Source of the DNA: a virus
Lineage: Duplodnaviria; Heunggongvirae; Uroviricota; Caudoviricetes
Direction: 5' to 3' (one strand)
IMG/VR virus record: IMGVR_UViG_3300028887_000098
Length of the DNA: 64,000 bases
Within the stretch, counting starts at the first letter, position 1. The number at the start of each line of letters is the position of its first letter. The translations under genes and the position numbers were made by a program. The notes under the pieces are model-generated. The model saw only the letters and a program-made list of their open reading frames with translations, did no database searches and had not been told where the DNA came from. Shown here piece after piece: positions 1 through 64,000 of this stretch.

Positions 1-214
1 ACAAGTCTATATTTTCTTGTTCACAAAGCTTTAAAATCCATTGATATAGTTCTTTACCTTCAGGAAGCCACTCCATTTCTTCCCAAAATTCAGGTCCTGC
101 TTGGTGAATCACTTCCCACTTGACCTTGTTACCGTTAATGCATTCATATTTTTCGCATTGTCCACGAAAATTAACGATAACACCGTCCATATCAAGAAAA
201 ATCTTATCAATCAT
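1..214 (-). CDS. HAD-superfamily hydrolase (5'-nucleotidase-like), N-terminal part; gene continues beyond window start
   Basis: Reverse-complement translation from the ATG at 212-214 gives MIDKIFLDMDGVIVNF..., containing the HAD motif I (hhhDxDGVh). Not in the ORF track because it runs off the window edge. Confidence 0.5.
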   Translation of the reverse strand, partial: MIDKIFLDMDGVIVNFRGQCEKYECINGNKVKWEVIHQAGPEFWEEMEWLPEGKELYQWILKLCEQENIDL

Positions 215-228
215 ATCTTTATCCTATA

Positions 229-918
229 TTATTTATAGATAAAATCAGAAGCTATTAATCCAAGCGGATGTTCATCAGTCTTGGTTATAAAAACCTCCTG
301 TATATATTTTGGTTGGTTATTTAGATTTTCAATACCAAATTTAAGCTTTAACTCTAATCTTAAAGATTCACACAAAGAAAATGCGTCAATAATATCAGAA
401 GTTGGTGCTGCACCTTTTTTACCATCTTTAACTGGTGGTAAATCAGAAATATCTAATAAGATATTACCATAACTCTTCTTTTCATTCATTTCAAGAAGAG
501 TATCTCTCATTCTAATTTTATCAGCATTACCATAAGTAGAGAAAATCTTTTTATTTTGGTTTGGTGGATAAAATCTGAGTTTTTTACCATCTCTAAACAG
601 CATTTGTTTAATATATCCTTCAAATTCAGCCAAATCAAAGACTTTACCGCTTTTACCACGTGATAATGCAAATGCTTCAACTGCAATATAATCACAGTCT
701 TTACACCAGTCAAGAATTCTATCTTCTAAAAAACTATAACGTTGATAAACATTATTATAATCTTTATAGCTATAAAATTCTATACCAGGTAATATAGCAT
801 TTTTCTTTACAGTTGTAAATCCATGTCTTTCTAATTTAGTAATATTGAAATTTTCGTCAACTTCTTCAATGACAACACCCGAACTAGTTATGGAAAGATC
901 AGCTCCAGCTATTTTCAT
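229..918 (-). CDS. RuvC-like Holliday-junction resolvase
   Basis: N-terminus KIAGADLSITSSGVVI resembles RuvC ILGIDPGSRVTGYGVI. An internal AVEAFA acidic motif and a C-terminal DIIDAFSLCE (RuvC D-A-x-D-A-x-A-I-like) are present. The three catalytic acidic residues are spaced as in RuvC. Confidence 0.55.
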   Translation of the reverse strand: MKIAGADLSITSSGVVIEEVDENFNITKLERHGFTTVKKNAILPGIEFYSYKDYNNVYQRYSFLEDRILDWCKDCDYIAVEAFALSRGKSGKVFDLAEFEGYIKQMLFRDGKKLRFYPPNQNKKIFSTYGNADKIRMRDTLLEMNEKKSYGNILLDISDLPPVKDGKKGAAPTSDIIDAFSLCESLRLELKLKFGIENLNNQPKYIQEVFITKTDEHPLGLIASDFIYK

Positions 919-967
919 ATTTTCACCTTTTTGAATAAACGTTTTTCTATTTATAAATATTTATGTT

Positions 968-2302
968 ATGGCAGTGAAAAATAAAATAGATCTTCAAAAT
1001 ACCCCGCTTACATTAGAAACTTATAGAAAAGTTGAGCAAATTACTGTTCCTGATGTAGATCCATCAAGCGATAGCAGCAGTAGTGATGAAAGTTCAAGTG
1101 AACAAGAAACACTTGATGAAAAACTTGTAAATGAAAAATTCATAACACCTATGGAATATTACAATAAAGCTATGTCTAATAACGAAATGGCTTATGCAGG
1201 TGAAAATGAACAAGGCTATCATAAAATTGGTAAAAAAACTAATAGTAATACTCAAAAAATAGTTTGGTTTTGGGTTGAAGATTTAAAAAATTGGTGTTCT
1301 TATACAGTAAGTATGGAATTTTCAGGAATTAATACTTTTATATTAAATGTTTGGAATGGTAAAAACGGTTGGATTCCATTATTTTATGGAAATAGCATGT
1401 GTTTTGTTGATTATGCTGTAGATACTACTGGAATAAGATTTTATCAAAATCCTATAATTAAAGATTTACTTTATGGCGATTATTTAACTGATACAGAAAG
1501 ACAAGGTAAAAATTATAAAAATGTAATTTTTCGTAATAGAAGTATTAATACAAGAATTGCAAAAGATGCAGATGGTAAAGCAGTAGAAACACCAAATCAT
1601 ATTGCTGAACATATTAGTCAGATTGACATAATATTTAACCAAGACCCAAAATTAATGTCATCATTAGAAACAACAGTTGCATTTAAATTGCAAAAGAATG
1701 TAAAATATACAATTAATAATGGTGATGGTTTTCAGACATATCGTTGGTCAACAAATGCACATTTATCTAATGATGTAGATAATTTTCCATTTATGCAAAT
1801 GGATAATAAAAATGGTGTCACAACTGGTGTTCCACCACTATGGAGATTGCCAACTGGTGAACTTTGTTTATGCGTATTTTTACAATGGACTGGTGTTACT
1901 GGAAATGCTTATTATTATGTAAAAGATGATTCTATTGGTTATTTTAGAAAACAATATACTGAATCATTAATGGGAGATAATGAAACTGAATCTAATAGAT
2001 TAATGGGTGATGATCCATTAGCTGCAGCAAATTGGATTAATACTTTATGTGCACAATTTTTTGGCGATGGAAATAATAAATCTATTCAGACAGATTGGTT
2101 AAGAAGTGATAAAGAAATTTTTGCAAAAAATTCTGCTTCGAATTATTCATATACAGATACGTCAAATATGCTTGATTCAACTAAAACAAATGAACAGCAT
2201 AATATAAATAAAGAAAATGATTTAAAATGTACTTTTGTAATCAATCGACCATTAGTTACAACCGAAGAACCTGAACAGATTGATTATGTAAGAAAATGGT
2301 AA
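968..2302 (+). CDS. hypothetical structural protein (tail/baseplate region)
   Basis: 444-aa ORF with an SD site. It is translationally coupled to the 1657-aa ORF that follows (4-nt gap). No recognisable motif. Confidence 0.3.
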   Translation: MAVKNKIDLQNTPLTLETYRKVEQITVPDVDPSSDSSSSDESSSEQETLDEKLVNEKFITPMEYYNKAMSNNEMAYAGENEQGYHKIGKKTNSNTQKIVWFWVEDLKNWCSYTVSMEFSGINTFILNVWNGKNGWIPLFYGNSMCFVDYAVDTTGIRFYQNPIIKDLLYGDYLTDTERQGKNYKNVIFRNRSINTRIAKDADGKAVETPNHIAEHISQIDIIFNQDPKLMSSLETTVAFKLQKNVKYTINNGDGFQTYRWSTNAHLSNDVDNFPFMQMDNKNGVTTGVPPLWRLPTGELCLCVFLQWTGVTGNAYYYVKDDSIGYFRKQYTESLMGDNETESNRLMGDDPLAAANWINTLCAQFFGDGNNKSIQTDWLRSDKEIFAKNSASNYSYTDTSNMLDSTKTNEQHNINKENDLKCTFVINRPLVTTEEPEQIDYVRKW

Positions 2303-2305
2303 TAT

Positions 2306-5300
2306 ATGGAATCTTTCGTTTTTAATAGTTTTAAACAGAGACTAATGGAATCAGATATTTCTTTATCTGGTACTTGGTATGCATATCCTGTTAATTCTAA
2401 ATTTATTGATGACTATGGTGATAAATTAAAATATTTAAAAGATACACACGATTTACGTTTGTTCTGTCCAGATAGTGCTGTAAATTTACAATTTTTTGAT
2501 GATGGTATTGGTACTAATCAGCATTTTTATAGAACTGATATGGGTTCGCAATATTATACATATACGTCTATGTATGAGACCGATGTTCCATCTGAACCAT
2601 ATTATGTTACTTTAAATAATATTAAAGCATTTAATGAAGAAAATCCAGGTCAAGAACATCTTGAATCATTGTTTTTAAAACAAGATGGTAAATTTTATAG
2701 ACCAATAAGTGATTCAGATCCGACACCACGTGGTTTCTATTTTATTAAAACTTCTGAAGAATTATTATGGTGCGCCAATAAAGTAAATGGAACTAATTTT
2801 GATAATACAATCAATATTGTTTTAGGTGACAATATTGGTACAAATGTAATGGTAAAAGATGTCAATAATAATGATGTTCCATTGAGTAAAGAAAATATTG
2901 ATGAATATTTTAGTAAACTTAAAAAAATTGGTTATGGAATTGGAACGAATCCAGCACAACCATTTAATGGTATTTTCTTCGGTAATGGTTTTAAAATTCT
3001 TAATATTGATTTAATTTGTAATAATGATATCAATGGATTAATTGGTTATCTTGGTTATAATGGTTGGATTTCAACTATTATAATTGATGGTGTTAACATT
3101 GTTGAATGTAAAAAAACAATTAATATTGACCATTTAGTTTATGAAGGCACTGATGTTTGTGTCGGTATATTATGTGGTAAAAATAATGGTAAAATAGAAA
3201 ATATTGTCGTTAATGGTGAAATAATTTTCAAAGACTTTATTCCAAGTATATATAGTACAAGGAATAAGACAGAAGATGTAAATGCTGTAGATAATGATAA
3301 TTATCCTTATTATCCTGATTTTTATTGCTATGATTCATTAGGTAATATTGTTCCATATATTGGATATTTTAACGAAGGCGTTTTTGCTACATATTCTGGT
3401 TATAATTTAAAAGATGACGTTTTTTATCTTTATTGGAACACAAGACCAGCTAATAATTTAACAATAAAAGATATAGTAGAAAGCGTAACAAGTCCATGTG
3501 AATGGTATTATTGGAATGGTTTAGGACCAGATACATCTGATTATAAAATTCCTGGTTATTTTATGTATTTTACAGCATTACCAAATAGACGTAATGTTTT
3601 ATGGTATGATGCTAATATTATTACAAAAACGAATGATGATTTAAATTCTTTGAAATCACCATCTATTTCAGATATTGGTTTATTTGGTTTTAATTATAAA
3701 GACCCAATGACTCCGCAATCAATGAAAGGCATTGCTAATGCTAATTATTTTAATAAATCTATTAAATTAAATCAACAGAATAGAGCAGCATATTATGTTT
3801 CTCCATTATTAGGTTTAAATAACAATATAATTAACGGCGTAAGAGTTAATGCAAAGCTTTATACATCTGGTACTTTTGTTGGATTTATGGGCGGTATTGC
3901 TGGTAAGCAATGTTATGGTAATTTAACAGATATTATTAGTAATGTTTCTGCATTAGATATTTGTAATGAAACAGGTTCAGAACTTTTTTATAAGCGTAAT
4001 ATTTTAGAAAATGAAAATTATTCTTTTACAAAAAAGAGTATTAAGAATATTTCTAGTTTATTTGGTTCTTGCGTAGTTGGTAATCTTCATTCATTATTCC
4101 TTAATAGTGTAAATTCTTATTTAACAAATTATAATAATGTAGTATTCCCGAAAAATTCAAATGAACCGGAATATGACGATTATTATTTCTTAAATAGATA
4201 TGGTGCATTAGCTGCAATAGTTGAATATAATTCAACTAATATTAGTGATATTTGGCGTGATAATGAACAATTAAATAATATTGTAAATAAATCAATTTTT
4301 ATTACAAATTCTACATTTGGTTATAAAGAAGAAAAATGTTCTGATAGTAATACATATGATTTATTAATGCCATATGAGCTTATTGATAATGATACATATG
4401 TAAATCCTACAGCTAAAGGTAAATATATGTTTGGTATTGCATCACCATTGATTGCAGAAATCAAACCAACATATTTATCTGTTCCGTCTATTATTTCAAC
4501 AGTTTATGAAAACGGCGGTCATAAATTAACTCAATCAGAAGATGAAAAAACTGATTTTAATACTGTTGGTCTTTTCGGTGTAGATCAGAATTTTGCAAGT
4601 AATTATGTAGATGGTAATTTCTGGTCAATCAATATGGAAACAGATTTGCCAGGTGTTGCAAATTCAGGTTTACAAATAGAAAATACATATTGTGGTATTG
4701 CAGGTGGTGTTATTGACCGTTTAAATGTAACTGCAGGTGAAAATTTTGACCTTAATATTCAAAATATTGCTTCTAAGTTAATATCTTGGAATGGTTGTAA
4801 AGTTGTTAAAAATTATGATAAAGATTTGAATTCATTATCATCTATTACAGTTCCAGCTGCAGCAGCAATAGAACCAGCAACATTTGTAACATCTGATGAT
4901 ATTGATATGAAAACTGGTAAAATAACTGATGAGAATATAATTCCATCAGCATGCGGTGATCTTGAGAATATTCCAGATGGTGCAATTGCAGCAACTAAAT
5001 TTAGAGGCGTATATGATTATGCTGCAAATAAAGTTGTAAATACATATCCATATTTTGGTTCAGATATAGAACTTGACTTAGTATCTGCAGTAGAATGTGA
5101 TCCGATATTAAAAACAGATTTAACACAATTAAAAAATACAGTTATTTCATTTAGTGCAAAAAATCAGTTATATTGGAATTATAAAGATTTTAACTTTGAA
5201 AGAAGCCTTTTTGCAGATAAGACTAATCAACCTACACCTTATAGATGGTTGGTTAATAATGTTACTGATGTTGTATTTAATATAAATTCTGACGCATTTA

Positions 5301-7279
5301 AATATCAACCATTTACAGATGTTCCATTAACTAGTCTGGAACAAATTCAAAATTATTATGGTGATATTTATGTTAATACAACTAAAGGTAGATTAGATCG
5401 TTTTGGTAAAGGTGATGAAGTATTTGATAAAATAGTAATTTGGGATTTAAATGAATTTTTTGAAGGTGGTTTATATCAACCAACAAAATATTTTGACTTT
5501 CCTGCATTAAGTGGTTTTGTATTTATAAATGATAATACAAAAAATGAAGAAAGTACGGATGAAAGACGATATTCAGTATTTGTTATTCCATTTAATATAT
5601 TACCATTTGATAGAAAAGTTGAAGATATGATAAATCCTCCATATAGTTTCTTTGAAGGTTTTTATGTTCAATGCTGGAGAGAAAAACGTGGTGATAATAG
5701 AAAATATGAAAATATGTTAGGAGAAAAACCACATCCAAAAACAGGTAAAGTTTATTATCCATATAAAAAACGAAATTATCTAATACCAGAACCAGACTCA
5801 ATTAAGGTTAGATTACAAAAACAGTATTTTATTGGTTATGATGATGTTGGTAACGCATTATATACAGAACCTGATGTATTACCTACTTTAACAACTGCTT
5901 ATTTAACAACACAACGTTGGACATTAGATGATAATGGTAATCCAATATTTGTTGAACGTAAAGATAACGGTTATCCGCAATGGGAACCAATTCCGACAAC
6001 GTTAGAACCTAGCGCTGCTTATACAGGATATTTACCACTTATACCATCTTCTTATGGTAATAATTGTATAAGTTATTTAAGTGCTGTTATTTCAGCAAAT
6101 GTTTCTGCAACACCAGAAGAATTCTATTTTATTAATGGTGAGGATGATCCAACAGATGAATCAGCTATGTATGTTGTTAAAAATTATCAATGTTATGGCT
6201 ATCCAGAATCTAATACTGCAAGATTAACAAGCCGTGATAAAATTAATTCTGCAGTTGATCCAACATATCGATTAGTTATGTCGGCTGTTGAATTAAGAAA
6301 TGTTCCATCTGCATTTTGGAACTGGCAAACTGATTTTGAAACATATTTTTCAAGTGCATTTTATGATAATGAAGAATATGTAGAATCAGAAGCAGTAAAA
6401 CATGGTATAGCACCAGGATATACTCAATCATTAACAGGTCTGGAATATTTAAATGCAGGTAAGTTTAATGATTTAGCAAATCCATATGATTATGAATATT
6501 CTGGTATAAATTATTGTGGTGGTCGTTCTGATGCGCCGCCAGTATGGAAATATGTTGGTGATGGCCAAGCAGTTGAGAAAATACCAGATTCATGGACTGC
6601 AACAGATACATCTGGTAAGTTCCATACAAATTTATTACCAAGTAATAATGTAAATGGTTTAATTCCTACTACTGAAGATAGAAGTATATTTGACCCTTCT
6701 ACTTTTAGTAGTGTATTATTTAATAATTTAGATATAACTGCAAAAGAAAAGATAGAAAATAATATAGAACTTGCAAGTCAGGATGCGGCACATGGAACAA
6801 ACTACTTTAAATATACTTATACAAAAAATCCAGGTGAAAAAATAGAAAAAATTGAATTACCAGTTAAGTTCGATTATAAGAATGGAAAACGTGGATTCTG
6901 GTATAATGCTGGTGTTGTCACAAGTGGTGATTATGAATATAATGATAAGGTAAATTATTATGGTAATATTCTAGCTATTGGCAAGACATTAAGTCAGCAT
7001 TCTATTTTGAATAAGTGTTTAACAACTACTGAGATGAGTTGGACAGTATCTGGTTTTTCCGCTGATGATTTTGAAGGTTTGTATATTACAGATTCTGCAC
7101 ATAAACCAGTAATGTATATTGATGTTGGTTTAGGTGAATGTTCTGATGGAACATCTTGGTCATTTAGTAGTTATCCGTCTGTAAATTCTGCAGATTATAT
7201 CACTGAAACAGATCCTGAAGCAGCATATATAAATGCAATGAATACTAATTGTTCTGGTTTATTATTGGAGATTGAATAA
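2306..7279 (+). CDS. very large structural protein (1657 aa), probable tail fibre/baseplate component
   Basis: Long N/G/Y/T-rich ORF typical of fibre or baseplate proteins. Sits in a block with other virion genes. ATGA overlap with the next ORF. Confidence 0.4.
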   Translation: MESFVFNSFKQRLMESDISLSGTWYAYPVNSKFIDDYGDKLKYLKDTHDLRLFCPDSAVNLQFFDDGIGTNQHFYRTDMGSQYYTYTSMYETDVPSEPYYVTLNNIKAFNEENPGQEHLESLFLKQDGKFYRPISDSDPTPRGFYFIKTSEELLWCANKVNGTNFDNTINIVLGDNIGTNVMVKDVNNNDVPLSKENIDEYFSKLKKIGYGIGTNPAQPFNGIFFGNGFKILNIDLICNNDINGLIGYLGYNGWISTIIIDGVNIVECKKTINIDHLVYEGTDVCVGILCGKNNGKIENIVVNGEIIFKDFIPSIYSTRNKTEDVNAVDNDNYPYYPDFYCYDSLGNIVPYIGYFNEGVFATYSGYNLKDDVFYLYWNTRPANNLTIKDIVESVTSPCEWYYWNGLGPDTSDYKIPGYFMYFTALPNRRNVLWYDANIITKTNDDLNSLKSPSISDIGLFGFNYKDPMTPQSMKGIANANYFNKSIKLNQQNRAAYYVSPLLGLNNNIINGVRVNAKLYTSGTFVGFMGGIAGKQCYGNLTDIISNVSALDICNETGSELFYKRNILENENYSFTKKSIKNISSLFGSCVVGNLHSLFLNSVNSYLTNYNNVVFPKNSNEPEYDDYYFLNRYGALAAIVEYNSTNISDIWRDNEQLNNIVNKSIFITNSTFGYKEEKCSDSNTYDLLMPYELIDNDTYVNPTAKGKYMFGIASPLIAEIKPTYLSVPSIISTVYENGGHKLTQSEDEKTDFNTVGLFGVDQNFASNYVDGNFWSINMETDLPGVANSGLQIENTYCGIAGGVIDRLNVTAGENFDLNIQNIASKLISWNGCKVVKNYDKDLNSLSSITVPAAAAIEPATFVTSDDIDMKTGKITDENIIPSACGDLENIPDGAIAATKFRGVYDYAANKVVNTYPYFGSDIELDLVSAVECDPILKTDLTQLKNTVISFSAKNQLYWNYKDFNFERSLFADKTNQPTPYRWLVNNVTDVVFNINSDAFKYQPFTDVPLTSLEQIQNYYGDIYVNTTKGRLDRFGKGDEVFDKIVIWDLNEFFEGGLYQPTKYFDFPALSGFVFINDNTKNEESTDERRYSVFVIPFNILPFDRKVEDMINPPYSFFEGFYVQCWREKRGDNRKYENMLGEKPHPKTGKVYYPYKKRNYLIPEPDSIKVRLQKQYFIGYDDVGNALYTEPDVLPTLTTAYLTTQRWTLDDNGNPIFVERKDNGYPQWEPIPTTLEPSAAYTGYLPLIPSSYGNNCISYLSAVISANVSATPEEFYFINGEDDPTDESAMYVVKNYQCYGYPESNTARLTSRDKINSAVDPTYRLVMSAVELRNVPSAFWNWQTDFETYFSSAFYDNEEYVESEAVKHGIAPGYTQSLTGLEYLNAGKFNDLANPYDYEYSGINYCGGRSDAPPVWKYVGDGQAVEKIPDSWTATDTSGKFHTNLLPSNNVNGLIPTTEDRSIFDPSTFSSVLFNNLDITAKEKIENNIELASQDAAHGTNYFKYTYTKNPGEKIEKIELPVKFDYKNGKRGFWYNAGVVTSGDYEYNDKVNYYGNILAIGKTLSQHSILNKCLTTTEMSWTVSGFSADDFEGLYITDSAHKPVMYIDVGLGECSDGTSWSFSSYPSVNSADYITETDPEAAYINAMNTNCSGLLLEIE

Positions 7280-8181
7280 TGGCAAAACAACAAGTCTTTA
7301 ATAGTTTTTTAAAGTTATTGATGAGTGGAAAGGAAAAGGAAGAAATTTATAATAAAATGAGTTTCGACCTTTGGTTTTGCTCTAAAAATATAAATTTCAG
7401 CAATGATTTAGATGATAGATTAGGCAATTATTTTGATGCAAATAATTCTAAGCAGATTCTATATATTGGTAATCTTGGAAATATGGAAATTCAAAATGTA
7501 TTTAGTGAAGATGGCTTACCAACTGAAGATTGTTACCAATCTAAAGGTTTTTTGAATATTCCAGCTTCTGCTTATATTTTTTCAAAACATAATTATCCAA
7601 GAGATTGCAGAGTTGATCAAGATTATAATTATATGGGTTATGATTATTATGTTGAAGATACAACATTAAAACTTGATTCAAATCAAGTATTTATGGAACC
7701 TAAAAATAATTATGATATTACCACACTTTCTGCAATGGATTTTTATGAACATGACGTAAAACCGACATGGCAGAATATAGGACCTTATTTTAAAACTGAA
7801 TATGGTTTTACATCAGGTTATGATGATAAAGAATATTCGATTTATAATATTGAAAAAATACCGTTAGTTGAAGACCAATTTAATGTTTATTCAAATAATA
7901 CTAAATTTGATATTCAATCTACTAATATTATAGGTGGTGCATTTTTAGTAACTTGGTATGATGGTGAGAGAGCTAATGTATATAATGATAACGGCAAAGA
8001 AGTTCTTGAAGAACTTAATCAAGTTACTAAGCAAAAAAATCCATTGATTTATGCAAATAAGCCTACTGAACCACAAAATTCAATTTTAGTCAGTTATACT
8101 GAATTACCGAAGACATTTAACTTAAATAAAATGACGATGAATATACAATGGTCAGAAAATGGCTTATTTTCAATAAAATAG
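7279..8181 (+). CDS. hypothetical protein (possible fibre-associated/structural)
   Basis: 300-aa ORF coupled by start/stop overlap to the 1657-aa ORF. Confidence 0.3.
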   Translation: MAKQQVFNSFLKLLMSGKEKEEIYNKMSFDLWFCSKNINFSNDLDDRLGNYFDANNSKQILYIGNLGNMEIQNVFSEDGLPTEDCYQSKGFLNIPASAYIFSKHNYPRDCRVDQDYNYMGYDYYVEDTTLKLDSNQVFMEPKNNYDITTLSAMDFYEHDVKPTWQNIGPYFKTEYGFTSGYDDKEYSIYNIEKIPLVEDQFNVYSNNTKFDIQSTNIIGGAFLVTWYDGERANVYNDNGKEVLEELNQVTKQKNPLIYANKPTEPQNSILVSYTELPKTFNLNKMTMNIQWSENGLFSIK

Positions 8182-8183
8182 AA

Positions 8184-8191
8184 TATAAATA
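8184..8191 (+). promoter_or_regulatory. T4-type late promoter box TATAAATA
   Basis: Exact TATAAATA about 65 nt upstream of the 8257 ATG. Confidence 0.35.
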
Positions 8192-8256
8192 AAATATGCG
8201 AAAAATATAGAAAAAATACCTTTTCTATAAAAAACGCAAATATTTTATTATATTTT

Positions 8257-8775
8257 ATGTCTATATACAGTAAGAGCTATACACAGGGTATATATAATCC
8301 AAAGAGACCAGAAAAATGTATAAACATTAATGGTGCTATGGGTACAACATGTAATACAATTACATATCGTAGCAGTTGGGAATTAAAATTTATGAAATTC
8401 TGTGACAAGTATGATTCAATACTTGAATGGGGTTCGGAAGTTTTAAAAGTTCCATATATATCAGAAGTCGATGGTAAGCAACATACTTACATTACCGACT
8501 TCTATTTTGTTTGTAGGGATAAGACTGGAAAAATAGTAAAATATATACTTGAAGTAAAACCAAAATCACAAATGCCAAGACTTGATGAATGTGGTCAGAT
8601 TCTTTATCCAGAACCACCAAAAACAAAAAGTCAACGTGCATTGAATGCTTGGCAGGAACGTTGCAATGTTTTAAGAGTTAATAATTCTAAATGGCAAGCA
8701 GCTCGTAAATGGTGTAGAGAACATGGTTTTATATTCAAAGTGTTGACAGAAGAAGAAATCGGAATAAATTACTAA
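8257..8775 (+). CDS. hypothetical protein with PD-(D/E)xK-like motif
   Basis: The spacing YRSSWE ... ITDFYF ... ILEVKP resembles an E / D / ExK nuclease-fold core. Otherwise unrecognised. Confidence 0.3.
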   Translation: MSIYSKSYTQGIYNPKRPEKCININGAMGTTCNTITYRSSWELKFMKFCDKYDSILEWGSEVLKVPYISEVDGKQHTYITDFYFVCRDKTGKIVKYILEVKPKSQMPRLDECGQILYPEPPKTKSQRALNAWQERCNVLRVNNSKWQAARKWCREHGFIFKVLTEEEIGINY

Positions 8776-8813
8776 TATAAATATATTTAAATAAATTTAC
8801 TATATTTGAATTT

Positions 8814-9365
8814 ATGGGAGTTTTTGATAATTTAAAAGACGAATTTAATATTGAAGAAGCAGAGTCACAAGTTAACTCTGTGATTTCTACTGCTAATGAA
8901 AAAATTGAAGAAGTCAAAGAAGGTATAAAGACACAAAAATATACCATTGAAGATAAGGAATATATTAAAGCTGAACTTCAAGACTTGATTGCTTCTGACC
9001 GTGAAGTTATGGAATCTTTAAAAGATATGATTGTTAACGGTGCAGGAACTCCAAATTTATATGCCGTTTATGCAACGGTTTCTAAATCTGTCAGAGAGAA
9101 TGTTCAACAGCTAAAAGAACTTTGTAAGGATATTACAAATTACCAGGTTATTGAATCTAACGAAGAATTCAAAGAAAAAGCCTTGGCAAGTAAAGAAAGA
9201 CTTGCAGAAAAAAGACTTGCTGGTAAAAGTAATGGAAACAATGCCCCTGGACAGATTACTCAAAATAATACGTATATATTTAATCCAAAAGAACAATACG
9301 AAGTAATGAAAAAATTAGATATACCGGCAGTTCAAGTAGAACATCCGGAGTTTGATTTGTCGTAG
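8814..9365 (+). CDS. hypothetical coiled-coil protein
   Basis: 183-aa acidic, heptad-rich ORF. Confidence 0.3.
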   Translation: MGVFDNLKDEFNIEEAESQVNSVISTANEKIEEVKEGIKTQKYTIEDKEYIKAELQDLIASDREVMESLKDMIVNGAGTPNLYAVYATVSKSVRENVQQLKELCKDITNYQVIESNEEFKEKALASKERLAEKRLAGKSNGNNAPGQITQNNTYIFNPKEQYEVMKKLDIPAVQVEHPEFDLS

Positions 9366-9373
9366 AGGTAAAA

Positions 9374-9676
9374 TTGTTGTTTTCTGTATATTACAAAATA
9401 GAGCATAGGGAAGAATTTCTCAAAAAGCATTTTGATAAGGTATTCAAGACTTATACTGCAGAAGAAAAAGAAATTTCCATCGACAGACTTACTGATTTGA
9501 TGGAATTAATGGTAAATATGTTGTTAACGGGCGATAAATGTGGACTTTATGACCTTTTAACTAAGAAAAATACAAAATCTGCCAGAGTTTTCTTCAATTA
9601 TTTGACTTGTTCAAACATTCGTAGTATAAATAAAGAAATGATTAAAGATAGAATTAATGAAATCTTTAAGATTTAA
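9374..9676 (+). CDS. hypothetical protein
   Basis: 100-aa ORF with an SD site (GAGG). Confidence 0.3.
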   Translation: MLFSVYYKIEHREEFLKKHFDKVFKTYTAEEKEISIDRLTDLMELMVNMLLTGDKCGLYDLLTKKNTKSARVFFNYLTCSNIRSINKEMIKDRINEIFKI

Positions 9677-9685
9677 GGAAAAAAT

Positions 9686-10498
9686 ATGAAAAATATTAAA
9701 GAAATGTTGGATGCAGTTGTCAAACCGATTAAGCTTGGTGGAAGCTCTCTGTTTTCTAATTTTTTAACTGAAGAGTCAGATTATGAAGGTTCTAAAATTT
9801 TAACAGAAGAAGATGATCCATTTGCTGCAGGTGGTGCAGATGCAGGTGGTGGCGATGCAGGCGGAGCAGACGCAGGTGGTGGTGCTGATCCATTTGCTGC
9901 AGGCGGTGGTGCTGGTGGCGATGCAGGTGCTGATCCATTTGGTAACAATATGGGTGGCGGAGCAGATGCAAGCGGTGCAGCAGGCGGAGATGGTAACGCT
10001 GACGGTAATGCAGAAGGTGATGATGACGAAGATAAAGATTCTGATGAAAATCCGGCTTTAACTGACGGTTCTCATGACCCAGACCCAGAATTTAACCAAG
10101 GTCAGACTGACCCGAATGATGTTACCTTATCTAAGGATGCATCAATTAATAACAAGTTTAATATCACTGATATTATGAAGACAGTTGCAACTGTTATTCA
10201 GACATTAAGTGAAGACCAGCTTGTTGAAATTGAAAAAGTTAAGAATGACGTTGAATTAATTTTTAATGGTTTCTTGCTTAACGATGAAGATTTGGATTTT
10301 GAAAATGTCACTAATGCAATATTCTTAATTGAAAAAATTGCTGAAAAGTTAGACATTAAAACAAAGAACTACTTAATCAGAAAGATGAAAGAACCATTGA
10401 TTAAGAAACGTGACAGCATTAAACAAGATATTGCCACTAAGAAGGGTGAACTTAATAATGCTCGTGACATTCTTACAAAACTTGATACTAAGGTATAA
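9686..10498 (+). CDS. hypothetical protein with Gly/Ala/Asp low-complexity repeat region
   Basis: Residues about 45-115 are (G/A/D)n with two 'DPFAAGG' repeats, encoded by imperfect GGTGCAGATGCAGGTGGTGG repeats. The C-terminal half is ordinary globular sequence. Confidence 0.4.
   Translation: MKNIKEMLDAVVKPIKLGGSSLFSNFLTEESDYEGSKILTEEDDPFAAGGADAGGGDAGGADAGGGADPFAAGGGAGGDAGADPFGNNMGGGADASGAAGGDGNADGNAEGDDDEDKDSDENPALTDGSHDPDPEFNQGQTDPNDVTLSKDASINNKFNITDIMKTVATVIQTLSEDQLVEIEKVKNDVELIFNGFLLNDEDLDFENVTNAIFLIEKIAEKLDIKTKNYLIRKMKEPLIKKRDSIKQDIATKKGELNNARDILTKLDTKV
9830..10030 (+). repeat. imperfect short tandem DNA repeats (GCAGGTGGTGCAGATGCAGG-like) encoding a Gly/Ala/Asp tract
   Basis: Seen directly in the sequence. 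It is a GC-rich island in an AT-rich genome. Confidence 0.5.
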
Positions 10499-10502
10499 AA
10501 AG

Positions 10503-10529
10503 AAAAACCGGCCAAAAAACCGGTTTTTT
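10503..10529. terminator. bidirectional rho-independent terminator
   Basis: AAAAACCGG-CCAAAAAA-CCGGTTTTTT hairpin between convergent genes. Confidence 0.6.
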
Positions 10530-10546
10530 ATTTTATTAAATATTTT

Positions 10547-11032
10547 TTAGTTTAATTCGAATTCTGGAAGATCTTCAACCTTTTCTTCAACAGGGGTTGA
10601 TTCTTCGATTACTGGTTCTTCCTGAACTGTGACAGCCACCTCTTTCTTCTTTCTAGTTTTCTTTGGCTTATTTTCAACAACCGGAGTTTCTTCAGTTGTT
10701 TGCGTTGTTTCAACATTTGTTTCAGGAACATCTGTAACCTCTTCTACTTTATTTTCTTGTTGTTCTTTTTCTTTCTTAGCTTGTAAACCAGCAATAAATG
10801 CCTGGTATTCAGCTTCAAATGCATCCATTGACTTTGCAGGAGCAGAAACTGTAGAACCTCTACGTTCAGGAATGACAGGCGCAACAGGTTCTGACAATTC
10901 TATACCTGCCATCCTAGCATGTGCTTTATCAGATTCAGTATAGTTTGCATAGTTATTTGTATATCTGTCTCGCATTCTTGCTTGCAAGTCTTCTAAGAAA
11001 TTCTTGTGAATTGTATTAACTTTTCTTCCCAT
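10547..11032 (-). CDS. hypothetical acidic protein (start moved to internal Met)
   Basis: The tracked ORF 10547..11074 overlaps the upstream gene. The Met at 11030-11032 is preceded by AAGGAA and avoids the overlap. E/T/V/P-rich C-terminal half. Confidence 0.35.
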   Translation of the reverse strand: MGRKVNTIHKNFLEDLQARMRDRYTNNYANYTESDKAHARMAGIELSEPVAPVIPERRGSTVSAPAKSMDAFEAEYQAFIAGLQAKKEKEQQENKVEEVTDVPETNVETTQTTEETPVVENKPKKTRKKKEVAVTVQEEPVIEESTPVEEKVEDLPEFELN

Positions 11033-11036
11033 TTTA

Positions 11037-11417
11037 TTATTCCTTAATGTGTAACAACATTGTTTCGGGAACATTATAGACTATATATCCAGGCGGATTT
11101 GCCTTATTCCCTTTTATAATTTTTAATGTAAACAAATTTATATTATTTATTGGATCTGACCTGCCAATAATTTGATAAATACATACATCACCATCGACAT
11201 TACTTGTAACTTTGTCATTTATATCAAATGGTCTATATGTTTCATCAATCTCTACAGAATTTGTAGATTTTTCGATTGTTTCAGGATTTATTGTTTTTGC
11301 ATTTTTAACGGTAATAGTAAGTTCTCGAGCAATCCATTCAGGACAGTTCTTGCTACTTACTATTTTTTTAATACCATTTAAAAGAATATTTAGCTGTTCT
11401 TTTCGTATATCTTCCAT
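11037..11417 (-). CDS. hypothetical protein
   Basis: 126-aa ORF in a minus-strand operon. Confidence 0.3.
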   Translation of the reverse strand: MEDIRKEQLNILLNGIKKIVSSKNCPEWIARELTITVKNAKTINPETIEKSTNSVEIDETYRPFDINDKVTSNVDGDVCIYQIIGRSDPINNINLFTLKIIKGNKANPPGYIVYNVPETMLLHIKE

Positions 11418-11420
11418 AAG

Positions 11421-11999
11421 TTAGTTTGAATTATTTTCATCAAAGAACAACGTTTTTAAAATTTGAAGTTCTTTTTTAAATTTCTTCAAGCAATCTTCAA
11501 CAGTTTTGTCAAAATCGCGTAAATGTCCGCTTATTTGTCTTGCAAGTCTACCAGCACTTCCGGCTCTTGTTGGTGGATAGTTATTAGTTTCGAATCCTTT
11601 TATAAAGTCACTTTCGGTTTTTTGTTCATCATCAATAGTCTTATCGAAGAATTTTGAATACATTGTCCAACATGAATCTTCAAATGTCTCAATAGATTCT
11701 CTTAATTCATATCCTTCGCGAAGTCTACGTTTCTTTTTCTTTCTCTTTTTCTTTGGAATTTGATTTAACCAATAGCCTGGATGATGAGCAGCAGGAACAC
11801 CATTATAAAGTGGATTTGTTTTAAACGGAGAACGTTGATATAATAATCCCATACGTTGTGGACAACAACCTTTACAATCACCGCCATGTGGAATACCTTG
11901 GTCAGCACCAAGTGGTCCACCTACACCAATTCCGAAATCTTCGTCTAAAACTTTATAACCGTTTTCTTTAAGTACTTCTATTGCTTCATCTAAAGTCAT
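11421..11999 (-). CDS. putative packaged internal-protein-like protein; N-terminal targeting motif followed by a copy of the capsid protein maturation-site region
   Basis: N-terminus MTLDEAIEVLKENGYKVLDE|DFGIGVGGPLGADQGIPHGGDCKG is close to MCP residues ~52-78 (LLTE|DFTQGVGAPLGLDQGIPHGGDAKG). A KKKRKKKKRR basic patch follows. Confidence 0.5.
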   Translation of the reverse strand: MTLDEAIEVLKENGYKVLDEDFGIGVGGPLGADQGIPHGGDCKGCCPQRMGLLYQRSPFKTNPLYNGVPAAHHPGYWLNQIPKKKRKKKKRRLREGYELRESIETFEDSCWTMYSKFFDKTIDDEQKTESDFIKGFETNNYPPTRAGSAGRLARQISGHLRDFDKTVEDCLKKFKKELQILKTLFFDENNSN

Positions 12000-12006
12000 A
12001 AAAAAC

Positions 12007-12444
12007 CTATTTTATGTTTAATTTATACTTATTATTTATAGCATCTATATAAAAATTCCATTTATTTTGATGTGCATAGTTTTCTAAGTATAAAATTTTA
12101 TTAAATAAATCCATATTTTTTGAATTATAAGCATCAAATGCTGCAGAAATATCAGAACTGGTTAGTTCTAAAAAGACTTTATAATGTGTCATTTCATGTA
12201 ACATTGTCTTTTCGATTGCTTCATATGGTCTTTTATGGTTTTTAGAAATTTCGATTCTAGGATTTTTTAAAATTCTATTTTCAAAATCAATATCGAATTT
12301 GAAATATCCGTTTACATCTGGATCATCTATAATAATAACTGGAATTTTGATTAATGAATTATCAAAATACATGTTATTACATGCATCGAAAGTCTTATTT
12401 AAATATTTTTCTGTTAATTCAAAGTTGCTACTAAAAAGAGTCAT
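12007..12444 (-). CDS. putative zinc metallopeptidase (HExxH; SprT/WLM-like)
   Basis: A single MLHEMTHY motif (HExxH) in a 145-aa protein. Confidence 0.35.
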   Translation of the reverse strand: MTLFSSNFELTEKYLNKTFDACNNMYFDNSLIKIPVIIIDDPDVNGYFKFDIDFENRILKNPRIEISKNHKRPYEAIEKTMLHEMTHYKVFLELTSSDISAAFDAYNSKNMDLFNKILYLENYAHQNKWNFYIDAINNKYKLNIK

Positions 12445-12697
12445 AATCTCGCCATGATGATTTTAAGAAATCTGTTCTATCTTTTACAAATGTTTTATTA
12501 TTAACAGTTACTGTCACTGTTTTTGCAGTAGCTTCAACAACCATAACCTTGACTGGACAACATGCCTTTACTTCTGGAATTTTTGTCCAATAATAGTAAC
12601 CTTCTATGATATTAAAGCCATATCGTTCTTTTTCGCTTTTATGTAATCGTTCACATTCTGGACAACGTGGTCTTGGTGGTGGTGGTGGAAAAAACAT
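12431..12697 (-). CDS. small Cys-rich zinc-ribbon protein
   Basis: CPEC ... ACCPV cysteine pairs and an N-terminal PPPPPRPR stretch. Confidence 0.35.
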   Translation of the reverse strand: MFFPPPPPRPRCPECERLHKSEKERYGFNIIEGYYYWTKIPEVKACCPVKVMVVEATAKTVTVTVNNKTFVKDRTDFLKSSWRDYDSF

Positions 12698-12698
12698 A

Positions 12699-13238
12699 CT
12701 AATGCTTCCTTAATATAGTGTCTAACTCATCGTTTAATCGTCTGACAACATATTGCTTTGATAGTATTTCAGAGTTAAATAGGCAATTTTGAATTCGTTT
12801 ACCTTTATATAATCCTTTAATCCAGTTGACAGAAGATAAACAATACATTTTTGGACGTAACCATTCTCTAAGCTTGAACATTAACAAGTCAAGATTAGAA
12901 ATTGCGTTATGTTCTTCCTGGGTTTGTGGATTTCTTATTAATTTTCCATTACGGTCAATAAGACCTAGCTTATAAGCCTTTGTCGTTGATGGAATAGTAG
13001 TAATAGCTTTAAGAAAAACAAAAACAAGAACGTTATCTATGTCCCTGTTATGAGTACTTAAATTTATTTTCTTATTATGTGATTTTAAAGAGTATAATGT
13101 TTCATGTGCTTCTGTTAATATATCATTTGCTTCAAAATAAGCAGACATTGTTTCAGCATTGTTTACCAAACGCTGTAAACCAGAAACACTATTTTTATCT
13201 TCTAAGGCGTAAAAAAATCTTTCCCAGAGTTTTTCCAT
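12699..13238 (-). CDS. hypothetical protein
   Basis: 179-aa ORF. Confidence 0.3.
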   Translation of the reverse strand: MEKLWERFFYALEDKNSVSGLQRLVNNAETMSAYFEANDILTEAHETLYSLKSHNKKINLSTHNRDIDNVLVFVFLKAITTIPSTTKAYKLGLIDRNGKLIRNPQTQEEHNAISNLDLLMFKLREWLRPKMYCLSSVNWIKGLYKGKRIQNCLFNSEILSKQYVVRRLNDELDTILRKH

Positions 13239-13253
13239 ACAATATTTATAACC

Positions 13254-14114
13254 TTAACGACACCATTCAGTTTCATTGATAGAATTTCCATCATCGATTA
13301 TTTCATCAAAATATGTATTTTGTGTACAAGACTCTTGTTTTGGTCTATACATTTTTTGTGTTCCCAAATATGGATCTTGCTGTGTAGATGATGAAATTTC
13401 AGTTTTTAATTGAGTTGTTGTTCCATCTATTGTTGTTATTTGTTTATTTTCTTTTACAGTTTTATGTGTAATTGGGTCAGTTCTGACATCACCAAAACTC
13501 TTTTTAGATTCAGATTTTAAGAAATTATTATACTTTTCAGAAATAGAATCAGCAATCTTCTTCATCATACTTCTAATATTTAACATATTATGAAGTTTTG
13601 TATTAGGATCGTCTTTTAAAGTTCTCTGATGTGCAATCATGCAAGCGGAGTCACTGCAATATTTTTCATATCCACGAACAACACTTATAAAAGTTGTTTC
13701 TTTATGACATGTCGGACAATATCCTTCATCTTCTTTTCTGACATAAGTATCATAATAAAGCTTCGGGTTGAAGATATTATGGTCTCGTTTTAAATGATTA
13801 TTGAATTTCTTTGATGCTGCATTTGCAGAATCTGCAGAAATAACCATATCACAAATTTCACACCTAATTTCTGTGTATTCTTGTTGTTTTGGCGCTCTAT
13901 TGCTGCATGTTGTTGAACAATATTCTGCATAACCTTTGTTTAAACCGTTATAAGTAGTTGGTTTTCCACAAACTTTACAGATTCCTTCACCTTCTTTCTT
14001 AAGAAACTTGTCATAATACTCTTGAATGCCCAATTTATGGTCATTTTTGATATGAAGAGTAAAAGACATTGCGTCTTCATAAGTTCTTCCACATATTTTA
14101 CATTCGTAACTCAT
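13254..14114 (-). CDS. tandem zinc-finger protein (two C2H2-like + Cys4 repeats)
   Basis: Two repeats of [CxxC ... HxxxxH] followed by YYDxFxxKEgEGxCxxCxKxTTFxxxxxGYxxYCSxxC. Confidence 0.45.
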   Translation of the reverse strand: MSYECKICGRTYEDAMSFTLHIKNDHKLGIQEYYDKFLKKEGEGICKVCGKPTTYNGLNKGYAEYCSTTCSNRAPKQQEYTEIRCEICDMVISADSANAASKKFNNHLKRDHNIFNPKLYYDTYVRKEDEGYCPTCHKETTFISVVRGYEKYCSDSACMIAHQRTLKDDPNTKLHNMLNIRSMMKKIADSISEKYNNFLKSESKKSFGDVRTDPITHKTVKENKQITTIDGTTTQLKTEISSSTQQDPYLGTQKMYRPKQESCTQNTYFDEIIDDGNSINETEWCR

Positions 14115-14122
14115 CGTTAAAT

Positions 14123-14133
14123 ATTTATAAATA
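14123..14133. promoter_or_regulatory. palindromic late-promoter box TATTTATAAATA between divergent genes (TATAAATA on both strands)
   Basis: Seen in sequence. Serves 14163(+) at 30-nt spacing and 14114(-). Confidence 0.4.
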
Positions 14134-14162
14134 ATATAAAATCAATATTAAGGTTTAAAAAT

Positions 14163-17100
14163 ATGTCTGAAACAGTAGAGAAGAGCAAGTTTATTTTTAC
14201 AACTGAAGGACGTAATTCATTAGTTTCTCAGTTAGGCGGTATTCGTTTCGCTATTTTAGGTGCAGTTTTGATTCATGGTCTTGACATAGTAGACCCAGAA
14301 TCATTTTTTGATACATATAAAGGAGAAACGTTAGAATCTTTAACTTCTAAACCAGGAGTTATTTTAGGATTAAAGAATGTAAATTATATTACTTCAGAAA
14401 ATGGTATTTCTCCAGAAAATAATTATGTATATTTAGAAGCAATCCATAACATTACAAATAACTTGATTCCTTTGCATTATATTCCATCTACTGAATTGAC
14501 AGATGAGGAAACAAGTGTATTTGGTAATTATGAATTAGAGTTTGATAAGACTTTAATTAATTGGGATAATGCACACGATGTAACATTTAATCATATTTGT
14601 TTTATTGGAAAACAATATGCACAGACTGATGATGCTACTTATAATGTAGAAAAGACACAAAAACCAGTTCTTGCTGGTATTGCACAGATAGCTGGCACTC
14701 AACTTCTTGCAGAACAGAATGAATATGTAAATACTAAGTTACGTATTAGACTTACATTAGATGACCAAGATGAAGATATTGCACCAGTTGTTAAAACTGA
14801 AGCAGCACAAGAACTTTTGGATATTGCTGACAAAATGTCATTAGTTAATAATGGTGTTAAGACTGTTACTAGTGCATTTTCTATTACAGATAATAAACAA
14901 ATTGTAGACGATTTTAAATTAAATCCAGATGGTGCAGTCGCAATGACAAAGACATTGATGGTTGCAGAACCATATGATGCTAATGAATTAGAAAACGATT
15001 TCAACGGTGTAGGTTTATTACATCTTATTAATGCAAAAGATGCAGAACGTGAATATACTCCACAAGTTGTTCTTAGTACATTTGAAGGTATCAAACGTGA
15101 TAACGATAGCAATCCAATTAGTCCAATAAATGCATATAATGTTAAACTTTTATTACGTGGAACTAGTGGTGAACAAACTGTTGCTGGTAATGCAATAGAT
15201 GAAGGTTATGATTTACCATATGAAGATAGTTCTTATAGTTATAGTACTAGTTATAATGGAACTGATTATTATGGAACTGATGCAACAGGTGCAGAAAATG
15301 AAGCATTTAATTATGATTATGAAGGTTATATTACTCCAATATTTAAAATGGAGCCAATACCAGCAGATGATGAATTAGCTGTTGAATTTTTTGGTATTAA
15401 TAATAAAATTTTAGGTACTGATGATAGAGTTTTATTTTCCAAGAATAATATATTGTTCTCTAAATATATCAATTCTTCTGATGAACATATTAGAGAAAAT
15501 TTATTACTTACATCTGATTCTAACTTTTTAGATACAGCAAAAGGCAGTAATGTTTTAATAGGTTCGGATAATAATGCATTAAAAAACAGTTCTACTAATA
15601 ATAGTTTACTTAATTCAAATTATAATATTTTTGGACATGATGTTAATAATATAAACATTTTTGGTTCAACTGATAATTTTATTAATACAAATGTATCTTA
15701 TGCTGGTATAGAATCTTATGATATTTTCTTAACATTATGTGAAAAAAATAATATTGATGCTACAAGATATGGTATACTAGCAAATGCATGGAATAATGAA
15801 TTTGTTGATTGTAATAGTTTAACAATATTTAATACACATGATTCTGTAATATCAGAGGGTTATAGTATTGCTATTATAAATGGAAATGCTAATAATGTAA
15901 ATTTTTCTTATAATGATACTATAATTAATGGTAAAGACAATACTATTGATAATTCTAATCAAGTTGTAATGATTGGTAATAATTTATTTGTAAAAGATTA
16001 TAATGAAAATTTTGCAGATAATGAACCAACTGAACCATTATTGATTTTAGGTAAATTTAATAATTATGATGCAGAAGTTATAACTGATGCAGAAAATAGA
16101 CCAATGCAACCAGGCATTATATATGGTTTTGGTTCATCAAATAATGCACGTCAAAATGTATTAGAATTTTATCCATATAATGGCTTATTAAGACTTTATA
16201 ATAAAAGAACTGCTAAATGGACAGAAATTGGTGGTGACACTGGTTTAAAAATTCCAAATAATAATATTGAAGCAAAAAGTATTACAGTAAATGAATCTGT
16301 TAAAATGGGTTCTACTACTGAAGGTAAGATGATTTCTATAGATAAAACACAATCATCACCAACAATAAAACTTTTTACAGAAGCAGGTACAACATCTATT
16401 ACTGAGCAAAATGTTACAGTTAAGGGACCAGCAGTTAATCCTAATGAACGTATAGAGGTTAATAACAAAAGTATTAATTTCTATAATAGTAATAATAAAC
16501 TCGTATCAAAAATTGATAAAGATAGTCATTATCAAAAAGCACGTGCTGATATTGCTATTAAAGCAAAAACAGATATGGCACAGGCTGGTTTTGAATGTTC
16601 AGTATTAAGTTATCATGGTCCTAAAGCTATCGGTGATTGGATACGTAAAATTTGGGAACTTGCACCACCATTTGTCTATACTACTAATAATACATCTGAA
16701 ACAAATAATGCAATTTATAGCATATATACATCGAATGCTTGGACTAAAGCTGCAAACAGAACTGCATTTACATCATTTGTAACTAGTGAGATTGGAAGTA
16801 ACACATGTTTAGTAGCAACTAATAATGCAGAAACAAAGTATCTTAGTTATATAGATTCAGATATTATTAAAAATGAATTAGATTTAGATGAATTAGAAAT
16901 TAATTTGTTTGTTGATGATTATGCAGGTTATGATATGCATTTATTATGGGCATTAGATGAAAAAGTTATTGGAAATACATCACCTTTAATTAATACTGAA
17001 ATTAAACTAAATGTTTTCATAAATAGTTGTGCATATTCTAATGATGAAGGTGAAACTTTACATTTCTGGTCATTTAATAAAAATGGCGGCGCTTATAGAA

Positions 17101-17204
17101 ATGTCGAAATGAGCAGTTATGATAGATTTACAACATTAATTGCAAAACCTGGTTCTTTAAAATTATATCAAAATACACCTGTTGGTTGGTGGCGAATGAA
17201 TTAA
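14163..17204 (+). CDS. large structural protein (1013 aa), fibre-like
   Basis: Central region has degenerate 'xGSxNxhxGxxNN' repeats similar to the 51738..55289 fibre. Terminator immediately downstream. Confidence 0.4.
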   Translation: MSETVEKSKFIFTTEGRNSLVSQLGGIRFAILGAVLIHGLDIVDPESFFDTYKGETLESLTSKPGVILGLKNVNYITSENGISPENNYVYLEAIHNITNNLIPLHYIPSTELTDEETSVFGNYELEFDKTLINWDNAHDVTFNHICFIGKQYAQTDDATYNVEKTQKPVLAGIAQIAGTQLLAEQNEYVNTKLRIRLTLDDQDEDIAPVVKTEAAQELLDIADKMSLVNNGVKTVTSAFSITDNKQIVDDFKLNPDGAVAMTKTLMVAEPYDANELENDFNGVGLLHLINAKDAEREYTPQVVLSTFEGIKRDNDSNPISPINAYNVKLLLRGTSGEQTVAGNAIDEGYDLPYEDSSYSYSTSYNGTDYYGTDATGAENEAFNYDYEGYITPIFKMEPIPADDELAVEFFGINNKILGTDDRVLFSKNNILFSKYINSSDEHIRENLLLTSDSNFLDTAKGSNVLIGSDNNALKNSSTNNSLLNSNYNIFGHDVNNINIFGSTDNFINTNVSYAGIESYDIFLTLCEKNNIDATRYGILANAWNNEFVDCNSLTIFNTHDSVISEGYSIAIINGNANNVNFSYNDTIINGKDNTIDNSNQVVMIGNNLFVKDYNENFADNEPTEPLLILGKFNNYDAEVITDAENRPMQPGIIYGFGSSNNARQNVLEFYPYNGLLRLYNKRTAKWTEIGGDTGLKIPNNNIEAKSITVNESVKMGSTTEGKMISIDKTQSSPTIKLFTEAGTTSITEQNVTVKGPAVNPNERIEVNNKSINFYNSNNKLVSKIDKDSHYQKARADIAIKAKTDMAQAGFECSVLSYHGPKAIGDWIRKIWELAPPFVYTTNNTSETNNAIYSIYTSNAWTKAANRTAFTSFVTSEIGSNTCLVATNNAETKYLSYIDSDIIKNELDLDELEINLFVDDYAGYDMHLLWALDEKVIGNTSPLINTEIKLNVFINSCAYSNDEGETLHFWSFNKNGGAYRNVEMSSYDRFTTLIAKPGSLKLYQNTPVGWWRMN

Positions 17205-17223
17205 TCTAAATAATTATAAAAAT

Positions 17224-17257
17224 AAAAACCTTATACGAATTGTATAAGGTTTTTTCA
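17224..17257. terminator. bidirectional rho-independent terminator
   Basis: AAAAACCTTATAC-gaat-TGTATAAGGTTTTTT hairpin. Confidence 0.6.
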
Positions 17258-17272
17258 ATATTTAAGTAAAAT

Positions 17273-20167
17273 TTAATTTGCTTTATATTTTACATTAATC
17301 TTATTATAGACAACTGGAACTTCCATATCTGTACTGAAATTAACAATATTGTTATGTTCGTCAAGAATGGAGTCACAAATACCAGGTTTTATTAATGGAT
17401 ATATATCCATAATTAATCTTGTAGCAGCTTGCCATTCAATAGAATCATAATCAGTTGTATCATTTATAGCTTCACGTCCATTACCTGCAACAGCATAGAA
17501 ATTGTCTAAAATCATAGGAACAAAATAATTCCAGAAGCTATTTTCAGATATAGATTTAGCAATAGGAGAATTCAAGTTACCTCTACGTATGATTTCTTCT
17601 TTACGGATTGTATAATCATATATACTGCCAGATGCTTCAACTGGAACATCCACAATATAAGGTAATGGAATAGCACGTTGAACACTTGTTGTTTCCTGTA
17701 AATTACCTAACCAAGTAGTGAGAGCATAAGTAACACCATATAAGAATGTATTAGCTTCTAGCATATAATCTCCAATATTTTCTATGGAGAAATTAGAAGT
17801 AGATGCATAGTCATTATCAGTTGCTATAGAAATTTCAATACTGATTATACCATCTTCTGTAGATGCTTTTATTTCAGGATCGCTATTATCACTTAAATTA
17901 GCTCTATTTTCGATATTACGATAACTACCATCTATATTGGTATCACCTTCTGATTGCAAACTTAATGGATATAAGTAAATATAATTATCGTCAGATGCAA
18001 CATCACACATAATATTATATTCTTTTGTATATTTTGTTGCAGTTGATGAATCAGAACCAGTAACATTTGCAAATGTTATTTTGTAAAGAACCTTTCTGCC
18101 ATTAAATAATGCTTCACTTAAAATATTTCCAGATTGGTCAGTTTTAGAAAGCTGAATTTCATTCCACCAACCATAACCATATTTTTGAGGAACTTCAAAA
18201 TCTGTCTTGACCATACCACGTGCATTAGCATAAGAAGCTAAACCGTAATTTTGTTTAATTCTAAAATCCTTATTATATAAGTCAGTCCATTTATATTTTA
18301 TTTCATCAGATTTAACAATACTTGAAATCTTAATATCAATATCGACGGCTTTAGTATTATCGTTCTTATTGTATAAATCAATAATTTCAGATTTATAAAT
18401 CTTTCTGTCAGTAGCAAGTTTTTGATCAAGATATTCATATACCTTATTTTTCATAGTTCTGGTATATTCTTCAATATCTGTCAATGGATCGACATAAACA
18501 GTTCCAACAACGTCAAAATATTGAACAAATGGAACCATCGGCATTAAAATACTATTGACTTCAATCTTATGTTTACAATTTTCATAGATAAGTCTTGCAT
18601 TCTTTAGCCATTGTTCTGTTGCATCACCTCTGAAGATTTTGTTATAATAACCTTCATAAGAATAAAGCAATTTAATAAAGTCACAAATATGGTCAAGATA
18701 GCTACTACCATAAATTGTAACATCATTATTCTTTTCACTTGTATCAGTCAATAAGTTTCTTGGTTCCCAGTTACCGTTATTTTTTGCATACATGTGACCA
18801 AGAATACTATAGAAAATATTATTCTGAATTAATTTATGAGTAATATCATTTCCAATTTTCTTTTGAATTTCATGTTGACCATAAACAAGTGCATTTTGTG
18901 CAACAATTGGACTGGTCAATGCTCTGAAATATGCAGTATAATCATCTTTTGTAACCAATTTACCACAAGATGAGAAATATGCAGGAGCATTAATCTTTAT
19001 GCTGTTCTGATTTTCAAAATATTCACCACCATAAATATCAGAATTAATAATAAACTGAACGTTATTGGTAATATCAATAATAGTTCCGTCAACAGAAACG
19101 AAAATATTATTCGTATGCGACATAACAGAACCTTTGACACCAGTCATGTTACATGCTTTACCTTTAGAAGCAATATATTTTACGTAAATATTATCTTTAA
19201 CAGATTTTAAACCAATATCGCAAATTTTCGGTTCTGTACTAAAACTCAATCTAACAGTTTTATCAGAATTAGTATCAATAAGACAAACTTTGAATTTATT
19301 GTCAAGCGGTTTATTTTGCGGCCAATTTACGACTTTATCATTCAAATGAATTGCTTGAGTTTCAATTTCATAAGTATTGTCATGCTTAGAACCATCACCA
19401 TTTGTATAAATCGAGAAAGCGTCATCTTCGTCTGCACCGATACCGACTTTACACCAGCTCTTTGTCTTATCATAGACATTATTGTTGAAAGCATAAGGAT
19501 CGCGTTTTCCATACCAGTCACAGAAATCAAGGTCATTTATATCATAGAACTGATTAATTTCACCAATTTTATCAAGATTCGCAGTTCCTAAGATTTCTAT
19601 TGTTTTTCTTTCACCTTGGAAACACTTAATCGGAGTTGTATAGGTAGTATCATAATATGACATACCAGCCAATGGGATATAAGTTGCATTTTCTTTTGGA
19701 ACAGAAAAATACAAATCTTTATACCAGTCATTAGATTGGCCATTTATAATATCATCTCTTGTTAAAGTGTAGCTATAACCACTATCAAGGATATATTTGT
19801 TACCATTAAATGATAAATCCATTAAGTCTTGACTGAATATGATTTCTGTTCCTTCCTTTAATGTAGATGGTAAAGGTCCTTTTAAACGGATTATCAATTC
19901 ACATCTTGCTGGAATAGCTCTTCTAGGATTATAGCCGAGACTTTTTGCATGTTTAATGACACTAGAATCCAGTCTTGCAGTAGAAATAAAAGCTTCTTCT
20001 GCGGTTCTTTGCATATAAAAGTTTGTCATGTCCATACATGCGCAAAGCATTTCCTGGAACATGCCATAAATTGTAGCAGAACCGATATTCTTAAATCGCG
20101 GGTCAGAATTTAATCTAGCTCGGAAATCTTGTAGGAGCTGTTCGTAAGTTACATTTAAATAATTCAT
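17273..20167 (-). CDS. baseplate wedge protein, Baseplate_J / T4 gp6-like
   Basis: N-terminus YEQLLQDFRARLNSD ... GSATIYGMFQEMLCACMDMTNFYMQRTAEEAFISTA ... SLGYNPRRAIPA matches the conserved start of the gpJ/gp6 family. It lies beside the portal and tail genes. Confidence 0.55.
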   Translation of the reverse strand: MNYLNVTYEQLLQDFRARLNSDPRFKNIGSATIYGMFQEMLCACMDMTNFYMQRTAEEAFISTARLDSSVIKHAKSLGYNPRRAIPARCELIIRLKGPLPSTLKEGTEIIFSQDLMDLSFNGNKYILDSGYSYTLTRDDIINGQSNDWYKDLYFSVPKENATYIPLAGMSYYDTTYTTPIKCFQGERKTIEILGTANLDKIGEINQFYDINDLDFCDWYGKRDPYAFNNNVYDKTKSWCKVGIGADEDDAFSIYTNGDGSKHDNTYEIETQAIHLNDKVVNWPQNKPLDNKFKVCLIDTNSDKTVRLSFSTEPKICDIGLKSVKDNIYVKYIASKGKACNMTGVKGSVMSHTNNIFVSVDGTIIDITNNVQFIINSDIYGGEYFENQNSIKINAPAYFSSCGKLVTKDDYTAYFRALTSPIVAQNALVYGQHEIQKKIGNDITHKLIQNNIFYSILGHMYAKNNGNWEPRNLLTDTSEKNNDVTIYGSSYLDHICDFIKLLYSYEGYYNKIFRGDATEQWLKNARLIYENCKHKIEVNSILMPMVPFVQYFDVVGTVYVDPLTDIEEYTRTMKNKVYEYLDQKLATDRKIYKSEIIDLYNKNDNTKAVDIDIKISSIVKSDEIKYKWTDLYNKDFRIKQNYGLASYANARGMVKTDFEVPQKYGYGWWNEIQLSKTDQSGNILSEALFNGRKVLYKITFANVTGSDSSTATKYTKEYNIMCDVASDDNYIYLYPLSLQSEGDTNIDGSYRNIENRANLSDNSDPEIKASTEDGIISIEISIATDNDYASTSNFSIENIGDYMLEANTFLYGVTYALTTWLGNLQETTSVQRAIPLPYIVDVPVEASGSIYDYTIRKEEIIRRGNLNSPIAKSISENSFWNYFVPMILDNFYAVAGNGREAINDTTDYDSIEWQAATRLIMDIYPLIKPGICDSILDEHNNIVNFSTDMEVPVVYNKINVKYKAN

Positions 20168-20289
20168 GTGATTCTAAACCTTTTTAAACTTTTATATTAT
20201 TTATAATCTTTAGAAGCCTTCTGAGAAATTTTTGAATCTTTTGCATTATAAATAATACAAATAACAAATAATCTTAGAAAGGAATAACA

Positions 20290-21912
20290 ATGAATCTTAA
20301 TTTTTTAAACCCATTTAGCTCTGAATTCTTAAAAACTTCTCCTGAACACAGTGAACAGCGTGCAATCGAAGCAGCACGTAATTCATACGGTAAAGGTGAA
20401 GACACAATTGACTGGAATGCTATTGCGGGCAGTTATGATAATAACGGCTATGTAGATCCAGCTACACCTTATGACCAAAATAATATTGTTTTTGAAACAT
20501 TATTTACAAATAAATGGCAAAAAATTTCTTGGTATCGTTCTATGGCCATGTACCCATTGGTTGGTAAAGGTTTGAACATTATGGCGGACGAAGCAGTTTG
20601 TCCAGACGCACTTGGAAATGTTGCAATGTTCGATATTGAGGAACCATTCAAATCTAAATTTACTTCAACAGAATTTGCAGCATTGAAGATGGAATTTGAT
20701 TATATTGTTGACTGTGTTATTGGTAAAGAAAATATTTGGGATTATTATTATAAATGGCTTGTTGATGCCGAACTTTTCTGGGAAATTTGTTTAAATGATG
20801 CAGGTGATAAAGTTGTTGGTATTAATACTTTAGCACCTTATGCAATGCTCGTAATTTATGACAAGGATTCTGATAATATTAATGGTTATATTGAAAACAT
20901 TAATTATCTCAATCAGACACAAGATAAGACTTCCGAAATTAAGAAGTTCCTTCCTAACCAAGTTGCTTATGTCAGATATCCGTTAATTTGGACAAACAGA
21001 AATGATATTCGTGGTCACTTGGAACGTTCTATTAGACCTTTGAACCAGTTAAGAAATATTGAAGATGCTTTGACTGTTTATCGTATCACTCGTGCAACTG
21101 AACACCGTGTATTTAACATTTATACTGGTAGAATGCCGAGAACTGATGCTGCAGCTTATGTCCAGGAAATCAGAAATAAGTATCGTAAGAATTTGACTAT
21201 TGATAATACTACTGGTATGGTCAATGCTGTTAAGAATACACAAGCAATGACTGAAGATTTCTTCTTCCAGAAGGATGACTCTGGTAACGGTTCCACAGTT
21301 GAAACTTTCCCATCTGGTTCTACTTTTGATGGTCAGCTTCAGGATGTTTGGATGTTCCAGAAGCAGGTTATGGACGGTATGTTTATTCCTCAGGCAAGAT
21401 GGAAATCTGATGAAGTTGGTGGTGCTTCTTATAATCCTGGTATTGATCAGGCAAATCATGAAGAAGTTTCCTTCCAGAGGGTTAATAGAAGATTAAGAAG
21501 AAGATTTGCAGATATTATTAAGCAGGTTTACCTTGTTCACTTGAGAGTTCGTGGTTATAAGGAAAAATTCCTTGATAAGGCTTTGTATAATATCGATTTG
21601 CATCCAGCAACTGACTTTGAAAGAATGCGTGACTTGAACCTTGCCGAAAAACGTGGTTCTGTTATTGGTACTCTTTCTCAGTTCCTTCCAACTTCTACTA
21701 ATATTAAGCCGGGTGCTGAAGAACTTGCTCCGATTTTCTCTAAGCAATTCTTTATGGAGAAGATTCTCGGTATGTCTACACAGGATATTCTCTTGAATAA
21801 TAAGATGCTTGAATCTGAAATCAAACAGATGAGAGAAGAAGCAGAAGCTGCTCAAGCAGAAGGTGGTCCAGCTCCTGATGCTGAAGGTGGTGGAAACGAT
21901 TTCGGTTTCTAA
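20290..21912 (+). CDS. portal protein (T4 gp20-like)
   Basis: The segment LTVYRITRATEHRVFNIYTGRMPRTDAAAY ... MTEDFFFQKDD aligns with T4 gp20 [30 protein letters not shown] ... MTEDYWLQRRD. Length 540 aa versus 524. Confidence 0.9.
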   Translation: MNLNFLNPFSSEFLKTSPEHSEQRAIEAARNSYGKGEDTIDWNAIAGSYDNNGYVDPATPYDQNNIVFETLFTNKWQKISWYRSMAMYPLVGKGLNIMADEAVCPDALGNVAMFDIEEPFKSKFTSTEFAALKMEFDYIVDCVIGKENIWDYYYKWLVDAELFWEICLNDAGDKVVGINTLAPYAMLVIYDKDSDNINGYIENINYLNQTQDKTSEIKKFLPNQVAYVRYPLIWTNRNDIRGHLERSIRPLNQLRNIEDALTVYRITRATEHRVFNIYTGRMPRTDAAAYVQEIRNKYRKNLTIDNTTGMVNAVKNTQAMTEDFFFQKDDSGNGSTVETFPSGSTFDGQLQDVWMFQKQVMDGMFIPQARWKSDEVGGASYNPGIDQANHEEVSFQRVNRRLRRRFADIIKQVYLVHLRVRGYKEKFLDKALYNIDLHPATDFERMRDLNLAEKRGSVIGTLSQFLPTSTNIKPGAEELAPIFSKQFFMEKILGMSTQDILLNNKMLESEIKQMREEAEAAQAEGGPAPDAEGGGNDFGF

Positions 21913-21934
21913 TAGAAAATTTAGAATATAAAAG

Positions 21935-21963
21935 AAAAACCGGTTTTAATGACCGGTTTTTTA
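21935..21963. terminator. bidirectional terminator between portal (+) and tail tube (-)
   Basis: AAAAACCGGT-tttaatg-ACCGGTTTTTT. Confidence 0.65.
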
Positions 21964-21982
21964 AATTTTATGTATTTATCTA

Positions 21983-22579
21983 TTAGGTGTAGATAACTTC
22001 GAAGTTAGAATAGCTGAATGTGCAAGATTTTGTAATCTTGGAATCACCATTCTGGTCGAGCGAAACACTACCAATAGTCTTTGGCCATACACGGTAAAGT
22101 CTCCATTTAACTGGGAGAAGATTCTTAAGAGTGGAATCATAAAGGAGAACTTCAACGTTTGCGCAGTACTGAGATGCAAAGTTAGAGAATGCACCACCAG
22201 TAATGTTGTTGGAAGAACCACCAATATCATCCTGGAAACCTTGGTTCATAAGAAGGTTAGACCAACGGTGTAATGCCTGAGAAATTGTTGTATCTTGGAA
22301 TTCATCCCACTGAATTTCGAATGTTCCACTAATAGTTGCCTTACCAGGATAGTTAAGCTTTGTACCCATGTATTGAGTATCAAGTTCACCAAATTCCTTC
22401 TGTGGTAATGATGCTGTTCTTGCTTTGATCATTAAATCATCAGAATCAAGAAGTACGGAAAGCGGAGATTCTGAGTCATATAAGAATCTAACCTGGAATA
22501 AATAAGCTTTTGCAATGTCTGGGAGGTTAGCAAGTTGACCCCAAACGCTCATGCTTGTATCAAATTTTTTTACTGCCAT
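21983..22579 (-). CDS. tail tube protein (T4 gp19-like)
   Basis: KAYLFQVRF (compare T4 gp19 PNLFQVEIS) and ITGG, matching gp19 NEITGG. Strong SD (AAGGAG). A minus-strand TATAAATA lies at 22616-22623. Confidence 0.75.
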   Translation of the reverse strand: MAVKKFDTSMSVWGQLANLPDIAKAYLFQVRFLYDSESPLSVLLDSDDLMIKARTASLPQKEFGELDTQYMGTKLNYPGKATISGTFEIQWDEFQDTTISQALHRWSNLLMNQGFQDDIGGSSNNITGGAFSNFASQYCANVEVLLYDSTLKNLLPVKWRLYRVWPKTIGSVSLDQNGDSKITKSCTFSYSNFEVIYT

Positions 22580-22615
22580 AATAGCATTTCTCCTTGAAAT
22601 TTTAATATTCTTTAT

Positions 22616-22623
22616 TATTTATA
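22616..22623 (-). promoter_or_regulatory. late promoter box (TATAAATA on minus strand) for the tail tube gene
   Basis: TATTTATA on the plus strand, 37 nt upstream of the minus-strand start codon. Confidence 0.45.
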
Positions 22624-22679
22624 GAAAAAATATATAGAAATCAAAAATGTCAGTTTTTTGTAAAAAATCTAAAACTTTT

Positions 22680-22687
22680 TATAAATA
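22680..22687 (+). promoter_or_regulatory. late promoter box TATAAATA for the tail sheath gene
   Basis: Exact box about 83 nt upstream of 22770. Confidence 0.4.
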
Positions 22688-22769
22688 ATTATATAAACAA
22701 ATCGTGAGTGAGTGAAAATAGAGTTTATTGACGTTCATTTAAGGTTTATTCAATTTATTAGGAGAAAAA

Positions 22770-25700
22770 ATGGCAAAATATTCAACTCCGGGTATTAGAT
22801 TTACAGAAATTGACAATACCATTCGTTCAGAAGCTGCTCCTGGAATGGGTATCGGCGCAATTGTTATGAAATCTAACAAAGGCCCAGTTAATCAGCGTGT
22901 TGTTACGCGTAATTATAATGAATTTACAGAAATTTTCGGCGAGCCAGAGACATTGACTGATTACGGTCACTTCGCTGCAGAAAATTATTTTGCAAATTCT
23001 ACTCAAATGTATGCTGTTCGTGCAACTATGGGTGATGAACAGTATTCTCAAATTCAGTTTAGCTATGACGGTGCACCAGTTACTGCGACTAATAAGTCTA
23101 AGGACACTGCAAAGTTTGTATATGTCGACAACCAGAGCGACAATACTTTGAAGCTTTTGTCTCCACTTTCTGCTGTTACTGAAGTTGAAAGCATGTCTGC
23201 TGATTGGCAATTAGACAACGGCGGTGTTTATGGTTATGCAATGAAACAGAATGCATACTATGGCACATTTGCTGACATTCTTTCTGAAACAGAAGACCTC
23301 ATTGTTTATAAAGGTAAACAAAAGACTCCAGGTAACGAATCTTGGGAAGGTAATATTACAGAATATGGTGAACATGTTGTTTACCCACGTTATGTTGATT
23401 CTCAGGGTAAAAATCCAGTTCCTGAAACAAAGTTAATCTTTACAGATAAGGCTTGGACAGCTGGTTCTGCAACTTCTGCAGAATGTGATATTAAGAAGAG
23501 AAATTCGCAGTATTATGTAACTGTTAGTGTTCCTGCATCCGCAACTTTGAACAAGAAACAGGTTAATATTAATTTCTATGGTAACTATTCTGCAGTTTCT
23601 GCATGGGAAACTACTGGTGTTACTTATAGTGGTATTTTTAATGACCAAGTTTTCCAAGGTAATTTCTCAGGCGATTGGGCAAATACGTTATCTGCAGGTT
23701 ATGGTTATGTTCCAGCACAGCGTATGGAAATTATGGATTGGGATGATCCAGAAATTAAAAAGACATTCTATGTCGATAGCACTTTCTCTGCAACTACCTC
23801 TGGTGTTAGTGGTTTAAAATATACAGAATTTTTTAGTGTTGACCCAACATATGCACTTTTTGCAAATTGTCCAAAGATTGACTTCGATCCGACAAAAGTT
23901 GGTAATGAAGCTATTATGACTTCTGCAGTTTCTGATATGTATTTAAGCACAACCACTGCTAAGTTACCACAATATGGTAATAATGAAATTCCAGCTCGTT
24001 CTCCAAAGGACGTTATCATCGATATGCTTGATGCATATAGCTGCAATGATATTTCTGATATTAACGATTATACATACCTTAAGTATTATGATCCGACCCA
24101 GAATGCTATCATTGAAAAGATTGTCAAGGAAACGCCAAAACAGTTAGCTGATGAAAAGCATCAAGAAAAGTATTTGTTCTGGTTATATGCTGGTAAGGGT
24201 GAAAATAAGCTTACAAAGGCTCCGGTTTACATCGCTGATGATACTGAAATGGTAAGCCTCCCAATCCAGAAGGGTTATTTCTATGATGATGGAACACAAG
24301 AAAAGACAGTCTTGAATAACATCGTTGCTCAACCATCTTCTTACATCTTCAATTCTGTCGATAAGACATATGCTGACGGTTATACCGTTAGAACTGAAGC
24401 TGAAGACGAACCAGGTAACGGCGATATTGAACAATATAAGTCTGTCTTCGATGACCAGCTTGTTATTGCTTCTATCGGCCCAGGTAAGTATGGTGACGAT
24501 GTTGGTGTTTCTATTATCACAACAGAATGTTCTGAAATTGCTGCATTGAACCATCAGAATGCATTTAACTGGAAGTATGCATATGATGATGAAGATAAGG
24601 TCAATGCTGATACCAGTGAATATAACGACAATCCAATGAACTTGACTTGGAAAAAGGTTTTCAGAATTAACGTTTACATCAAGCCGAAGACTCAGACTGC
24701 TGAAGCTGCATGGGGATTTGGTATGGATGCACTCCTTAAGGATCCTGCAGAATCTTGGTTTGTCTCTACTGACCCATATGCAAAGGATGATAACGGCAAC
24801 AGCCTTTATGCTCCGATTGTTATTAACGGTCATTCTGACTATATCTATGTTTCTCGTGCTTCTGTCAATGATGCTCGTAATGGTGTTGGCGAATATGTCC
24901 AGCCAAAGCAGACATTTGCAATTTACGGATTAACGGGTGGTAAGAATTCTGAAAAGAATAACATTTCTGAAAAGACCGCTGCATTGTCTCTCTATACTGA
25001 TAGACGTCGTGCTCCATTCGATATTCTTTTCAACGTTGATGCAATCGATACATTCAATGGTCGTCAGCGCTATAACGCTCACCAGAGAAAGATTGCTCAG
25101 ATTGCTGGTTCTAGAACAATGGATATTGGTGTAATTCAGGTCACTTCTAAGTCTGCAAAGACTGCAAAGCAGATGGTATCTGAAACAAAGACCTTCAGCT
25201 TTAACAAGGGTGATTATGTTGCTCAGTATGCTGGTTACGATAAGTATTATAACGGTGCTTTAGCATCCTGGATTTACTTACCTAAGTCTGTTGCAGGTGC
25301 TTGCGCTATGGCTTACTGTGATACATTCGCATATCCATGGAGAGCTCCAGCAGGTGTTGCTTGTGGAACAATCAACTACACCAATGGTCAGTTGCTCAAG
25401 TTAACAGATGATGAAATTGGTCAGCTTTACGATAACAACGTTAATACAAGCCGTGATTGCGGTAACTACGGTGTTGTTCTCTGGGGTCAGAAGACTGCTC
25501 TCAAGAAGAACAGCTTGCTCAATAGAATTAACGTTCGTCGTTGCTTGAACTACATCGAAAAACGTCTTGAAAACAAGATGACTCCTTACCTCTTCATGCA
25601 GAACAGTGTCAATACTCGTGCTTCCGCAAGAAACGATATTGATTCCTTCTTACAACAAGTTAAGGCTGCTGAAGGTATTGACCGTTATCAGTTAAGCGTT

Positions 25701-25826
25701 ACTCAGGATCCAGAAGATCCAACAATCATGAATGTCAATATCATTGTCTACCCGACAAGCGCTATCGAATTCATCGATGTTAAGATTATCATTAACCGTT
25801 CTACAGTCACCGTTACTGAAGAATAA
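22770..25826 (+). CDS. tail sheath protein (T4 gp18-like), enlarged
   Basis: The C-terminal core ...RAPAGVACG ... GQKTA ... LNRINVRRCLNYIEKRL... aligns with T4 gp18 ...SPAGYNRG ... GDKTA ... FDRINVRRLFNMLKTNI.... It is 1018 aa against 659 in T4, implying extra insertion domains. Confidence 0.9.
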   Translation: MAKYSTPGIRFTEIDNTIRSEAAPGMGIGAIVMKSNKGPVNQRVVTRNYNEFTEIFGEPETLTDYGHFAAENYFANSTQMYAVRATMGDEQYSQIQFSYDGAPVTATNKSKDTAKFVYVDNQSDNTLKLLSPLSAVTEVESMSADWQLDNGGVYGYAMKQNAYYGTFADILSETEDLIVYKGKQKTPGNESWEGNITEYGEHVVYPRYVDSQGKNPVPETKLIFTDKAWTAGSATSAECDIKKRNSQYYVTVSVPASATLNKKQVNINFYGNYSAVSAWETTGVTYSGIFNDQVFQGNFSGDWANTLSAGYGYVPAQRMEIMDWDDPEIKKTFYVDSTFSATTSGVSGLKYTEFFSVDPTYALFANCPKIDFDPTKVGNEAIMTSAVSDMYLSTTTAKLPQYGNNEIPARSPKDVIIDMLDAYSCNDISDINDYTYLKYYDPTQNAIIEKIVKETPKQLADEKHQEKYLFWLYAGKGENKLTKAPVYIADDTEMVSLPIQKGYFYDDGTQEKTVLNNIVAQPSSYIFNSVDKTYADGYTVRTEAEDEPGNGDIEQYKSVFDDQLVIASIGPGKYGDDVGVSIITTECSEIAALNHQNAFNWKYAYDDEDKVNADTSEYNDNPMNLTWKKVFRINVYIKPKTQTAEAAWGFGMDALLKDPAESWFVSTDPYAKDDNGNSLYAPIVINGHSDYIYVSRASVNDARNGVGEYVQPKQTFAIYGLTGGKNSEKNNISEKTAALSLYTDRRRAPFDILFNVDAIDTFNGRQRYNAHQRKIAQIAGSRTMDIGVIQVTSKSAKTAKQMVSETKTFSFNKGDYVAQYAGYDKYYNGALASWIYLPKSVAGACAMAYCDTFAYPWRAPAGVACGTINYTNGQLLKLTDDEIGQLYDNNVNTSRDCGNYGVVLWGQKTALKKNSLLNRINVRRCLNYIEKRLENKMTPYLFMQNSVNTRASARNDIDSFLQQVKAAEGIDRYQLSVTQDPEDPTIMNVNIIVYPTSAIEFIDVKIIINRSTVTVTEE

Positions 25827-25848
25827 GTTAAGAAAAATCGAAATTAAG

Positions 25849-25878
25849 AAAGACACCATTTATTTGGTGTCTTTTTTA
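25849..25878 (+). terminator. rho-independent terminator after the sheath gene
   Basis: AAGACACCA-tttatt-TGGTGTCTTTTTT. Confidence 0.6.
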
Positions 25879-25903
25879 ACTATAAATAACAAAAGAGGAA
25901 TTC

Positions 25904-27478
25904 ATGGAATATAGTGTAAATAAAACTTACGATGGATATAAAAATTATATAACCGTAACATTTGCAGAATCAGTGATTGATTATTTTAGAAATAATCAAT
26001 TTAATATCGGTATAGATGATGTTATAAGACAATCTTATATGACTATTACAAGTTTTACCGATTTGATTGATAATTATAGTGTAAAACCTGATACTGCTGA
26101 GGAATTTACTACTATTGATAACCAATTAGATAATAGTTTAATTAAAAATAATGGTTTAGTTATTACATTCATTGATAATAAAACTTTACAATTCATTTTA
26201 ATTCCAAGATGTACAAGTACAAATAATCCAAATAAATTAATTGGTTTTTCTAACACTAATATAACTATTCATATTGAATCTAATCCTCCAACTGATATTA
26301 CTACAAACGTAGCATTATATCCTTATGTTACTCGTGAAAATACATTAACTCCTTATTATGCCAGTGCAGATCCAGTATTACCAAATAATATAGATAGATG
26401 TTGTTATACATATCCAAATATTTACGAAGCTGGTAAAGAAATTAGACATAATATCAGTTATCCAACAGATTCGCAATTATATGTAAATACTACATCAACT
26501 GCTATGCCAGAAGCTGATTCTAGTATGGTTCCTGTATATTTTAGTAGAATAATTGCAGGGTTTACAAAAGAATCATCTAGCGGGATAATGCCAGATTGGT
26601 CAGATGATAGTGTTTCATCTGTATTATATAATGAAAAAAACTTAAGTTATATTGCAATACCATGGGAATTTGAACCAGAAAGATGTTTAGTTTCAACTCC
26701 TACTGCAATATCACAGACAAGTGGTATGGTTAATGATAGACCTAATATAATTGATGACTATACAATGCGATTAAGTGCATATAAAATACGTCAATATGTA
26801 TATGCTGATAATTTACCATTAGGAAGATATGAAAATAATTTATTCTTTGGACTTAATGTTACACAAGATCCTTCATATACTCCACCAACACCTGTTGAAC
26901 AATTTACTAAACCAGAACCTATTTCAAGTAATATAAGATTAGAAATTTACAAATATGTTGGTCATGGAGAACCAGCTGTAGTTACTGATAGAGAACTTAA
27001 AATCTATACTGTTAATCCTGAATCATCAGAATATGGTTATGATACATTAAAGTTAGATTTGTCACATTATCCATTCTTAACAAATCAAGATACTATTAAA
27101 ATTTCTCGTTCTTATCGAACAATACCTTATGATTATAACCAATATCCAGATAGTGATCTTATTTCTATTTCAACAACAGAAGTTAATTGGAATGGTCCAA
27201 TAATTGATTTAACTCCAACAGGACATATGAGTTGGGGTCCAGGTAGTCTTCCAAATACAGGTATAAATGGAATTGAAATATCAATCGAAGCAGAAATAAT
27301 ATTAGATGATGAAAACGGAGAACGTGCTAATAATATTAGAACTATGTATGAAATTGATATTGAAGATCCAGATGCAACAGGATGGGATAAATTCGAAACA
27401 GACGTTGTTTGGACAAAACATATAGTTAATGAAGAACCTGCTACAAATAATACTGAAGAAGAAACAAATAATGAATAA
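25904..27478 (+). CDS. hypothetical virion protein (524 aa)
   Basis: Preceded by CTATAAATAAC. N/T/P-rich with an acidic C-terminus. Confidence 0.3.
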   Translation: MEYSVNKTYDGYKNYITVTFAESVIDYFRNNQFNIGIDDVIRQSYMTITSFTDLIDNYSVKPDTAEEFTTIDNQLDNSLIKNNGLVITFIDNKTLQFILIPRCTSTNNPNKLIGFSNTNITIHIESNPPTDITTNVALYPYVTRENTLTPYYASADPVLPNNIDRCCYTYPNIYEAGKEIRHNISYPTDSQLYVNTTSTAMPEADSSMVPVYFSRIIAGFTKESSSGIMPDWSDDSVSSVLYNEKNLSYIAIPWEFEPERCLVSTPTAISQTSGMVNDRPNIIDDYTMRLSAYKIRQYVYADNLPLGRYENNLFFGLNVTQDPSYTPPTPVEQFTKPEPISSNIRLEIYKYVGHGEPAVVTDRELKIYTVNPESSEYGYDTLKLDLSHYPFLTNQDTIKISRSYRTIPYDYNQYPDSDLISISTTEVNWNGPIIDLTPTGHMSWGPGSLPNTGINGIEISIEAEIILDDENGERANNIRTMYEIDIEDPDATGWDKFETDVVWTKHIVNEEPATNNTEEETNNE

Positions 27479-27482
27479 AAAT

Positions 27483-27508
27483 AAAACCGGTTTTAAAACC
27501 GGTTTTTT
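27483..27508. terminator. bidirectional terminator
   Basis: AAAACCGG-ttttaa-AACCGGTTTTTT. Confidence 0.65.
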
Positions 27509-27525
27509 ATTTAATTGTTAAAAAT

Positions 27526-27900
27526 TTAAACAGCAGCAGGTGCTGGAACATCATCATGATTGCAGCATTTACAGCTGAAAATTTCTGTATCAGGACCGAC
27601 CTTACATGGTGGAAGCAATTTGTGAGTATGACCGTCACCAACTGGTTGACAAACACCATCCTTGATAAAGTGAACGTGACCGCCGACCATTGTAATAGGA
27701 GTTTCCTTATTGAGATTTGATGGTTCATTTAATGCATCGCTAGTTCTACCATAACCGGTTTCATCAAAAATCCAGTATTCATGATGGTGAGGTCCCATAG
27801 CGGAAGAACCTTCAAAAACGTCAGTCTTACCGATTTGTGAAGTATTTTCATTTATAGCCAATGCACATTGTTCATTTACGTAATCTGCATATTTTTTCAT
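27526..27900 (-). CDS. His-rich putative metal-binding protein
   Basis: Three HxH-type motifs (GPHHHEYW, GGHVHF, GDGHTHK) plus C-terminal CKCC. Family not assigned. Confidence 0.3.
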   Translation of the reverse strand: MKKYADYVNEQCALAINENTSQIGKTDVFEGSSAMGPHHHEYWIFDETGYGRTSDALNEPSNLNKETPITMVGGHVHFIKDGVCQPVGDGHTHKLLPPCKVGPDTEIFSCKCCNHDDVPAPAAV

Positions 27901-27924
27901 AGTAATTCCTTTTAATCGTTATAT

Positions 27925-27936
27925 TATTTATAAATA
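27925..27936. promoter_or_regulatory. palindromic late-promoter box TATTTATAAATA (TATAAATA on both strands) between divergent genes
   Basis: Seen in sequence. 17 nt from 27954(+) and 25 nt from 27900(-). Confidence 0.4.
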
Positions 27937-27953
27937 ATTATAAGGAGAAAGTC

Positions 27954-28226
27954 ATGAAAGACATTAATGAAGGTTTATTTAAGGATAAGTATCAGCGATA
28001 TAAAGACGCAGTTGTTAAATGTTTGAAGCATCGTGGAATTAACGCATTCATGTTGGGACATAAGTTGGAAGCATATTGCCGAGATTTTTTCTTAGATAAT
28101 ATGTCAGCAGATGATTGTGCTACGACTATTGCTGAGCAAGAAATGGTTAAAGAAAGCGCAGAGATGAATGAAGCAATAAGAATAATGCGTGAACATGGAT
28201 ATAGGGTAAGACCATACAAGAAGTAA
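27954..28226 (+). CDS. small protein with C-terminal 'EAIRIMREHGYRV' motif
   Basis: The last 20 residues carry the same EAx+hh+ExGY+h motif found at the N-termini of the 11421, 32348 and 35178 ORFs. Confidence 0.35.
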   Translation: MKDINEGLFKDKYQRYKDAVVKCLKHRGINAFMLGHKLEAYCRDFFLDNMSADDCATTIAEQEMVKESAEMNEAIRIMREHGYRVRPYKK

Positions 28227-28248
28227 TTTAAAAATATATCGTTATTAG

Positions 28249-28276
28249 ACCAACTATAAGATATAGTTGGTTTTTT
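28249..28276 (+). terminator. rho-independent terminator
   Basis: ACCAACTATA-agat-ATAGTTGGTTTTTT. Confidence 0.6.
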
Positions 28277-28312
28277 ATGTTTAAATTTTAACAAAAAATT
28301 CAATTTTTAACC

Positions 28313-28320
28313 TATAAATA
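28313..28320 (+). promoter_or_regulatory. late promoter box TATAAATA (scaffold gene)
   Basis: Exact box 44 nt upstream of 28364. Confidence 0.45.
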
Positions 28321-28363
28321 AAATATAAAGAATAAAATTCTATGTTAAATTGGAGGAATCAAA

Positions 28364-29341
28364 ATGGATAAAATTCTTGAAACCCTTTCCCAAAAATTCT
28401 CAGCAGAAGAATTGAATGAGGTCAAAAAGGCTATTGAATTCACTGTTGATGAAAAGGTAAAGGCAAAGTCTGAACAAGAAGCCAAGATGATTGCCAAGAA
28501 AGCTGATGAATTTTGTCAGAAGAAGATTAAGGAAGCTGTTGAAAAGAAGACTGCCGAAATCGAAGAAATTGCTAACAAGTTCTGCGAAGAACGTTGTGAA
28601 AAGTTGAGCAAGGAAGCCGATGCAAAGGTTGAATCTTATAAGAAGAAACTCGAAGAAGCTTCAGAACAGTATATCCTTGAATATTTCGATGAGAAGTTCA
28701 CAGAAAAGTACGGGCAAGAACTCGAAGCTATCGAAGAAAAAGTTATTACAGGCTTGGATAAGTATCTTGAATATAACATCAATGAAAAGATTGGTCCGGA
28801 AATGATTCAGAAGACTGCATTGCAAGAAACCTGTCAGCCGATTGTTGAAGAGTTCATTCACATTCTTGAAGACAGATATGTTGCACCTAACACCACTGGT
28901 TCTAAGAGAATCCGCGAATTGAAGGCAGAAAATGCTGAAGTCCGTGCATCTCTCCAGAAGCAGCTCGATGAAAACATGCGTCTCGCTGAATTGGTCGAAA
29001 GCACTGGTAAGAAGTCTTTGATTTCTGAAAAGGTTGCTGACCTCTCTGCAGATCAACGTCTCAAGGTTCGTAAGTTCTTCAAGGAAAAGAGCTTGAATGA
29101 AACTAAGAAGGATATTGATGCTTATATCGAAATGATCCAAGAACAAGCTGACTCTATCAACGCTATGCGTTATGAAAGAGAACAATTGTTTGAAAGTCAT
29201 GAAAAGCCGGTTCGCAAGTCTCGCTATGTCGAAGACCGCACGAACGAAACTATCACTGAAAAGTTTAAACCAAAACGCCGTGAATTGAGCGCTCGCGAAC
29301 GCATGATGCTTGGTTCCGCTAACCTAATTGATGAAAATTAA
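28364..29341 (+). CDS. prohead scaffolding protein (gp22-like)
   Basis: 325-aa, highly acidic, K/E-rich helical sequence immediately upstream of the major capsid gene. Confidence 0.55.
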   Translation: MDKILETLSQKFSAEELNEVKKAIEFTVDEKVKAKSEQEAKMIAKKADEFCQKKIKEAVEKKTAEIEEIANKFCEERCEKLSKEADAKVESYKKKLEEASEQYILEYFDEKFTEKYGQELEAIEEKVITGLDKYLEYNINEKIGPEMIQKTALQETCQPIVEEFIHILEDRYVAPNTTGSKRIRELKAENAEVRASLQKQLDENMRLAELVESTGKKSLISEKVADLSADQRLKVRKFFKEKSLNETKKDIDAYIEMIQEQADSINAMRYEREQLFESHEKPVRKSRYVEDRTNETITEKFKPKRRELSARERMMLGSANLIDEN

Positions 29342-29370
29342 CTGAAATGCGAAAAATCTAATTTTTCGTT

Positions 29371-29378
29371 TATAAATA
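29371..29378 (+). promoter_or_regulatory. late promoter box TATAAATA (major capsid gene)
   Basis: Exact box 51 nt upstream of 29429. Confidence 0.5.
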
Positions 29379-29428
29379 AAATATAGAAATTCAGAAATAA
29401 AGTAATTTTTTAATAGGAGAAAAAACAA

Positions 29429-30748
29429 ATGAAGATTACAAAGACACAAGCCGGTATGATGGAACGCTGGGGCAAGGCTCCAGGCGGACTTTCAGTCGCT
29501 GGCATTAAGGACAATCTTGTCCGTTATAATACTGCACGTCTTTTGGAAAACCAGCAGACTAAGAACCTCGGTTCTGAACTCTTGACTGAAGATTTTACTC
29601 AGGGCGTAGGTGCTCCACTTGGTCTTGACCAGGGTATTCCACACGGTGGTGACGCAAAGGGTGTTTTCGCACCGATTTCTTTGGCACTTGTCCGTCGTGT
29701 TTTCCCACAGCTTTTCGCTAACGTCCTCGTTGGTGTTCAGCCATTGACTGGTCCTGTCGGTCTTGCTTTCGCACTCCGTTACATTTATAAGACCAATAAC
29801 CCGAACGAACTCGTTGAAGCCGCATGGAAGGCAGTTCCTCGCTTCTCTGGTTATACCGGTTCTACCGCTAACACAGATGGCGAATGGGATGCTGGTACTG
29901 GTGTTGATACTCAGTCTGCTGAAGGCTGGAAGATCACTGGTCCGACCTTCGGTTCTGATGACCCGTCTGTAAGCCGTAAGATGCCAGAACTTGGTCTTAT
30001 GCTCAGCCGTCAGTCTATCGTTGCTAAGACCCGTAAGCTCGCTGCTAGCTTCTCTCTCGAATCTGCAGCTGATATCAAGGCTATGCAGGGTATCGAAATG
30101 ATGACTGAAATGATCAACGTTCTCCAGCAGGAAATGACTGCAGAAATGGACCGTGAAACAATCGGCCGCTGCAAGAGCCTCTGTACTCCACGTGTTTACA
30201 ACAAGGCTGATCAGACCCTCGCTAACAACGATTCCTTCATTGGTACAAACTCTCAGGAACGTTTCGGTCTCATTATCACTCACATCATGAAGGGTGTTAA
30301 CGACATTCGTACCGCTACTCGTCGTGGTGCTGCTAACATCGCAGTCGTCTCCCCAGACGTTGCTACTGTTCTTCAGGTTGCTAACCCATGGTTCACCAAG
30401 GTTGCTCATGAAGTTAACGGTTCTGCAGTTACTCCGGAAATGGGTACATTGAACGGTGTTGTTAAGGTCTTCTGTGACCAGTATGCTGTTGACGAATTCG
30501 GCGCAAACGACAACGGTGAAGTTCTCTTAGCATTCAAGGGCTCTAGCCTCTATGATGCTGGTGTTATCTTCTGCCCATACGTTACCGGTGTTGTCAACCA
30601 GGCAATCGATCCTAACGACTTCTCTCCAAGAGTCGGTATCATGAGCCGTTATGGTTTCGCACACAACATGCTTGGTGCTGAAAACTATTATCGCTTGCTC
30701 AAGTTCAACGGACTCTTCCAGGATGCTCCAGAAGCTCTCGTTTGGTAA
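29429..30748 (+). CDS. major capsid protein (T4 gp23-like)
   Basis: ISLALVRRVFPQLFANVLVGVQPLTGPVGLAFALRYIY aligns with T4 gp23 VMGMVRRAIPNLIAFDICGVQPMNSPTGQVFALRAVY. An L-T-E|D site upstream is positioned like the gp23 propeptide cleavage site. Strong SD (AGGAG). Confidence 0.9.
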   Translation: MKITKTQAGMMERWGKAPGGLSVAGIKDNLVRYNTARLLENQQTKNLGSELLTEDFTQGVGAPLGLDQGIPHGGDAKGVFAPISLALVRRVFPQLFANVLVGVQPLTGPVGLAFALRYIYKTNNPNELVEAAWKAVPRFSGYTGSTANTDGEWDAGTGVDTQSAEGWKITGPTFGSDDPSVSRKMPELGLMLSRQSIVAKTRKLAASFSLESAADIKAMQGIEMMTEMINVLQQEMTAEMDRETIGRCKSLCTPRVYNKADQTLANNDSFIGTNSQERFGLIITHIMKGVNDIRTATRRGAANIAVVSPDVATVLQVANPWFTKVAHEVNGSAVTPEMGTLNGVVKVFCDQYAVDEFGANDNGEVLLAFKGSSLYDAGVIFCPYVTGVVNQAIDPNDFSPRVGIMSRYGFAHNMLGAENYYRLLKFNGLFQDAPEALVW

Positions 30749-30770
30749 TCGTTATTGAACAAACAAATTT

Positions 30771-30802
30771 AAAAATACAGGTCTTTATGGCCTGTATTTT
30801 TA
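30771..30802 (+). terminator. rho-independent terminator after the capsid gene
   Basis: ACAGGTC-tttatg-GCCTGT followed by a T-run. Confidence 0.55.
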
Positions 30803-30820
30803 TTTTAATAAATAATACAT

Positions 30821-31450
30821 ATGAGATTCAAAGATTTTTATAATTTAAATGAAAGCATTTATGCAAACGTTCCTAAGCTTAGACGTTTATTTGAACTTGC
30901 TTTAGATAATGGTAAAACTATAGACGATTATATCAGAATAGATAAACATGCACCTAAAGAATTAATCCTTATTTCTCCTATGATTTTTGATGAATTATCA
31001 GAAGAAGAAGTAAAGAAAATTTGCGATACGGCTGGTTTCTATTGCAGTATTCACTATGGTGCTAAAGGAAGACCACTTCCATTTGACCCTATTTATATAA
31101 CACCAAAAAATCAAAGAGAACCATTAAAACTTGGTAATATTGAATATTATCACTGTTCTGAAGCTCCTAACTTAGATAAATCTGGTATTCGTTTGAGATC
31201 AAGACTTGTAGATAATGATTTTGACGTTTATGAAGATAGAGCTTACCTTGCTCCTGTTTCTTTAGCTGGTGATGTTCATGAGTTAATTGAAATGGTCGCA
31301 TCAGAACATAATTGCGATGAGTCTGACGTATATGTTTATAAAGTTACGTTACCAAAAGGTTACGAAGTCTATCAAGACCCGACAAAACCAAATGCTGTAT
31401 ATGTAACTAATGAAATACCAGCAAAGTATATTACTAAGATAAATGTATAA
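30821..31450 (+). CDS. hypothetical protein
   Basis: 209-aa ORF. Confidence 0.3.
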   Translation: MRFKDFYNLNESIYANVPKLRRLFELALDNGKTIDDYIRIDKHAPKELILISPMIFDELSEEEVKKICDTAGFYCSIHYGAKGRPLPFDPIYITPKNQREPLKLGNIEYYHCSEAPNLDKSGIRLRSRLVDNDFDVYEDRAYLAPVSLAGDVHELIEMVASEHNCDESDVYVYKVTLPKGYEVYQDPTKPNAVYVTNEIPAKYITKINV

Positions 31451-31539
31451 AGTTATACAAGAATTATCAAAAATTTTTTATAAATAAAATAGGTGTATGA
31501 GAATGGTCTTATACATAGGATAATTTAGGAGAAATAATT

Positions 31540-31926
31540 ATGAAACGTAGAGAAGATCTTTACAATTTGGGTAATGACTACTTCCAGAAGACTGATGTCT
31601 ATTTCGTAACTAAGGATGAAGAAGCTGCTAAGTCTGCTGGTATCGAAGGTTACAAGGCATACTCTGATGGTTTGTTCCACTTCACTACTCAGCCGGTTTA
31701 CGAACTTTCTGGTGGTGCAAGTGCTCTCAACAAGAGAATTTTCAATGTTCCACAGTCTGCATGGGGTAAACAGTTCGACACTGTTCCGACTTCTGGTTGG
31801 GAAACATTCAGTGCAATTAATGCTGCTTCTGCTGTCTTAACATCTGGCTATGCTACGGGTGTTGTTGTTGGTGAAGGTGAAATTGAAAAAGACTATACCA
31901 AGACACCAGCTGGTGAAGATGACTAA
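31540..31926 (+). CDS. hypothetical small virion-associated protein
   Basis: 128-aa ORF with a strong SD. Located in the head gene block. Confidence 0.3.
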   Translation: MKRREDLYNLGNDYFQKTDVYFVTKDEEAAKSAGIEGYKAYSDGLFHFTTQPVYELSGGASALNKRIFNVPQSAWGKQFDTVPTSGWETFSAINAASAVLTSGYATGVVVGEGEIEKDYTKTPAGEDD

Positions 31927-31950
31927 TCATTAACCAAACATAAACAATTT

Positions 31951-31983
31951 AAAAGACCTTAGAGTAAAATCTAAGGTTTTTTA
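31951..31983. terminator. bidirectional terminator
   Basis: AAAAGACCTTAG-agtaaaatc-TAAGGTTTTTT. Confidence 0.55.
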
Positions 31984-32286
31984 TTTTAATAAATTTTCAA
32001 TTTGTCTATCGACTTTATAGTTTTCTTTTTCCATCATACCGTCCATGGCCCAGGAAATATCTTTTTTAAATTCTTCGTCATTAAATACATATTTTTTGAA
32101 TAGACGTGTATAACCTGCATTAAAGTGAATATAGCATATTAGTTCATTGGAAACAATGGAAATATTACCGAACATATAATGTCGATTAAAACCGATTAAA
32201 TACATATATTGAGAAATACGACAAGAATAAAGCTTATATTTCTTTATTATGTCAATAATATCTTGTTCTACGTATATTCGCTGCAT
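31981..32286 (-). CDS. hypothetical protein
   Basis: 101-aa ORF. Confidence 0.25.
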   Translation of the reverse strand: MQRIYVEQDIIDIIKKYKLYSCRISQYMYLIGFNRHYMFGNISIVSNELICYIHFNAGYTRLFKKYVFNDEEFKKDISWAMDGMMEKENYKVDRQIENLLK

Positions 32287-32347
32287 ATTTTATATATTAA
32301 AAAACCAGAACGTTAATTCTGGTTTTAAAATTTTATGTAATTATTTA

Positions 32348-33208
32348 TTAGCGACGACCACGACCGACACCTCTGTTTCTATTATAAGCAGATTGTCTTG
32401 TACCAGCAGCAGAGTCCATATTTTCACCAGCTAACATAGCGTTTGTAATTTTATACAATGCGTCAGTTGGGCTATTAGCTTGGCGAAGTCTTGTTGCAAA
32501 AGTATTATAATACTTATCACCGATACCTTTACCAACTGCGGTTTTTACATCAGCCAATACTTTTTCGATTGCACCTTGAAGACCTAGTTGTGCAACAATA
32601 GCAAAGAATTTGCCACCAGAAACATATTCTTGACAAATACTTGTGAATGTAGTTCCTTCTGTGTCACCGAAATCTTCATTCAACTTACCGTCTTTCTTCT
32701 TTGCCCAGAAAGGAACAAATTCAGACTTCTTGCCTTTCTTCTTACCTTTCTTTTTCTTGCTACCAGCACCGCAGCAACCTTCATCTAAGTCACTGAAATC
32801 AAGATCATTTGCTGAAATTCTTTCACCAGTATCAGTATTTTCAACATAAGCAAGCTTATAATATGTTCCGTTACCAGTGTCACAAGAACCAAGTTGAATA
32901 ATATCGTCAGCAACATCAGTTCCGAATTCATTAGCCATTTCTTCAAAAGTGTAGCTTACTGTTTCGTTTGGTTCTTGGTTATCGAAGTCAGGAAAATCAT
33001 TATCTGGATTATAATAAATATCGACGCCGTAAACACGATTATCATCTACATCTTCATTAATGATTTGATAACCAGCACGTTTTGCTACACGCTTTGCTTC
33101 TTCAAGTTCTTCACGTGCAACACGCTCGCGGAATGATTCGCCTTCAATATTTTTAGCGATACGATAGCCTCGCTCTTCTACAATTTTTTTAGCTTCCAAG
33201 AATGTCAT
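32348..33208 (-). CDS. putative packaged internal protein (targeting-motif family member, poly-Lys patch)
   Basis: N-terminus MTFLEAKKIVEERGYRI, with a second copy LEEAKRVAKRAGYQI. Also has CCGAGSKKKKGKKKGKK and a C-terminal RNRGVGRGRR. Confidence 0.45.
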   Translation of the reverse strand: MTFLEAKKIVEERGYRIAKNIEGESFRERVAREELEEAKRVAKRAGYQIINEDVDDNRVYGVDIYYNPDNDFPDFDNQEPNETVSYTFEEMANEFGTDVADDIIQLGSCDTGNGTYYKLAYVENTDTGERISANDLDFSDLDEGCCGAGSKKKKGKKKGKKSEFVPFWAKKKDGKLNEDFGDTEGTTFTSICQEYVSGGKFFAIVAQLGLQGAIEKVLADVKTAVGKGIGDKYYNTFATRLRQANSPTDALYKITNAMLAGENMDSAAGTRQSAYNRNRGVGRGRR

Positions 33209-33287
33209 ATTAATTCCTTTTAATTGTTATTTATAATATTTATAATTTTGAAATTCCGAAAAATTCAAATATTAAACTATAAATATA

Positions 33288-33295
33288 TTAATAGA
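33288..33295 (+). promoter_or_regulatory. late promoter box TATAAATA (prohead protease gene)
   Basis: Exact box 20 nt upstream of 33315. Confidence 0.4.
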
Positions 33296-33314
33296 ATATA
33301 AAGGAATTTAAACT

Positions 33315-33980
33315 ATGGAAGCTAAAAAGTTATTAAATGAAGCAGCTATTGCCGAATCAAAGATTCTTAATGAAGAAACAAACGGCGTAAAGCACATGTA
33401 TATTTCTGGTCCTTTCCTTCAGGCAGTAGATACTAACAGAAATGGTCGTATTTATTCTAGGGAAATTATTGAAAGAGAAGTTAACAAGTTCCAGAGTCTT
33501 ATTGAGTCTCGTGAAGCCGTTGGTGAACTTTCTCACCCAGAATCAATCGAAATTAACCCAGACCGTGCAGCAATCTTGATTACTGAATTGAAGATGGATG
33601 GTAATCTCGCAATCGGTAAGGCTAAGGTTCTTACTACTCCATGTGGAAAGATTCTCGAATCCCTTTTGAATGACGGTGTTCGTATGGGTGTTTCTTCAAG
33701 AGGAACTGGTAACTTGACTGAAGGTAATATGGTTGCAGACGACTATTCTCTTGCTACAATCGATGCAGTTTACATGCCTTCCGCACAGGTCGCATATGCA
33801 GATGCAATGTATGAATCTGTCCAATATGCTTCTAAGTGGGTTCTTAACGAAGCAACTGGTCTCTATATTGAAAAGAGAGAAAAAGTTGACGAAGCTACTA
33901 AGGCATTCAATAAGAAGGTTGACGATATTGGTTCTAAGATTATCGTTGAAGCTTTCAAGGATTGGTTAAAGTCAATCTAA
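33315..33980 (+). CDS. prohead core protease (T4 gp21-like, S78/U9 family)
   Basis: GELSHPES and GVSSRGTG match the His- and Ser-containing active-site blocks of the gp21 family. Size (221 aa) and position next to the capsid genes are consistent. Confidence 0.7.
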   Translation: MEAKKLLNEAAIAESKILNEETNGVKHMYISGPFLQAVDTNRNGRIYSREIIEREVNKFQSLIESREAVGELSHPESIEINPDRAAILITELKMDGNLAIGKAKVLTTPCGKILESLLNDGVRMGVSSRGTGNLTEGNMVADDYSLATIDAVYMPSAQVAYADAMYESVQYASKWVLNEATGLYIEKREKVDEATKAFNKKVDDIGSKIIVEAFKDWLKSI

Positions 33981-33999
33981 AATAAATTTACATAAAATA

Positions 34000-34030
34000 A
34001 AAATAGAGGTTTTAATAACCTCTATTTTTT
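34000..34030. terminator. bidirectional terminator
   Basis: AAAATAGAGGTT-ttaat-AACCTCTATTTTTT. Confidence 0.6.
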
Positions 34031-35096
34031 ATATCGAAGCTTTTTCACAGAATACGTTATGGTCCCAATATTGAACTGCATTTGCAAACCATTCAACTTG
34101 TTCCATAGAAATTGGTGTATATCTATGATAGTCTGTTGCTAAGTCAAATCCATTTTTCTTAGCAAATGCTCTTCCATGAATATGACCATAAAGAACAATG
34201 CTATCTGGATAACGTGGATGAACCTTACCTTCATCTGGTTCATGAATAACATGATAAGTTTTCTTATTATGTTCAAATGTTGCCTTAGAAACTACATCAA
34301 TATGTCTATCCTTTAGTTCAGAAACTATCTTATTAATCTCTGTTTCTAACTTCCTATCGTAATTACCCATGACCCAAACGAGCTGCTTATAATTCAAATC
34401 AGATAAGATGTTTTTCATTGTAGATAAATCACCGAAATCGCCAGCATGATAAACTGTATCATTCATTGTAACTGTCTTATTCCAATTACTCATCATTTCC
34501 AAATCCATTTCAAAAAGATTAACAAACGGTCTTCTGGAATAATCTAATGTTCTTTGCTGAGAGAAATGAGTATCAGCAGTGAAGAAAGTATCAGACGGAG
34601 ATTTTTCAAGTTTTTTAACTACATGTTTTAAAAGTTCTTCAAGATTATTCCAATACTTGATTTTCTTCATATCAAGTCTGCATTTAAGATAATCATTCTT
34701 ATCTGCCCAATCTGGAAATCCACAGTAAACACCAGGTTTATCAAACCAATCACCGAATTCAATATTGGTTGTAAATGCTGGAAATTTCTTTTTAGTATCT
34801 CTTGCAACCCAGAAGACAATAGCAGAAGCTTTCTTCATCGCGATATATTCCCAAGTAGTTTGCTGCATTAATGCATCATTACCGTACTTATCACGAAGCT
34901 TTTGGAAATCTGCATTTGTTGGTGTAATAACCTTACCAGTAAAACCTAGTTTTTCAAGTATTTCAAATGCTTCATTTCTCCAATCATCATCATAATTTTC
35001 TCTAGGGCAAGGACCGGCAAGAAAAATAGAATTATTCATATCACCAGATAATTGTTCTTCTGGTTTCATATCAGGATTAGCTTTTATTATATTCAT
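34029..35096 (-). CDS. nucleoside 2-deoxyribosyltransferase-like domain fused to calcineurin-like metallophosphoesterase
   Basis: The N-terminal half has NSIFLAGPCP (NDT-type G-rich loop) and TTNIEFGDWF (catalytic-Glu region). The C-terminal half has ordered MPE motifs: DTHF (DxH), HAGDFGD (GD), MGNYD (GNHD-like) and YGHIHGR (GHxH). Confidence 0.55.
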   Translation of the reverse strand: MNIIKANPDMKPEEQLSGDMNNSIFLAGPCPRENYDDDWRNEAFEILEKLGFTGKVITPTNADFQKLRDKYGNDALMQQTTWEYIAMKKASAIVFWVARDTKKKFPAFTTNIEFGDWFDKPGVYCGFPDWADKNDYLKCRLDMKKIKYWNNLEELLKHVVKKLEKSPSDTFFTADTHFSQQRTLDYSRRPFVNLFEMDLEMMSNWNKTVTMNDTVYHAGDFGDLSTMKNILSDLNYKQLVWVMGNYDRKLETEINKIVSELKDRHIDVVSKATFEHNKKTYHVIHEPDEGKVHPRYPDSIVLYGHIHGRAFAKKNGFDLATDYHRYTPISMEQVEWFANAVQYWDHNVFCEKASI

Positions 35097-35129
35097 ATTA
35101 TCCTTTAATAATTAGTAATACAAATATAG

Positions 35130-35154
35130 AAAAAGACTGTCAAGCGACAGTCTT
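35130..35154 (-). terminator. rho-independent terminator (minus strand) followed by a CTATATTTG motif
   Basis: Reverse complement reads AAGACTGTCGCTTGACAGTCTTTTTCTATATTTG. Confidence 0.55.
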
Positions 35155-35177
35155 ATATAAATTTTATTTGATTTTTA

Positions 35178-35723
35178 TTAATATAATGGTCCGCGTCCGC
35201 GTTGTGCATTATTGAAGTTTTGCATAGCTATATCATCGAGAAATTCTTCAGATTCTTCTGGACCGTATGCAAAAGATTCATCGTCATTTTCAATATCGAA
35301 ATCGTCAATATCGTTATAAGATTCATCTGGAATATTGTTCGGGTCATTTGCCCAATCAATATAGCCTTGGAAGTTACAACGTTCACAACCTTCGCCGCCG
35401 CAATCTGGACAGATATTTACTTCTTGATCATCTGCACATCCGAGCGGGTCAGTGCAACATTCGTCACCGTCACATTCATAACCGCATTCTTTCAAGAGAT
35501 AATCTTGGAAGTGTTTAGGGTCAAAGAGTGGATGATGACCAGCATAACGTTTAGATTCCTTTACAAAGCGTAAACCATTTGCATTAACGATTTTCTTTGC
35601 TTCGGCAAGCTTTTCTTCTGGTGACATTTCTTTCTTTTTCGGTTCAGCAACTGGCTTCTTAGTATTTCTTGTAAGATGATAGCCATATTTCTGAACAAGC
35701 TTTACTGCTTCATTAAATTCCAT
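35178..35723 (-). CDS. putative packaged internal protein (targeting-motif family member, Cys-rich)
   Basis: N-terminus MEFNEAVKLVQKYGYHL plus a second copy LAEAKKIVNANGLRF. A Cys-rich cluster CGYECDGDECC ... CPDCGGEGCERC follows, then an acidic tail ending RGRGPLY. Confidence 0.45.
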   Translation of the reverse strand: MEFNEAVKLVQKYGYHLTRNTKKPVAEPKKKEMSPEEKLAEAKKIVNANGLRFVKESKRYAGHHPLFDPKHFQDYLLKECGYECDGDECCTDPLGCADDQEVNICPDCGGEGCERCNFQGYIDWANDPNNIPDESYNDIDDFDIENDDESFAYGPEESEEFLDDIAMQNFNNAQRGRGPLY

Positions 35724-35735
35724 TTTAAATTCTCC

Positions 35736-36164
35736 TTAGGTAAATTTTAAAAGTAATCCGTATTCATTTTCTAATTTCTGAACAGTGTCAGACATTAGGT
35801 TATTCAGTGCAACTTTGCTCTTGAATTGTTCAGAAAGTTTTTCAACTTCATCAATATAGAAGCGAAGTTTTCTAAGTGCATTTTCTTTATTGTAGATTTC
35901 ATCGGAAATGAGATAGCTCTTAGAAGCGACCTTAAATTCAGTTCCAGTAGCCAATACTATTTCAACGAGTTGATCTGCAAAATCTCTAATTGTTTCATAA
36001 ACCGTCTGGAAATGCGTATGATGGAAACCAGAATCGCAAGACCAGTGGAAAATATGGACCTTATTAGCAAAAGTAAGAGAATCTACAGCGAATGTATATA
36101 ATCTCTGATATTCTGCCTCATTAGTTCCAGCTAAATATGATATAAATGTTTCTGTTTCATCCAT
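35736..36164 (-). CDS. Dps/ferritin-like protein
   Basis: HIFHWSCDSGFHHTHFQTVYETIRDFADQLVEIV parallels the Dps ferroxidase block HWNVkGpnFxxLHexFeexYdexxdxxDeiAERi. Length (142 aa) is in the Dps range. Confidence 0.4.
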   Translation of the reverse strand: MDETETFISYLAGTNEAEYQRLYTFAVDSLTFANKVHIFHWSCDSGFHHTHFQTVYETIRDFADQLVEIVLATGTEFKVASKSYLISDEIYNKENALRKLRFYIDEVEKLSEQFKSKVALNNLMSDTVQKLENEYGLLLKFT

Positions 36165-36198
36165 AAAAATTCCTTTAATTATTTATAGTTTAAGCATT

Positions 36199-37770
36199 TT
36201 ACATTTCTGTACTTTGCTGTTTTTTCATTTCTTCGCGGTATTTCTTCTGGAAGTTCATTTTTTCTTTCATAGGTAAGTTTGTAGCACCTACAGAGAAGTT
36301 AATTCCTCTGAAATCTGCAGCATCACGTTTTTGTTTATTTGTTTCTTCTTCAAAGTCTCGTTTTGCCGAAATATATGCCCATTGGTTTATAGTAAGACCA
36401 TGTTCGTTTACTTCACCGTTAATATATTTTGTTCCATTATCATTTTGATATGGTTTAACGCTAGAATTCTTTGTAGTCTGTATTTTTTCAACAACCGGAG
36501 GTTCAGTTTGAGTAACTTCTGCCTGTTTTTGTGGAACAGACGGTTCTTCAAGTCGGGTTGTAATTTCTTCACTGATTGCTGCGACTCTTGCATCATGTCT
36601 ATCTTTAAGACCTTGCCAATCTTTTTGGTTAACGATTTTTTGTGCCATTGCACGTTCTTCTTCAGTATAACCAGCGTTATAAGTTCTGCCATATCTAGGC
36701 TTACCATTATCAAGTTCACCTCGCATCATTCTATATGCGAGTTCGTCTGCTCTATCTGCACTGGATAGAGTATCAAGCTGAACTGGATTATTTGCAATTT
36801 TAAGAATATCAGAATCAGGTTCTTTATCAGCCTTTATTACATAATCATCGAACGTAAATTCTTGATCAGCAGTTAATACATCGTTTTGACCTTCATTCTG
36901 AGGTTCACCAGTAGGAACTTGACCACCATTATTAAATTCATTTACAAGATTTGTATTATTTGCATCAGCAGGAGCAACATCTTGAGATTGATTATTTTCG
37001 TTTTCAGAATTTAAAAGATTATTAGTATTTGTTGGATTTTCATTAGTTATATCTTGTTCAGTTGTAGGAGCATTAGTAGCGATATTAGGCGCAACAGTTT
37101 CTTTAATTGGAAGATTTTCAACACTAACTGTGTCTTCAGCAGCTCTATTATAGATTTCATAATCAGATTCTACAACAGAAACTGCATAGAATGTTCTATA
37201 GGAGAATTTTAATGTCCATTTTGCAATATCAGTAGAACTATATTCGAGGTTATATTTTGTATAATCAGTAAGTTTTAATTCTTGGAAAACATATTTTATA
37301 TAAACTTTATTGAATATATTGCTGAAAACATAAACAGTCAATTCAGGAATATAGTCATCAAGTTTATACTGGAATTTATCTTCGTCAAAAAGTTTTGAAA
37401 GACACAAGTTTACAAAATTTTCGACAAATAAAGTATTATCAGTATTATAATGTTCAATAAGTTCTATTTCCAAATCTTCTAAAGATTTAGGGTCCATGTA
37501 AATAAAACTTTTACTATTGTTACCGTATGTAAAAATATCTTCTTTTGGTTTGTATGAAGGAATATTAACAGATGTGCATTCTGCTAATTCTATTTCATTA
37601 TTTTGCGGCTGTAAGATTCTAAGTGCATATTTGCTTTTAGTTCGATTAGTTGTTCCTTCAGCAAAATCTTCATCATTTAGCCTTATACGAACTTGGTAAG
37701 AATCTGATAATTTAACAGTTTTACCTATGTCGTAGTCATTTAAATAGCTGTATACGTTGCATAAACCCAT
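36199..37770 (-). CDS. hypothetical virion protein with N/T/Q-rich linker
   Basis: 523 aa. Globular N-terminal domain, a low-complexity middle region (NENPTNTNNLLNSENENNQSQ...) and a basic C-terminal domain. Confidence 0.3.
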   Translation of the reverse strand: MGLCNVYSYLNDYDIGKTVKLSDSYQVRIRLNDEDFAEGTTNRTKSKYALRILQPQNNEIELAECTSVNIPSYKPKEDIFTYGNNSKSFIYMDPKSLEDLEIELIEHYNTDNTLFVENFVNLCLSKLFDEDKFQYKLDDYIPELTVYVFSNIFNKVYIKYVFQELKLTDYTKYNLEYSSTDIAKWTLKFSYRTFYAVSVVESDYEIYNRAAEDTVSVENLPIKETVAPNIATNAPTTEQDITNENPTNTNNLLNSENENNQSQDVAPADANNTNLVNEFNNGGQVPTGEPQNEGQNDVLTADQEFTFDDYVIKADKEPDSDILKIANNPVQLDTLSSADRADELAYRMMRGELDNGKPRYGRTYNAGYTEEERAMAQKIVNQKDWQGLKDRHDARVAAISEEITTRLEEPSVPQKQAEVTQTEPPVVEKIQTTKNSSVKPYQNDNGTKYINGEVNEHGLTINQWAYISAKRDFEEETNKQKRDAADFRGINFSVGATNLPMKEKMNFQKKYREEMKKQQSTEM

Positions 37771-37790
37771 ACATTATTTATAAATAGTAT

Positions 37791-38633
37791 ATGGATTCGA
37801 AAACTTTAAATAAATGCTTAATTAATTACTGGACAGATAAAAAATCTGGAAAACATGAAGAACTTATAAAGCAACATGGTATGTTGCTATTAAAAAATTT
37901 AAAGGTAGAAGCTGACGACTTATTTGAACAAATCGAAGAAAATACATTTAAGTTTCAGACATTTCCGATGATTTCGTGGAATGAATTTTTAAACCGTGCA
38001 AATTTGGCAGAGTATTTAAAACCAGAATATGTTAAGGATGCATTGGAAGTTACGTCTTCGAGACCAGCAATAGGTAAAGGTGAATTTCTTTTTGTAAGCT
38101 GTTTTTCTAATCTTGCTTTCAGTGCAGGAAAAGGTGATGTCATCGATTTGAAAACTGGAAAGATTTGTGAATTTAAAGGTATTCGTTCTACTCTTTCTGG
38201 TGACAGTAAAGTATATAGACAGATGAATAAGTCGCTTATTTATTCTATCTTTTCGATGTTTGAGACTAGTGGTGAATATGACCACTTTAATCGCGATTGT
38301 GCAGACGATATAAGCAAATTATTGAAAGACAAGCCAAACTTATTAGTTAAGGTTTTGGAGCGTTTACAGAACGTTTCTGAGCCAAATACGAAGATTGCAC
38401 ACGCGTTTGCCGAATTATATAATATAAAGAATGATTTATTTACTGTTGTCGGTGCAATGCAATTATTTATTTACATGTTGGTCCAGAAAGCTTCATTTAT
38501 TTTATTTACTAACAATGAAGGATTCTGCTGTTTTGCAAGACCGCAAACGCCAGATGATGCATTTAGAATTGTAAAAGGTTTAAAGCTTTCTAGTTGGCAA
38601 ACTGGTGATTACGGAATGACTATAGGTATATAA
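37791..38633 (+). CDS. hypothetical protein with PD-(D/E)xK-like motif
   Basis: GKGEFLFVSC ... GDVIDLKTGKICEFKG gives E ... D ... ExK spacing consistent with a restriction-endonuclease-like fold. Confidence 0.3.
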   Translation: MDSKTLNKCLINYWTDKKSGKHEELIKQHGMLLLKNLKVEADDLFEQIEENTFKFQTFPMISWNEFLNRANLAEYLKPEYVKDALEVTSSRPAIGKGEFLFVSCFSNLAFSAGKGDVIDLKTGKICEFKGIRSTLSGDSKVYRQMNKSLIYSIFSMFETSGEYDHFNRDCADDISKLLKDKPNLLVKVLERLQNVSEPNTKIAHAFAELYNIKNDLFTVVGAMQLFIYMLVQKASFILFTNNEGFCCFARPQTPDDAFRIVKGLKLSSWQTGDYGMTIGI

Positions 38634-48778: not shown

Positions 48779-49564
48779 TTAAATTACGCTTTGATATTGT
48801 TCAGCAAATGTTCTAAAGATTTCAATATACATTTTAATTATATTTACTGTTTCCTTAGCGCTGAACTGATTATTTTTGAATCCATCCGCGTCAATAAAAT
48901 CTATCTTTAATTTGACTGTAGCATATACAGAACGCTGATTTACTGAATACCCTAGTATATCTATTCTGGAACCATTATCGACGTTCTGGCGCACGTATGG
49001 AGCAAAATATTTATTTAATTGCTTGATATAGCTTTTGACATCTGTGTTTATCTCATTACGCATTTCGAAGATTTTAATCTTTAAAATTGCAAATGCTTCG
49101 GTCTTTGTAACTTCGACACCTTTTAAAGCACAGTTTTCAATATCATGTACCAATAATAGCAATTTATTTCTTAATAATATATTATCGGCTTTTGTTTTGT
49201 CAATTTTAATCGTATTTTTCTTAAGCTGTTCAAGACAATAATTGGTTGGGACCATGGTATTATAGCCTTCGTTATAGAAATTGACAACTGATTCCATTAA
49301 CTCTCTAGGCATTTTTATTATATTATAACCGAAAGTTCTAATATTTTTAACAATTCTATCATAATATTTAGAAAATCCGTCATTTTGTGCACTTTCTTTG
49401 AGATATATAGATGAACGAATAAAATCAACAGGATTTACATCGTTAATATAGGCTTCGAACATTTTTTCCATATCTAGCTTAATATCTTTGTTAAGATGTT
49501 TAGCTTTTCTTTCTATAATTTTTTCGACTTCACTTTTATAATCTAAAAATTCCATAAGTTTCAT
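48779..49564 (-). CDS. hypothetical protein
   Basis: 261-aa ORF coupled to the gene downstream. Confidence 0.3.
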   Translation of the reverse strand: MKLMEFLDYKSEVEKIIERKAKHLNKDIKLDMEKMFEAYINDVNPVDFIRSSIYLKESAQNDGFSKYYDRIVKNIRTFGYNIIKMPRELMESVVNFYNEGYNTMVPTNYCLEQLKKNTIKIDKTKADNILLRNKLLLLVHDIENCALKGVEVTKTEAFAILKIKIFEMRNEINTDVKSYIKQLNKYFAPYVRQNVDNGSRIDILGYSVNQRSVYATVKLKIDFIDADGFKNNQFSAKETVNIIKMYIEIFRTFAEQYQSVI

Positions 49565-49666
49565 GTCCCAATAGTAGTCTTTTATTATTTATAGTTTAGG
49601 GGTTTACATTTATTTTAAAAAATGTTATATTTAAGTCAAACAATTAACAAAAAGGAAAAAACATCT

Positions 49667-50440
49667 ATGAAAAAAATCTATTCAATCTTTATTATGTTGG
49701 CGTTTGCACTCTTTACGGGTTGCACGACAGTTGACGAAACCGAAAGAGCAGTCGTTCTGGAGTTCGGTAAGTATAGCGAAACCTTCGGACCAGGCTTGCA
49801 TTTCTATAACGTTTTCATGAAGAGCACCGTGACGATCCCGGTTAAGACTCAGCTTGAAGCAAGCACATTTGAAGCGGGTTCTAAGGACCTTCAGCAAGTC
49901 AAGGTTTCGACGAACGTTAACTATCACGTAGATCCAGAAGCGGTTGGTAAGGTATATTCAAAGTTCGGTGTAAATTATGTCCAGACTATTTTGCAACCGA
50001 AGATTAAGGAAACTCTTACTTCTATTACACCACAATATGTACCAGAGGAAATGTTACAGAAGAGAGAAGAGATTAATGTCAGAATGGAAAAGGCATTGAA
50101 GGCAAAGCTTGATTCTGCAGATGCACATATTATTATCGATGGTTTTACTGTAACTGGTTTCCAATTTACTTCAGCATTTAATACGGCTATTGAAGAAAAG
50201 CAGGTTGCAGAACAGAAGGCATTGAAGGAAAAGAATGTTCTTAAGCAGATTGAATATCAGAATGAACAGAAGGTCGCAAAGGCAAGAGCTGATTCTACAG
50301 AAATGGCTATTAAGATGGCAACATTGAAGTCCCAGTCTGGTAAGGAGTATTTGCAGCTTAAGTGGATTGAAAAGTGGAATGGTGAGCTTCCGAAATTTGT
50401 TTCAGATGGTAAGTCCATTCCAATGGTAAACATGCAATAA
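49667..50440 (+). CDS. SPFH/band-7 (prohibitin-like) lipoprotein
   Basis: MKKIYSIFIMLAFALFTGC carries a lipobox. The mature protein has a band-7/SPFH-like core followed by a coiled-coil tail. The ATG at 49667 has an AAAGGA SD; the tracked start at 49622 lacks one. Confidence 0.6.
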   Translation: MKKIYSIFIMLAFALFTGCTTVDETERAVVLEFGKYSETFGPGLHFYNVFMKSTVTIPVKTQLEASTFEAGSKDLQQVKVSTNVNYHVDPEAVGKVYSKFGVNYVQTILQPKIKETLTSITPQYVPEEMLQKREEINVRMEKALKAKLDSADAHIIIDGFTVTGFQFTSAFNTAIEEKQVAEQKALKEKNVLKQIEYQNEQKVAKARADSTEMAIKMATLKSQSGKEYLQLKWIEKWNGELPKFVSDGKSIPMVNMQ

Positions 50441-50463
50441 TTTTTCTTTAATTAATGATGTGT

Positions 50464-50495
50464 AAAAATACCGGTAGAAATACCGGTATTTTTTA
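50464..50495. terminator. bidirectional terminator
   Basis: AAAAATACCGG-tagaaa-TACCGGTATTTTTT. Confidence 0.65.
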
Positions 50496-50834
50496 TTATT
50501 CACTTTTTCTATTATCTTTTGTCTTATCTAAACGCCACTTTAAGAAATCTCTTACTTTTTGTAAATCTGGGTATCTTACTATCTGATTTTCAGTCAAATC
50601 ATTCCAAATATCCATATAACCATTATACCAGCAGATAAACCACCAATAATTCTGTGTTCCATAAGCACGATATGAAATAATATCTGGTCGACACTCATCC
50701 ATCTTTCTTACAAGTAAAAATGATTCTTTTCCAAAATCATAACCGTCTTGGAAAAAAGAACCTAAATCATATTGTGCAATATTATCTACTAGTTCTTTAT
50801 TTAAGTAATTTGATCTTGTGGTTATATTATCCAT
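50496..50834 (-). CDS. hypothetical protein
   Basis: 112-aa Trp/Tyr-rich ORF. Confidence 0.3.
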   Translation of the reverse strand: MDNITTRSNYLNKELVDNIAQYDLGSFFQDGYDFGKESFLLVRKMDECRPDIISYRAYGTQNYWWFICWYNGYMDIWNDLTENQIVRYPDLQKVRDFLKWRLDKTKDNRKSE

Positions 50835-50842
50835 ATTAATAT

Positions 50843-51667
50843 TTATAATTGCTTATATTTATCATAAAGATGTCTATATCTTTCCATGATTAAATGGCGA
50901 CCTTTAATATGGTCAAACAATCCGTCACTTCTTTCATGTGCCAGATGAGTTATTTCAATATCGTCAGTAATTTCGATTTTTAATCCTGCAAAGATTGAAT
51001 CAAGACCCATAGCGACGTCTTCATATCCCCAATTTTTAGAAAATGCAGTATCATCAAACAATTTATTTTTAATACCGTAATTTTCTTCCATAAAAAGAAT
51101 ATGTTTTGTTAATCCATATCTGGTTATACCAAAATTACAAGACCAAGTAATCATACCTGTAAGAATCAAGTCAATTTTTTCGCTTATAGACTCTGCAGAA
51201 TGCCAAGCCTTTATAGCACCAGATGTAATTCTTAAGTCATTATAATTTAAAGGTTTTCCTTGCCATAATTCATCCATATTTGCTGTCAATAAATCAGATG
51301 CCGGCATTTTTATGTTATCTACAGGAGTATGTTTTCTGGTTCCATAGATTAAATCATATTTCTTAAATAATTTTCTATATTTCTTTATAAAATTCTTATC
51401 AGATGGCCAGGAGTCACCGTCTATAAAAATTAAAGCTTCAGAATCTGTATTTAAGAATGGAAGAATTACTGAATTTCTATTATTACATCTTCCACTATTT
51501 TCTTTATTATCAATAACTGTTACATTTTTATAAATGTCTAAATCTTTATTTCCATCCATCAATAGATAGATATGTTCAGGCTTCTCAGCCTGTTCATTTA
51601 ATACACAGATAGTCTTTGCTATCTGTTCTGTTTGATTATGACTTGTTATAGCTATACTTATTTTCAT
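50843..51667 (-). CDS. family-2-like glycosyltransferase
   Basis: N-terminus MKISIAITSHNQTEQIAKTICVLNEQ is a GT2-type start. A DxD motif follows in LIFIDGDSW. Confidence 0.55.
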   Translation of the reverse strand: MKISIAITSHNQTEQIAKTICVLNEQAEKPEHIYLLMDGNKDLDIYKNVTVIDNKENSGRCNNRNSVILPFLNTDSEALIFIDGDSWPSDKNFIKKYRKLFKKYDLIYGTRKHTPVDNIKMPASDLLTANMDELWQGKPLNYNDLRITSGAIKAWHSAESISEKIDLILTGMITWSCNFGITRYGLTKHILFMEENYGIKNKLFDDTAFSKNWGYEDVAMGLDSIFAGLKIEITDDIEITHLAHERSDGLFDHIKGRHLIMERYRHLYDKYKQL

Positions 51668-51685
51668 GTAATATATTTATTAAAC

Positions 51686-51714
51686 AAAAAATCGTTCTAT
51701 TGCTAGAACGATTT
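51686..51714 (-). terminator. rho-independent terminator downstream of the fibre gene
   Basis: Reverse complement reads AAATCGTTCTAGCAATAGAACGATTTTTT. Confidence 0.55.
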
Positions 51715-51737
51715 AATTTTTATTTTAATTTAAATTA

Positions 51738-54700
51738 TTATTGAATTGACCATGCACTTGCTGTAGCATCCCAATGTAAATTACCAGTTCCTAATGTTGC
51801 AGTAGTTAAGAAGTCAAATAACTTACCGAGCGGAGTGCCAGGATCTGCTTTATAAGTCTTTGCAGAAACTGTACCGTCAGCAGAAACAATCATTGCATTA
51901 GAACGATTTGGATTATCAAAATCATCATCTGAATGAGAACCATTACCAACAATGAATAATGCACCAGATGTAGTAGTTTGACCATCTCTGTCATCAGTTC
52001 CTGGTAATACTTCATTGAATCTACCAACAACAACTTGAGAATTAGTTGCAGAAAGACCTTCACCAATCAATACGCTATTATAACCGCTAACAATATTATG
52101 ATGACCGATTAAGGTAGAATTAGAACCGAATTCAATCTTATTGTGCATACCAATTATTGTATCATTTTCAAATACAATTTCGGAATTATTATTAAGTTCA
52201 TTGTTGTCACCAAGAATATTGCAATCTGCAAACTGATTAGATGCGCTGTTATTGTTACCAATAATCTTGTTTCTATAAAGTTGATCACTATAATCATTAG
52301 GTTCATAAACTGTTTTGTTATTATTACCAATAATTACGTTATCAGTGATAAAGTTATGAACTTTAATGTCATTATGATAACCAAGAATAAAGTTACGTGC
52401 AATAGTATTCGCATGTTTATCATCATTTGGATCAAATTCTACATCACTCATGAAACTATTATAAGAACCAATTATATTAGTATCATAGAGTCCTGGAAGC
52501 ATTCCAGAATATTGTTTATAACTTTCAACATCAGTAACCAATTCATCAACTTCAACTGGTGTAATATATGCAATATTTTCATTACCAAATATTGTAGTTT
52601 TATGACCACCAACAATATTATTTGTTTTACCGAATGAAATTGTTTCAATAGAAGCAGAAATTTCATTATCATCGCCTAAATTAATAATATTATTAGAATT
52701 AGAAATATTTGTATATTCATAATTCATATCGTTAGTAGTACCAGTTAAATTACATTCAGTTGCAAATGAAATAACTCTATTAGAATTTAATATAGAACCA
52801 CCAAATACAAAAGAATTACCAAATGCATATTTATATGGATTTATATGTTCAATATATTCATAATGTTCTTCAGGATATGTAATATGTTTTTCTTCTATGT
52901 AATAATGAGGTAATGTATATACTTTAAATTTATCAGAATCACAAATATATTTTGTATAAAATAAATTATTAGTTGAAACATACGTATTATTATCATAATT
53001 AGTTTTATCATTAACAGGTAAATTAATATCAAAAATACTTTGATAAATATTATTTTCAATAACAACACCATAATAAGATGATGGTATGTTTATATTTAAA
53101 ATATTAGTTGCAGGATCTATTGGAATACTTCTATCATATTTAAAATCATTATGGCTAAATGTCCATGCATTGATATTAAATGTTTTACCAGTTCCACGAT
53201 AATCAATATTATTATTTGTTATATATTGAGATTTTCCACTTATATTTAATGTATTTTCATTATTTTTATAACCAAGTCTAATTTTATTAAAATTAAACAT
53301 AGTATAATTATTCGTTTCAAGATTGATTGTACTACCAGTAATATCATTATAAGTAAAGAATGTTTGACCACTATGGGAAACATTAATATCTGTATAAGTA
53401 GCTTTATTTTCAGTAAAGCAATTTGTAGAAGTACTATATGGCGAAAATTTAATATTAGAATTTTTTAAAATATTATCGGTAACAAAGGTATCAGGAGAAG
53501 ACCAAGAATATGCACCTGGCATAATTAAGGCACTTAATGTAGACCAATATAAAATATTTCTTGAAGTTCTTTCAAATGCTACTCTATTAGTAGTAGGATT
53601 GTTATCTTTTTCATGAATAAAGATTTTAGATTTAGAACCATAAATTAAATTTTCCATACCCATAATACTAGAATTATAACCATTTAATATAGTATTACGA
53701 GTTCCAGCAGCAGAACACCAGTCACCAAATATTAAATTACTACCACCATCAGCAACATTATAAGAACCAATAGTAGTATCAAAATTACGATAAGCTTTAT
53801 TTCCAATACCTATTGCAATAGGATAATTTGGTGTTTTATAACCAGTAGTATCATAATTTGCTATTTCACCAAATCCACCACTTAATGCAGCACTGTTGGC
53901 AACACCAATAATAACCGGACTATATGTTTGAGAAATATTATTATCACCTGCTATAAAACCATGTGGTTCATAAGCTTTTGAAGAAACACTTATTGCTGCA
54001 GCAGCACCAGTTAAAATTGGATTTCCATCACTATCACGTTCTGCAGAAAGAATATAATAATTTTCAAGTGTAGAAGCAACTGCACTATTATTGATACCGA
54101 ATGCAAAATTTGCTTTTACTGTATTACCATCACCAAATGCAAAAGCACAATTTGATGCATAGTTATTTTTACCAATAATTGCACCGCAGTATTGAGCAGA
54201 ACCACCACCTAAAACAATACCACAACCATGTGCTACTGAATATCTATCTTTATTTGTTTCACCTGCATTTATTATTATACCACATGTAGTAGCTGATGCT
54301 TTATTATTATTAGTAGCATTAATAACAACAGCACCATAATCAGCAGAAGCTATATCACCAATTACTATACCATCATGAGATGCATAGTCGCCACCAAAGT
54401 TATAGTTTAAAGACATTGCTAATGCACCATTATATGCTGTTGCATAATCACCTATTACTATACCACCATTAGCATATGAATAGCCACCAAAATCAGCATG
54501 TTTAAGTATTAAAGCGCCTGCTGTTGCTTTGGCATTACCACCAATAACCGTAGAACCACCATTTGCAGATAAATTTCTACCAACAAGAACAGAACCACCA
54601 TCAGCACTCGTAGATTCACCTATTACAAAACTACCACCCTTAGCGATATTACTGTTTTTACTAATTAAAATACTACCATCAGAAGCAGTTGCTGAAGTAT

Positions 54701-55289
54701 TACCAGTAGCTATAGATAAAAGTAATGAACCCTTATCTGCTATTTTTTTACTAGCACTTTCTGATGCTGGTGTACTTATTATTAAAGAACCTTCATTAGC
54801 ACTTGCATTATAACCAATAACAGTAGAACATTTATTAGCAGAAACATCTCTACCAATAACTTTAGAACCTTGTAATGCAGTTACCTGATTACCAATGACA
54901 AAACCATCATTTACGTAGTTATCCATACCAAAGACATAACTACCGCCTCTACTATATGTTGCTGTATTAGTAGTAGCGACAACTCTGTTATTTTCACCAA
55001 CAACATAAGCATGACCACTACCTAATATTTCATTATTAGGACCAAGATATATTGCAGAAGCAATAGCAGGATATTCAGCTGTCGAATTATGATTTTCTGA
55101 CCATTGTTTCCAGCTATCACTATTACCTAAATCATTAAGTAAGCTTAAAATGAAATCATCTCTCTCTTTTAATGGTCCAATAGTATTTTTTTGTAACCAA
55201 ACACCATCGGCAACAGTATTTCTGCTCCATTGTGCAACTTTGAATTGTGCACTTGAATTAAAATCTTCTACACTAGGTATATTTGCCAT
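51738..55289 (-). CDS. tail fibre / receptor-binding protein with YadA-head-like repeat array
   Basis: Residues about 120-420 are around 14-residue repeats of the form xGxxSxAxGxxShVIGxxxxAxxxxSxh (for example GSKVIGRDVSANKCSTVIGYNASANEGSLII). Further NxxGxxN-type repeats follow. Confidence 0.6.
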   Translation of the reverse strand: MANIPSVEDFNSSAQFKVAQWSRNTVADGVWLQKNTIGPLKERDDFILSLLNDLGNSDSWKQWSENHNSTAEYPAIASAIYLGPNNEILGSGHAYVVGENNRVVATTNTATYSRGGSYVFGMDNYVNDGFVIGNQVTALQGSKVIGRDVSANKCSTVIGYNASANEGSLIISTPASESASKKIADKGSLLLSIATGNTSATASDGSILISKNSNIAKGGSFVIGESTSADGGSVLVGRNLSANGGSTVIGGNAKATAGALILKHADFGGYSYANGGIVIGDYATAYNGALAMSLNYNFGGDYASHDGIVIGDIASADYGAVVINATNNNKASATTCGIIINAGETNKDRYSVAHGCGIVLGGGSAQYCGAIIGKNNYASNCAFAFGDGNTVKANFAFGINNSAVASTLENYYILSAERDSDGNPILTGAAAAISVSSKAYEPHGFIAGDNNISQTYSPVIIGVANSAALSGGFGEIANYDTTGYKTPNYPIAIGIGNKAYRNFDTTIGSYNVADGGSNLIFGDWCSAAGTRNTILNGYNSSIMGMENLIYGSKSKIFIHEKDNNPTTNRVAFERTSRNILYWSTLSALIMPGAYSWSSPDTFVTDNILKNSNIKFSPYSTSTNCFTENKATYTDINVSHSGQTFFTYNDITGSTINLETNNYTMFNFNKIRLGYKNNENTLNISGKSQYITNNNIDYRGTGKTFNINAWTFSHNDFKYDRSIPIDPATNILNINIPSSYYGVVIENNIYQSIFDINLPVNDKTNYDNNTYVSTNNLFYTKYICDSDKFKVYTLPHYYIEEKHITYPEEHYEYIEHINPYKYAFGNSFVFGGSILNSNRVISFATECNLTGTTNDMNYEYTNISNSNNIINLGDDNEISASIETISFGKTNNIVGGHKTTIFGNENIAYITPVEVDELVTDVESYKQYSGMLPGLYDTNIIGSYNSFMSDVEFDPNDDKHANTIARNFILGYHNDIKVHNFITDNVIIGNNNKTVYEPNDYSDQLYRNKIIGNNNSASNQFADCNILGDNNELNNNSEIVFENDTIIGMHNKIEFGSNSTLIGHHNIVSGYNSVLIGEGLSATNSQVVVGRFNEVLPGTDDRDGQTTTSGALFIVGNGSHSDDDFDNPNRSNAMIVSADGTVSAKTYKADPGTPLGKLFDFLTTATLGTGNLHWDATASAWSIQ

Positions 55290-55731
55290 ATTAAATCCTC
55301 TTTTATCTTATTTATAATATTCTATGACAATTAAAAATCTATTTTAAGAAATAATCAGAATTTATTTAAAAATAAGTTTACAAAATTCTATAATTGTTTT
55401 ATATTTGTTTCATAATTTTTACATAAAAGACCTATTACTGGCTCGGAGTTCAACTCAATGAATTGTCGGATAAGTTTAGGCTAGCTAGAATCAGAGGTGT
55501 GGTTCTAATTATAAAGCTAATTCACCATCGACGTATTATTATAGCATATAATACTTTAAGCCGCCATTGGTATTGAAAGATGCAGCTGGAATACAGGATG
55601 ACCGATCCATAAGCTTTCAAATAAATCCACTTAGTCGAGACAGATGTCTTTTGTCTATTTTCCTGAAATAGGCTTATTGTCTCCACAGATATTTGAACGT
55701 GTGAGTATAGATAATCATTTATAAATAATAT

Positions 55732-56202
55732 ATGAATTTTAAAGATTATATAGATAAACAATTAGATTTGTTAAATGAAGTTAAAGGTATAGATTTAATT
55801 AATAACTTTAAGAAAGTTTTTCCATATTCTAAAGAAAATAATCTTAAAATAAAGCATTTTAATATAAAAGGTGAAAATACTGATACATTAGAAGCTACAG
55901 GTACAGTATCTTCAGAATCAGACCCAGGTAAATCATATGTTTGTAGAGTAAAGTTCCATAGGGATAATACAGAATTACCATTTTCTTTACAAAATATGTG
56001 TAAAGTTACATGTAATTGTGATGCTTATAGATATAACTTAAGCCATCCAAATGCTAAAAATTCTTCACAAGCAGAACCTATACCTGGATATGCAAGTATT
56101 GCTAATAAGGTAAGAAATCCAGAGAAAAATGTAGGTGTTTGTAAACATTTATATGCATTTCTTCACTTTTTATATGAAAAAGGAATTATAAGAAATAACT
56201 AG
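55732..56202 (+). CDS. SWIM zinc-finger protein
   Basis: CKVTCNCDAYRYNLSHPN ... VGVCKHLYAF fits the SWIM CxCx(n)CxH signature. Confidence 0.5.
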   Translation: MNFKDYIDKQLDLLNEVKGIDLINNFKKVFPYSKENNLKIKHFNIKGENTDTLEATGTVSSESDPGKSYVCRVKFHRDNTELPFSLQNMCKVTCNCDAYRYNLSHPNAKNSSQAEPIPGYASIANKVRNPEKNVGVCKHLYAFLHFLYEKGIIRNN

Positions 56203-56213
56203 GAGATAATACA

Positions 56214-56528
56214 ATGTATAAAAATAAATATTTTACAGAAAATGATGAAATTGACGTTTCAGAAATGCTTAATGCAGTTCCTGCAAGAATGTCAATCGCT
56301 GAAAAGACAGATTGGCTCGAAGCTTTCGATTGTCTTGATGAAGAAACACAGGATGAATTGGTAGGTGTTCGTAACATTATGACTGAACGTCGCCATACAC
56401 CGGTTGCAGATGATGCAGTTGAAGAAGATGATTCTGAAACAATCATGTCAGCATCTGATGAAGAAGTTGAAGCTTATTTTGCACAAAAAGCTGCAGAATT
56501 TGATAGAAAGAAATCAATGAGACGTTAA
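56214..56528 (+). CDS. hypothetical acidic protein
   Basis: 104 aa, D/E-rich. Confidence 0.3.
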   Translation: MYKNKYFTENDEIDVSEMLNAVPARMSIAEKTDWLEAFDCLDEETQDELVGVRNIMTERRHTPVADDAVEEDDSETIMSASDEEVEAYFAQKAAEFDRKKSMRR

Positions 56529-56545
56529 TTAAAAGATTTAGAATA

Positions 56546-56580
56546 AAATCAACGTATTGTTTACATAACAATACGTTTTT
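56546..56580 (+). terminator. rho-independent terminator
   Basis: AAATCAACGTATTGTT-tacat-AACAATACGTTTTT, then CTATATTTAC. Confidence 0.55.
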
Positions 56581-56595
56581 CTATATTTACTCATT

Positions 56596-57468
56596 ATGAA
56601 TTATAATAACCCAAAATTACGAATACTTAATTGTACACATGCGGATATGGACGGTTGCGGTGCTTCAATCGTTTTAAAGAATTTTTATGAACAAGTTATT
56701 GTTGTTCCAGTAACTTATAATACAGAATGGAAACTTCTTGATGAAATTGCACAATATGATGGTAAATTTGATGCAATTATTTGCACAGATTTCTATCCGT
56801 CACAAACAATTAACGATTTAAGAAAAATGTCAACTACATTGGTTCTTGATCATCATGAATCAGTCGTTGATAAAAATAATGATACTGATATTATTATCAA
56901 TACATTATATTCTGGAACTAAGCTTGCTTATAAGTTCATCAGTAAATTTAAAGATATTTCATATCTTGAAAAATTAGTCGATATTATTGATGATTATGAC
57001 ATGTTCAGATTAAAACTTCCAGCAAGTGTATATTTCAATAATCTTTTCTGGGAAATGGGACATAAATGGTTTACAAGACGTTTCATTACTGGAAATACTG
57101 TAATGTACCCAGAAGAAAAGAGATATTTTATCGATGCAAAGAAAGAATTTGATAAAATGTATGAAACACTTGAAATTACAGACTTAGCTAGAAATGGTGT
57201 ATTCTTTGAAACTGACCGGTTCCATTATGAATGTATTGAAGCACTCAAGAAAGATGGTTATAAGTGGTTTGCAATCAAGAATAAAGGTAATATTTCTGTT
57301 AGATGTGATGATATTGATTTAACTGAAATTTTCAAGAAACTTGGTCGTGGAGGTGGACATGCACATGCAGGTGGAGTTCCTCTTACTAAGACAGATAATG
57401 TTGCTGAATGGGTAAGAAAAATCGAGTATTTTATCGATGATTATTATATGAATATGATTGATGACTAG
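56596..57468 (+). CDS. DHH/DHHA1-family phosphoesterase (NrnA/RecJ-core-like)
   Basis: Motif I CTHADMDGCGAS (H-x-D-x-DG), motif III LVLDHHES (DHH) and the DHHA1 signature GRGGGHAHAGG are present in canonical order in a 290-aa protein. Confidence 0.7.
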   Translation: MNYNNPKLRILNCTHADMDGCGASIVLKNFYEQVIVVPVTYNTEWKLLDEIAQYDGKFDAIICTDFYPSQTINDLRKMSTTLVLDHHESVVDKNNDTDIIINTLYSGTKLAYKFISKFKDISYLEKLVDIIDDYDMFRLKLPASVYFNNLFWEMGHKWFTRRFITGNTVMYPEEKRYFIDAKKEFDKMYETLEITDLARNGVFFETDRFHYECIEALKKDGYKWFAIKNKGNISVRCDDIDLTEIFKKLGRGGGHAHAGGVPLTKTDNVAEWVRKIEYFIDDYYMNMIDD

Positions 57469-57476
57469 GAGATAAT

Positions 57477-57728
57477 ATGATTACTATAAAAGTTAGACGA
57501 GAAAATGGTAAAGAACATACATTTAATGTTCATAAAGTCGTAGTTACTCCAGCAGGACGTCTTATTGTTACTGCACACTTTGGTATTGACGGTTATATAA
57601 AATTTAACAAATGGGCAATAGGTGTAGATGATACAATATTTTATAATGATACGTCATTTAAAATTAATAGCTTAGAAGACGTAGAAACATTTAGAAAATT
57701 GTTGATTGAATTGAAAGATAAACAGTAA
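57477..57728 (+). CDS. hypothetical protein
   Basis: 83 aa. ATGA-adjacent to the DHH gene, with SD GGAG. Confidence 0.3.
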   Translation: MITIKVRRENGKEHTFNVHKVVVTPAGRLIVTAHFGIDGYIKFNKWAIGVDDTIFYNDTSFKINSLEDVETFRKLLIELKDKQ

Positions 57729-57750
57729 TATAAAAAATTCAGATAAATGT

Positions 57751-57780
57751 AAAATTCTGGTTACAATGCCAGAATTTTTT
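57751..57780 (+). terminator. rho-independent terminator
   Basis: AAAATTCTGG-ttacaatg-CCAGAATTTTTT. Confidence 0.6.
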
Positions 57781-57817
57781 CTATATTTTGTTTATAGAAA
57801 TATAAATAGAATATTAT

Positions 57818-59299
57818 ATGGTTGATATTGTAATTGAAAAATCTAACGAATCTTTTGCTCAGCTACATTGTGATGAAGAAATAAATCATGAAATAAATAA
57901 CCTTTTTTCGGCTTTTGCTCCAGGTTATAGATTTAATCCAAGATATGTAAATCACCTCTGGGATGGAAAAACCAGAGTTTATTCTCCTATTACACAGTTG
58001 CTTCCAATTGGGTTAGTTTCTAACCTTATGAAGTGGTGTGATACTAAGAGATATACGTATAAAATGGATTTTTTCGGTGATTTTACAGAAGAAATTGATA
58101 AAGATGAATTAAGAGAAACTATTAATGGATATGTAAAAAAATTCGATGTAAGAGAATATCAGTTCAAGGCAGTTTATGAAGCTTTGACCAATAAGAAAGG
58201 TATTTTGCTTTCTTGTACTGGTTCTGGTAAATCTTTGATGATTTATTGCATTTTCAGATATTTGCTTGAAAAAAAGAAATTGAAGCATTTATTGCTTATT
58301 GTTCCTAATACATCGCTCGTAGAACAGATGTATACCGATTTTATTGATTACGGTTGGGATAATATTGAAGATTCTGTTGAATTATTGTATTCTGGTAAGA
58401 AACCAACTTATAGATTACCAGTTTTGATTTCCACTTGGCAAAGTTTACAAACTCAAGATAAGAGTTTCTTTGATAAGTATAATTGCGTTCTTGTTGACGA
58501 ATGCCAACAGAGTAAAGCAAATGTTCTTTCGAAAATTTTGAAAGCTTCATTCAATGCAGAATATAAGATAGGAACTACCGGTACTTTACCTAAGGAATTA
58601 TCTGACCAGTTGATTATTAATTCTGTTATTGGTAACGTTATTTTTGAATTGAAATCCTCTCAACTTATTGATGAAGGATATTTGGCTAAAATGTCTGTCG
58701 CTGGTATTTTCTTAAAATATCCAAATGAATTTATTGAAGAAAATAAGAACAGAATATATCAAGAAGAAGTAAAGATGGTCGAAGAATATGAACATAGACA
58801 TGATGTTCTTAAGTTTATTATTGACCATTCAAAACCATCTGATAATATGCTTATTTTAGTAACACATAAAGCACATTTGCAATCCACACTTGAATATTTG
58901 AAGAAATTATATCCTGATAGAAATATATCTGAAATTAGTGGTAATGTTAAGACAAAGACTAGAGAAAATATTAGAACTGGTATTGAAAATGAAGAAGGCG
59001 CAATAATTGTTGCAACTTATAAAACAATGGCAGCAGGTGTTAATATTCCGAAATTACACAGTGTTGTTCTTTATTCTAATAGTAAGTCTAGAATTCAAGT
59101 TTTACAGTCTATTGGTAGAGGATTAAGACTTCATAAGAGTAAAAATAAGGTCATTATTTATGATATTATTGATGATTTAAGCTATAAAACAAGAACTGGA
59201 AAAACTAAGAAAAACTATTGTATGCAGCATTATGATGAAAGATTGGAGTTTTATAAAGAACAAAATTTCCCAGTAATTACGATAAATCGTGAAATTTAA
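57818..59299 (+). CDS. uvsW: UvsW-like SF2 DNA helicase
   Basis: N-terminus ...FSAFAPGYRFNPRYVNHLWDGKTRVY aligns with T4 UvsW FSFEADGYRFNPRFRYGNWDGRIRLL. Walker A is SCTGSGKS, DEAH-like box is VDECQ, and motif VI region is QSIGRGLR. Confidence 0.85.
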   Translation: MVDIVIEKSNESFAQLHCDEEINHEINNLFSAFAPGYRFNPRYVNHLWDGKTRVYSPITQLLPIGLVSNLMKWCDTKRYTYKMDFFGDFTEEIDKDELRETINGYVKKFDVREYQFKAVYEALTNKKGILLSCTGSGKSLMIYCIFRYLLEKKKLKHLLLIVPNTSLVEQMYTDFIDYGWDNIEDSVELLYSGKKPTYRLPVLISTWQSLQTQDKSFFDKYNCVLVDECQQSKANVLSKILKASFNAEYKIGTTGTLPKELSDQLIINSVIGNVIFELKSSQLIDEGYLAKMSVAGIFLKYPNEFIEENKNRIYQEEVKMVEEYEHRHDVLKFIIDHSKPSDNMLILVTHKAHLQSTLEYLKKLYPDRNISEISGNVKTKTRENIRTGIENEEGAIIVATYKTMAAGVNIPKLHSVVLYSNSKSRIQVLQSIGRGLRLHKSKNKVIIYDIIDDLSYKTRTGKTKKNYCMQHYDERLEFYKEQNFPVITINREI

Positions 59300-59346
59300 A
59301 TATAAATATTTTACACAAACGTATAAACAATAGTGAGGAATAAAAA

Positions 59347-59997
59347 ATGAACTACCTATATATTAGTATTCTAACAATTGCCGTATTTATTATTATCGGC
59401 TTGGGAATCAAACTAGCAGTAACAAAGCACACAATCAAGAAAAGGCAAGAATTGGCTACAAAGCATAAGCAACTTCTTGAAAAGCGTGACCATGATATTA
59501 TGGAAGATACAGCTAAGATTCTTGAAAAGTTCCCTCCTGCAAATGGTCCAGAACCTATTAAGGAACCAGATTATGATAACCAGTATTCTACTGAAAATAC
59601 AGAAGAATTGGTTATTGCAGAAAAGGATGAACTTACAGAACTTTCTGAAAAGCTTGATGAAGTCGATACTCATGGTAATGTTATTACAGAACAATCAGAA
59701 AAGTTGGGTATTATTGCAGCAAAAGCAGTTCCTGCTAAGTCAGCAATCACAATCGTAACTGAAGACATGTTTGCTGATAAGGAAAACGTCGATAATGAAC
59801 AGTTAGAGACACTTGGTAAAGCAGTCGCAGCACTTGAACCTAAGAAGACTAAGACTAAGACTAAGAAGACAACAAAGAAAACTAAGAAGAAATCTGTAAA
59901 GAAGACTTCTAAGAAGGCAACAAAGAAAACTGAAGTTAAGGTTGTCGAAGAAAAGCCAAAGCGTAAATACACTAAGAAAGCAAAGGTAACTGAATAA
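59347..59997 (+). CDS. membrane-anchored protein with Lys-rich (histone H1-like) C-terminal tail
   Basis: N-terminal TM helix YISILTIAVFIIIGLGI, acidic middle, and C-terminus KKTKTKTKKTTKKTKKKSVKKTSKKATKK. Confidence 0.4.
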   Translation: MNYLYISILTIAVFIIIGLGIKLAVTKHTIKKRQELATKHKQLLEKRDHDIMEDTAKILEKFPPANGPEPIKEPDYDNQYSTENTEELVIAEKDELTELSEKLDEVDTHGNVITEQSEKLGIIAAKAVPAKSAITIVTEDMFADKENVDNEQLETLGKAVAALEPKKTKTKTKKTTKKTKKKSVKKTSKKATKKTEVKVVEEKPKRKYTKKAKVTE

Positions 59998-60398
59998 TGA
60001 GTGATATGGTATGTGATATTTGTGGTAAAGAATTTAACTCGACTCGACAGCGTGGGAGTCATTATTGGAATCTTCACAAGATTAAGTATTCTGAATATGC
60101 AAATCAAACTTCCGCTGACATTAATAATGTAATTGATGAAATGAATAAGCCAGATGTTGCAGTCCAGCAACCACAGGTTATTCAAGAATCTAAGGCAGTA
60201 AAGCCTGCAGAAGCATTGTTCCAGCCGACTCAGATTACAGAGGCTAAGGAATTTGTCAATGAAGCTCCAGCAGCAATTATTGACCGAAGTCTTATGAAGG
60301 AAGCTGAACGTAGAGATACTGATTTTGTTCAGACTGTCAGAAATCCGTATAAGGATTTGTATAATGACGGTGGTCAGGTTCTTAATGAATGGCTTTAA
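59997..60398 (+). CDS. C2H2 zinc-finger protein
   Basis: CDICGKEFNSTRQRGSHYWNLH near the N-terminus. ATGA overlap with the upstream gene. Confidence 0.4.
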   Translation: MSDMVCDICGKEFNSTRQRGSHYWNLHKIKYSEYANQTSADINNVIDEMNKPDVAVQQPQVIQESKAVKPAEALFQPTQITEAKEFVNEAPAAIIDRSLMKEAERRDTDFVQTVRNPYKDLYNDGGQVLNEWL

Positions 60399-60420
60399 AA
60401 ATTAGATAAAAAATACAAAT

Positions 60421-60458
60421 AAATGTTTCCGATTGTAAAAAATTGGAAACATTTTTCT
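60421..60458 (+). terminator. rho-independent terminator
   Basis: GTTTCC-gattgtaaaaaatt-GGAAAC followed by ATTTTTCT. Confidence 0.5.
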
Positions 60459-60473
60459 ATATTTACTAATGTT

Positions 60474-60481
60474 TATAAATA
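60474..60481 (+). promoter_or_regulatory. TATAAATA box upstream of uvsX
   Basis: Exact box 49 nt upstream of 60530. Confidence 0.35.
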
Positions 60482-60529
60482 TAAGAATCCAGAGGACTAA
60501 TTGTTGTCCGAGGATAATTAGAGGATAAA

Positions 60530-61711
60530 ATGGCAAAAAATAAATTATTAGCGAAGTTAAAGAAAGATAAGGCGTTGGTTGATTTGCTCAGAACTGAACA
60601 AGTTAAACCTGAGTGGATTTCAACAAACTGTATTTCTGTAAATTTGCTTTTGTCTGGTAAGATTCAGGGTGGTATTAAGAAAGGTTCAATTTCTATGATT
60701 GCAGCTGAATCTTCTTGGGGTAAGTCTATGATTGGTTATGCTGTTCTTAAAGCTGCACAGGCCGCTGGAATGGATTGCTTTATTATAGATACTGAAAACT
60801 CCGTTAACTATCAGGTTCTTGAAGGTCTCGGTATCGATATGACTGAAGTTGGTGTTTTTGGACCAGATAACAGAATTCCACAGATTAAGAAAGCACTTGC
60901 TAGAATGTCTGATGGGCTTAGTAAGGCAGAAGCACGTAATGTTTTCCTTCTTTTTGACTCTTGGGGCCCGATTGTTGAAAATCAGGTATTGGATAAAGCT
61001 AAGGAAGCAAGTGACGCAGTTAACATGTCCGCTGCTAAGTTTAAGAACGAACTTGCAAACATTCTTTTGAGCTGCGGCTTTACAACACTCGTCATGAACC
61101 ACGTTTACGATTCTATGAGCCAGTATGATGACCCGTTCAAGATTCCAGGCGGTAAGAGAATTATCTTCAACTCCGATGCTATTATGTGCGGTGAATCTGT
61201 TAAGAAGGACAGAGATAAGGATAAGAACATTCTTGGTAAGATTATTACTGCTTCTGTTAAGAAAGGTAGAGGCGCTAAGGAATTCGTCAAGACTAAGTAT
61301 CTTATTCAGCATCAGGGTGGTATCAATCCATATTACGGTTTGCTTGATGAAGCTGAAGAATGTGGTGTTGTCGTAAGACAGTCCAGACCATCGCTTAAGT
61401 TCTACAGACCAGATTATGACGTTGATAAGGAAACTGGTGAAGTTACAAAGTGGTGGAAAGAAACTGAACTTTATTGCCCAGCATTCTGGATTCCGCTTTA
61501 CAAGAATGAAGTTTTCAGACATTATGTCGAAACTAAGTTTGCATTCGAAGATCAGGTCATGATTACAACAAGCCAGGATGTTATGGCAATGATGAACAGT
61601 GACATTGAAGATTACAGTGCTTACAGTGTTCCAACAATGCCAGACGATGGTGAAGAAGATAATCCTGATGCAGATATTTCTGATGTTTCACCAGATGATG
61701 ATGAAGAATAA
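60530..61711 (+). CDS. uvsX: UvsX recombinase (RecA family)
   Basis: Multiple blocks match T4 UvsX: GGINPYYGLLDEAEECGVVV against GGIDPYSGLLDMALELGFVV; LYCPAFWIPLYKNEVFRHYVE against CTTFWGPLFKHQPFRDAIK; Walker A AESSWGKS against GPSKSFKS; acidic C-terminal tail. Confidence 0.9.
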   Translation: MAKNKLLAKLKKDKALVDLLRTEQVKPEWISTNCISVNLLLSGKIQGGIKKGSISMIAAESSWGKSMIGYAVLKAAQAAGMDCFIIDTENSVNYQVLEGLGIDMTEVGVFGPDNRIPQIKKALARMSDGLSKAEARNVFLLFDSWGPIVENQVLDKAKEASDAVNMSAAKFKNELANILLSCGFTTLVMNHVYDSMSQYDDPFKIPGGKRIIFNSDAIMCGESVKKDRDKDKNILGKIITASVKKGRGAKEFVKTKYLIQHQGGINPYYGLLDEAEECGVVVRQSRPSLKFYRPDYDVDKETGEVTKWWKETELYCPAFWIPLYKNEVFRHYVETKFAFEDQVMITTSQDVMAMMNSDIEDYSAYSVPTMPDDGEEDNPDADISDVSPDDDEE

Positions 61712-61731
61712 GAAAAAATCTAAATAAAAAT

Positions 61732-61762
61732 TAAAGGTAACTGCTATCAGTTACCTTTTTTC
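61732..61762 (+). terminator. rho-independent terminator
   Basis: AGGTAACTG-ctat-CAGTTACCTTTTTT, then CTATATTTGC. Confidence 0.6.
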
Positions 61763-61822
61763 TATATTTGCATAAAAATAGTTACGGTTATCCTGGTATA
61801 TATAAGGATAAAGGTAAAAAAT

Positions 61823-63202
61823 ATGACAGAAATCGAATTTGAACAAATAATTATTAAAACAATCTATGCAAATCCTGAAGTTTCTGGTAAGATAATTCCA
61901 GAACTTGATACTGGTTGGTTTACAAATGTAGACCACAAATATATCGTTAATGCCATTTTGGACTATAATTCTAAATTTTCTGCTGTTCCTAATGCAGTTG
62001 AAGTTAAAAGACTTTTATCTGACCAGAGAACAGTAGATGAATTTGAAAAGTGCATGGCAATTAATGACGGTGATGTCAATACTCCATATATTCTTGATGA
62101 AATTCAAAATTTCATTAGAAAACGTCTCGGTAGAAAAGTATGTATGGATTATAATGAATATTGCACTACAGGTAAGTCTAAAGGCAGTTTTGCTGATGAA
62201 ATGGCTTATGCTGAGACATTTACGTTTGATACAAAGGTTGGTTTTTCATTCTTTGAAGAACCAGAAGTAATCTTTAACGATATTATTACGAATGAAAGAT
62301 TATATCCAACAGGCTGTAGGTCTATTGATGAAATGATTGGTGGTGGTTTACATCCAAAGTCTATTTCGTTGATTATGGCACCGACTAACGTTGGTAAAAC
62401 TTTGTTTATGTGTTCTATTACATCGGCTTTGTTATTGGCTGGTTTAAGAGTTCTTTATGTTTCATTTGAAGACTCAGAAGTTAAAATTGGCCAGAGAATT
62501 ATGCAAAACCTGTTTGATATTAATCAGACAGAACTTAGAGCATTATCTAAGGACGCATATAAGAAGCTTTGGATGAAGAATACACAACAAATTGGCCATA
62601 ACAAGCTTGTTATTAAAGAATATTCTGAAGGCTGTATTAATGCACTTGCATTGAAGGCATTGATTAGAGAACTTAGAGAAAAACGTGGTTTCATTCCTGA
62701 TGTATTGGTTATTGACTATATCGGATGTATGATTCCTAATGGCAGACCGAATGCAAATGAAAACGATAACTCCAAGTTAAGAGAAATTTGCGCTCAGGTT
62801 AGAAGTATCGGTATGGAAATGGATATTCCAGTTCTTTCTGCAGCACAGTCTAACAGAGGTGGTTATAGCAAGGGTGAAATTGGACTTGATGACGCAGCTG
62901 ATTCTTTCGGTCAGACAATGAAGGCAGACGTTATTTTCGGTGTTACACAGTCGCCAGAACTCAAGGAAGGAAATATGTATTTGGTCAAGCTTTTGAAGAC
63001 CAGATATGGCCAACCAAAATGTCCATTAGCAACAATCGGTGTCGATATTGGTAAACAACGTATTTTTGACTTAAAGACATTCAATCATACAGCTGTTCCA
63101 ACTCAGGGTGCTAATATATTCAATCAATCACAAGAACAACAGTCTGTTTCTGCTTCAAATATTGAGGTAACTCAGAATAACTTAAACTCTTTTGAATTCT
63201 AA
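61823..63202 (+). CDS. DnaB-family replicative helicase (T4 gp41-like)
   Basis: Walker A APTNVGKT, followed by YVSFEDSEVKIGQRI (compare T4 YISMEMAEEVCAKRI) and VIDYIGCM (T4 IVDYLGIC). Length and N-terminal domain match gp41. Confidence 0.85.
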   Translation: MTEIEFEQIIIKTIYANPEVSGKIIPELDTGWFTNVDHKYIVNAILDYNSKFSAVPNAVEVKRLLSDQRTVDEFEKCMAINDGDVNTPYILDEIQNFIRKRLGRKVCMDYNEYCTTGKSKGSFADEMAYAETFTFDTKVGFSFFEEPEVIFNDIITNERLYPTGCRSIDEMIGGGLHPKSISLIMAPTNVGKTLFMCSITSALLLAGLRVLYVSFEDSEVKIGQRIMQNLFDINQTELRALSKDAYKKLWMKNTQQIGHNKLVIKEYSEGCINALALKALIRELREKRGFIPDVLVIDYIGCMIPNGRPNANENDNSKLREICAQVRSIGMEMDIPVLSAAQSNRGGYSKGEIGLDDAADSFGQTMKADVIFGVTQSPELKEGNMYLVKLLKTRYGQPKCPLATIGVDIGKQRIFDLKTFNHTAVPTQGANIFNQSQEQQSVSASNIEVTQNNLNSFEF

Positions 63203-63214
63203 TAAAGGTAGATT

Positions 63215-63595
63215 ATGGTAAACGTATCAGACTTATCAGTAAATGAAGAAGTAACAGAATCTGAGAGTAAAGAATCATTTTACAAGCGTCTTAAGGATGC
63301 AGGTATTGATTTTGACGATATTGATTCTGATGCAAGATTACCAAAATATATGATTAAGGTAATCAAGAACGAACCTAAGGAATATAATAAGTTCAATAAT
63401 ATCCTTTATAAGCTTAATAAAGACAAGATTATTACAATCGTCGATTCCATGGCTTATTTAGTCGATGACTGGTTAGAACCGAATGTTTTAATTAAATGTT
63501 TGGACGAAATGAACTATTATTCCCTTATGAACGGGTTAAAGAAAAAATATTTAATAGATAGAAGTTCATCTGATTTAGAAAATTTCTTTGTCTAA
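63215..63595 (+). CDS. hypothetical protein
   Basis: 126-aa ORF downstream of the helicase, with SD. Confidence 0.3.
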   Translation: MVNVSDLSVNEEVTESESKESFYKRLKDAGIDFDDIDSDARLPKYMIKVIKNEPKEYNKFNNILYKLNKDKIITIVDSMAYLVDDWLEPNVLIKCLDEMNYYSLMNGLKKKYLIDRSSSDLENFFV

Positions 63596-63596
63596 T

Positions 63597-64000
63597 ATGA
63601 TTGATAAATATCAAATTTATATGCTGTATAAGACCGTTAAGAAGATGTGGAATGCAAAACGGTTCAATACAGCAGTTTTTAACGATTTTTTTGATAATAC
63701 TTTAGAGGAATATCTTATTTCTCAGTATATACATGAAAGTCCTAGAGTAGAATATATGGCAAATTACGGAATTAAGCTCGTAAACGAGATTAATTGTGGA
63801 TTAATCGATGCAGAACATTGGTTAATGTATGTCATGATGAAATGTCTTTGTGACAAAAAATGTCCCGAAATTGCCGAAATAAATTCTATAAATAAATTAA
63901 AGGACAACATGATTTTCAAAAAACGTCCTATTATAGATTCTCAAATCAAGCTTATTCAGAGTTTAATTGCTGAGAAAGGTTCTGGTTTGAATGAATTTAT
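63597..64000 (+). CDS. hypothetical protein, partial (runs off window end)
   Basis: Open frame from the ATG at 63597 (MIDKYQIYMLYKTVKKMWNAKRF...) with no stop before the window end. Contains CLCDKKCP. Confidence 0.3.
   Translation, partial: MIDKYQIYMLYKTVKKMWNAKRFNTAVFNDFFDNTLEEYLISQYIHESPRVEYMANYGIKLVNEINCGLIDAEHWLMYVMMKCLCDKKCPEIAEINSINKLKDNMIFKKRPIIDSQIKLIQSLIAEKGSGLNEF

Follow-up and report, generated by a model that had tools for sequence, protein, structure and literature searches.

A small protein of an uncultured T4-type phage carries a copy of the capsid protein's maturation junction and N-fist and may be a distant counterpart of T4 gp61.1

The window analysed here, a stretch of 64,000 nucleotides from an uncultured phage, raises a simple question: what is a segment of the major capsid protein (MCP) doing in a small protein encoded elsewhere on the same DNA? 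A sequence-only reading had described residues 16-44 of the product of ORF 11421..11999 as near-identical to MCP residues ~52-78. The shared segment is real, as BLASTP aligned residues 11-58 of the small protein with MCP residues 45-93 (26/49 identities, E 1e-12), and phmmer against the six-frame translation of the window gave E values of 2e-10 and 4e-10. Residues 16-44 of the small protein (KVLDE/DFGIGVGGPLGADQGIPHGGDCKG; here and below the slash marks a cut site) correspond to MCP residues 50-78 (ELLTE/DFTQGVGAPLGLDQGIPHGGDAKG), so that the MCP segment was rightly located but its start was misplaced. With 21/29 identical positions over the shared stretch and 19/24 after the Glu, the two segments are strongly similar rather than near-identical. 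The MCP gene stands in a T4-type head block; it and the other head and tail genes to which we refer are the following.

29429..30748, plus strand: major capsid protein (MCP), 439 aa, T4 gp23 family (Pfam Gp23 PF07068, E 5e-69; PDB matches to T4 gp23)
29429-29590, plus strand: MCP propeptide, residues 1-54 (junction LTE/D55 aligned with T4 LTE/A66)
29591-29668, plus strand: MCP N-fist, residues 55-80 (alignment with T4 gp23)
28364..29341, plus strand: scaffold (gp22-like) with 23 aliphatic-x-E sites (Pfam T4_CASP, E 5e-7)
33315..33980, plus strand: prohead maturation protease, T4 gp21 family (Pfam PF03420 Peptidase_S77, E 1.9e-28)
20290-21912: portal
22770-25826: sheath

The junction was aligned with the T4 gp23 sequence, re-derived in part from PDB matches. 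LTE/D55 of the window MCP falls on LTE/A66 of T4, and the distance from the cut to the conserved (L/M)VRR is 32 residues in both proteins. These two matches bear out the proposal that the L-x-E site is equivalent to the T4 gp23 site, and its identification as the MCP maturation site is thus supported by inference. They also indicate that the small protein copies the maturation junction together with the whole N-fist. In the database record of the KVP20 MCP, the annotated mature peptide begins after LNE.

In T4, the N-fist comprises gp23 residues 66-91 (PMC7136217). It is internal and disordered in the cleaved, unexpanded head, and the N-terminal part of gp23 is believed to have been in contact with the scaffolding core while the head was immature (PMC7136217, PMC9546572). 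This idea is based on the position of the first ordered residue and on head-length mutations at A66, A94 and G97 (PMC9958956, PMC9546572, PMC7136217). On expansion the N-fist moves outside, touches four subunits and helps to form the Soc site (PMC9958956, PMC9546572, PMC7136217). It is ordered only once docked, and the portal-facing fists are disordered (PMC9958956, PMC7136217).

The DNA of the 29 shared codons is 60/87 (69%) identical, with many synonymous differences, indicating that it is the protein sequence whose similarity is kept. The sequence-only reading had named identity of the DNA as the sign of a recombination scar. That check was negative, and a scar is ruled out by the synonymous changes together with the pairing of one MCP fist with several module variants on different contigs (see below). 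A third fist copy is absent from the six-frame translation of the window, where the next motif-HMM match has an E value >1, and the motif-HMM search found no fist in the scaffold. The window thus holds two fist copies, yet 23 aliphatic-x-E sites in its scaffold alone. The idea that the fist is a general requirement of the protease was therefore discarded, as within the window fist copies are confined to the MCP and the small ORF.

The small ORF can be divided into six segments.

11421..11999, minus strand: small ORF, 192 aa (ORF listing), a predicted polyprotein of propeptide, fist-mimic/basic peptide and acidic helical domain
11940..11999, minus strand: N-terminal helix tag or putative propeptide, residues 1-20, MTLDEAIEVLKENGYKVLDE, ending in L18-D-E20 (AF2)
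11862..11939, minus strand: copy of the MCP N-fist, residues 21-46, DFGIGVGGPLGADQGIPHGGDCKGCC (BLASTP E 1e-12; motif HMM 72.5 bits)
11754..11861, minus strand: conserved spacer, residues 47-82, PQRMGLLYQRSP..NPLY.GVP.AHHPGYWLNQIP (many invariant columns in the family alignment)
11724..11753, minus strand: polybasic tract KKKRKKKKRR, residues 83-92 (a Lys/Arg run recurrent in the family)
11715..11723, minus strand: predicted second protease site L-R-E, residues 93-95, E95/G96 (E95 invariant in the family alignment)
11424..11714, minus strand: acidic four-helix domain, residues 96-192, pI 5.0 (AF2 pLDDT ~90)

The earlier description of the product as a small basic protein holds in part: the pI is 8.5 for the whole protein, 10.2 for residues 21-95 and 5.0 for the acidic C-terminal domain. 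AF2 predicted a helix at residues 3-12 and a confident four-helix bundle at residues 93-191. The fist-copy region (residues 19-66) was predicted to be disordered on its own, with a fist pLDDT <50, and confidence was low over spacer residues 47-82. The four-helix domain had no significant fold match in BFVD and PDB. A Pfam search with the small protein gave no match, and no HK97-fold body (P, A and I domains) was found in it, its resemblance to the MCP being confined to residues 11-58.

Neither DNA nor protein searches of GenBank phages yielded a close relative of the small ORF. Its product has 80 metagenome homologues, and at least 22 metagenome contigs carry an identical or near-identical protein with conserved neighbours. 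In the alignment of the protein's own family E20 and E95 are invariant. The fist copy is nearly invariant as well, although the family proteins are only ~50% identical elsewhere. Cys residues at fist positions 22, 25 and 26 are specific to the copy and consistently unlike the MCP; a zinc site or a RiPP-like peptide was considered for the Cys/His-rich copy, but the Cys positions vary across sub-families. The neighbours of the small ORF, which lies between tail and neck genes, are unknown ORFs and one with a weak, sub-threshold SprT-like match. The 126-aa downstream ORF was considered as a gp2-like DNA-end protector on account of a weak Pfam mark beside a relative, but no similarity was found and the idea was dropped.

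With a profile of the motif (32 residues) we searched 1.84 billion cluster representatives, and 89 proteins were returned, of which ~85 are true matches and only a few are MCPs. The window-type fist was not found in any cultured phage. Among the non-MCP motif proteins (n = 147) a unit recurs that consists of aliphatic-x-Glu, the fist copy, a short spacer and a Lys/Arg run, and a second x-Glu site is usual before any C-terminal domain. P1 is Glu in 144/146 of these proteins and P3 is aliphatic in 136/146. The Lys/Arg run follows the fist copy in 125/147, at a median distance of 30 residues, and [LIVMF]-x-E closes the basic tract in 43 of the 51 motif proteins with a C-terminal domain. The place of the module in these proteins ranges from residue 2 to residue 305, and its flanks form at least 11 N-terminal and at least 10 C-terminal clusters (BLASTP E <1e-3). 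The module is thus portable, since in other phages of the clade it is joined to varied domains on its N- or C-terminal side. Cargo-less metagenomic versions of ~105-120 aa also exist (P0038, P0039 and P0047-P0049).

Where an IMG/VR contig holds the module gene as well as the MCP gene, the two are 21-24 kb apart; contigs of 291 and 411 kb are among these. One and the same MCP fist occurs with different module variants on different contigs, which argues that the module is of old descent and evolves on its own, rather than having arisen by gene conversion. Fine-scale covariation of the module with the MCP of the same genome was looked for and proved inconsistent; only the difference between deep lineages holds.

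A late-promoter motif precedes the small gene, and further ORFs of the window share elements with its product. The features concerned are listed here.

12033..12040, minus strand: TATAAATA, the T4 late-promoter consensus, 33 nt upstream of the small ORF ATG
12699..13238, minus strand: 179-aa ORF, two genes upstream of the small ORF (phrog_2086, E 9e-7; phrog_18642, E 4e-9)
32348..33208, minus strand: 286-aa ORF in the head-gene block (helix-tag HMM E 9e-6, two copies)

The expected number of late-promoter motifs in the window is 15.7, and 42 are present. Of the 42, 34 stand upstream of an ORF start on their own strand at a distance of no more than 80 nt (expectation 5%), and the MCP, scaffold, protease and portal genes have one copy each. 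The N-terminal helix tag of the small protein, LxEAxxIL..GY, is also N-terminal on window ORFs 32348-33208 (twice), 35178-35723 and 27954-28223, and it occurs at the N-termini of other module-bearing proteins. ORF 32348..33208 combines its two helix tags with an INE/D site, SKKKKGKKKGKK and KLNE/DFG. This ORF also has a Lys-rich run, and two copies of the late-promoter motif lie upstream of it. In other phages, domains resembling these helix-tagged ORFs beside the window head genes are found fused to the module. For ORF 27954-28223 and the flanking domain of P0042-44, BLASTP was negative and phmmer gave E 3e-8 in a 156-sequence set, so that homology between the two is tentative. Late, tagged proteins with putative protease sites around the head module have the look expected of prohead core proteins. 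Within the 64-kb window no gp24-like vertex paralogue was found.

When the T4 gp23 junction and fist were searched against GenBank phages, many genomes showed two places. For Edwardsiella phage PEi20 that second place proved to be gene 61.1, whose product is MKTFKEFVNE/EMVAGDSGGSTSNIASGTTTGAVTNKGPEEIPKKRKKEDSEK. A search with PEi20 gp61.1 gave 1,512 records and 2,915 places, which are gp61.1 and gp23 in almost every record, and gp61.1 homologues are present in ~1,500 sequenced T4-like phages. T4 gp61.1 (54 aa, PHROG 1823, 'conserved hypothetical') is MKTFKEFIKE/DMVAGDSGGNPENISTGTTSGAVVNKGPEQIPKKKKEESKEKEE, with the start MKTFKEFIKE/DMVAGDSGGNPENISTGTTSGAVVNKGPEQIPKKKK. Against the whole PDB its sole match was gp23, residues 3-39 being aligned with gp23 58-94. 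Its fist is identical to gp23 66-93 at 15/28 sites in a position-by-position comparison and at 14 in another. As a modelled chain gp61.1 is absent from every deposited structure, T4 heads included.

The same layout is found in KVP40.0019, a protein of 158 residues that ends ...VEE/SVVAGDSGGDVAAIASGETTGAVTSAGPETIGDKKKKKKKKLKK. It matches phrog_2086 over its full length and the gp61.1 profile phrog_1823 over its C-terminal part (6.7e-18, compared with 6.8e-34 for T4 gp61.1). The sequence-only reading had considered such mimicry undescribed. As a claim of uniqueness this fails, as T4 gene 61.1 and KVP40.0019 share the layout, and some GenBank labels hint at it: several gp61.1 homologues are already named 'major capsid domain-containing protein'. 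The literature on gp61.1 that we found consists of gene-table mentions, and none of it discusses the fist-mimic layout, although an older T4 genome review may hold a remark. An MCP-mimic module common to the window protein and T4 gp61.1 thus appears to have no published description.

Is the window protein related to gp61.1? Like T4 gp61.1, it has a short propeptide, an aliphatic-x-Glu site, a copy of the mature N-terminus of its own MCP (~28 residues in gp61.1) and a Lys run, and by this architecture it is of the gp61.1 type. Features of the window protein that set it apart from gp61.1 are a conserved spacer of 36 residues, a second predicted cut site and a 97-residue helical domain, and its basic run is much stronger. 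The two proteins have no detectable sequence match, and their fists are of wholly different types. Fist identity is 12-24/28 within the T4/KVP group and 18-23/28 within the uncultured group, but 2-4/28 between the groups, which indicates that, between deep lineages, the copy follows the MCP of its own phage. Gene 61.1 of T4 lies beside primase in a region of replication genes, whereas the window gene stands among structural genes behind a late-promoter motif. Primase gene 61 adjoins the gp61.1-type gene in T4, PEi20 and KVP40, and no such adjacency was found in the window.

No PHROG family matched the window protein at E values up to 1, phrog_1823 included, so that the case for common descent rests on architecture and on one fusion link. 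That link runs through KVP40 ORF 0019 (PHROG 2086), in which a ~110-residue domain is followed by VEE/, a fist copy and KKKKKKKK, with the module at the C-terminal end of a larger protein, an arrangement that many relatives of the window protein share. By its match to phrog_2086 and by BLASTP (E 1e-6), over only ~25-60 residues, ORF 12699-13238 is, as judged from sequence, a homologue of the N-terminal domain fused to the module in KVP40.0019. In the window this domain and the module are separate genes, two ORFs apart, whereas KVP40.0019 joins them, with a fist of the T4/KVP type. Common descent of the window protein and gp61.1 is plausible, and an independent origin of the two modules is possible. 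The best reading is that the small protein is, by architecture, a distant counterpart of T4 gp61.1. The module is not universal in T4-type assembly, since no second fist copy was found in the cyanophage T4-likes, where junction and fist queries gave 205 records and 205 places.

The small protein also invites comparison with T4 proteins that are packaged into the prohead. The targeting sequence of T4 IPIII is MKTYQEFIAE, and the N-terminus of gp61.1 resembles such internal-protein capsid-targeting sequences. No ~10-residue targeting sequence of this kind was found at the N-terminus of the window protein, MTLDEAIEVLKENGYKVLDE, which bears the LxEAxxIL..GY tag. T4 internal proteins have an N-terminal propeptide ending in L/I-x-E, which is removed by gp21 in the prohead while the mature part stays (PMC9026906), and residues 4, 7, 8 and 10 define the rules of the capsid-targeting sequence (PMC9026906). 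The window encodes both an L/I-x-E site in the small protein (L18-D-E20) and a gp21-family protease (Peptidase_S77). In IPI-III and Alt the 10-residue N-terminal signal is discarded, whereas in the window module the conserved element lies after the cut and would be kept. Unlike the T4 targeting signal, the window-type module is an MCP copy with a Lys tail and can stand at any position in a protein. By this comparison the small protein most probably works like the T4 internal proteins IPI-III and Alt.

More remote parallels exist. The adenovirus maturation protease frees small, strongly basic peptides, from pVII and pX/mu, within the capsid. This is an analogy only, as virus, protease and sequence are unrelated and capsid-protein mimicry is absent. 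To our knowledge, the head proteins of the giant phages phiKZ and SPN3US have only a short cleavage motif in common, and not a copy of the 26-residue mature MCP N-terminus. Published work on these two phages describes many head proteins that share the MCP cleavage motif and lose propeptides (PMC5694885, PMC7411985, PMC10052503).

How might the small gene act? We tentatively favor the view that it encodes a late-expressed prohead-core polyprotein processed by the gp21-type protease, an account to which we give slightly less than even odds. It starts from the sequence anatomy, conservation and distribution of the small protein and from the late-promoter motif before its gene; its cleavage, its packaging and its binding partner are what we infer. 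That the same protease processes the small protein and the MCP, as the sequence-only reading had supposed, is plausible: the aligned L-x-E site, the gp21-family protease and the invariant Glu at both sites make it a reasonable prediction. The T4-type protease would cut after L18-D-E20 and after L93-R-E95 and yield three products. These would be a 20-residue helical propeptide; a 75-residue basic peptide (pI 10.2) whose new N-terminus is the copy of the MCP N-fist and whose C-terminus is the Lys/Arg run; and the 97-residue acidic four-helix domain. Cleavage of the small protein would give rise to the predicted semi-tryptic peptide DFGIGVGGPLGADQGIPHGGDCK.

On this account the constant functional unit would be the cut site, the fist copy, the spacer and the Lys/Arg run. 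We propose that the module binds the pre-cleavage partner of the MCP segment, because what it copies is the segment that lies inside the uncleaved prohead beside the scaffold/protease core. The fist copy would engage whatever holds the MCP junction and fist before cleavage, and the bound module would thereby be enclosed and cut as the MCP is. The lysine-tailed peptide left behind may hold acidic core proteins or DNA, and any fused domain would be freed inside the head. Since cargo-less versions (T4 gp61.1, P0038, P0039 and P0047-P0049) are conserved, the module must have some function beyond that of a tag. As counted from its sequence, the mature T4 gp61.1 peptide would not be basic but close to neutral, and this weakens a pure DNA-neutralizing role.

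The fist copy might act later instead, in the shell, as the sequence-only reading had suggested when it had the protein integrate there or compete for an MCP-binding site. The cleaved copy would then fold into the N-fist socket of the expanded MCP lattice, at sockets without an MCP donor such as those beside the pentons or the portal, and the peptide would cement the shell or tether the DNA to it. The T4 N-fist offers a precedent, as it touches four subunits, is ordered only when docked and is disordered where it faces the portal (PMC9958956, PMC7136217). In 144/146 proteins the predicted cut falls directly before the first residue of the fist copy, so that a free N-terminus the same as that of the MCP would result. 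Between deep lineages the copy changes along with the fist of the MCP in the same phage, and the 64-kb window lacks a gp24-like vertex paralogue. Such docking is topologically awkward, however, since the docked T4 fist is on the outer surface whereas a DNA-directed Lys tail must be inside. A free peptide would also be a poor competitor of the tethered MCP fist, and the copy-specific Cys at fist positions 22, 25 and 26 consistently depart from the MCP. The lack of a gp61.1 chain in deposited structures counts weakly against ordered, high-occupancy docking. We consider docking in the shell unlikely.

A greater degree of doubt attaches to the idea that the module has no function of its own and merely loads fused domains into the head, to be excised later, as an analogue of the T4 capsid-targeting sequence. 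The module is the sole element common to the N-flank (at least 11) and C-flank (at least 10) clusters, cut sites lie on both sides of it, and domains fused to it elsewhere are separate helix-tagged ORFs beside the window head genes, all of which a loading tag would explain. The conservation of forms without cargo, namely T4 gp61.1 with its 54 aa in ~1,500 genomes and several metagenomic proteins of ~105-120 aa, speaks against it and makes a pure tag quite improbable.

Hardly better placed, and in our view slightly less probable still, is a decoy or timer for the protease. With no structural role, an optimal copy of the main substrate would buffer the protease or set its timing; it might, for instance, keep MCP that is not yet assembled from being cut too early. 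Both the P and the P' sides of the MCP junction are copied, gp61.1 3-39 being aligned with gp23 58-94; the module is small, and the late-promoter motif groups the small gene with the head genes. The T4 protease recognizes a short L/I-x-E motif, which counts against a decoy, and other substrates have no fist. A decoy would moreover leave unexplained the Lys/Arg run (125/147) and the second cut site before C-terminal domains. Finally, a functionless remnant of a partial MCP duplication or gene conversion, to which the shortness of the segment and its low-complexity surroundings might point, is very improbable given DNA that is 69% identical with synonymous changes, one MCP fist paired with several module variants on different contigs, and a motif nearly invariant in proteins ~50% identical elsewhere.

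A wider and less secure reading goes further. The peptide formed by fist and lysine tail may be an unrecognized conserved component of T4-type head assembly, from T4 (gp61.1) to deeply divergent rumen-type jumbo relatives, which mimics the MCP N-terminus at an MCP-fist binding site, either on the scaffold core of the uncleaved prohead or on the expanded lattice, and which the uncultured clade uses as a general address label for loading many different proteins into the capsid; we regard this in its entirety as possible but somewhat unlikely. If the module is an address label, it would constitute a second, MCP-derived loading route into T4-type capsids, of practical interest for T4-based delivery vectors, which now rely on a 10-residue targeting sequence. 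For an anonymous ORF of the window there is now a concrete hypothesis, open to test in T4. Few virus assembly pathways have been studied as well as that of the T4 head, yet gene 61.1, conserved in ~1,500 T4-like genomes, has no described function. A very distant T4-like lineage, whose capsid N-terminus is wholly different, has either retained the design of protease site, mature capsid N-terminus copy and lysine tail or arrived at it anew, and this parallel across distant lineages argues that the mimicry itself is under selection.

Between the genes for the major capsid protein (MCP) and the gp21-type protease, in the order MCP - ORF - protease, lies a second candidate for a core or internal protein:

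32348-33208, - strand: ORF of 286 aa, second candidate core/internal protein

Two LxEAxxIL..GY helix tags stand in tandem at its N-terminus. The ORF also contains an INE|D site (the bar marks the predicted cut), an acidic segment, CCGAGSKKKKGKKKGKK and the site KLNE|DFGDTEG, the start of which resembles the N-fist, the mature N-terminus of the MCP. Its product has the appearance of another core or internal protein, made up of the same elements as the module protein, the product of ORF 11421-11999 (-) that carries the fist copy. A further core or internal protein may be encoded by the following ORF, which has a copy of the T4 late-promoter consensus TATAAATA upstream:

9686-10498, + strand: ORF for a very acidic protein of 270 aa, pI 4.2

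This product has repeated Gly/Ala/Asp stretches resembling DPFAAGG(A/D)AGGGD and two LTE|E sites close to its N-terminus.

The helix tag was found on several ORFs around the head genes, being N-terminal in 35178-35723 (-) and 32348-33208 but located near the C-terminus in 27954-28223 (+). In phmmer searches, these three ORFs were similar to domains that other phages carry in fusion with the fist module, the similarity of 27954-28223 being without BLASTP confirmation. The tag may be the counterpart, in this uncultured clade, of the T4 capsid-targeting sequence.

Among the proteins collected in motif searches, P0117, P0123-P0134 and P0137 form a sub-family of proteins of up to 515 aa that appears to represent a distinct variant of the fist module. 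Their fist copy reads DFSMGV(S/E)GPTGLNQGIPHGGPGKG and is followed by PKPLYNPKAKAVPPK and a mixed-charge stretch in place of a pure Lys run.

Two small ORFs, which overlap by 14 nt, separate the PHROG 2086-like gene from the module gene:

12431-12697, - strand: small ORF of 88 aa, N-terminus MFFPPPPPRPRCPECE
12007-12444, - strand: small ORF of 145 aa; its SprT-like zinc-protease signature (HEMTH) is weak (Pfam E 1.4e-3, below threshold)

As listed, the 175-aa ORF 10547-11074 (-) starts inside the upstream gene 11037-11417 (-), with an overlap of 38 nt. Since its counterparts on related contigs are called as 161-162 aa, the true start is probably an internal Met (MGRKVN...). A head-closure gene was also identified, and its product matches TnsA-type endonuclease families as well:

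8257-8775, + strand: head-closure (gp4-like) protein (phrog_218, E 2.6e-39)

Relatives of the phage are found on IMG/VR contigs of 291-424 kb (those behind L015, L022, L056/L082 and L057/L083). The window may therefore come from a jumbo T4-like phage; alternatively, these contigs may be concatemers. Going by the names of ENA records (STEW19, TONG22), they may stem from rumen metagenomes. Another relative, the 195-kb L007, encodes a module protein of 132 aa. Near its module gene, L007 (4135-4799 and 6722-7423) has genes for two Cpn10-like co-chaperonins, a ClpP-like protease, SpoVG and an eIF-1a-like protein, and a weak gp2-like ORF lies immediately downstream.

The late-promoter consensus is enriched 2.7-fold in the window, with 42 sites (e.g., 29371, 28313, 33278, 20247 and 12033-12040), 34 of which are directly upstream of ORF starts on the correct strand. 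This enrichment and placement indicate that T4-type late promoters appear to be in use in this distant lineage.

Follow-up and report, generated by a model that had tools for sequence, protein, structure and literature searches.

The window analyzed here, a stretch of 64,000 nt, belongs to a very divergent T4-like phage with genes for gp20, a gp22-like protein, gp23 and an S77 gp21-like protease. The prohead core serine protease (Peptidase_S77, T4 gp21-like) is encoded at 33315-33980 (+) and was identified by matches to PF03420 (E 1.9e-28) and phrog_207 (E 1.7e-56). Exactly six copies of a module of about 20 amino acids were found in four ORFs of the window. The module has the consensus M-x-L-x-E-A-K-x-I-L-x-x-N-G-Y-x-V-I-x-E, in which an amphipathic helix is followed by Gly-Tyr and then by a hydrophobic strand, which is short and in most cases closes with [LIVM]-x-Glu. 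As described in an earlier note on this DNA, three ORFs start with the motif, namely 11421-11999 (−) with MTLDEAIEVLKENGYKV, 32348-33208 (−) with MTFLEAKKIVEERGYRI and 35178-35723 (−) with MEFNEAVKLVQKYGYHL. Two of them contain a second, internal copy, and a 90-aa ORF (27954-28226, +) ends with the motif, its C-terminus being AEMNEAIRIMREHGYRVRPYKK.

ORF 32348 is transcribed divergently from the protease gene. Its first module copy (aa 1-20, MTFLEAKKIVEERGYRIAKN, 33149-33208, −) is nearly invariant in 21 homologues, and the second (aa 33-52, EELEEAKRVAKRAGYQIINE, 33053-33112, −) ends with I-N-E|D. It is followed by a variable acidic cassette (aa 53-143, 32780-33052, −; net charge −22, pLDDT ~75) that ends with DLDE|G; in close homologues its place is taken by unrelated cassettes between near-identical flanks. 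A peptide with Cys-Cys and poly-Lys (aa 144-178, GCCGAGSKKKKGKKKGKKSEFVPFWAKKKDGKLNE, net +10, 32675-32779, −) lies between two candidate L-x-E sites. The C-terminal domain (aa 179-286, 32348-32674 including the stop codon, −; pLDDT 84-94) begins with LNE|DFG and closes with an Arg/Gly tail. It is a generic helical bundle, and a fold search of the model against BFVD gave no significant match.

In ORF 35178 the first copy (aa 1-20, 35664-35723, −) and the second (aa 37-56, EKLAEAKKIVNANGLRFVKE, 35556-35615, −), which ends with an invariant F-V-K-E|S, precede a body with a Cys-rich CxxC knot and an acidic tail ending with RGRGPLY (35178-35555 including the stop codon, −). The 90-aa ORF is encoded directly upstream of the scaffold gene, which occupies 28364-29341, and has its module copy at aa 69-88 (28158-28217, +), with M-V-K-E|S just before it. 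Its N-terminal domain (27954-28157, +) is homologous to the leaders in front of an E|DFSMGVG site in two related proteins (P0070 and P0072). The expectation that all bodies look DNA- or metal-binding was only partly correct: poly-Lys runs, Cys clusters and RG tails are present, but the body of ORF 35178, with a net charge of −25, is acidic and not DNA-binding.

Three of the motif ORFs adjoin the genes for the S77 protease, the scaffold and the capsid protein, as had been stated for all of them; ORF 11421, however, is separated from them by 16 kb and is surrounded by other late structural genes. The T4-type late promoter box TATAAATA is present 42 times in the window compared to 15.7 expected occurrences, and it is found directly upstream of the gp23, gp22-like and gp21-like genes as well as of the units containing all four motif ORFs. 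Two such boxes (33228-33244, −) precede ORF 32348 by 20-36 nt; they are located in the divergent region of 106 bp that this ORF has in common with the protease gene, which has a box of its own (33278-33285, +). A box at 36180-36187 (−) heads an operon consisting of the gene 35736-36164 (DUF5856/ferritin-like) and, after a gap of 12 nt, ORF 35178. Boxes at 12033-12040 (−), 34 nt upstream of ORF 11421, and at 27929-27936 (+) serve the remaining two. In relatives, a box within 90 nt was found for 15 of 32 module genes and 80 of 361 other genes (odds ratio 3.1, p = 0.004; related loci are counted here, which are not fully independent), and module genes without a near box are mostly the second genes of box-headed operons. 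These promoters are the basis on which the predicted late expression of the motif genes is supported.

Distribution of the module and its likeness to known proteins

A search of the window with a motif HMM, a check proposed in the earlier note, clearly separated the module from background: among all six-frame segments of the window the six copies scored 23-32 bits, and the next best segment 6.4 bits. When models were built leaving out one ORF at a time, the omitted ORF was always the top non-training match with 12-18 bits, compared to 4-6 bits for other segments. Comparison of the 5' DNA and the upstream regions of the motif ORFs revealed no homology, and the similarity exists at the protein level only. 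Since only the protein is conserved, a recombination cassette or promoter carried as shared 5' DNA is ruled out as the source of the common N-terminus. These analyses confirmed the 20-residue module as a real element that this uncultured T4-like phage has on late proteins that are otherwise unrelated.

When IMG/VR was scanned with a degenerate DNA pattern, 11 matches were obtained, all located at ORF starts and distributed over five or more different bodies. Among 1.84 billion representative proteins, a profile search identified 124 protein clusters with the module at E <= 1e-3, in which it is mostly located at residue 1 and often repeated. The library search yielded 89 copies in exact Met1 register, with a background Met frequency of 2%, and 58 proteins with two to five copies; internal repeats make up about half of all copies, and seven copies are located at the C-terminus. 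Tandem arrays reach up to five or six modules, each closing with V/I-x-E (P0139, P0143 and P0146). Most carriers combine one module with a body that is folded or hypervariable. In relatives, ten or more types of body begin with the module. In one relative (L004) a different module protein is encoded directly downstream of the protease gene, and distant carriers are likewise found on T4-like contigs with an S77 protease; many module genes are located in small-gene arrays far from head genes, including non-structural arrays on L041, L025 and L053. We propose that the module carriers are accessory proteins of the head that are expressed late, and that the phages encoding them form an uncultured, AT-rich, T4-like clade from gut and rumen.

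Known families gave few matches. A tblastn search with the three ORFs and a consensus double module against 50,697 deposited phage records including T4 gave no relevant match, and neither did a Pfam search with the three ORFs. A PHROG search with these ORFs gave a single weak match (phrog_5341, 'internal virion protein', E 0.009), and a PHROG scan of ten further module proteins gave no functional label. A full-text literature search for the motif strings found nothing.

The motif string is also found in carbamate kinase, ModA, Fur, HicA, YraN and PASTA, where it forms an ordinary helix-strand element; in cellular proteins it is a generic helix-Gly-aromatic-strand element. PASTA domains (PF03793), HicA and ModA-type binding proteins have the signature E-A-x-x-x-L-x-x-x-G-[YFL]-x-V in common with the module. 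Only about 25 of 64 PASTA positions are matched, however, and the phage module stands alone between linkers as a predicted isolated helix. The module was rejected as a PASTA domain (~64 aa) because only profile positions 10-37 were matched, with no single significant stretch, and the window ORFs gave no match. HicA toxins (PF07927), which have a full fold and a catalytic His, were not matched by the window ORFs at E <= 0.1; P0139 aligned with the HicA profile at positions 3-17 only (E 0.34). Membership in L7/L12 was also rejected since the likeness covers the helix-strand element only, and proteins of about 250 aa that end with the motif are ModA-type binding proteins unrelated to the module family.

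Capsid-protein similarity and candidate cleavage sites

The module of ORF 11421 (aa 1-20, 11940-11999, −) ends with V-L-D-E20|. It is followed by a conserved core peptide (aa 21-95, 11715-11939, −; net charge +11), which has the invariant E20 and E95 (LRE|G) as its borders and consists of a capsid-arm mimic (DFGIGVGGPLGADQGIPHGGDCKG), a Cys/His stretch and poly-Lys. The C-terminal part (aa 96-192, 11421-11714 including the stop codon, −) is a four-helix bundle that varies among homologues (pLDDT ~90). In the structure model a disordered segment precedes this bundle, which is generic and for which a fold search against the PDB gave no significant match.

The module end VLDE|DFGIGVGGPLGADQGIPHGGD is homologous to LLTE|DFTQGVGAPLGLDQGIPHGGD in the phage's own major capsid protein (29429-30748). 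The similarity extends from aa 11-58 of ORF 11421 to aa 45-93 of the capsid protein (52 bits, E 1e-12, 26 of 49 residues identical) and is confined to this segment; with no Pfam Gp23 match, ORF 11421 is not a member of the Gp23 family (PF07068). Maturation of T4 gp23 removes 65 N-terminal residues, and gp21 cleaves after L/I-X-E (PMC9546572, PMC9026906). In an ungapped register set by the conserved VRRxxP block, L63-T64-E65|A66 of gp23 falls on L52-T53-E54|D55 of the capsid protein, which we take as the predicted maturation site; together with the N-terminal arm DFTQGVGAPLGLDQGIPHGGDAKGVF it is encoded at 29582-29668 (+). ORF 11421 copies the L-x-E site and about 35 residues of the following arm of its own capsid protein, but it is not built like gp23: in place of an HK97-fold body the mimic is followed by the Cys/His stretch, poly-Lys, a second L-x-E and the four-helix bundle. 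Since its module ends exactly at the copy of the capsid L-x-E site, there are good grounds to infer processing by the prohead protease.

Across more than 50 homologues, the capsid-like segment shows strong purifying selection. Among 53 non-redundant DFxxGVG proteins, 52 had enough upstream sequence to be scored; P1 is Glu in all 52 and P3 is aliphatic (Leu in 33, Ile in nine, Met and Val in five each), whereas P2 and the upstream leader are variable. The capsid-site mimicry yields a concrete predicted recognition site for the protease, h-x-E|DF-x-x-GVG. Of the 61 window proteins, only the capsid protein, ORF 11421 and ORF 32348 contain the pattern [LIVM]-x-E-[DG]-F-[GTS], once each. Some members of the ORF 11421 family (P0056, P0073 and P0085) have other leaders or almost none and still keep the cleavage-site mimic. 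The module is therefore dispensable in this family, and targeting may rest there on the capsid mimic and not on the module. In T4 proheads the N-terminal arm of gp23 faces the scaffolding core (PMC9546572), and the mimicry points to a possible way into the prohead for accessory proteins, namely imitation of the capsid-protein arm that faces the scaffold.

A cut at IVE|E in ORF 32348 had been proposed as an example. This tripeptide lies inside the helix and is conserved only in the ORF 32348 family, so it was discarded as the cut of the module family. The recurrent site is an [LIVM]-x-E after the Gly-Tyr strand; in 112 of 166 copies, the first one closes at module positions 18-20. Another 32 copies have no nearby [LIVM]-x-E, including copy 1 of ORF 32348, in which IVE is the sole L/I-x-E. 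Candidate N-termini after Glu are DFTQGVGAPLGLDQGIPHGGDAK for the capsid protein, DFGIGVGGPLGADQGIPHGGDCK for ORF 11421, SKRYAGHHPLFDPK for ORF 35178 and both DVDDNR (IINE|DVDD) and DFGDTEGTTF for ORF 32348. AlphaFold predicted the modules as isolated helices only (pLDDT 35-72). The domains modelled with confidence begin immediately behind the proposed cuts, in ORF 11421 at residue 96 and in ORF 32348 at residue 187. These sites indicate that the module proteins are probably substrates of the prohead protease.

Possible roles of the module

The T4 internal proteins have only a 10-19-aa N-terminal capsid-targeting propeptide in common, which is removed by gp21 (PMC9026906, PMC3012670). The likeness proposed earlier is partly supported. 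Like the leader of IPI, IPII, IPIII and Alt, the module is a short, portable propeptide-like element on unrelated, diversifying late proteins; about two thirds of the module copies end, as the T4 leader does, with an aliphatic residue-x-Glu, both systems have an S77 gp21-type protease in the same head-gene block, and basic peptides are among the products in T4 and among the predicted products here. The two differ in that tblastn detected no sequence similarity, in that the module is longer (18-20 aa) and has the helix-Gly-Tyr-strand signature, and in that the T4 leader is strictly N-terminal whereas the module is often repeated, internal or C-terminal. We favor the reading, with a probability of about 0.5, that the module is a propeptide or docking unit with a putative targeting function, a non-homologous counterpart of the T4 capsid-targeting sequence. 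One or several module copies would dock the carrier onto the assembling scaffolding core. After completion of the prohead, the S77 gp21-like protease would cut after each module-closing Glu and at further L-x-E sites, which would release polybasic Cys-Lys peptides, small helical bundles and an acidic Cys-rich domain; these could stay with the DNA or be ejected. The module family with its spread over different bodies, the late promoters, the protease gene and the homology of the ORF 11421 junction to the capsid maturation site are what the sequences show; cleavage, core docking and presence in the virion are what we infer.

If the module does load proheads, the T4 capsid-targeting principle would reach a large clade of uncultured phages by means of a non-homologous and much more widespread tag. 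It would also provide a sequence handle by which proteins that may be packaged or ejected, and cargo that may act against host defence, could be listed directly from metagenomes, and a new tag to package foreign proteins.

It is unlikely, in our estimate, that the module is instead a building block of the scaffolding core, an oligomerizing helix-strand repeat that co-assembles with the gp22-like scaffold in the manner of T4 gp67 and gp68, so that the protease would chop every repeat, the pieces would be expelled and nothing would be delivered to the host. In T4, the small late proteins gp67 and gp68 and the internal peptides have their genes next to those for the protease and the scaffold, and these proteins are cut into peptides by the protease. 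The module proteins occupy a similar position and are similarly small and late, although no homology to gp67 or gp68 was detected and the T4 core peptides are acidic whereas those predicted here are polybasic. The tandem arrays with a V/I-x-E at the end of each module would fit such a building block, as would the 90-aa ORF, which consists of leader elements only and immediately precedes the scaffold gene, and the cleavage of T4 core proteins into several fragments (PMC9026906). A tag with cargo, however, fits better to the majority of carriers, in which one module precedes a folded or hypervariable body, and the cassette swapping seen in ORF 32348 resembles the diversification of ejected anti-defence proteins.

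We also regard it as doubtful that the carriers are late cytoplasmic effectors and the module a small interaction motif with no relation to the capsid. In that case the capsid-like segment of ORF 11421 would be left over from a partial duplication of the capsid gene, or it would regulate the protease or serve as its decoy. The resemblance to the helix-strand of PASTA, HicA and L7/L12, the internal and C-terminal copies, the arrays among non-structural small genes and the ORF 11421-family members without module would agree with this reading. It is opposed by the purifying selection on the capsid-like segment with its invariant P1 Glu and aliphatic P3, by the late promoters, by the coincidence of predicted domain boundaries with L-x-E sites and by the finding that no full PASTA or HicA domain is present.

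That the motif arose by chance or is a generic string for helix capping, without a function in common, can be dismissed as highly improbable: the degenerate pattern does match many unrelated cellular proteins, but in the window it is carried by four ORFs only, 17 bits above noise, each ORF is recovered when left out, and the library holds 124 clusters with a start Met far above background.

The favored head-loading reading can be extended, very tentatively, to a two-part system without described counterpart. It would combine a widespread, repeatable docking module, by which more than 100 cargo families would reach the prohead, with poly-Lys-fused peptides that copy the scaffold-facing capsid arm and would be released by the protease at both ends as capsid-anchored, protamine-like DNA counter-ions. 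In function, the adenovirus pVII/mu core peptides would come closer to such a system than anything known in phages.

The module in the window and its late setting

The window has a G+C content of 32% and encodes a T4-type portal (PF07230), a sheath, gp15-like and gp6-like proteins, a gp22-like scaffold (28364-29341), a major capsid protein of the gp23 family (29429-30748; PF07068, E 5e-69) and a gp21-type S77 prohead protease (33315-33980). The capsid protein shares only ~33% identity with its best deposited relative, from a cyanophage. Syntenic relatives are metagenomic contigs only (150-420 kb, gut and rumen samples), and among 50,697 phage records no match was found for ORF 11421 (11421-11999, minus strand), ORF 32348 (32348-33208, minus strand) or ORF 35178 (35178-35723, minus strand).

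These three ORFs begin with the module, a sequence of about 20 residues, as stated in the earlier note; two of them carry a second, internal copy, and a 90-aa ORF (27954-28226, plus strand) has a copy at its C-terminal end. The consensus is M-[NTK]-[LIF]-x-E-A-K-x-[IVL]-[LAV]-x-x-[NA]-G-Y-x-[VLI]-[IVL]-x-E. The HMM proposed in that note scored the six copies at 23-32 bits, the next of all six-frame segments reaching 6.4 bits, and in leave-one-ORF-out models the omitted ORF was the top non-training match each time (12-18 bits versus 4-6). The likeness is confined to the protein level; the copies use different codons and have unrelated DNA upstream. We regard a chance origin of the shared motif as excluded. 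The body of ORF 35178, described earlier among bodies that look DNA- or metal-binding, proved to be strongly acidic (net -25) and not DNA-binding.

The window contains 42 occurrences of the T4 late-promoter box TATAAATA versus 15.7 expected. Boxes directly precede the genes for the capsid protein, scaffold and protease, and others lie upstream of ORF 32348 (two boxes), ORF 11421 and the 90-aa ORF; for ORF 35178 a box precedes the DUF5856 gene heading its operon. Counted over the non-redundant genes of all AT-rich loci, a box is present within 90 nt of 15/32 module genes versus 80/361 other genes (odds ratio 3.1, p = 0.004), an enrichment that is supportive and not independent, since these loci are themselves relatives. 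Where a module gene lacks a box, it is mostly the second gene of a late-box operon; one such gene lies directly behind the protease gene in the relative L004.

Some further features of the window and its relatives were observed. An ORF at 8257-8775 (plus strand), amid structural genes, has a TnsA-like endonuclease N-terminal domain (PF08722, E 1.7e-19). A homologue adjoining the protease gene in L004 hints at a mobile or homing element. In contig L053 (4770-6203), capsid-protein-like fragments (VRRVFPxLF...) are spread across several short ORFs beside a TnpB-like ORF and a module gene, and thus the capsid gene may be interrupted or decayed. Two contigs of 173-191 kb syntenic with window 10.5-20 kb (L061 and L075, from genome_contigs; P0008, P0028) lie in Methanobrevibacter-labelled MAGs from goat ileum and duodenum, probably owing to composition-driven binning (31% G+C).

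A predicted capsid-type maturation site in ORF 11421

Homologues of ORF 11421 included two gp23-family proteins, because ORF 11421 shares the capsid-protein junction sequence. Its junction reads ...GYKVLDE|DFGIGVGGPLGADQGIPHGGDCKG (| marks the proposed cut) and that of the window capsid protein ...SELLTE|DFTQGVGAPLGLDQGIPHGGDAKG; in BLASTP the two proteins align with 26/49 identical residues (52 bits, E 1e-12). The register was set by alignment to solved T4 gp23 chains (521 aa full length, 456 aa mature): ungapped from the conserved VRRxxP block, T4 L63-T64-E65|A66 aligns with L52-T53-E54|D55 of the window capsid protein. In T4, exactly 65 residues are removed from gp23, gp21 cutting after L/I-X-E (PMC9546572, PMC9026906). 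These alignments place a copy of the inferred maturation site of the capsid protein at the end of the ORF 11421 module.

The motif following the junction, DFxxGVG, was found in 53 non-redundant proteins, 52 of which had enough upstream sequence to be scored. The preceding residue is Glu in 52/52, and P3, two residues before it, is Leu (33), Ile (9), Met (5) or Val (5); P2 and positions further upstream are variable. The leader may be the module, alone or together with a large domain, a short acidic peptide, the capsid propeptide itself, or a domain that shares homology with the 90-aa ORF body (hhalign 95%, E 3.7e-8). A conserved protease site would be expected to show this pattern, for which another explanation is hard to find.

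Between E20 and a second invariant Glu (LRE95|G) lies the strictly conserved unit of the ORF 11421 family, with poly-Lys at its end. In the AlphaFold model residues 18-62 are disordered and a confident four-helix bundle starts at residue 96. In T4 the corresponding part of the capsid protein (aa 66-105) points towards the scaffolding core before the head expands (PMC9546572), and by analogy the capsid-arm mimic offers a plausible route into the prohead. To our knowledge, a capsid-site mimic fused to poly-Lys has no described counterpart. The ORF directly upstream (12007-12444, minus strand) has an HEMTH motif and a weak SprT-like match (E 0.0014) and may encode a zinc metalloprotease in the same late unit.

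ORF 32348, ORF 35178 and their neighbours

Homologues of ORF 32348 keep two modules, a CC-poly-Lys-FVPFWAKKK stretch and a C-terminal domain nearly invariant, while the intervening segment is exchanged for unrelated cassettes; one such module-plus-cassette unit is a separate gene in contig L041 (E 2e-10). The C-terminal domain starts at KLNE|DFG (TLDE|GFG in relatives), and in the homologue P0162 the final module leads directly into this junction (VIKE|GFGTAEGT). The pattern [LIVM]-x-E-[DG]-F-[GTS], picked post hoc, occurs three times in 61 window proteins versus 0.35 expected, in the capsid protein, ORF 11421 and ORF 32348 only. AlphaFold pLDDT is 35-51 for the modules (isolated helices only), ~75 for the cassette and 84-94 for the C-terminal bundle. 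Homologues of ORF 35178 retain V-x-E behind the first module and F-V-K-E|S behind the second, and some carry a cassette between the modules. Fold searches with the accessory-protein bodies indicated no function.

Between the protease gene and ORF 35178 lies a nucleoside 2-deoxyribosyltransferase-like and calcineurin-like phosphoesterase fusion (34029-35096, minus strand), kept in L001 and L002; L080 has a Metallophos gene only, beside a module protein. The late operon containing ORF 35178 is headed by a DUF5856/ferritin-like (Dps-like) protein (35736-36164, minus strand), whose family is also found near module proteins in L080. The protease N-terminus (33315-33374, plus strand; MEAKKLLNEAAIAESKILNE) has three L/I-x-E sites within 20 residues and is a possible self-cleaved propeptide of the kind proposed for T4 gp21; its faint likeness to the module (5.7 bits) is not significant.

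Distribution and possible role of the module

Late module proteins would, in the most economical reading, enter the prohead and then be processed by the S77 protease, the module being a removable leader or docking unit. The predicted processing has good support for ORF 11421 and reasonable support for ORF 32348, with less for ORF 35178 and for the 90-aa ORF. The T4 capsid-targeting sequence is a propeptide of 10-19 aa and the sole element common to diverse T4 internal proteins (PMC9026906, PMC3012670). As a leader or docking unit the module would be its functional counterpart and work in the same way, although module proteins are not homologous to the T4 internal proteins and the module exceeds the T4 sequence in length, can be repeated and has a much wider distribution. 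No mention of the motif was found in a literature search.

The targeting role itself we infer, and several observations weaken the case for it. A module profile detected 124 clusters among 1.84 billion representative proteins (library-wide E <= 1e-3). In 112 newly found proteins with a module on local re-scan, 94 copies are N-terminal (89 in exact Met1 register), but 83 are internal and 7 C-terminal, tandem arrays occur, and 58 proteins have two to five copies. The ORF 11421 family has module-less members, gene arrays lie far from head genes, and the sequence signature is a generic one. The chief alternatives see in the module either a unit by which the core itself oligomerises or an interaction motif unrelated to the capsid. 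In favour of a leader processed in the prohead, 112/166 library copies have the end of their first [LIVM]-x-E at module positions 18-20, and the distant carriers looked up are in T4-like contigs with S77 protease or gp13-/gp15-like genes.

The module forms a large, portable family, and its motif string is also a generic one. A degenerate DNA pattern (Met plus module) gave 11 matches in IMG/VR, 11/11 at ORF starts and with at least five different bodies; in metagenomes and genomes it also matched carbamate kinase, LacI-type regulators, Fur, YraN, HicA, triose-phosphate isomerase and the C-termini of ModA-type binding proteins. In these ordinary cellular proteins the string is a plain helix then strand, whereas in AT-rich phage contigs the module stands at ORF starts and is often arrayed (nine genes in L041, three each in L007 and L004).

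The nine L041 genes (2036-8316 of a 23-kb contig) have the module at their start, most with their own TATAAATAATA box; between them lie a DenV-like glycosylase and small unrelated genes, and the array has glycosyltransferase-type genes as neighbours. P0157, a library protein of 2559 aa, contains more than 20 repeats of ~37 aa (TTYAEAKSFLEANGYSPSDAEIRQFVGQVNE...) with a helix-Gly-Tyr signature as in the module, probably a repeat family unrelated to it.

Follow-up and report, generated by a model that had tools for sequence, protein, structure and literature searches.

The fusion gene and its surroundings

The stretch of DNA analysed here, referred to as the window, comprises 64,000 nucleotides from a gut phage related to T4. 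A preliminary description had drawn attention to a nucleoside 2-deoxyribosyltransferase (NDT)-like domain fused to a metallophosphoesterase (MPE) at positions 34029-35096. The ORF listing showed that a real frame lies exactly at this position, running from ATG to TAA and encoding 355 aa plus a stop; to this we add that it is carried on the minus strand. Within it, the N-terminal NDT/DNPH1-like domain (aa 1-168) is encoded by 34593-35096 and the C-terminal calcineurin-like MPE domain (aa 169-355) by 34032-34592, both on the minus strand, with the NDT-like part proper spanning ~aa 20-165 and the MPE part ~aa 170-350. Pfam bore out both domain assignments: PF15891 (Nuc_deoxyri_tr2) matched aa 22-120 (E 1.5e-12; 48.2 bits against a gathering cut-off of 30) and PF12850 (Metallophos_2) matched aa 206-316 (E 1e-8; 35.8 bits against a cut-off of 27).

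The gene had been described as embedded in the late/head gene block. This is true of the lineage to which the window belongs, where the genes for gp23 (29429-30748) and the gp21 protease (33315-33980) lie close by, but the fusion ORF is on the strand opposite to these head genes, and in jumbo phages it is found among small early-type and nucleotide-metabolism genes instead. Terminator-like hairpins were detected on both of its flanks. One lies between the upstream gene (35178-35723) and the fusion ORF, at 35133-35154 on the minus strand (consensus scan and sequence), and is followed by a putative AAAGGA ribosome-binding site at 35101-35106, ahead of the start codon. The other, with a 13-bp stem (33999-34029, minus strand; consensus scan), begins at the final base of the stop codon and separates the fusion ORF from the convergent gp21 protease gene. 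All three elements are pattern matches. Sigma-70-like sites were not in excess, a promoter scan giving 21 in the real sequence compared with 23.1 ± 5.6 in shuffled sequence. An NT5C-like gene, of the kind of T5 Dmp, is located just beyond the left end of the window.

Folds and conserved residues of the two domains

The C-half matches the PHROG 547 'phosphoesterase' profile (aa 144-347, E 9.7e-30, profile positions 5-208 of 245), its BFVD matches carry the annotation COG4186 or phosphoesterase, and in an AF2 model its best fold match is aq_1665 (1xm7), with MJ0936, YfcE and LpxH also found. The score against the YfcE subfamily profile TIGR00040 was 27.9 bits, under the NCBIfam cut-off of 56.25 for that subfamily. 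By its motifs (DxH, GD, GNH(D/E), H, GHxH) the domain belongs to the calcineurin-like MPE superfamily, and as had been claimed, these occur in order. On the minus strand, with codons read for motifs I and III, they are motif I, D175-T-H177 (34566-34574); motif II, G219-D220 (34437-34442); motif III, G244-N245-Y246-D247 (34356-34367); motif IV, H285 (34242-34244); and motif V, G304-H305-I-H307 (34176-34187). The other four motifs are invariant, as are all seven metal ligands (D175, H177, D220, N245, H285, H305 and H307) across the family. What did not stand is a canonical motif III, which here reads GNYD and not GNH(D/E). The altered residue, Tyr246, is at a non-ligand position; Tyr is found there in 61 of 64 fusions, and among standalone phage MPEs (n=45) His occurs in 25 and Tyr in 15.

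The fold matches also include the MPE domains of DNA-polymerase small subunits, and a mycobacteriophage MPE damages host DNA (PMC12287305), as might be expected if the protein acted on nucleic acids, with the N-domain serving as a base-excising glycosylase and the MPE as a nuclease or 3'-end phosphoesterase on host or damaged DNA or RNA. We regard such an activity as very improbable, considering that the closest C-domain structures (those of aq_1665, MJ0936, YfcE and LpxH) belong to small single-domain phosphodiesterases that lack DNA-binding capping domains, that the fusion protein has no DNA-binding domain, and that a recurrent NUDIX partner of the N-domain, described below, points to small pyrophosphate substrates. 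Nor is any member of the NDT fold known to be a DNA glycosylase.

In the AF2 model (pLDDT 88.6) the N-half adopts the flavodoxin-like NDT fold, and its matches are 4mcj, NDTs, DNPH1/Rcl and MilB. On this predicted structure, the domain is closest to the NDT family, to which DNPH1/Rcl and MilB belong as nucleotide N-hydrolases. A generic flavodoxin fold devoid of the catalytic Glu, which the preliminary description had named as an outcome that would speak against it, is thus not what was found: the matching structures are those of the NDT family and the Glu is invariant. A PDB sequence search with an N-domain profile returned zero matches at E up to 10, and hhalign of this profile against human DNPH1 gave a probability of 0.15 and no match. 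PF05014, the nucleoside 2-deoxyribosyltransferase family proper, did not match the window protein, and the relative P0172 scored 24.7 bits against it, under the cut-off of 28.8. Since matches to PDB sequences and DNPH1 are absent at the sequence level, the residue equivalences given below are drawn from fold and motif spacing.

Both sequence motifs highlighted in the preliminary description, an IFLAGP start and a Glu-containing region, were found in the protein and do not vary across the family. The first, I24-F-L-A-G-P29 (35010-35027, minus strand), forms the beta1/loop motif. Judging from the shared pattern (L-Y-F-C-G in DNPH1), Phe25 probably occupies the position of the catalytic Tyr of NDTs and DNPH1 (Y7 in LlNDT, Y24 in DNPH1 and Y6 in DmtZ); it is Phe in 144 of 148 representatives and Tyr in 3, so the Tyr of the NDT catalytic triad is absent from this motif. 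The second, P106-A-F-T-T-N-I-E-F-G115, contains Glu113 (codon at 34758-34760, minus strand; Glu in 147 of 147 representatives), a candidate covalent nucleophile by motif spacing and fold, corresponding to E98 in LlNDT, E104 in DNPH1 and E103 in DmtZ. Its PxxxxxxExG spacing appears identical to that in DNPH1 (PSLGVGYELG). A further acidic residue, Glu83 (in W82-E83; codon at 34848-34850, minus strand), is Glu in 148 of 148 representatives and presumably takes the place of the triad Asp or Asn in the helix before beta3 (D72 in LlNDT, D80 in DNPH1, N77 in DmtZ), as Glu rather than Asp. Finally, R32, R40 and R99 are each kept in 145 or more of the ~148 representatives that aligned, out of 150. The conservation of the two Glu residues (100%) and of the three arginines holds whichever partner the domain is fused to, as would suit a catalytic domain whose substrate is phosphorylated.

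Distribution, fusion partners and gene neighbourhoods

The fusion is a real and widely conserved two-domain protein. At least 120 metagenomic homologues share its full-length architecture, and these occur in T4-like and jumbo phages of the gut and rumen; precomputed matches to PF15891 are present on all homologues listed. Viral contigs yielded 540 relatives, and 405 member sequences fall into just one cluster at 90% identity. A search of the representative genomes of 185,579 species gave 8 loci, all of them on ruminant-gut MAG contigs. The fusion family is viral and under selection. When the whole protein was compared with deposited phage records by tblastn, only the C-half was matched and no match covered 80% or more of the protein; a DNA-level search of deposited phages with the surrounding 20 kb gave no match. 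Deposited phage records with a standalone relative of the C-half number 475, among them Herelleviridae, jumbo phages, AR9 and PhiW-14. A literature search covering PF15891, Nuc_deoxyri_tr2, COG4186, YtoQ and fusions of NDT with metallophosphoesterase or Nudix domains found no functional study, and no enzymology of any PF15891 member or COG4186 MPE.

Of the 150 top-ranking representatives in the N-domain family, 60 are standalone proteins, 33 carry this MPE as fusion partner and 42 carry a divergent NUDIX domain of ~230 aa, whose profile matches almost only Nudix hydrolases in the PDB. Some of the NDT-like + NUDIX members lie on contigs that look cellular, and a 412-aa 'Nudix hydrolase' from Klosneuvirus also matches the AF2 model. 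The recurrent joining of the N-domain to phosphohydrolases, the two domains, the intact metal site and the invariant Glu residues are observed features. The N-domain is in addition joined to the unrelated SocA_Panacea and DUF6829 domains. Together with the replacement of the catalytic Tyr by Phe25, this is what one would expect of a nucleotide-binding sensor that has no catalytic role and controls the phosphoesterase, comparable to SLOG or TIR-type sensor domains. The prospect of such a role is slight, however: the standalone members make up 60 of the 150 top representatives, both acidic residues at catalytic positions are fully conserved, and the equivalent domain of DmtZ-DutZ is an enzyme (PMC12884076).

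In order to survey the gene neighbourhoods, 2673 ORFs from 88 loci were clustered and searched by jackhmmer with ten seed families. No neighbour was conserved across lineages, no partner occurring in more than 4 of the 20 fusion lineages, and guilt by association therefore cannot fix the substrate. About half of the fusion lineages carry at least one gene of nucleotide or NAD metabolism within 10 kb, and these differ by lineage (NAPRTase, ThyX, dCMP deaminase, GMP reductase); one standalone homologue is flanked by ThyA, DHFR and SHMT. The preliminary description had raised the matter of base-modification genes elsewhere in the genome. None was seen among the scanned window proteins (~18 small window ORFs were left out) or in the ~20 kb flanks of this ~170-190 kb genome, and no adenylosuccinate-synthetase-like gene (PurZ) was present in the annotated neighbourhoods.

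On one phage contig, of 310 kb, there is a 4-base overlap between the fusion gene and the 3' end of a PncB-type NAPRTase gene, and an isochorismatase gene lies 7 kb upstream. A NAPRTase gene is present within 10 kb in 2 of the 20 fusion lineages and also in 3 MPE-only lineages. These linkages would suit an enzyme centred on NAD+ or ADP-ribose, in which the MPE is an ADP-ribose/NAD pyrophosphatase like ADPRibase-Mn or MisA and the N-domain takes the AMP, NMN or NaMN so produced as substrate for a nucleosidase or base-exchange activity. The pair would in this way supply or complement the NAD+ salvage of the phage when host immunity depletes NAD. In line with this, MisA is a calcineurin-type MPE able to cleave NAD+ to NMN and AMP (bioRxiv 10.1101/2025.11.05.686725), standalone NUDIX genes are found close to the fusion in 2 fusion lineages, and the best PDB matches of the fused NUDIX domain are ADP-ribose or ADP-sugar pyrophosphatases, at a marginal E of 7e-4 to 3e-3. 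We nevertheless consider an NAD+-centred enzyme unlikely. The NAPRTase association is a minority one, and jumbo phages cluster all of their nucleotide genes; no NAD gene is found near the fusion in either the window phage or phages closely related to it; and the nearest characterised structural relatives of the N-domain use (d)NMPs or deoxynucleosides, not pyridine nucleotides. As a main reading, the NAPRTase linkage was set back to an alternative, being striking in one jumbo phage and present in only 2 of 20 fusion lineages.

The low G+C content of the window (32%) would be compatible with salvage or rebalancing of the pool, whereby the MPE is a 5'-nucleotidase that converts host-derived dNMPs to deoxynucleosides and the NDT-like domain a true transferase that exchanges the bases on deoxyribose and so matches the pool to the phage genome. 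The MPE superfamily does contain 5'-nucleotidases, UshA being one. There are also reports of phage NDTs for which a pool-shifting role is proposed (bioRxiv 10.1101/2025.10.22.683976). Salvage is nevertheless improbable overall: the alternative partner NUDIX gives monophosphates and not nucleosides, the three near-invariant arginines of the N-domain suggest a phosphate-bearing substrate, and re-use of the products needs a deoxynucleoside kinase, none of which was seen in the neighbourhood. Moreover, the active site of canonical NDTs receives the free C-terminal carboxylate of an adjacent subunit, which helps to bind the 5'-OH, whereas in the fusion the C-terminus of the NDT-like domain runs on into the MPE domain and is thus tied up.

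Proposed activity and relation to known systems

With moderate confidence, we propose that the fusion is a bifunctional nucleotide-degrading phage enzyme that dephosphorylates and then deglycosylates, removing one nucleotide class. In the first step, the C-terminal binuclear MPE, of the COG4186/aq_1665 type, would hydrolyse the phosphoanhydride or phosphoester of an NTP, dNTP or NDP-X, yielding a nucleoside 5'-monophosphate. In the second, the N-terminal NDT/DNPH1-like domain would cut the N-glycosidic bond of this monophosphate, with R32, R40 and R99 holding its phosphate, Glu113 acting as nucleophile to form a covalent (deoxy)ribosyl-5-phosphate intermediate and Glu83 assisting. The products would be the free base and (deoxy)ribose-5-phosphate; alternatively to hydrolysis, the sugar-phosphate might be passed to another base. 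The net effect would be the irreversible loss of one nucleotide class from the pool of the infected cell, an editing or sanitising function that might keep out an unwanted or modified nucleotide or clear one that is sensed by host immunity.

The likely order of the two steps follows from the alternative partner, since Nudix enzymes yield NMPs and not nucleosides. Against a two-step degrader stand the replacement of the catalytic Tyr by Phe25, a motif III without His, a similarity to DNPH1 that is undetectable by sequence, and neighbourhoods in which neither a modification pathway nor a conserved neighbour across lineages was seen. The general idea of nucleotide-pool manipulation by a bifunctional enzyme, put forward in the preliminary description, is strengthened by the independent NUDIX fusion and by DmtZ-DutZ (PMC12884076), and it is from this recurrent fusion and this precedent that we infer a two-step degrader.

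A counter-defence enzyme that erases a nucleotide sensed or used by host immunity, or else a marker of an unrecognised replacement of a DNA base, seems doubtful. Candidates for the erased nucleotide could be m6dAMP (Metis, PUA-Cal-HAD), dAMP as the precursor of dITP (Kongming) or an ADP-ribose-derived signal, and such dNMPs, methylated or canonical, could come from degradation of the host genome. With its phosphate linkage cut and its base then removed, the signal would not be regenerable. A search against PADLOC defence models gave a sole, insignificant match to PDC-S10 (E 0.007, 13.6 bits).

Phage infections are decided partly by nucleotide chemistry, through depletion of dNTPs or dNMPs, reconstitution of NAD+, destruction of signals and replacement of bases. 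The fusion family is abundant among phages of the gut and rumen, and neither of its halves has a characterised member. The identity of its substrate would show which nucleotide these phages must shed and could bring to light a DNA modification, an immune signal or a counter-defence not previously known; nucleotide biocatalysis might also gain new N-glycosidase or phosphoribosyl-transferase activities from the family.

For the C-half, the best match in both sequence and structure is the group of aq_1665 (1xm7), COG4186 and PHROG 547. Its members are all uncharacterised, no deposited phage record among them carries the fusion, and the GNY(D/E) of the fusions is GNHD in aq_1665. For the N-half, the standalone BDI_0649 of Parabacteroides distasonis (4mcj), a structural-genomics protein of ~150 aa without known function, shares only 15-17% identity and is not found by the N-domain profile in sequence. 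Closer in sequence is gp334 of Bacillus phage G, which belongs to the same N-domain family (40.6% identity over aa 13-138) and is likewise viral and uncharacterised, but whose partner is NUDIX and not MPE. As regards function, the 5'-deoxyribonucleotidase Dmp of phage T5 is an anti-Kongming factor that depletes dNMPs and so blocks a host immune pathway (bioRxiv 10.1101/2024.12.20.629578). It offers an analogue for the counter-defence role considered above; its fold, however, is unrelated to that of the fusion, and what it takes off is the phosphate, not the base.

For the two-step degrader that we favour, the functional model is the pool-sanitiser role of DNPH1/Rcl. DNPH1 resembles the N-domain in the Glu at the nucleophile position of PxxxxxxExG and in an acidic residue in the preceding helix. 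It differs in sequence (~15% identity, no profile-level match) and in that the fusion family has Phe for Tyr, three conserved Arg where the phosphate-binding Ser is not evidently conserved, and a fused MPE.

The most similar characterised system is the DmtZ-DutZ fusion of Arthrobacter phage Wayne, in which the pyrophosphatase domain converts dATP to dAMP and the NDT-like domain converts dAMP to adenine; it also transfers dR5P to the Z base, and in Gordonia phage Ghobes DmtZ and DutZ are separate proteins (PMC12884076). DmtZ retains Tyr6, mutation of which (Y6A) abolishes activity (PMC12884076), whereas the present family has Phe25. DmtZ-DutZ is moreover tied to PurZ0 Z-genome phages of actinobacteria, whereas neither PurZ nor another modification gene was seen near the fusion; a tblastn search of the phage collection with the N-domain listed no actinophage record, although that collection may not include Wayne and Ghobes. 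The two proteins nonetheless share their phage origin, an N-terminal NDT-superfamily domain, a C-terminal nucleotide phosphohydrolase and the same inferred two-step logic, with an MPE in one and a dUTPase-fold partner in the other. The occurrence of one NDT-like domain with either of two unrelated phosphohydrolase folds, MPE or NUDIX, and of a dUTPase-fold partner with the NDT-superfamily DmtZ, suggests a general, convergently evolved 'dephosphorylate, then deglycosylate' module, which would dispose of nucleotides irreversibly.

Domain organisation and putative active sites

The preliminary description had placed an NDT-like domain fused to a metallophosphoesterase (MPE) at window positions 34029–35096, and both the coordinates and the two-domain call were borne out by the ORF listing and by Pfam and PHROG matches. 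The region is a single minus-strand ORF of 355 aa, in which residues 22–120 match PF15891 (Nuc_deoxyri_tr2, 'nucleoside 2-deoxyribosyltransferase like') and residues 206–316 match PF12850 (Metallophos_2), both above the Pfam gathering scores, and residues 144–347 match PHROG 547 'phosphoesterase' (E 1e-29); the score with the NCBIfam YfcE model was far below its cut-off. A ribosome-binding site, AAAGGA, lies 4 nt 5' of the ATG, and pattern matching detected terminator-like hairpins on the same strand both 5' (35154–35133) and 3' (34029–33999) of the ORF. The AF2 model, built from a 34-sequence alignment, was confident (pLDDT 88.6, pTM 0.89). By sequence alone, the N-domain profile gave no PDB matches, and it did not align with human DNPH1.

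N-domain conservation was assessed over 119 full-length homologues and 150 divergent family representatives. Residues F25-L-A-G-P29, R32, W39-R40, P59, Q79, W82-E83, F95-W96, R99, T109-T110-N111, E113, G115, G126, P128 and Y136 are invariant or nearly so. Since the spacing P106-x6-E113-x-G115 is that of DNPH1 (PSLGVGYELG), Glu113 is the putative nucleophile and Glu83 the putative second acidic residue of the triad. The third triad residue elsewhere in the NDT superfamily is a tyrosine (Y7 in NDT, Y24 in DNPH1 and Y6 in DmtZ of the phage fusion DmtZ-DutZ); its presumed position is occupied by Phe25 in the studied protein and by Phe in 144 of 148 N-domain representatives, a real departure of this family from the superfamily. 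Phe at this position would suit a non-catalytic sensor and the two invariant glutamates speak against one; we hold it very improbable that the N-domain is such a sensor. In the MPE half, all seven metal ligands are kept (D175, H177, D220, N245, H285, H305 and H307). Motif III reads GNYD. Its Tyr is shared by 61 of the 64 fusions, and the 45 standalone phage MPE relatives have His in 25 cases and Tyr in 15.

Phage background, distribution and gene neighbourhood

The window phage is a distant T4-like phage with 32% G+C. Its gp23 shares 33% identity with the cyanophage protein, and it also encodes the gp20 portal, a gp22-like scaffold, the gp21 protease, homologues of gp15, gp25 and gp5, UvsW, UvsX and a DnaB-like helicase. 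In this phage and its close relatives, the studied gene has the gp21 protease gene on one side and a DUF5856 gene on the other; the head genes are on the opposite strand.

Several other genes of the window deserve mention. The terminase large-subunit gene (46972–47892, plus strand) is limited to the T4-type ATPase half (PF03237) and ends ...QQEYACLTGDHKITV...GFLR*, resembling an intein first block (CLTGDHKI) just before the stop; the genes next after it are on the other strand, and TerL may be split or intein-interrupted. Three small minus-strand genes (35178–35723, 32348–33208 and 11421–11999), two of which lie on either side of the head genes and the studied ORF, encode proteins that matched no Pfam family and have in common an N-terminal module, M-x-(F/L)-x-EA-x-x-(I/L)-(V/L)-x-x-x-GY-x-(I/L/V), found twice in the one of 286 aa; one possibility is that they are internal proteins of the head, targeted to the capsid by a leader. 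Two family-2 glycosyltransferases (47884–48777 and 50843–51667, both minus) and an SPFH/Band-7 protein (49622–50440, plus) adjoin a fibre-like gene of 1183 aa (51738–55289, minus).

An identical studied protein, in the same synteny, is carried by 13 metagenomic contigs. It has 301 matching proteins, at least 120 of them full-length with both Pfam domains (49–87% identity), and 540 relatives were identified by scanning viral contigs; the phage contigs that carry NDT-like–MPE fusions are as long as 424 kb. In representative genomes of 185,579 species only eight loci were found, all in ruminant-gut MAGs of inconsistent taxonomy. Two of these (90% identity) lie on contigs of 191 kb (JAFQXD010000042.1) and 173 kb (JAFRFB010000097.1) that were deposited within goat-gut MAGs assigned to Methanobrevibacter, and further copies fall in bins labelled Rickettsiales, Clostridia, Prevotella, Fibrobacter and Bacilli. 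Mis-binning of phage genomes is the likeliest explanation for these contigs. Among deposited phage records, C-half relatives were present in 475 and the fusion in none.

Clustering of 2673 neighbouring ORFs followed by profile searches revealed no conserved neighbour; in jumbo phages, small ORFs and metabolic genes surround the fusion gene. Within 10 kb, NAPRTase (in one case overlapping by 4 bases), dCMP deaminase, NUDIX, GMP reductase/IMPDH and YqeY were each found in two of 20 fusion lineages, ThyX in one, and two families of other MPEs (a and b) in four each. A standalone N-domain homologue, 43% identical, is surrounded by ThyA, DUF5662, DHFR and SHMT. In this ThyA-DHFR-SHMT cluster, the DUF5662 gene (L060:3203–3802) begins one base past the standalone NDT-like gene; by eye, its product has H...HD-like motifs and may be another phosphohydrolase partner. 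Several jumbo-phage lineages have TnpB/IS605 OrfB-type genes beside the fusion gene (contigs L005/L006, 9873–13687; L019, 12809–14137; L066, 6399–7598), and in one contig two copies bracket a second metallophosphoesterase gene.

N-domain partners and a proposed two-step reaction

Searched against 1.84 billion representative proteins, the N-domain profile matched 1412 clusters. Among the best 150, the domain is standalone in 60, joined to this MPE in 33 and joined to a C-terminal domain of ~230 aa in 42. The latter domain has a degenerate Nudix box; Pfam NUDIX exceeded its cut-off in one of four tested members of the class, and the domain profile retrieved almost only Nudix hydrolases from the PDB, headed by ADP-ribose and ADP-sugar pyrophosphatases (E about 1e-3). 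The same architecture occurs in Bacillus phage G gp334 (396 aa, annotated 'NUDIX hydrolase'), whose N-domain is 40.6% identical to the studied one, and a Klosneuvirus 'Nudix hydrolase' of 412 aa also matches the AF2 model. At the gp334 locus (L106:5956–7146), the NDT-like domain is unannotated, and the gene has parts of a split gene for a DnaE-like polymerase on one side and a homing endonuclease on the other. As both MPE-fused and NUDIX-fused proteins were found, we conclude that one glycosidase-like domain has, on separate occasions, acquired nucleotide phosphohydrolase partners of two unrelated folds.

We propose, with moderate confidence, that the studied protein is a bifunctional enzyme working by a 'dephosphorylate, then deglycosylate' scheme. 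The MPE half would first dephosphorylate a nucleotide to the NMP, which the N-domain would then deglycosylate, so that one nucleotide species would be lost irreversibly from the pool; this order is suggested because the NUDIX and dUTPase analogues make NMPs. Three conserved arginines (R32, R40 and R99) fit a phosphorylated N-domain substrate. The nucleotide removed could be a deoxy or a ribo species, either canonical or modified, or one derived from ADP-ribose. Action of the fusion on nucleic acids seems highly improbable. A role centred on NAD or ADPR, which the ADP-ribose pyrophosphatase matches and the NAPRTase neighbours would favour, is in our judgement unlikely.

Just left of the window start, L101:888–1364 encodes an NT5C-like 5'-deoxynucleotidase (25.9 bits, cut-off 24.8), whose Pfam family name matches the activity of T5 Dmp, and ~2.5 kb beyond the right end of the window, L099:13943–14695 encodes a dimeric-dUTPase-family protein of 250 aa (29.3 bits, cut-off 22.9); the phage therefore has several nucleotide-degrading enzymes. 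Salvage by a nucleotidase coupled to a true deoxyribosyl transferase is a decidedly unlikely alternative to the proposed removal of a nucleotide. A DHH/DHHA1 phosphoesterase (NrnA/RecJ-like; 56596–57468, plus), just upstream of the UvsW helicase gene, is another small-molecule or oligonucleotide phosphoesterase of the same phage. No base-modification genes were found among the window-phage proteins scanned.

Phages benefit from dNMP depletion, as in T5 Dmp against Kongming (bioRxiv 10.1101/2024.12.20.629578), and recent work shows that m6dAMP freed by genome degradation is sensed by hosts. Interest in the fusion would be high if its substrate were an immune signal or if it marked a new DNA modification.

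Relation to DmtZ-DutZ

Each of the two domain families is already catalogued, and precomputed Pfam tables show the architecture; in the searchable literature, we found neither a description of the NDT-like–MPE architecture nor a characterised member of either subfamily. DmtZ-DutZ of Arthrobacter phage Wayne joins an N-terminal NDT-like domain to an enzyme with the dUTPase fold. Its C-domain produces dAMP from dATP; its N-domain releases adenine from dAMP and is also able to transfer dR5P to 2-aminoadenine (PMC12884076). In DmtZ, E103A and Y6A abolish activity and N77D impairs it (PMC12884076). Since DmtZ-DutZ was published, fusion of an NDT-like N-hydrolase to a nucleotide phosphohydrolase is a known general kind. 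The studied protein is a distinct variant of it: its NDT subfamily (Phe for Tyr), its phosphohydrolase fold and its phage groups are different, and the annotated neighbourhoods show no link to Z-genomes.
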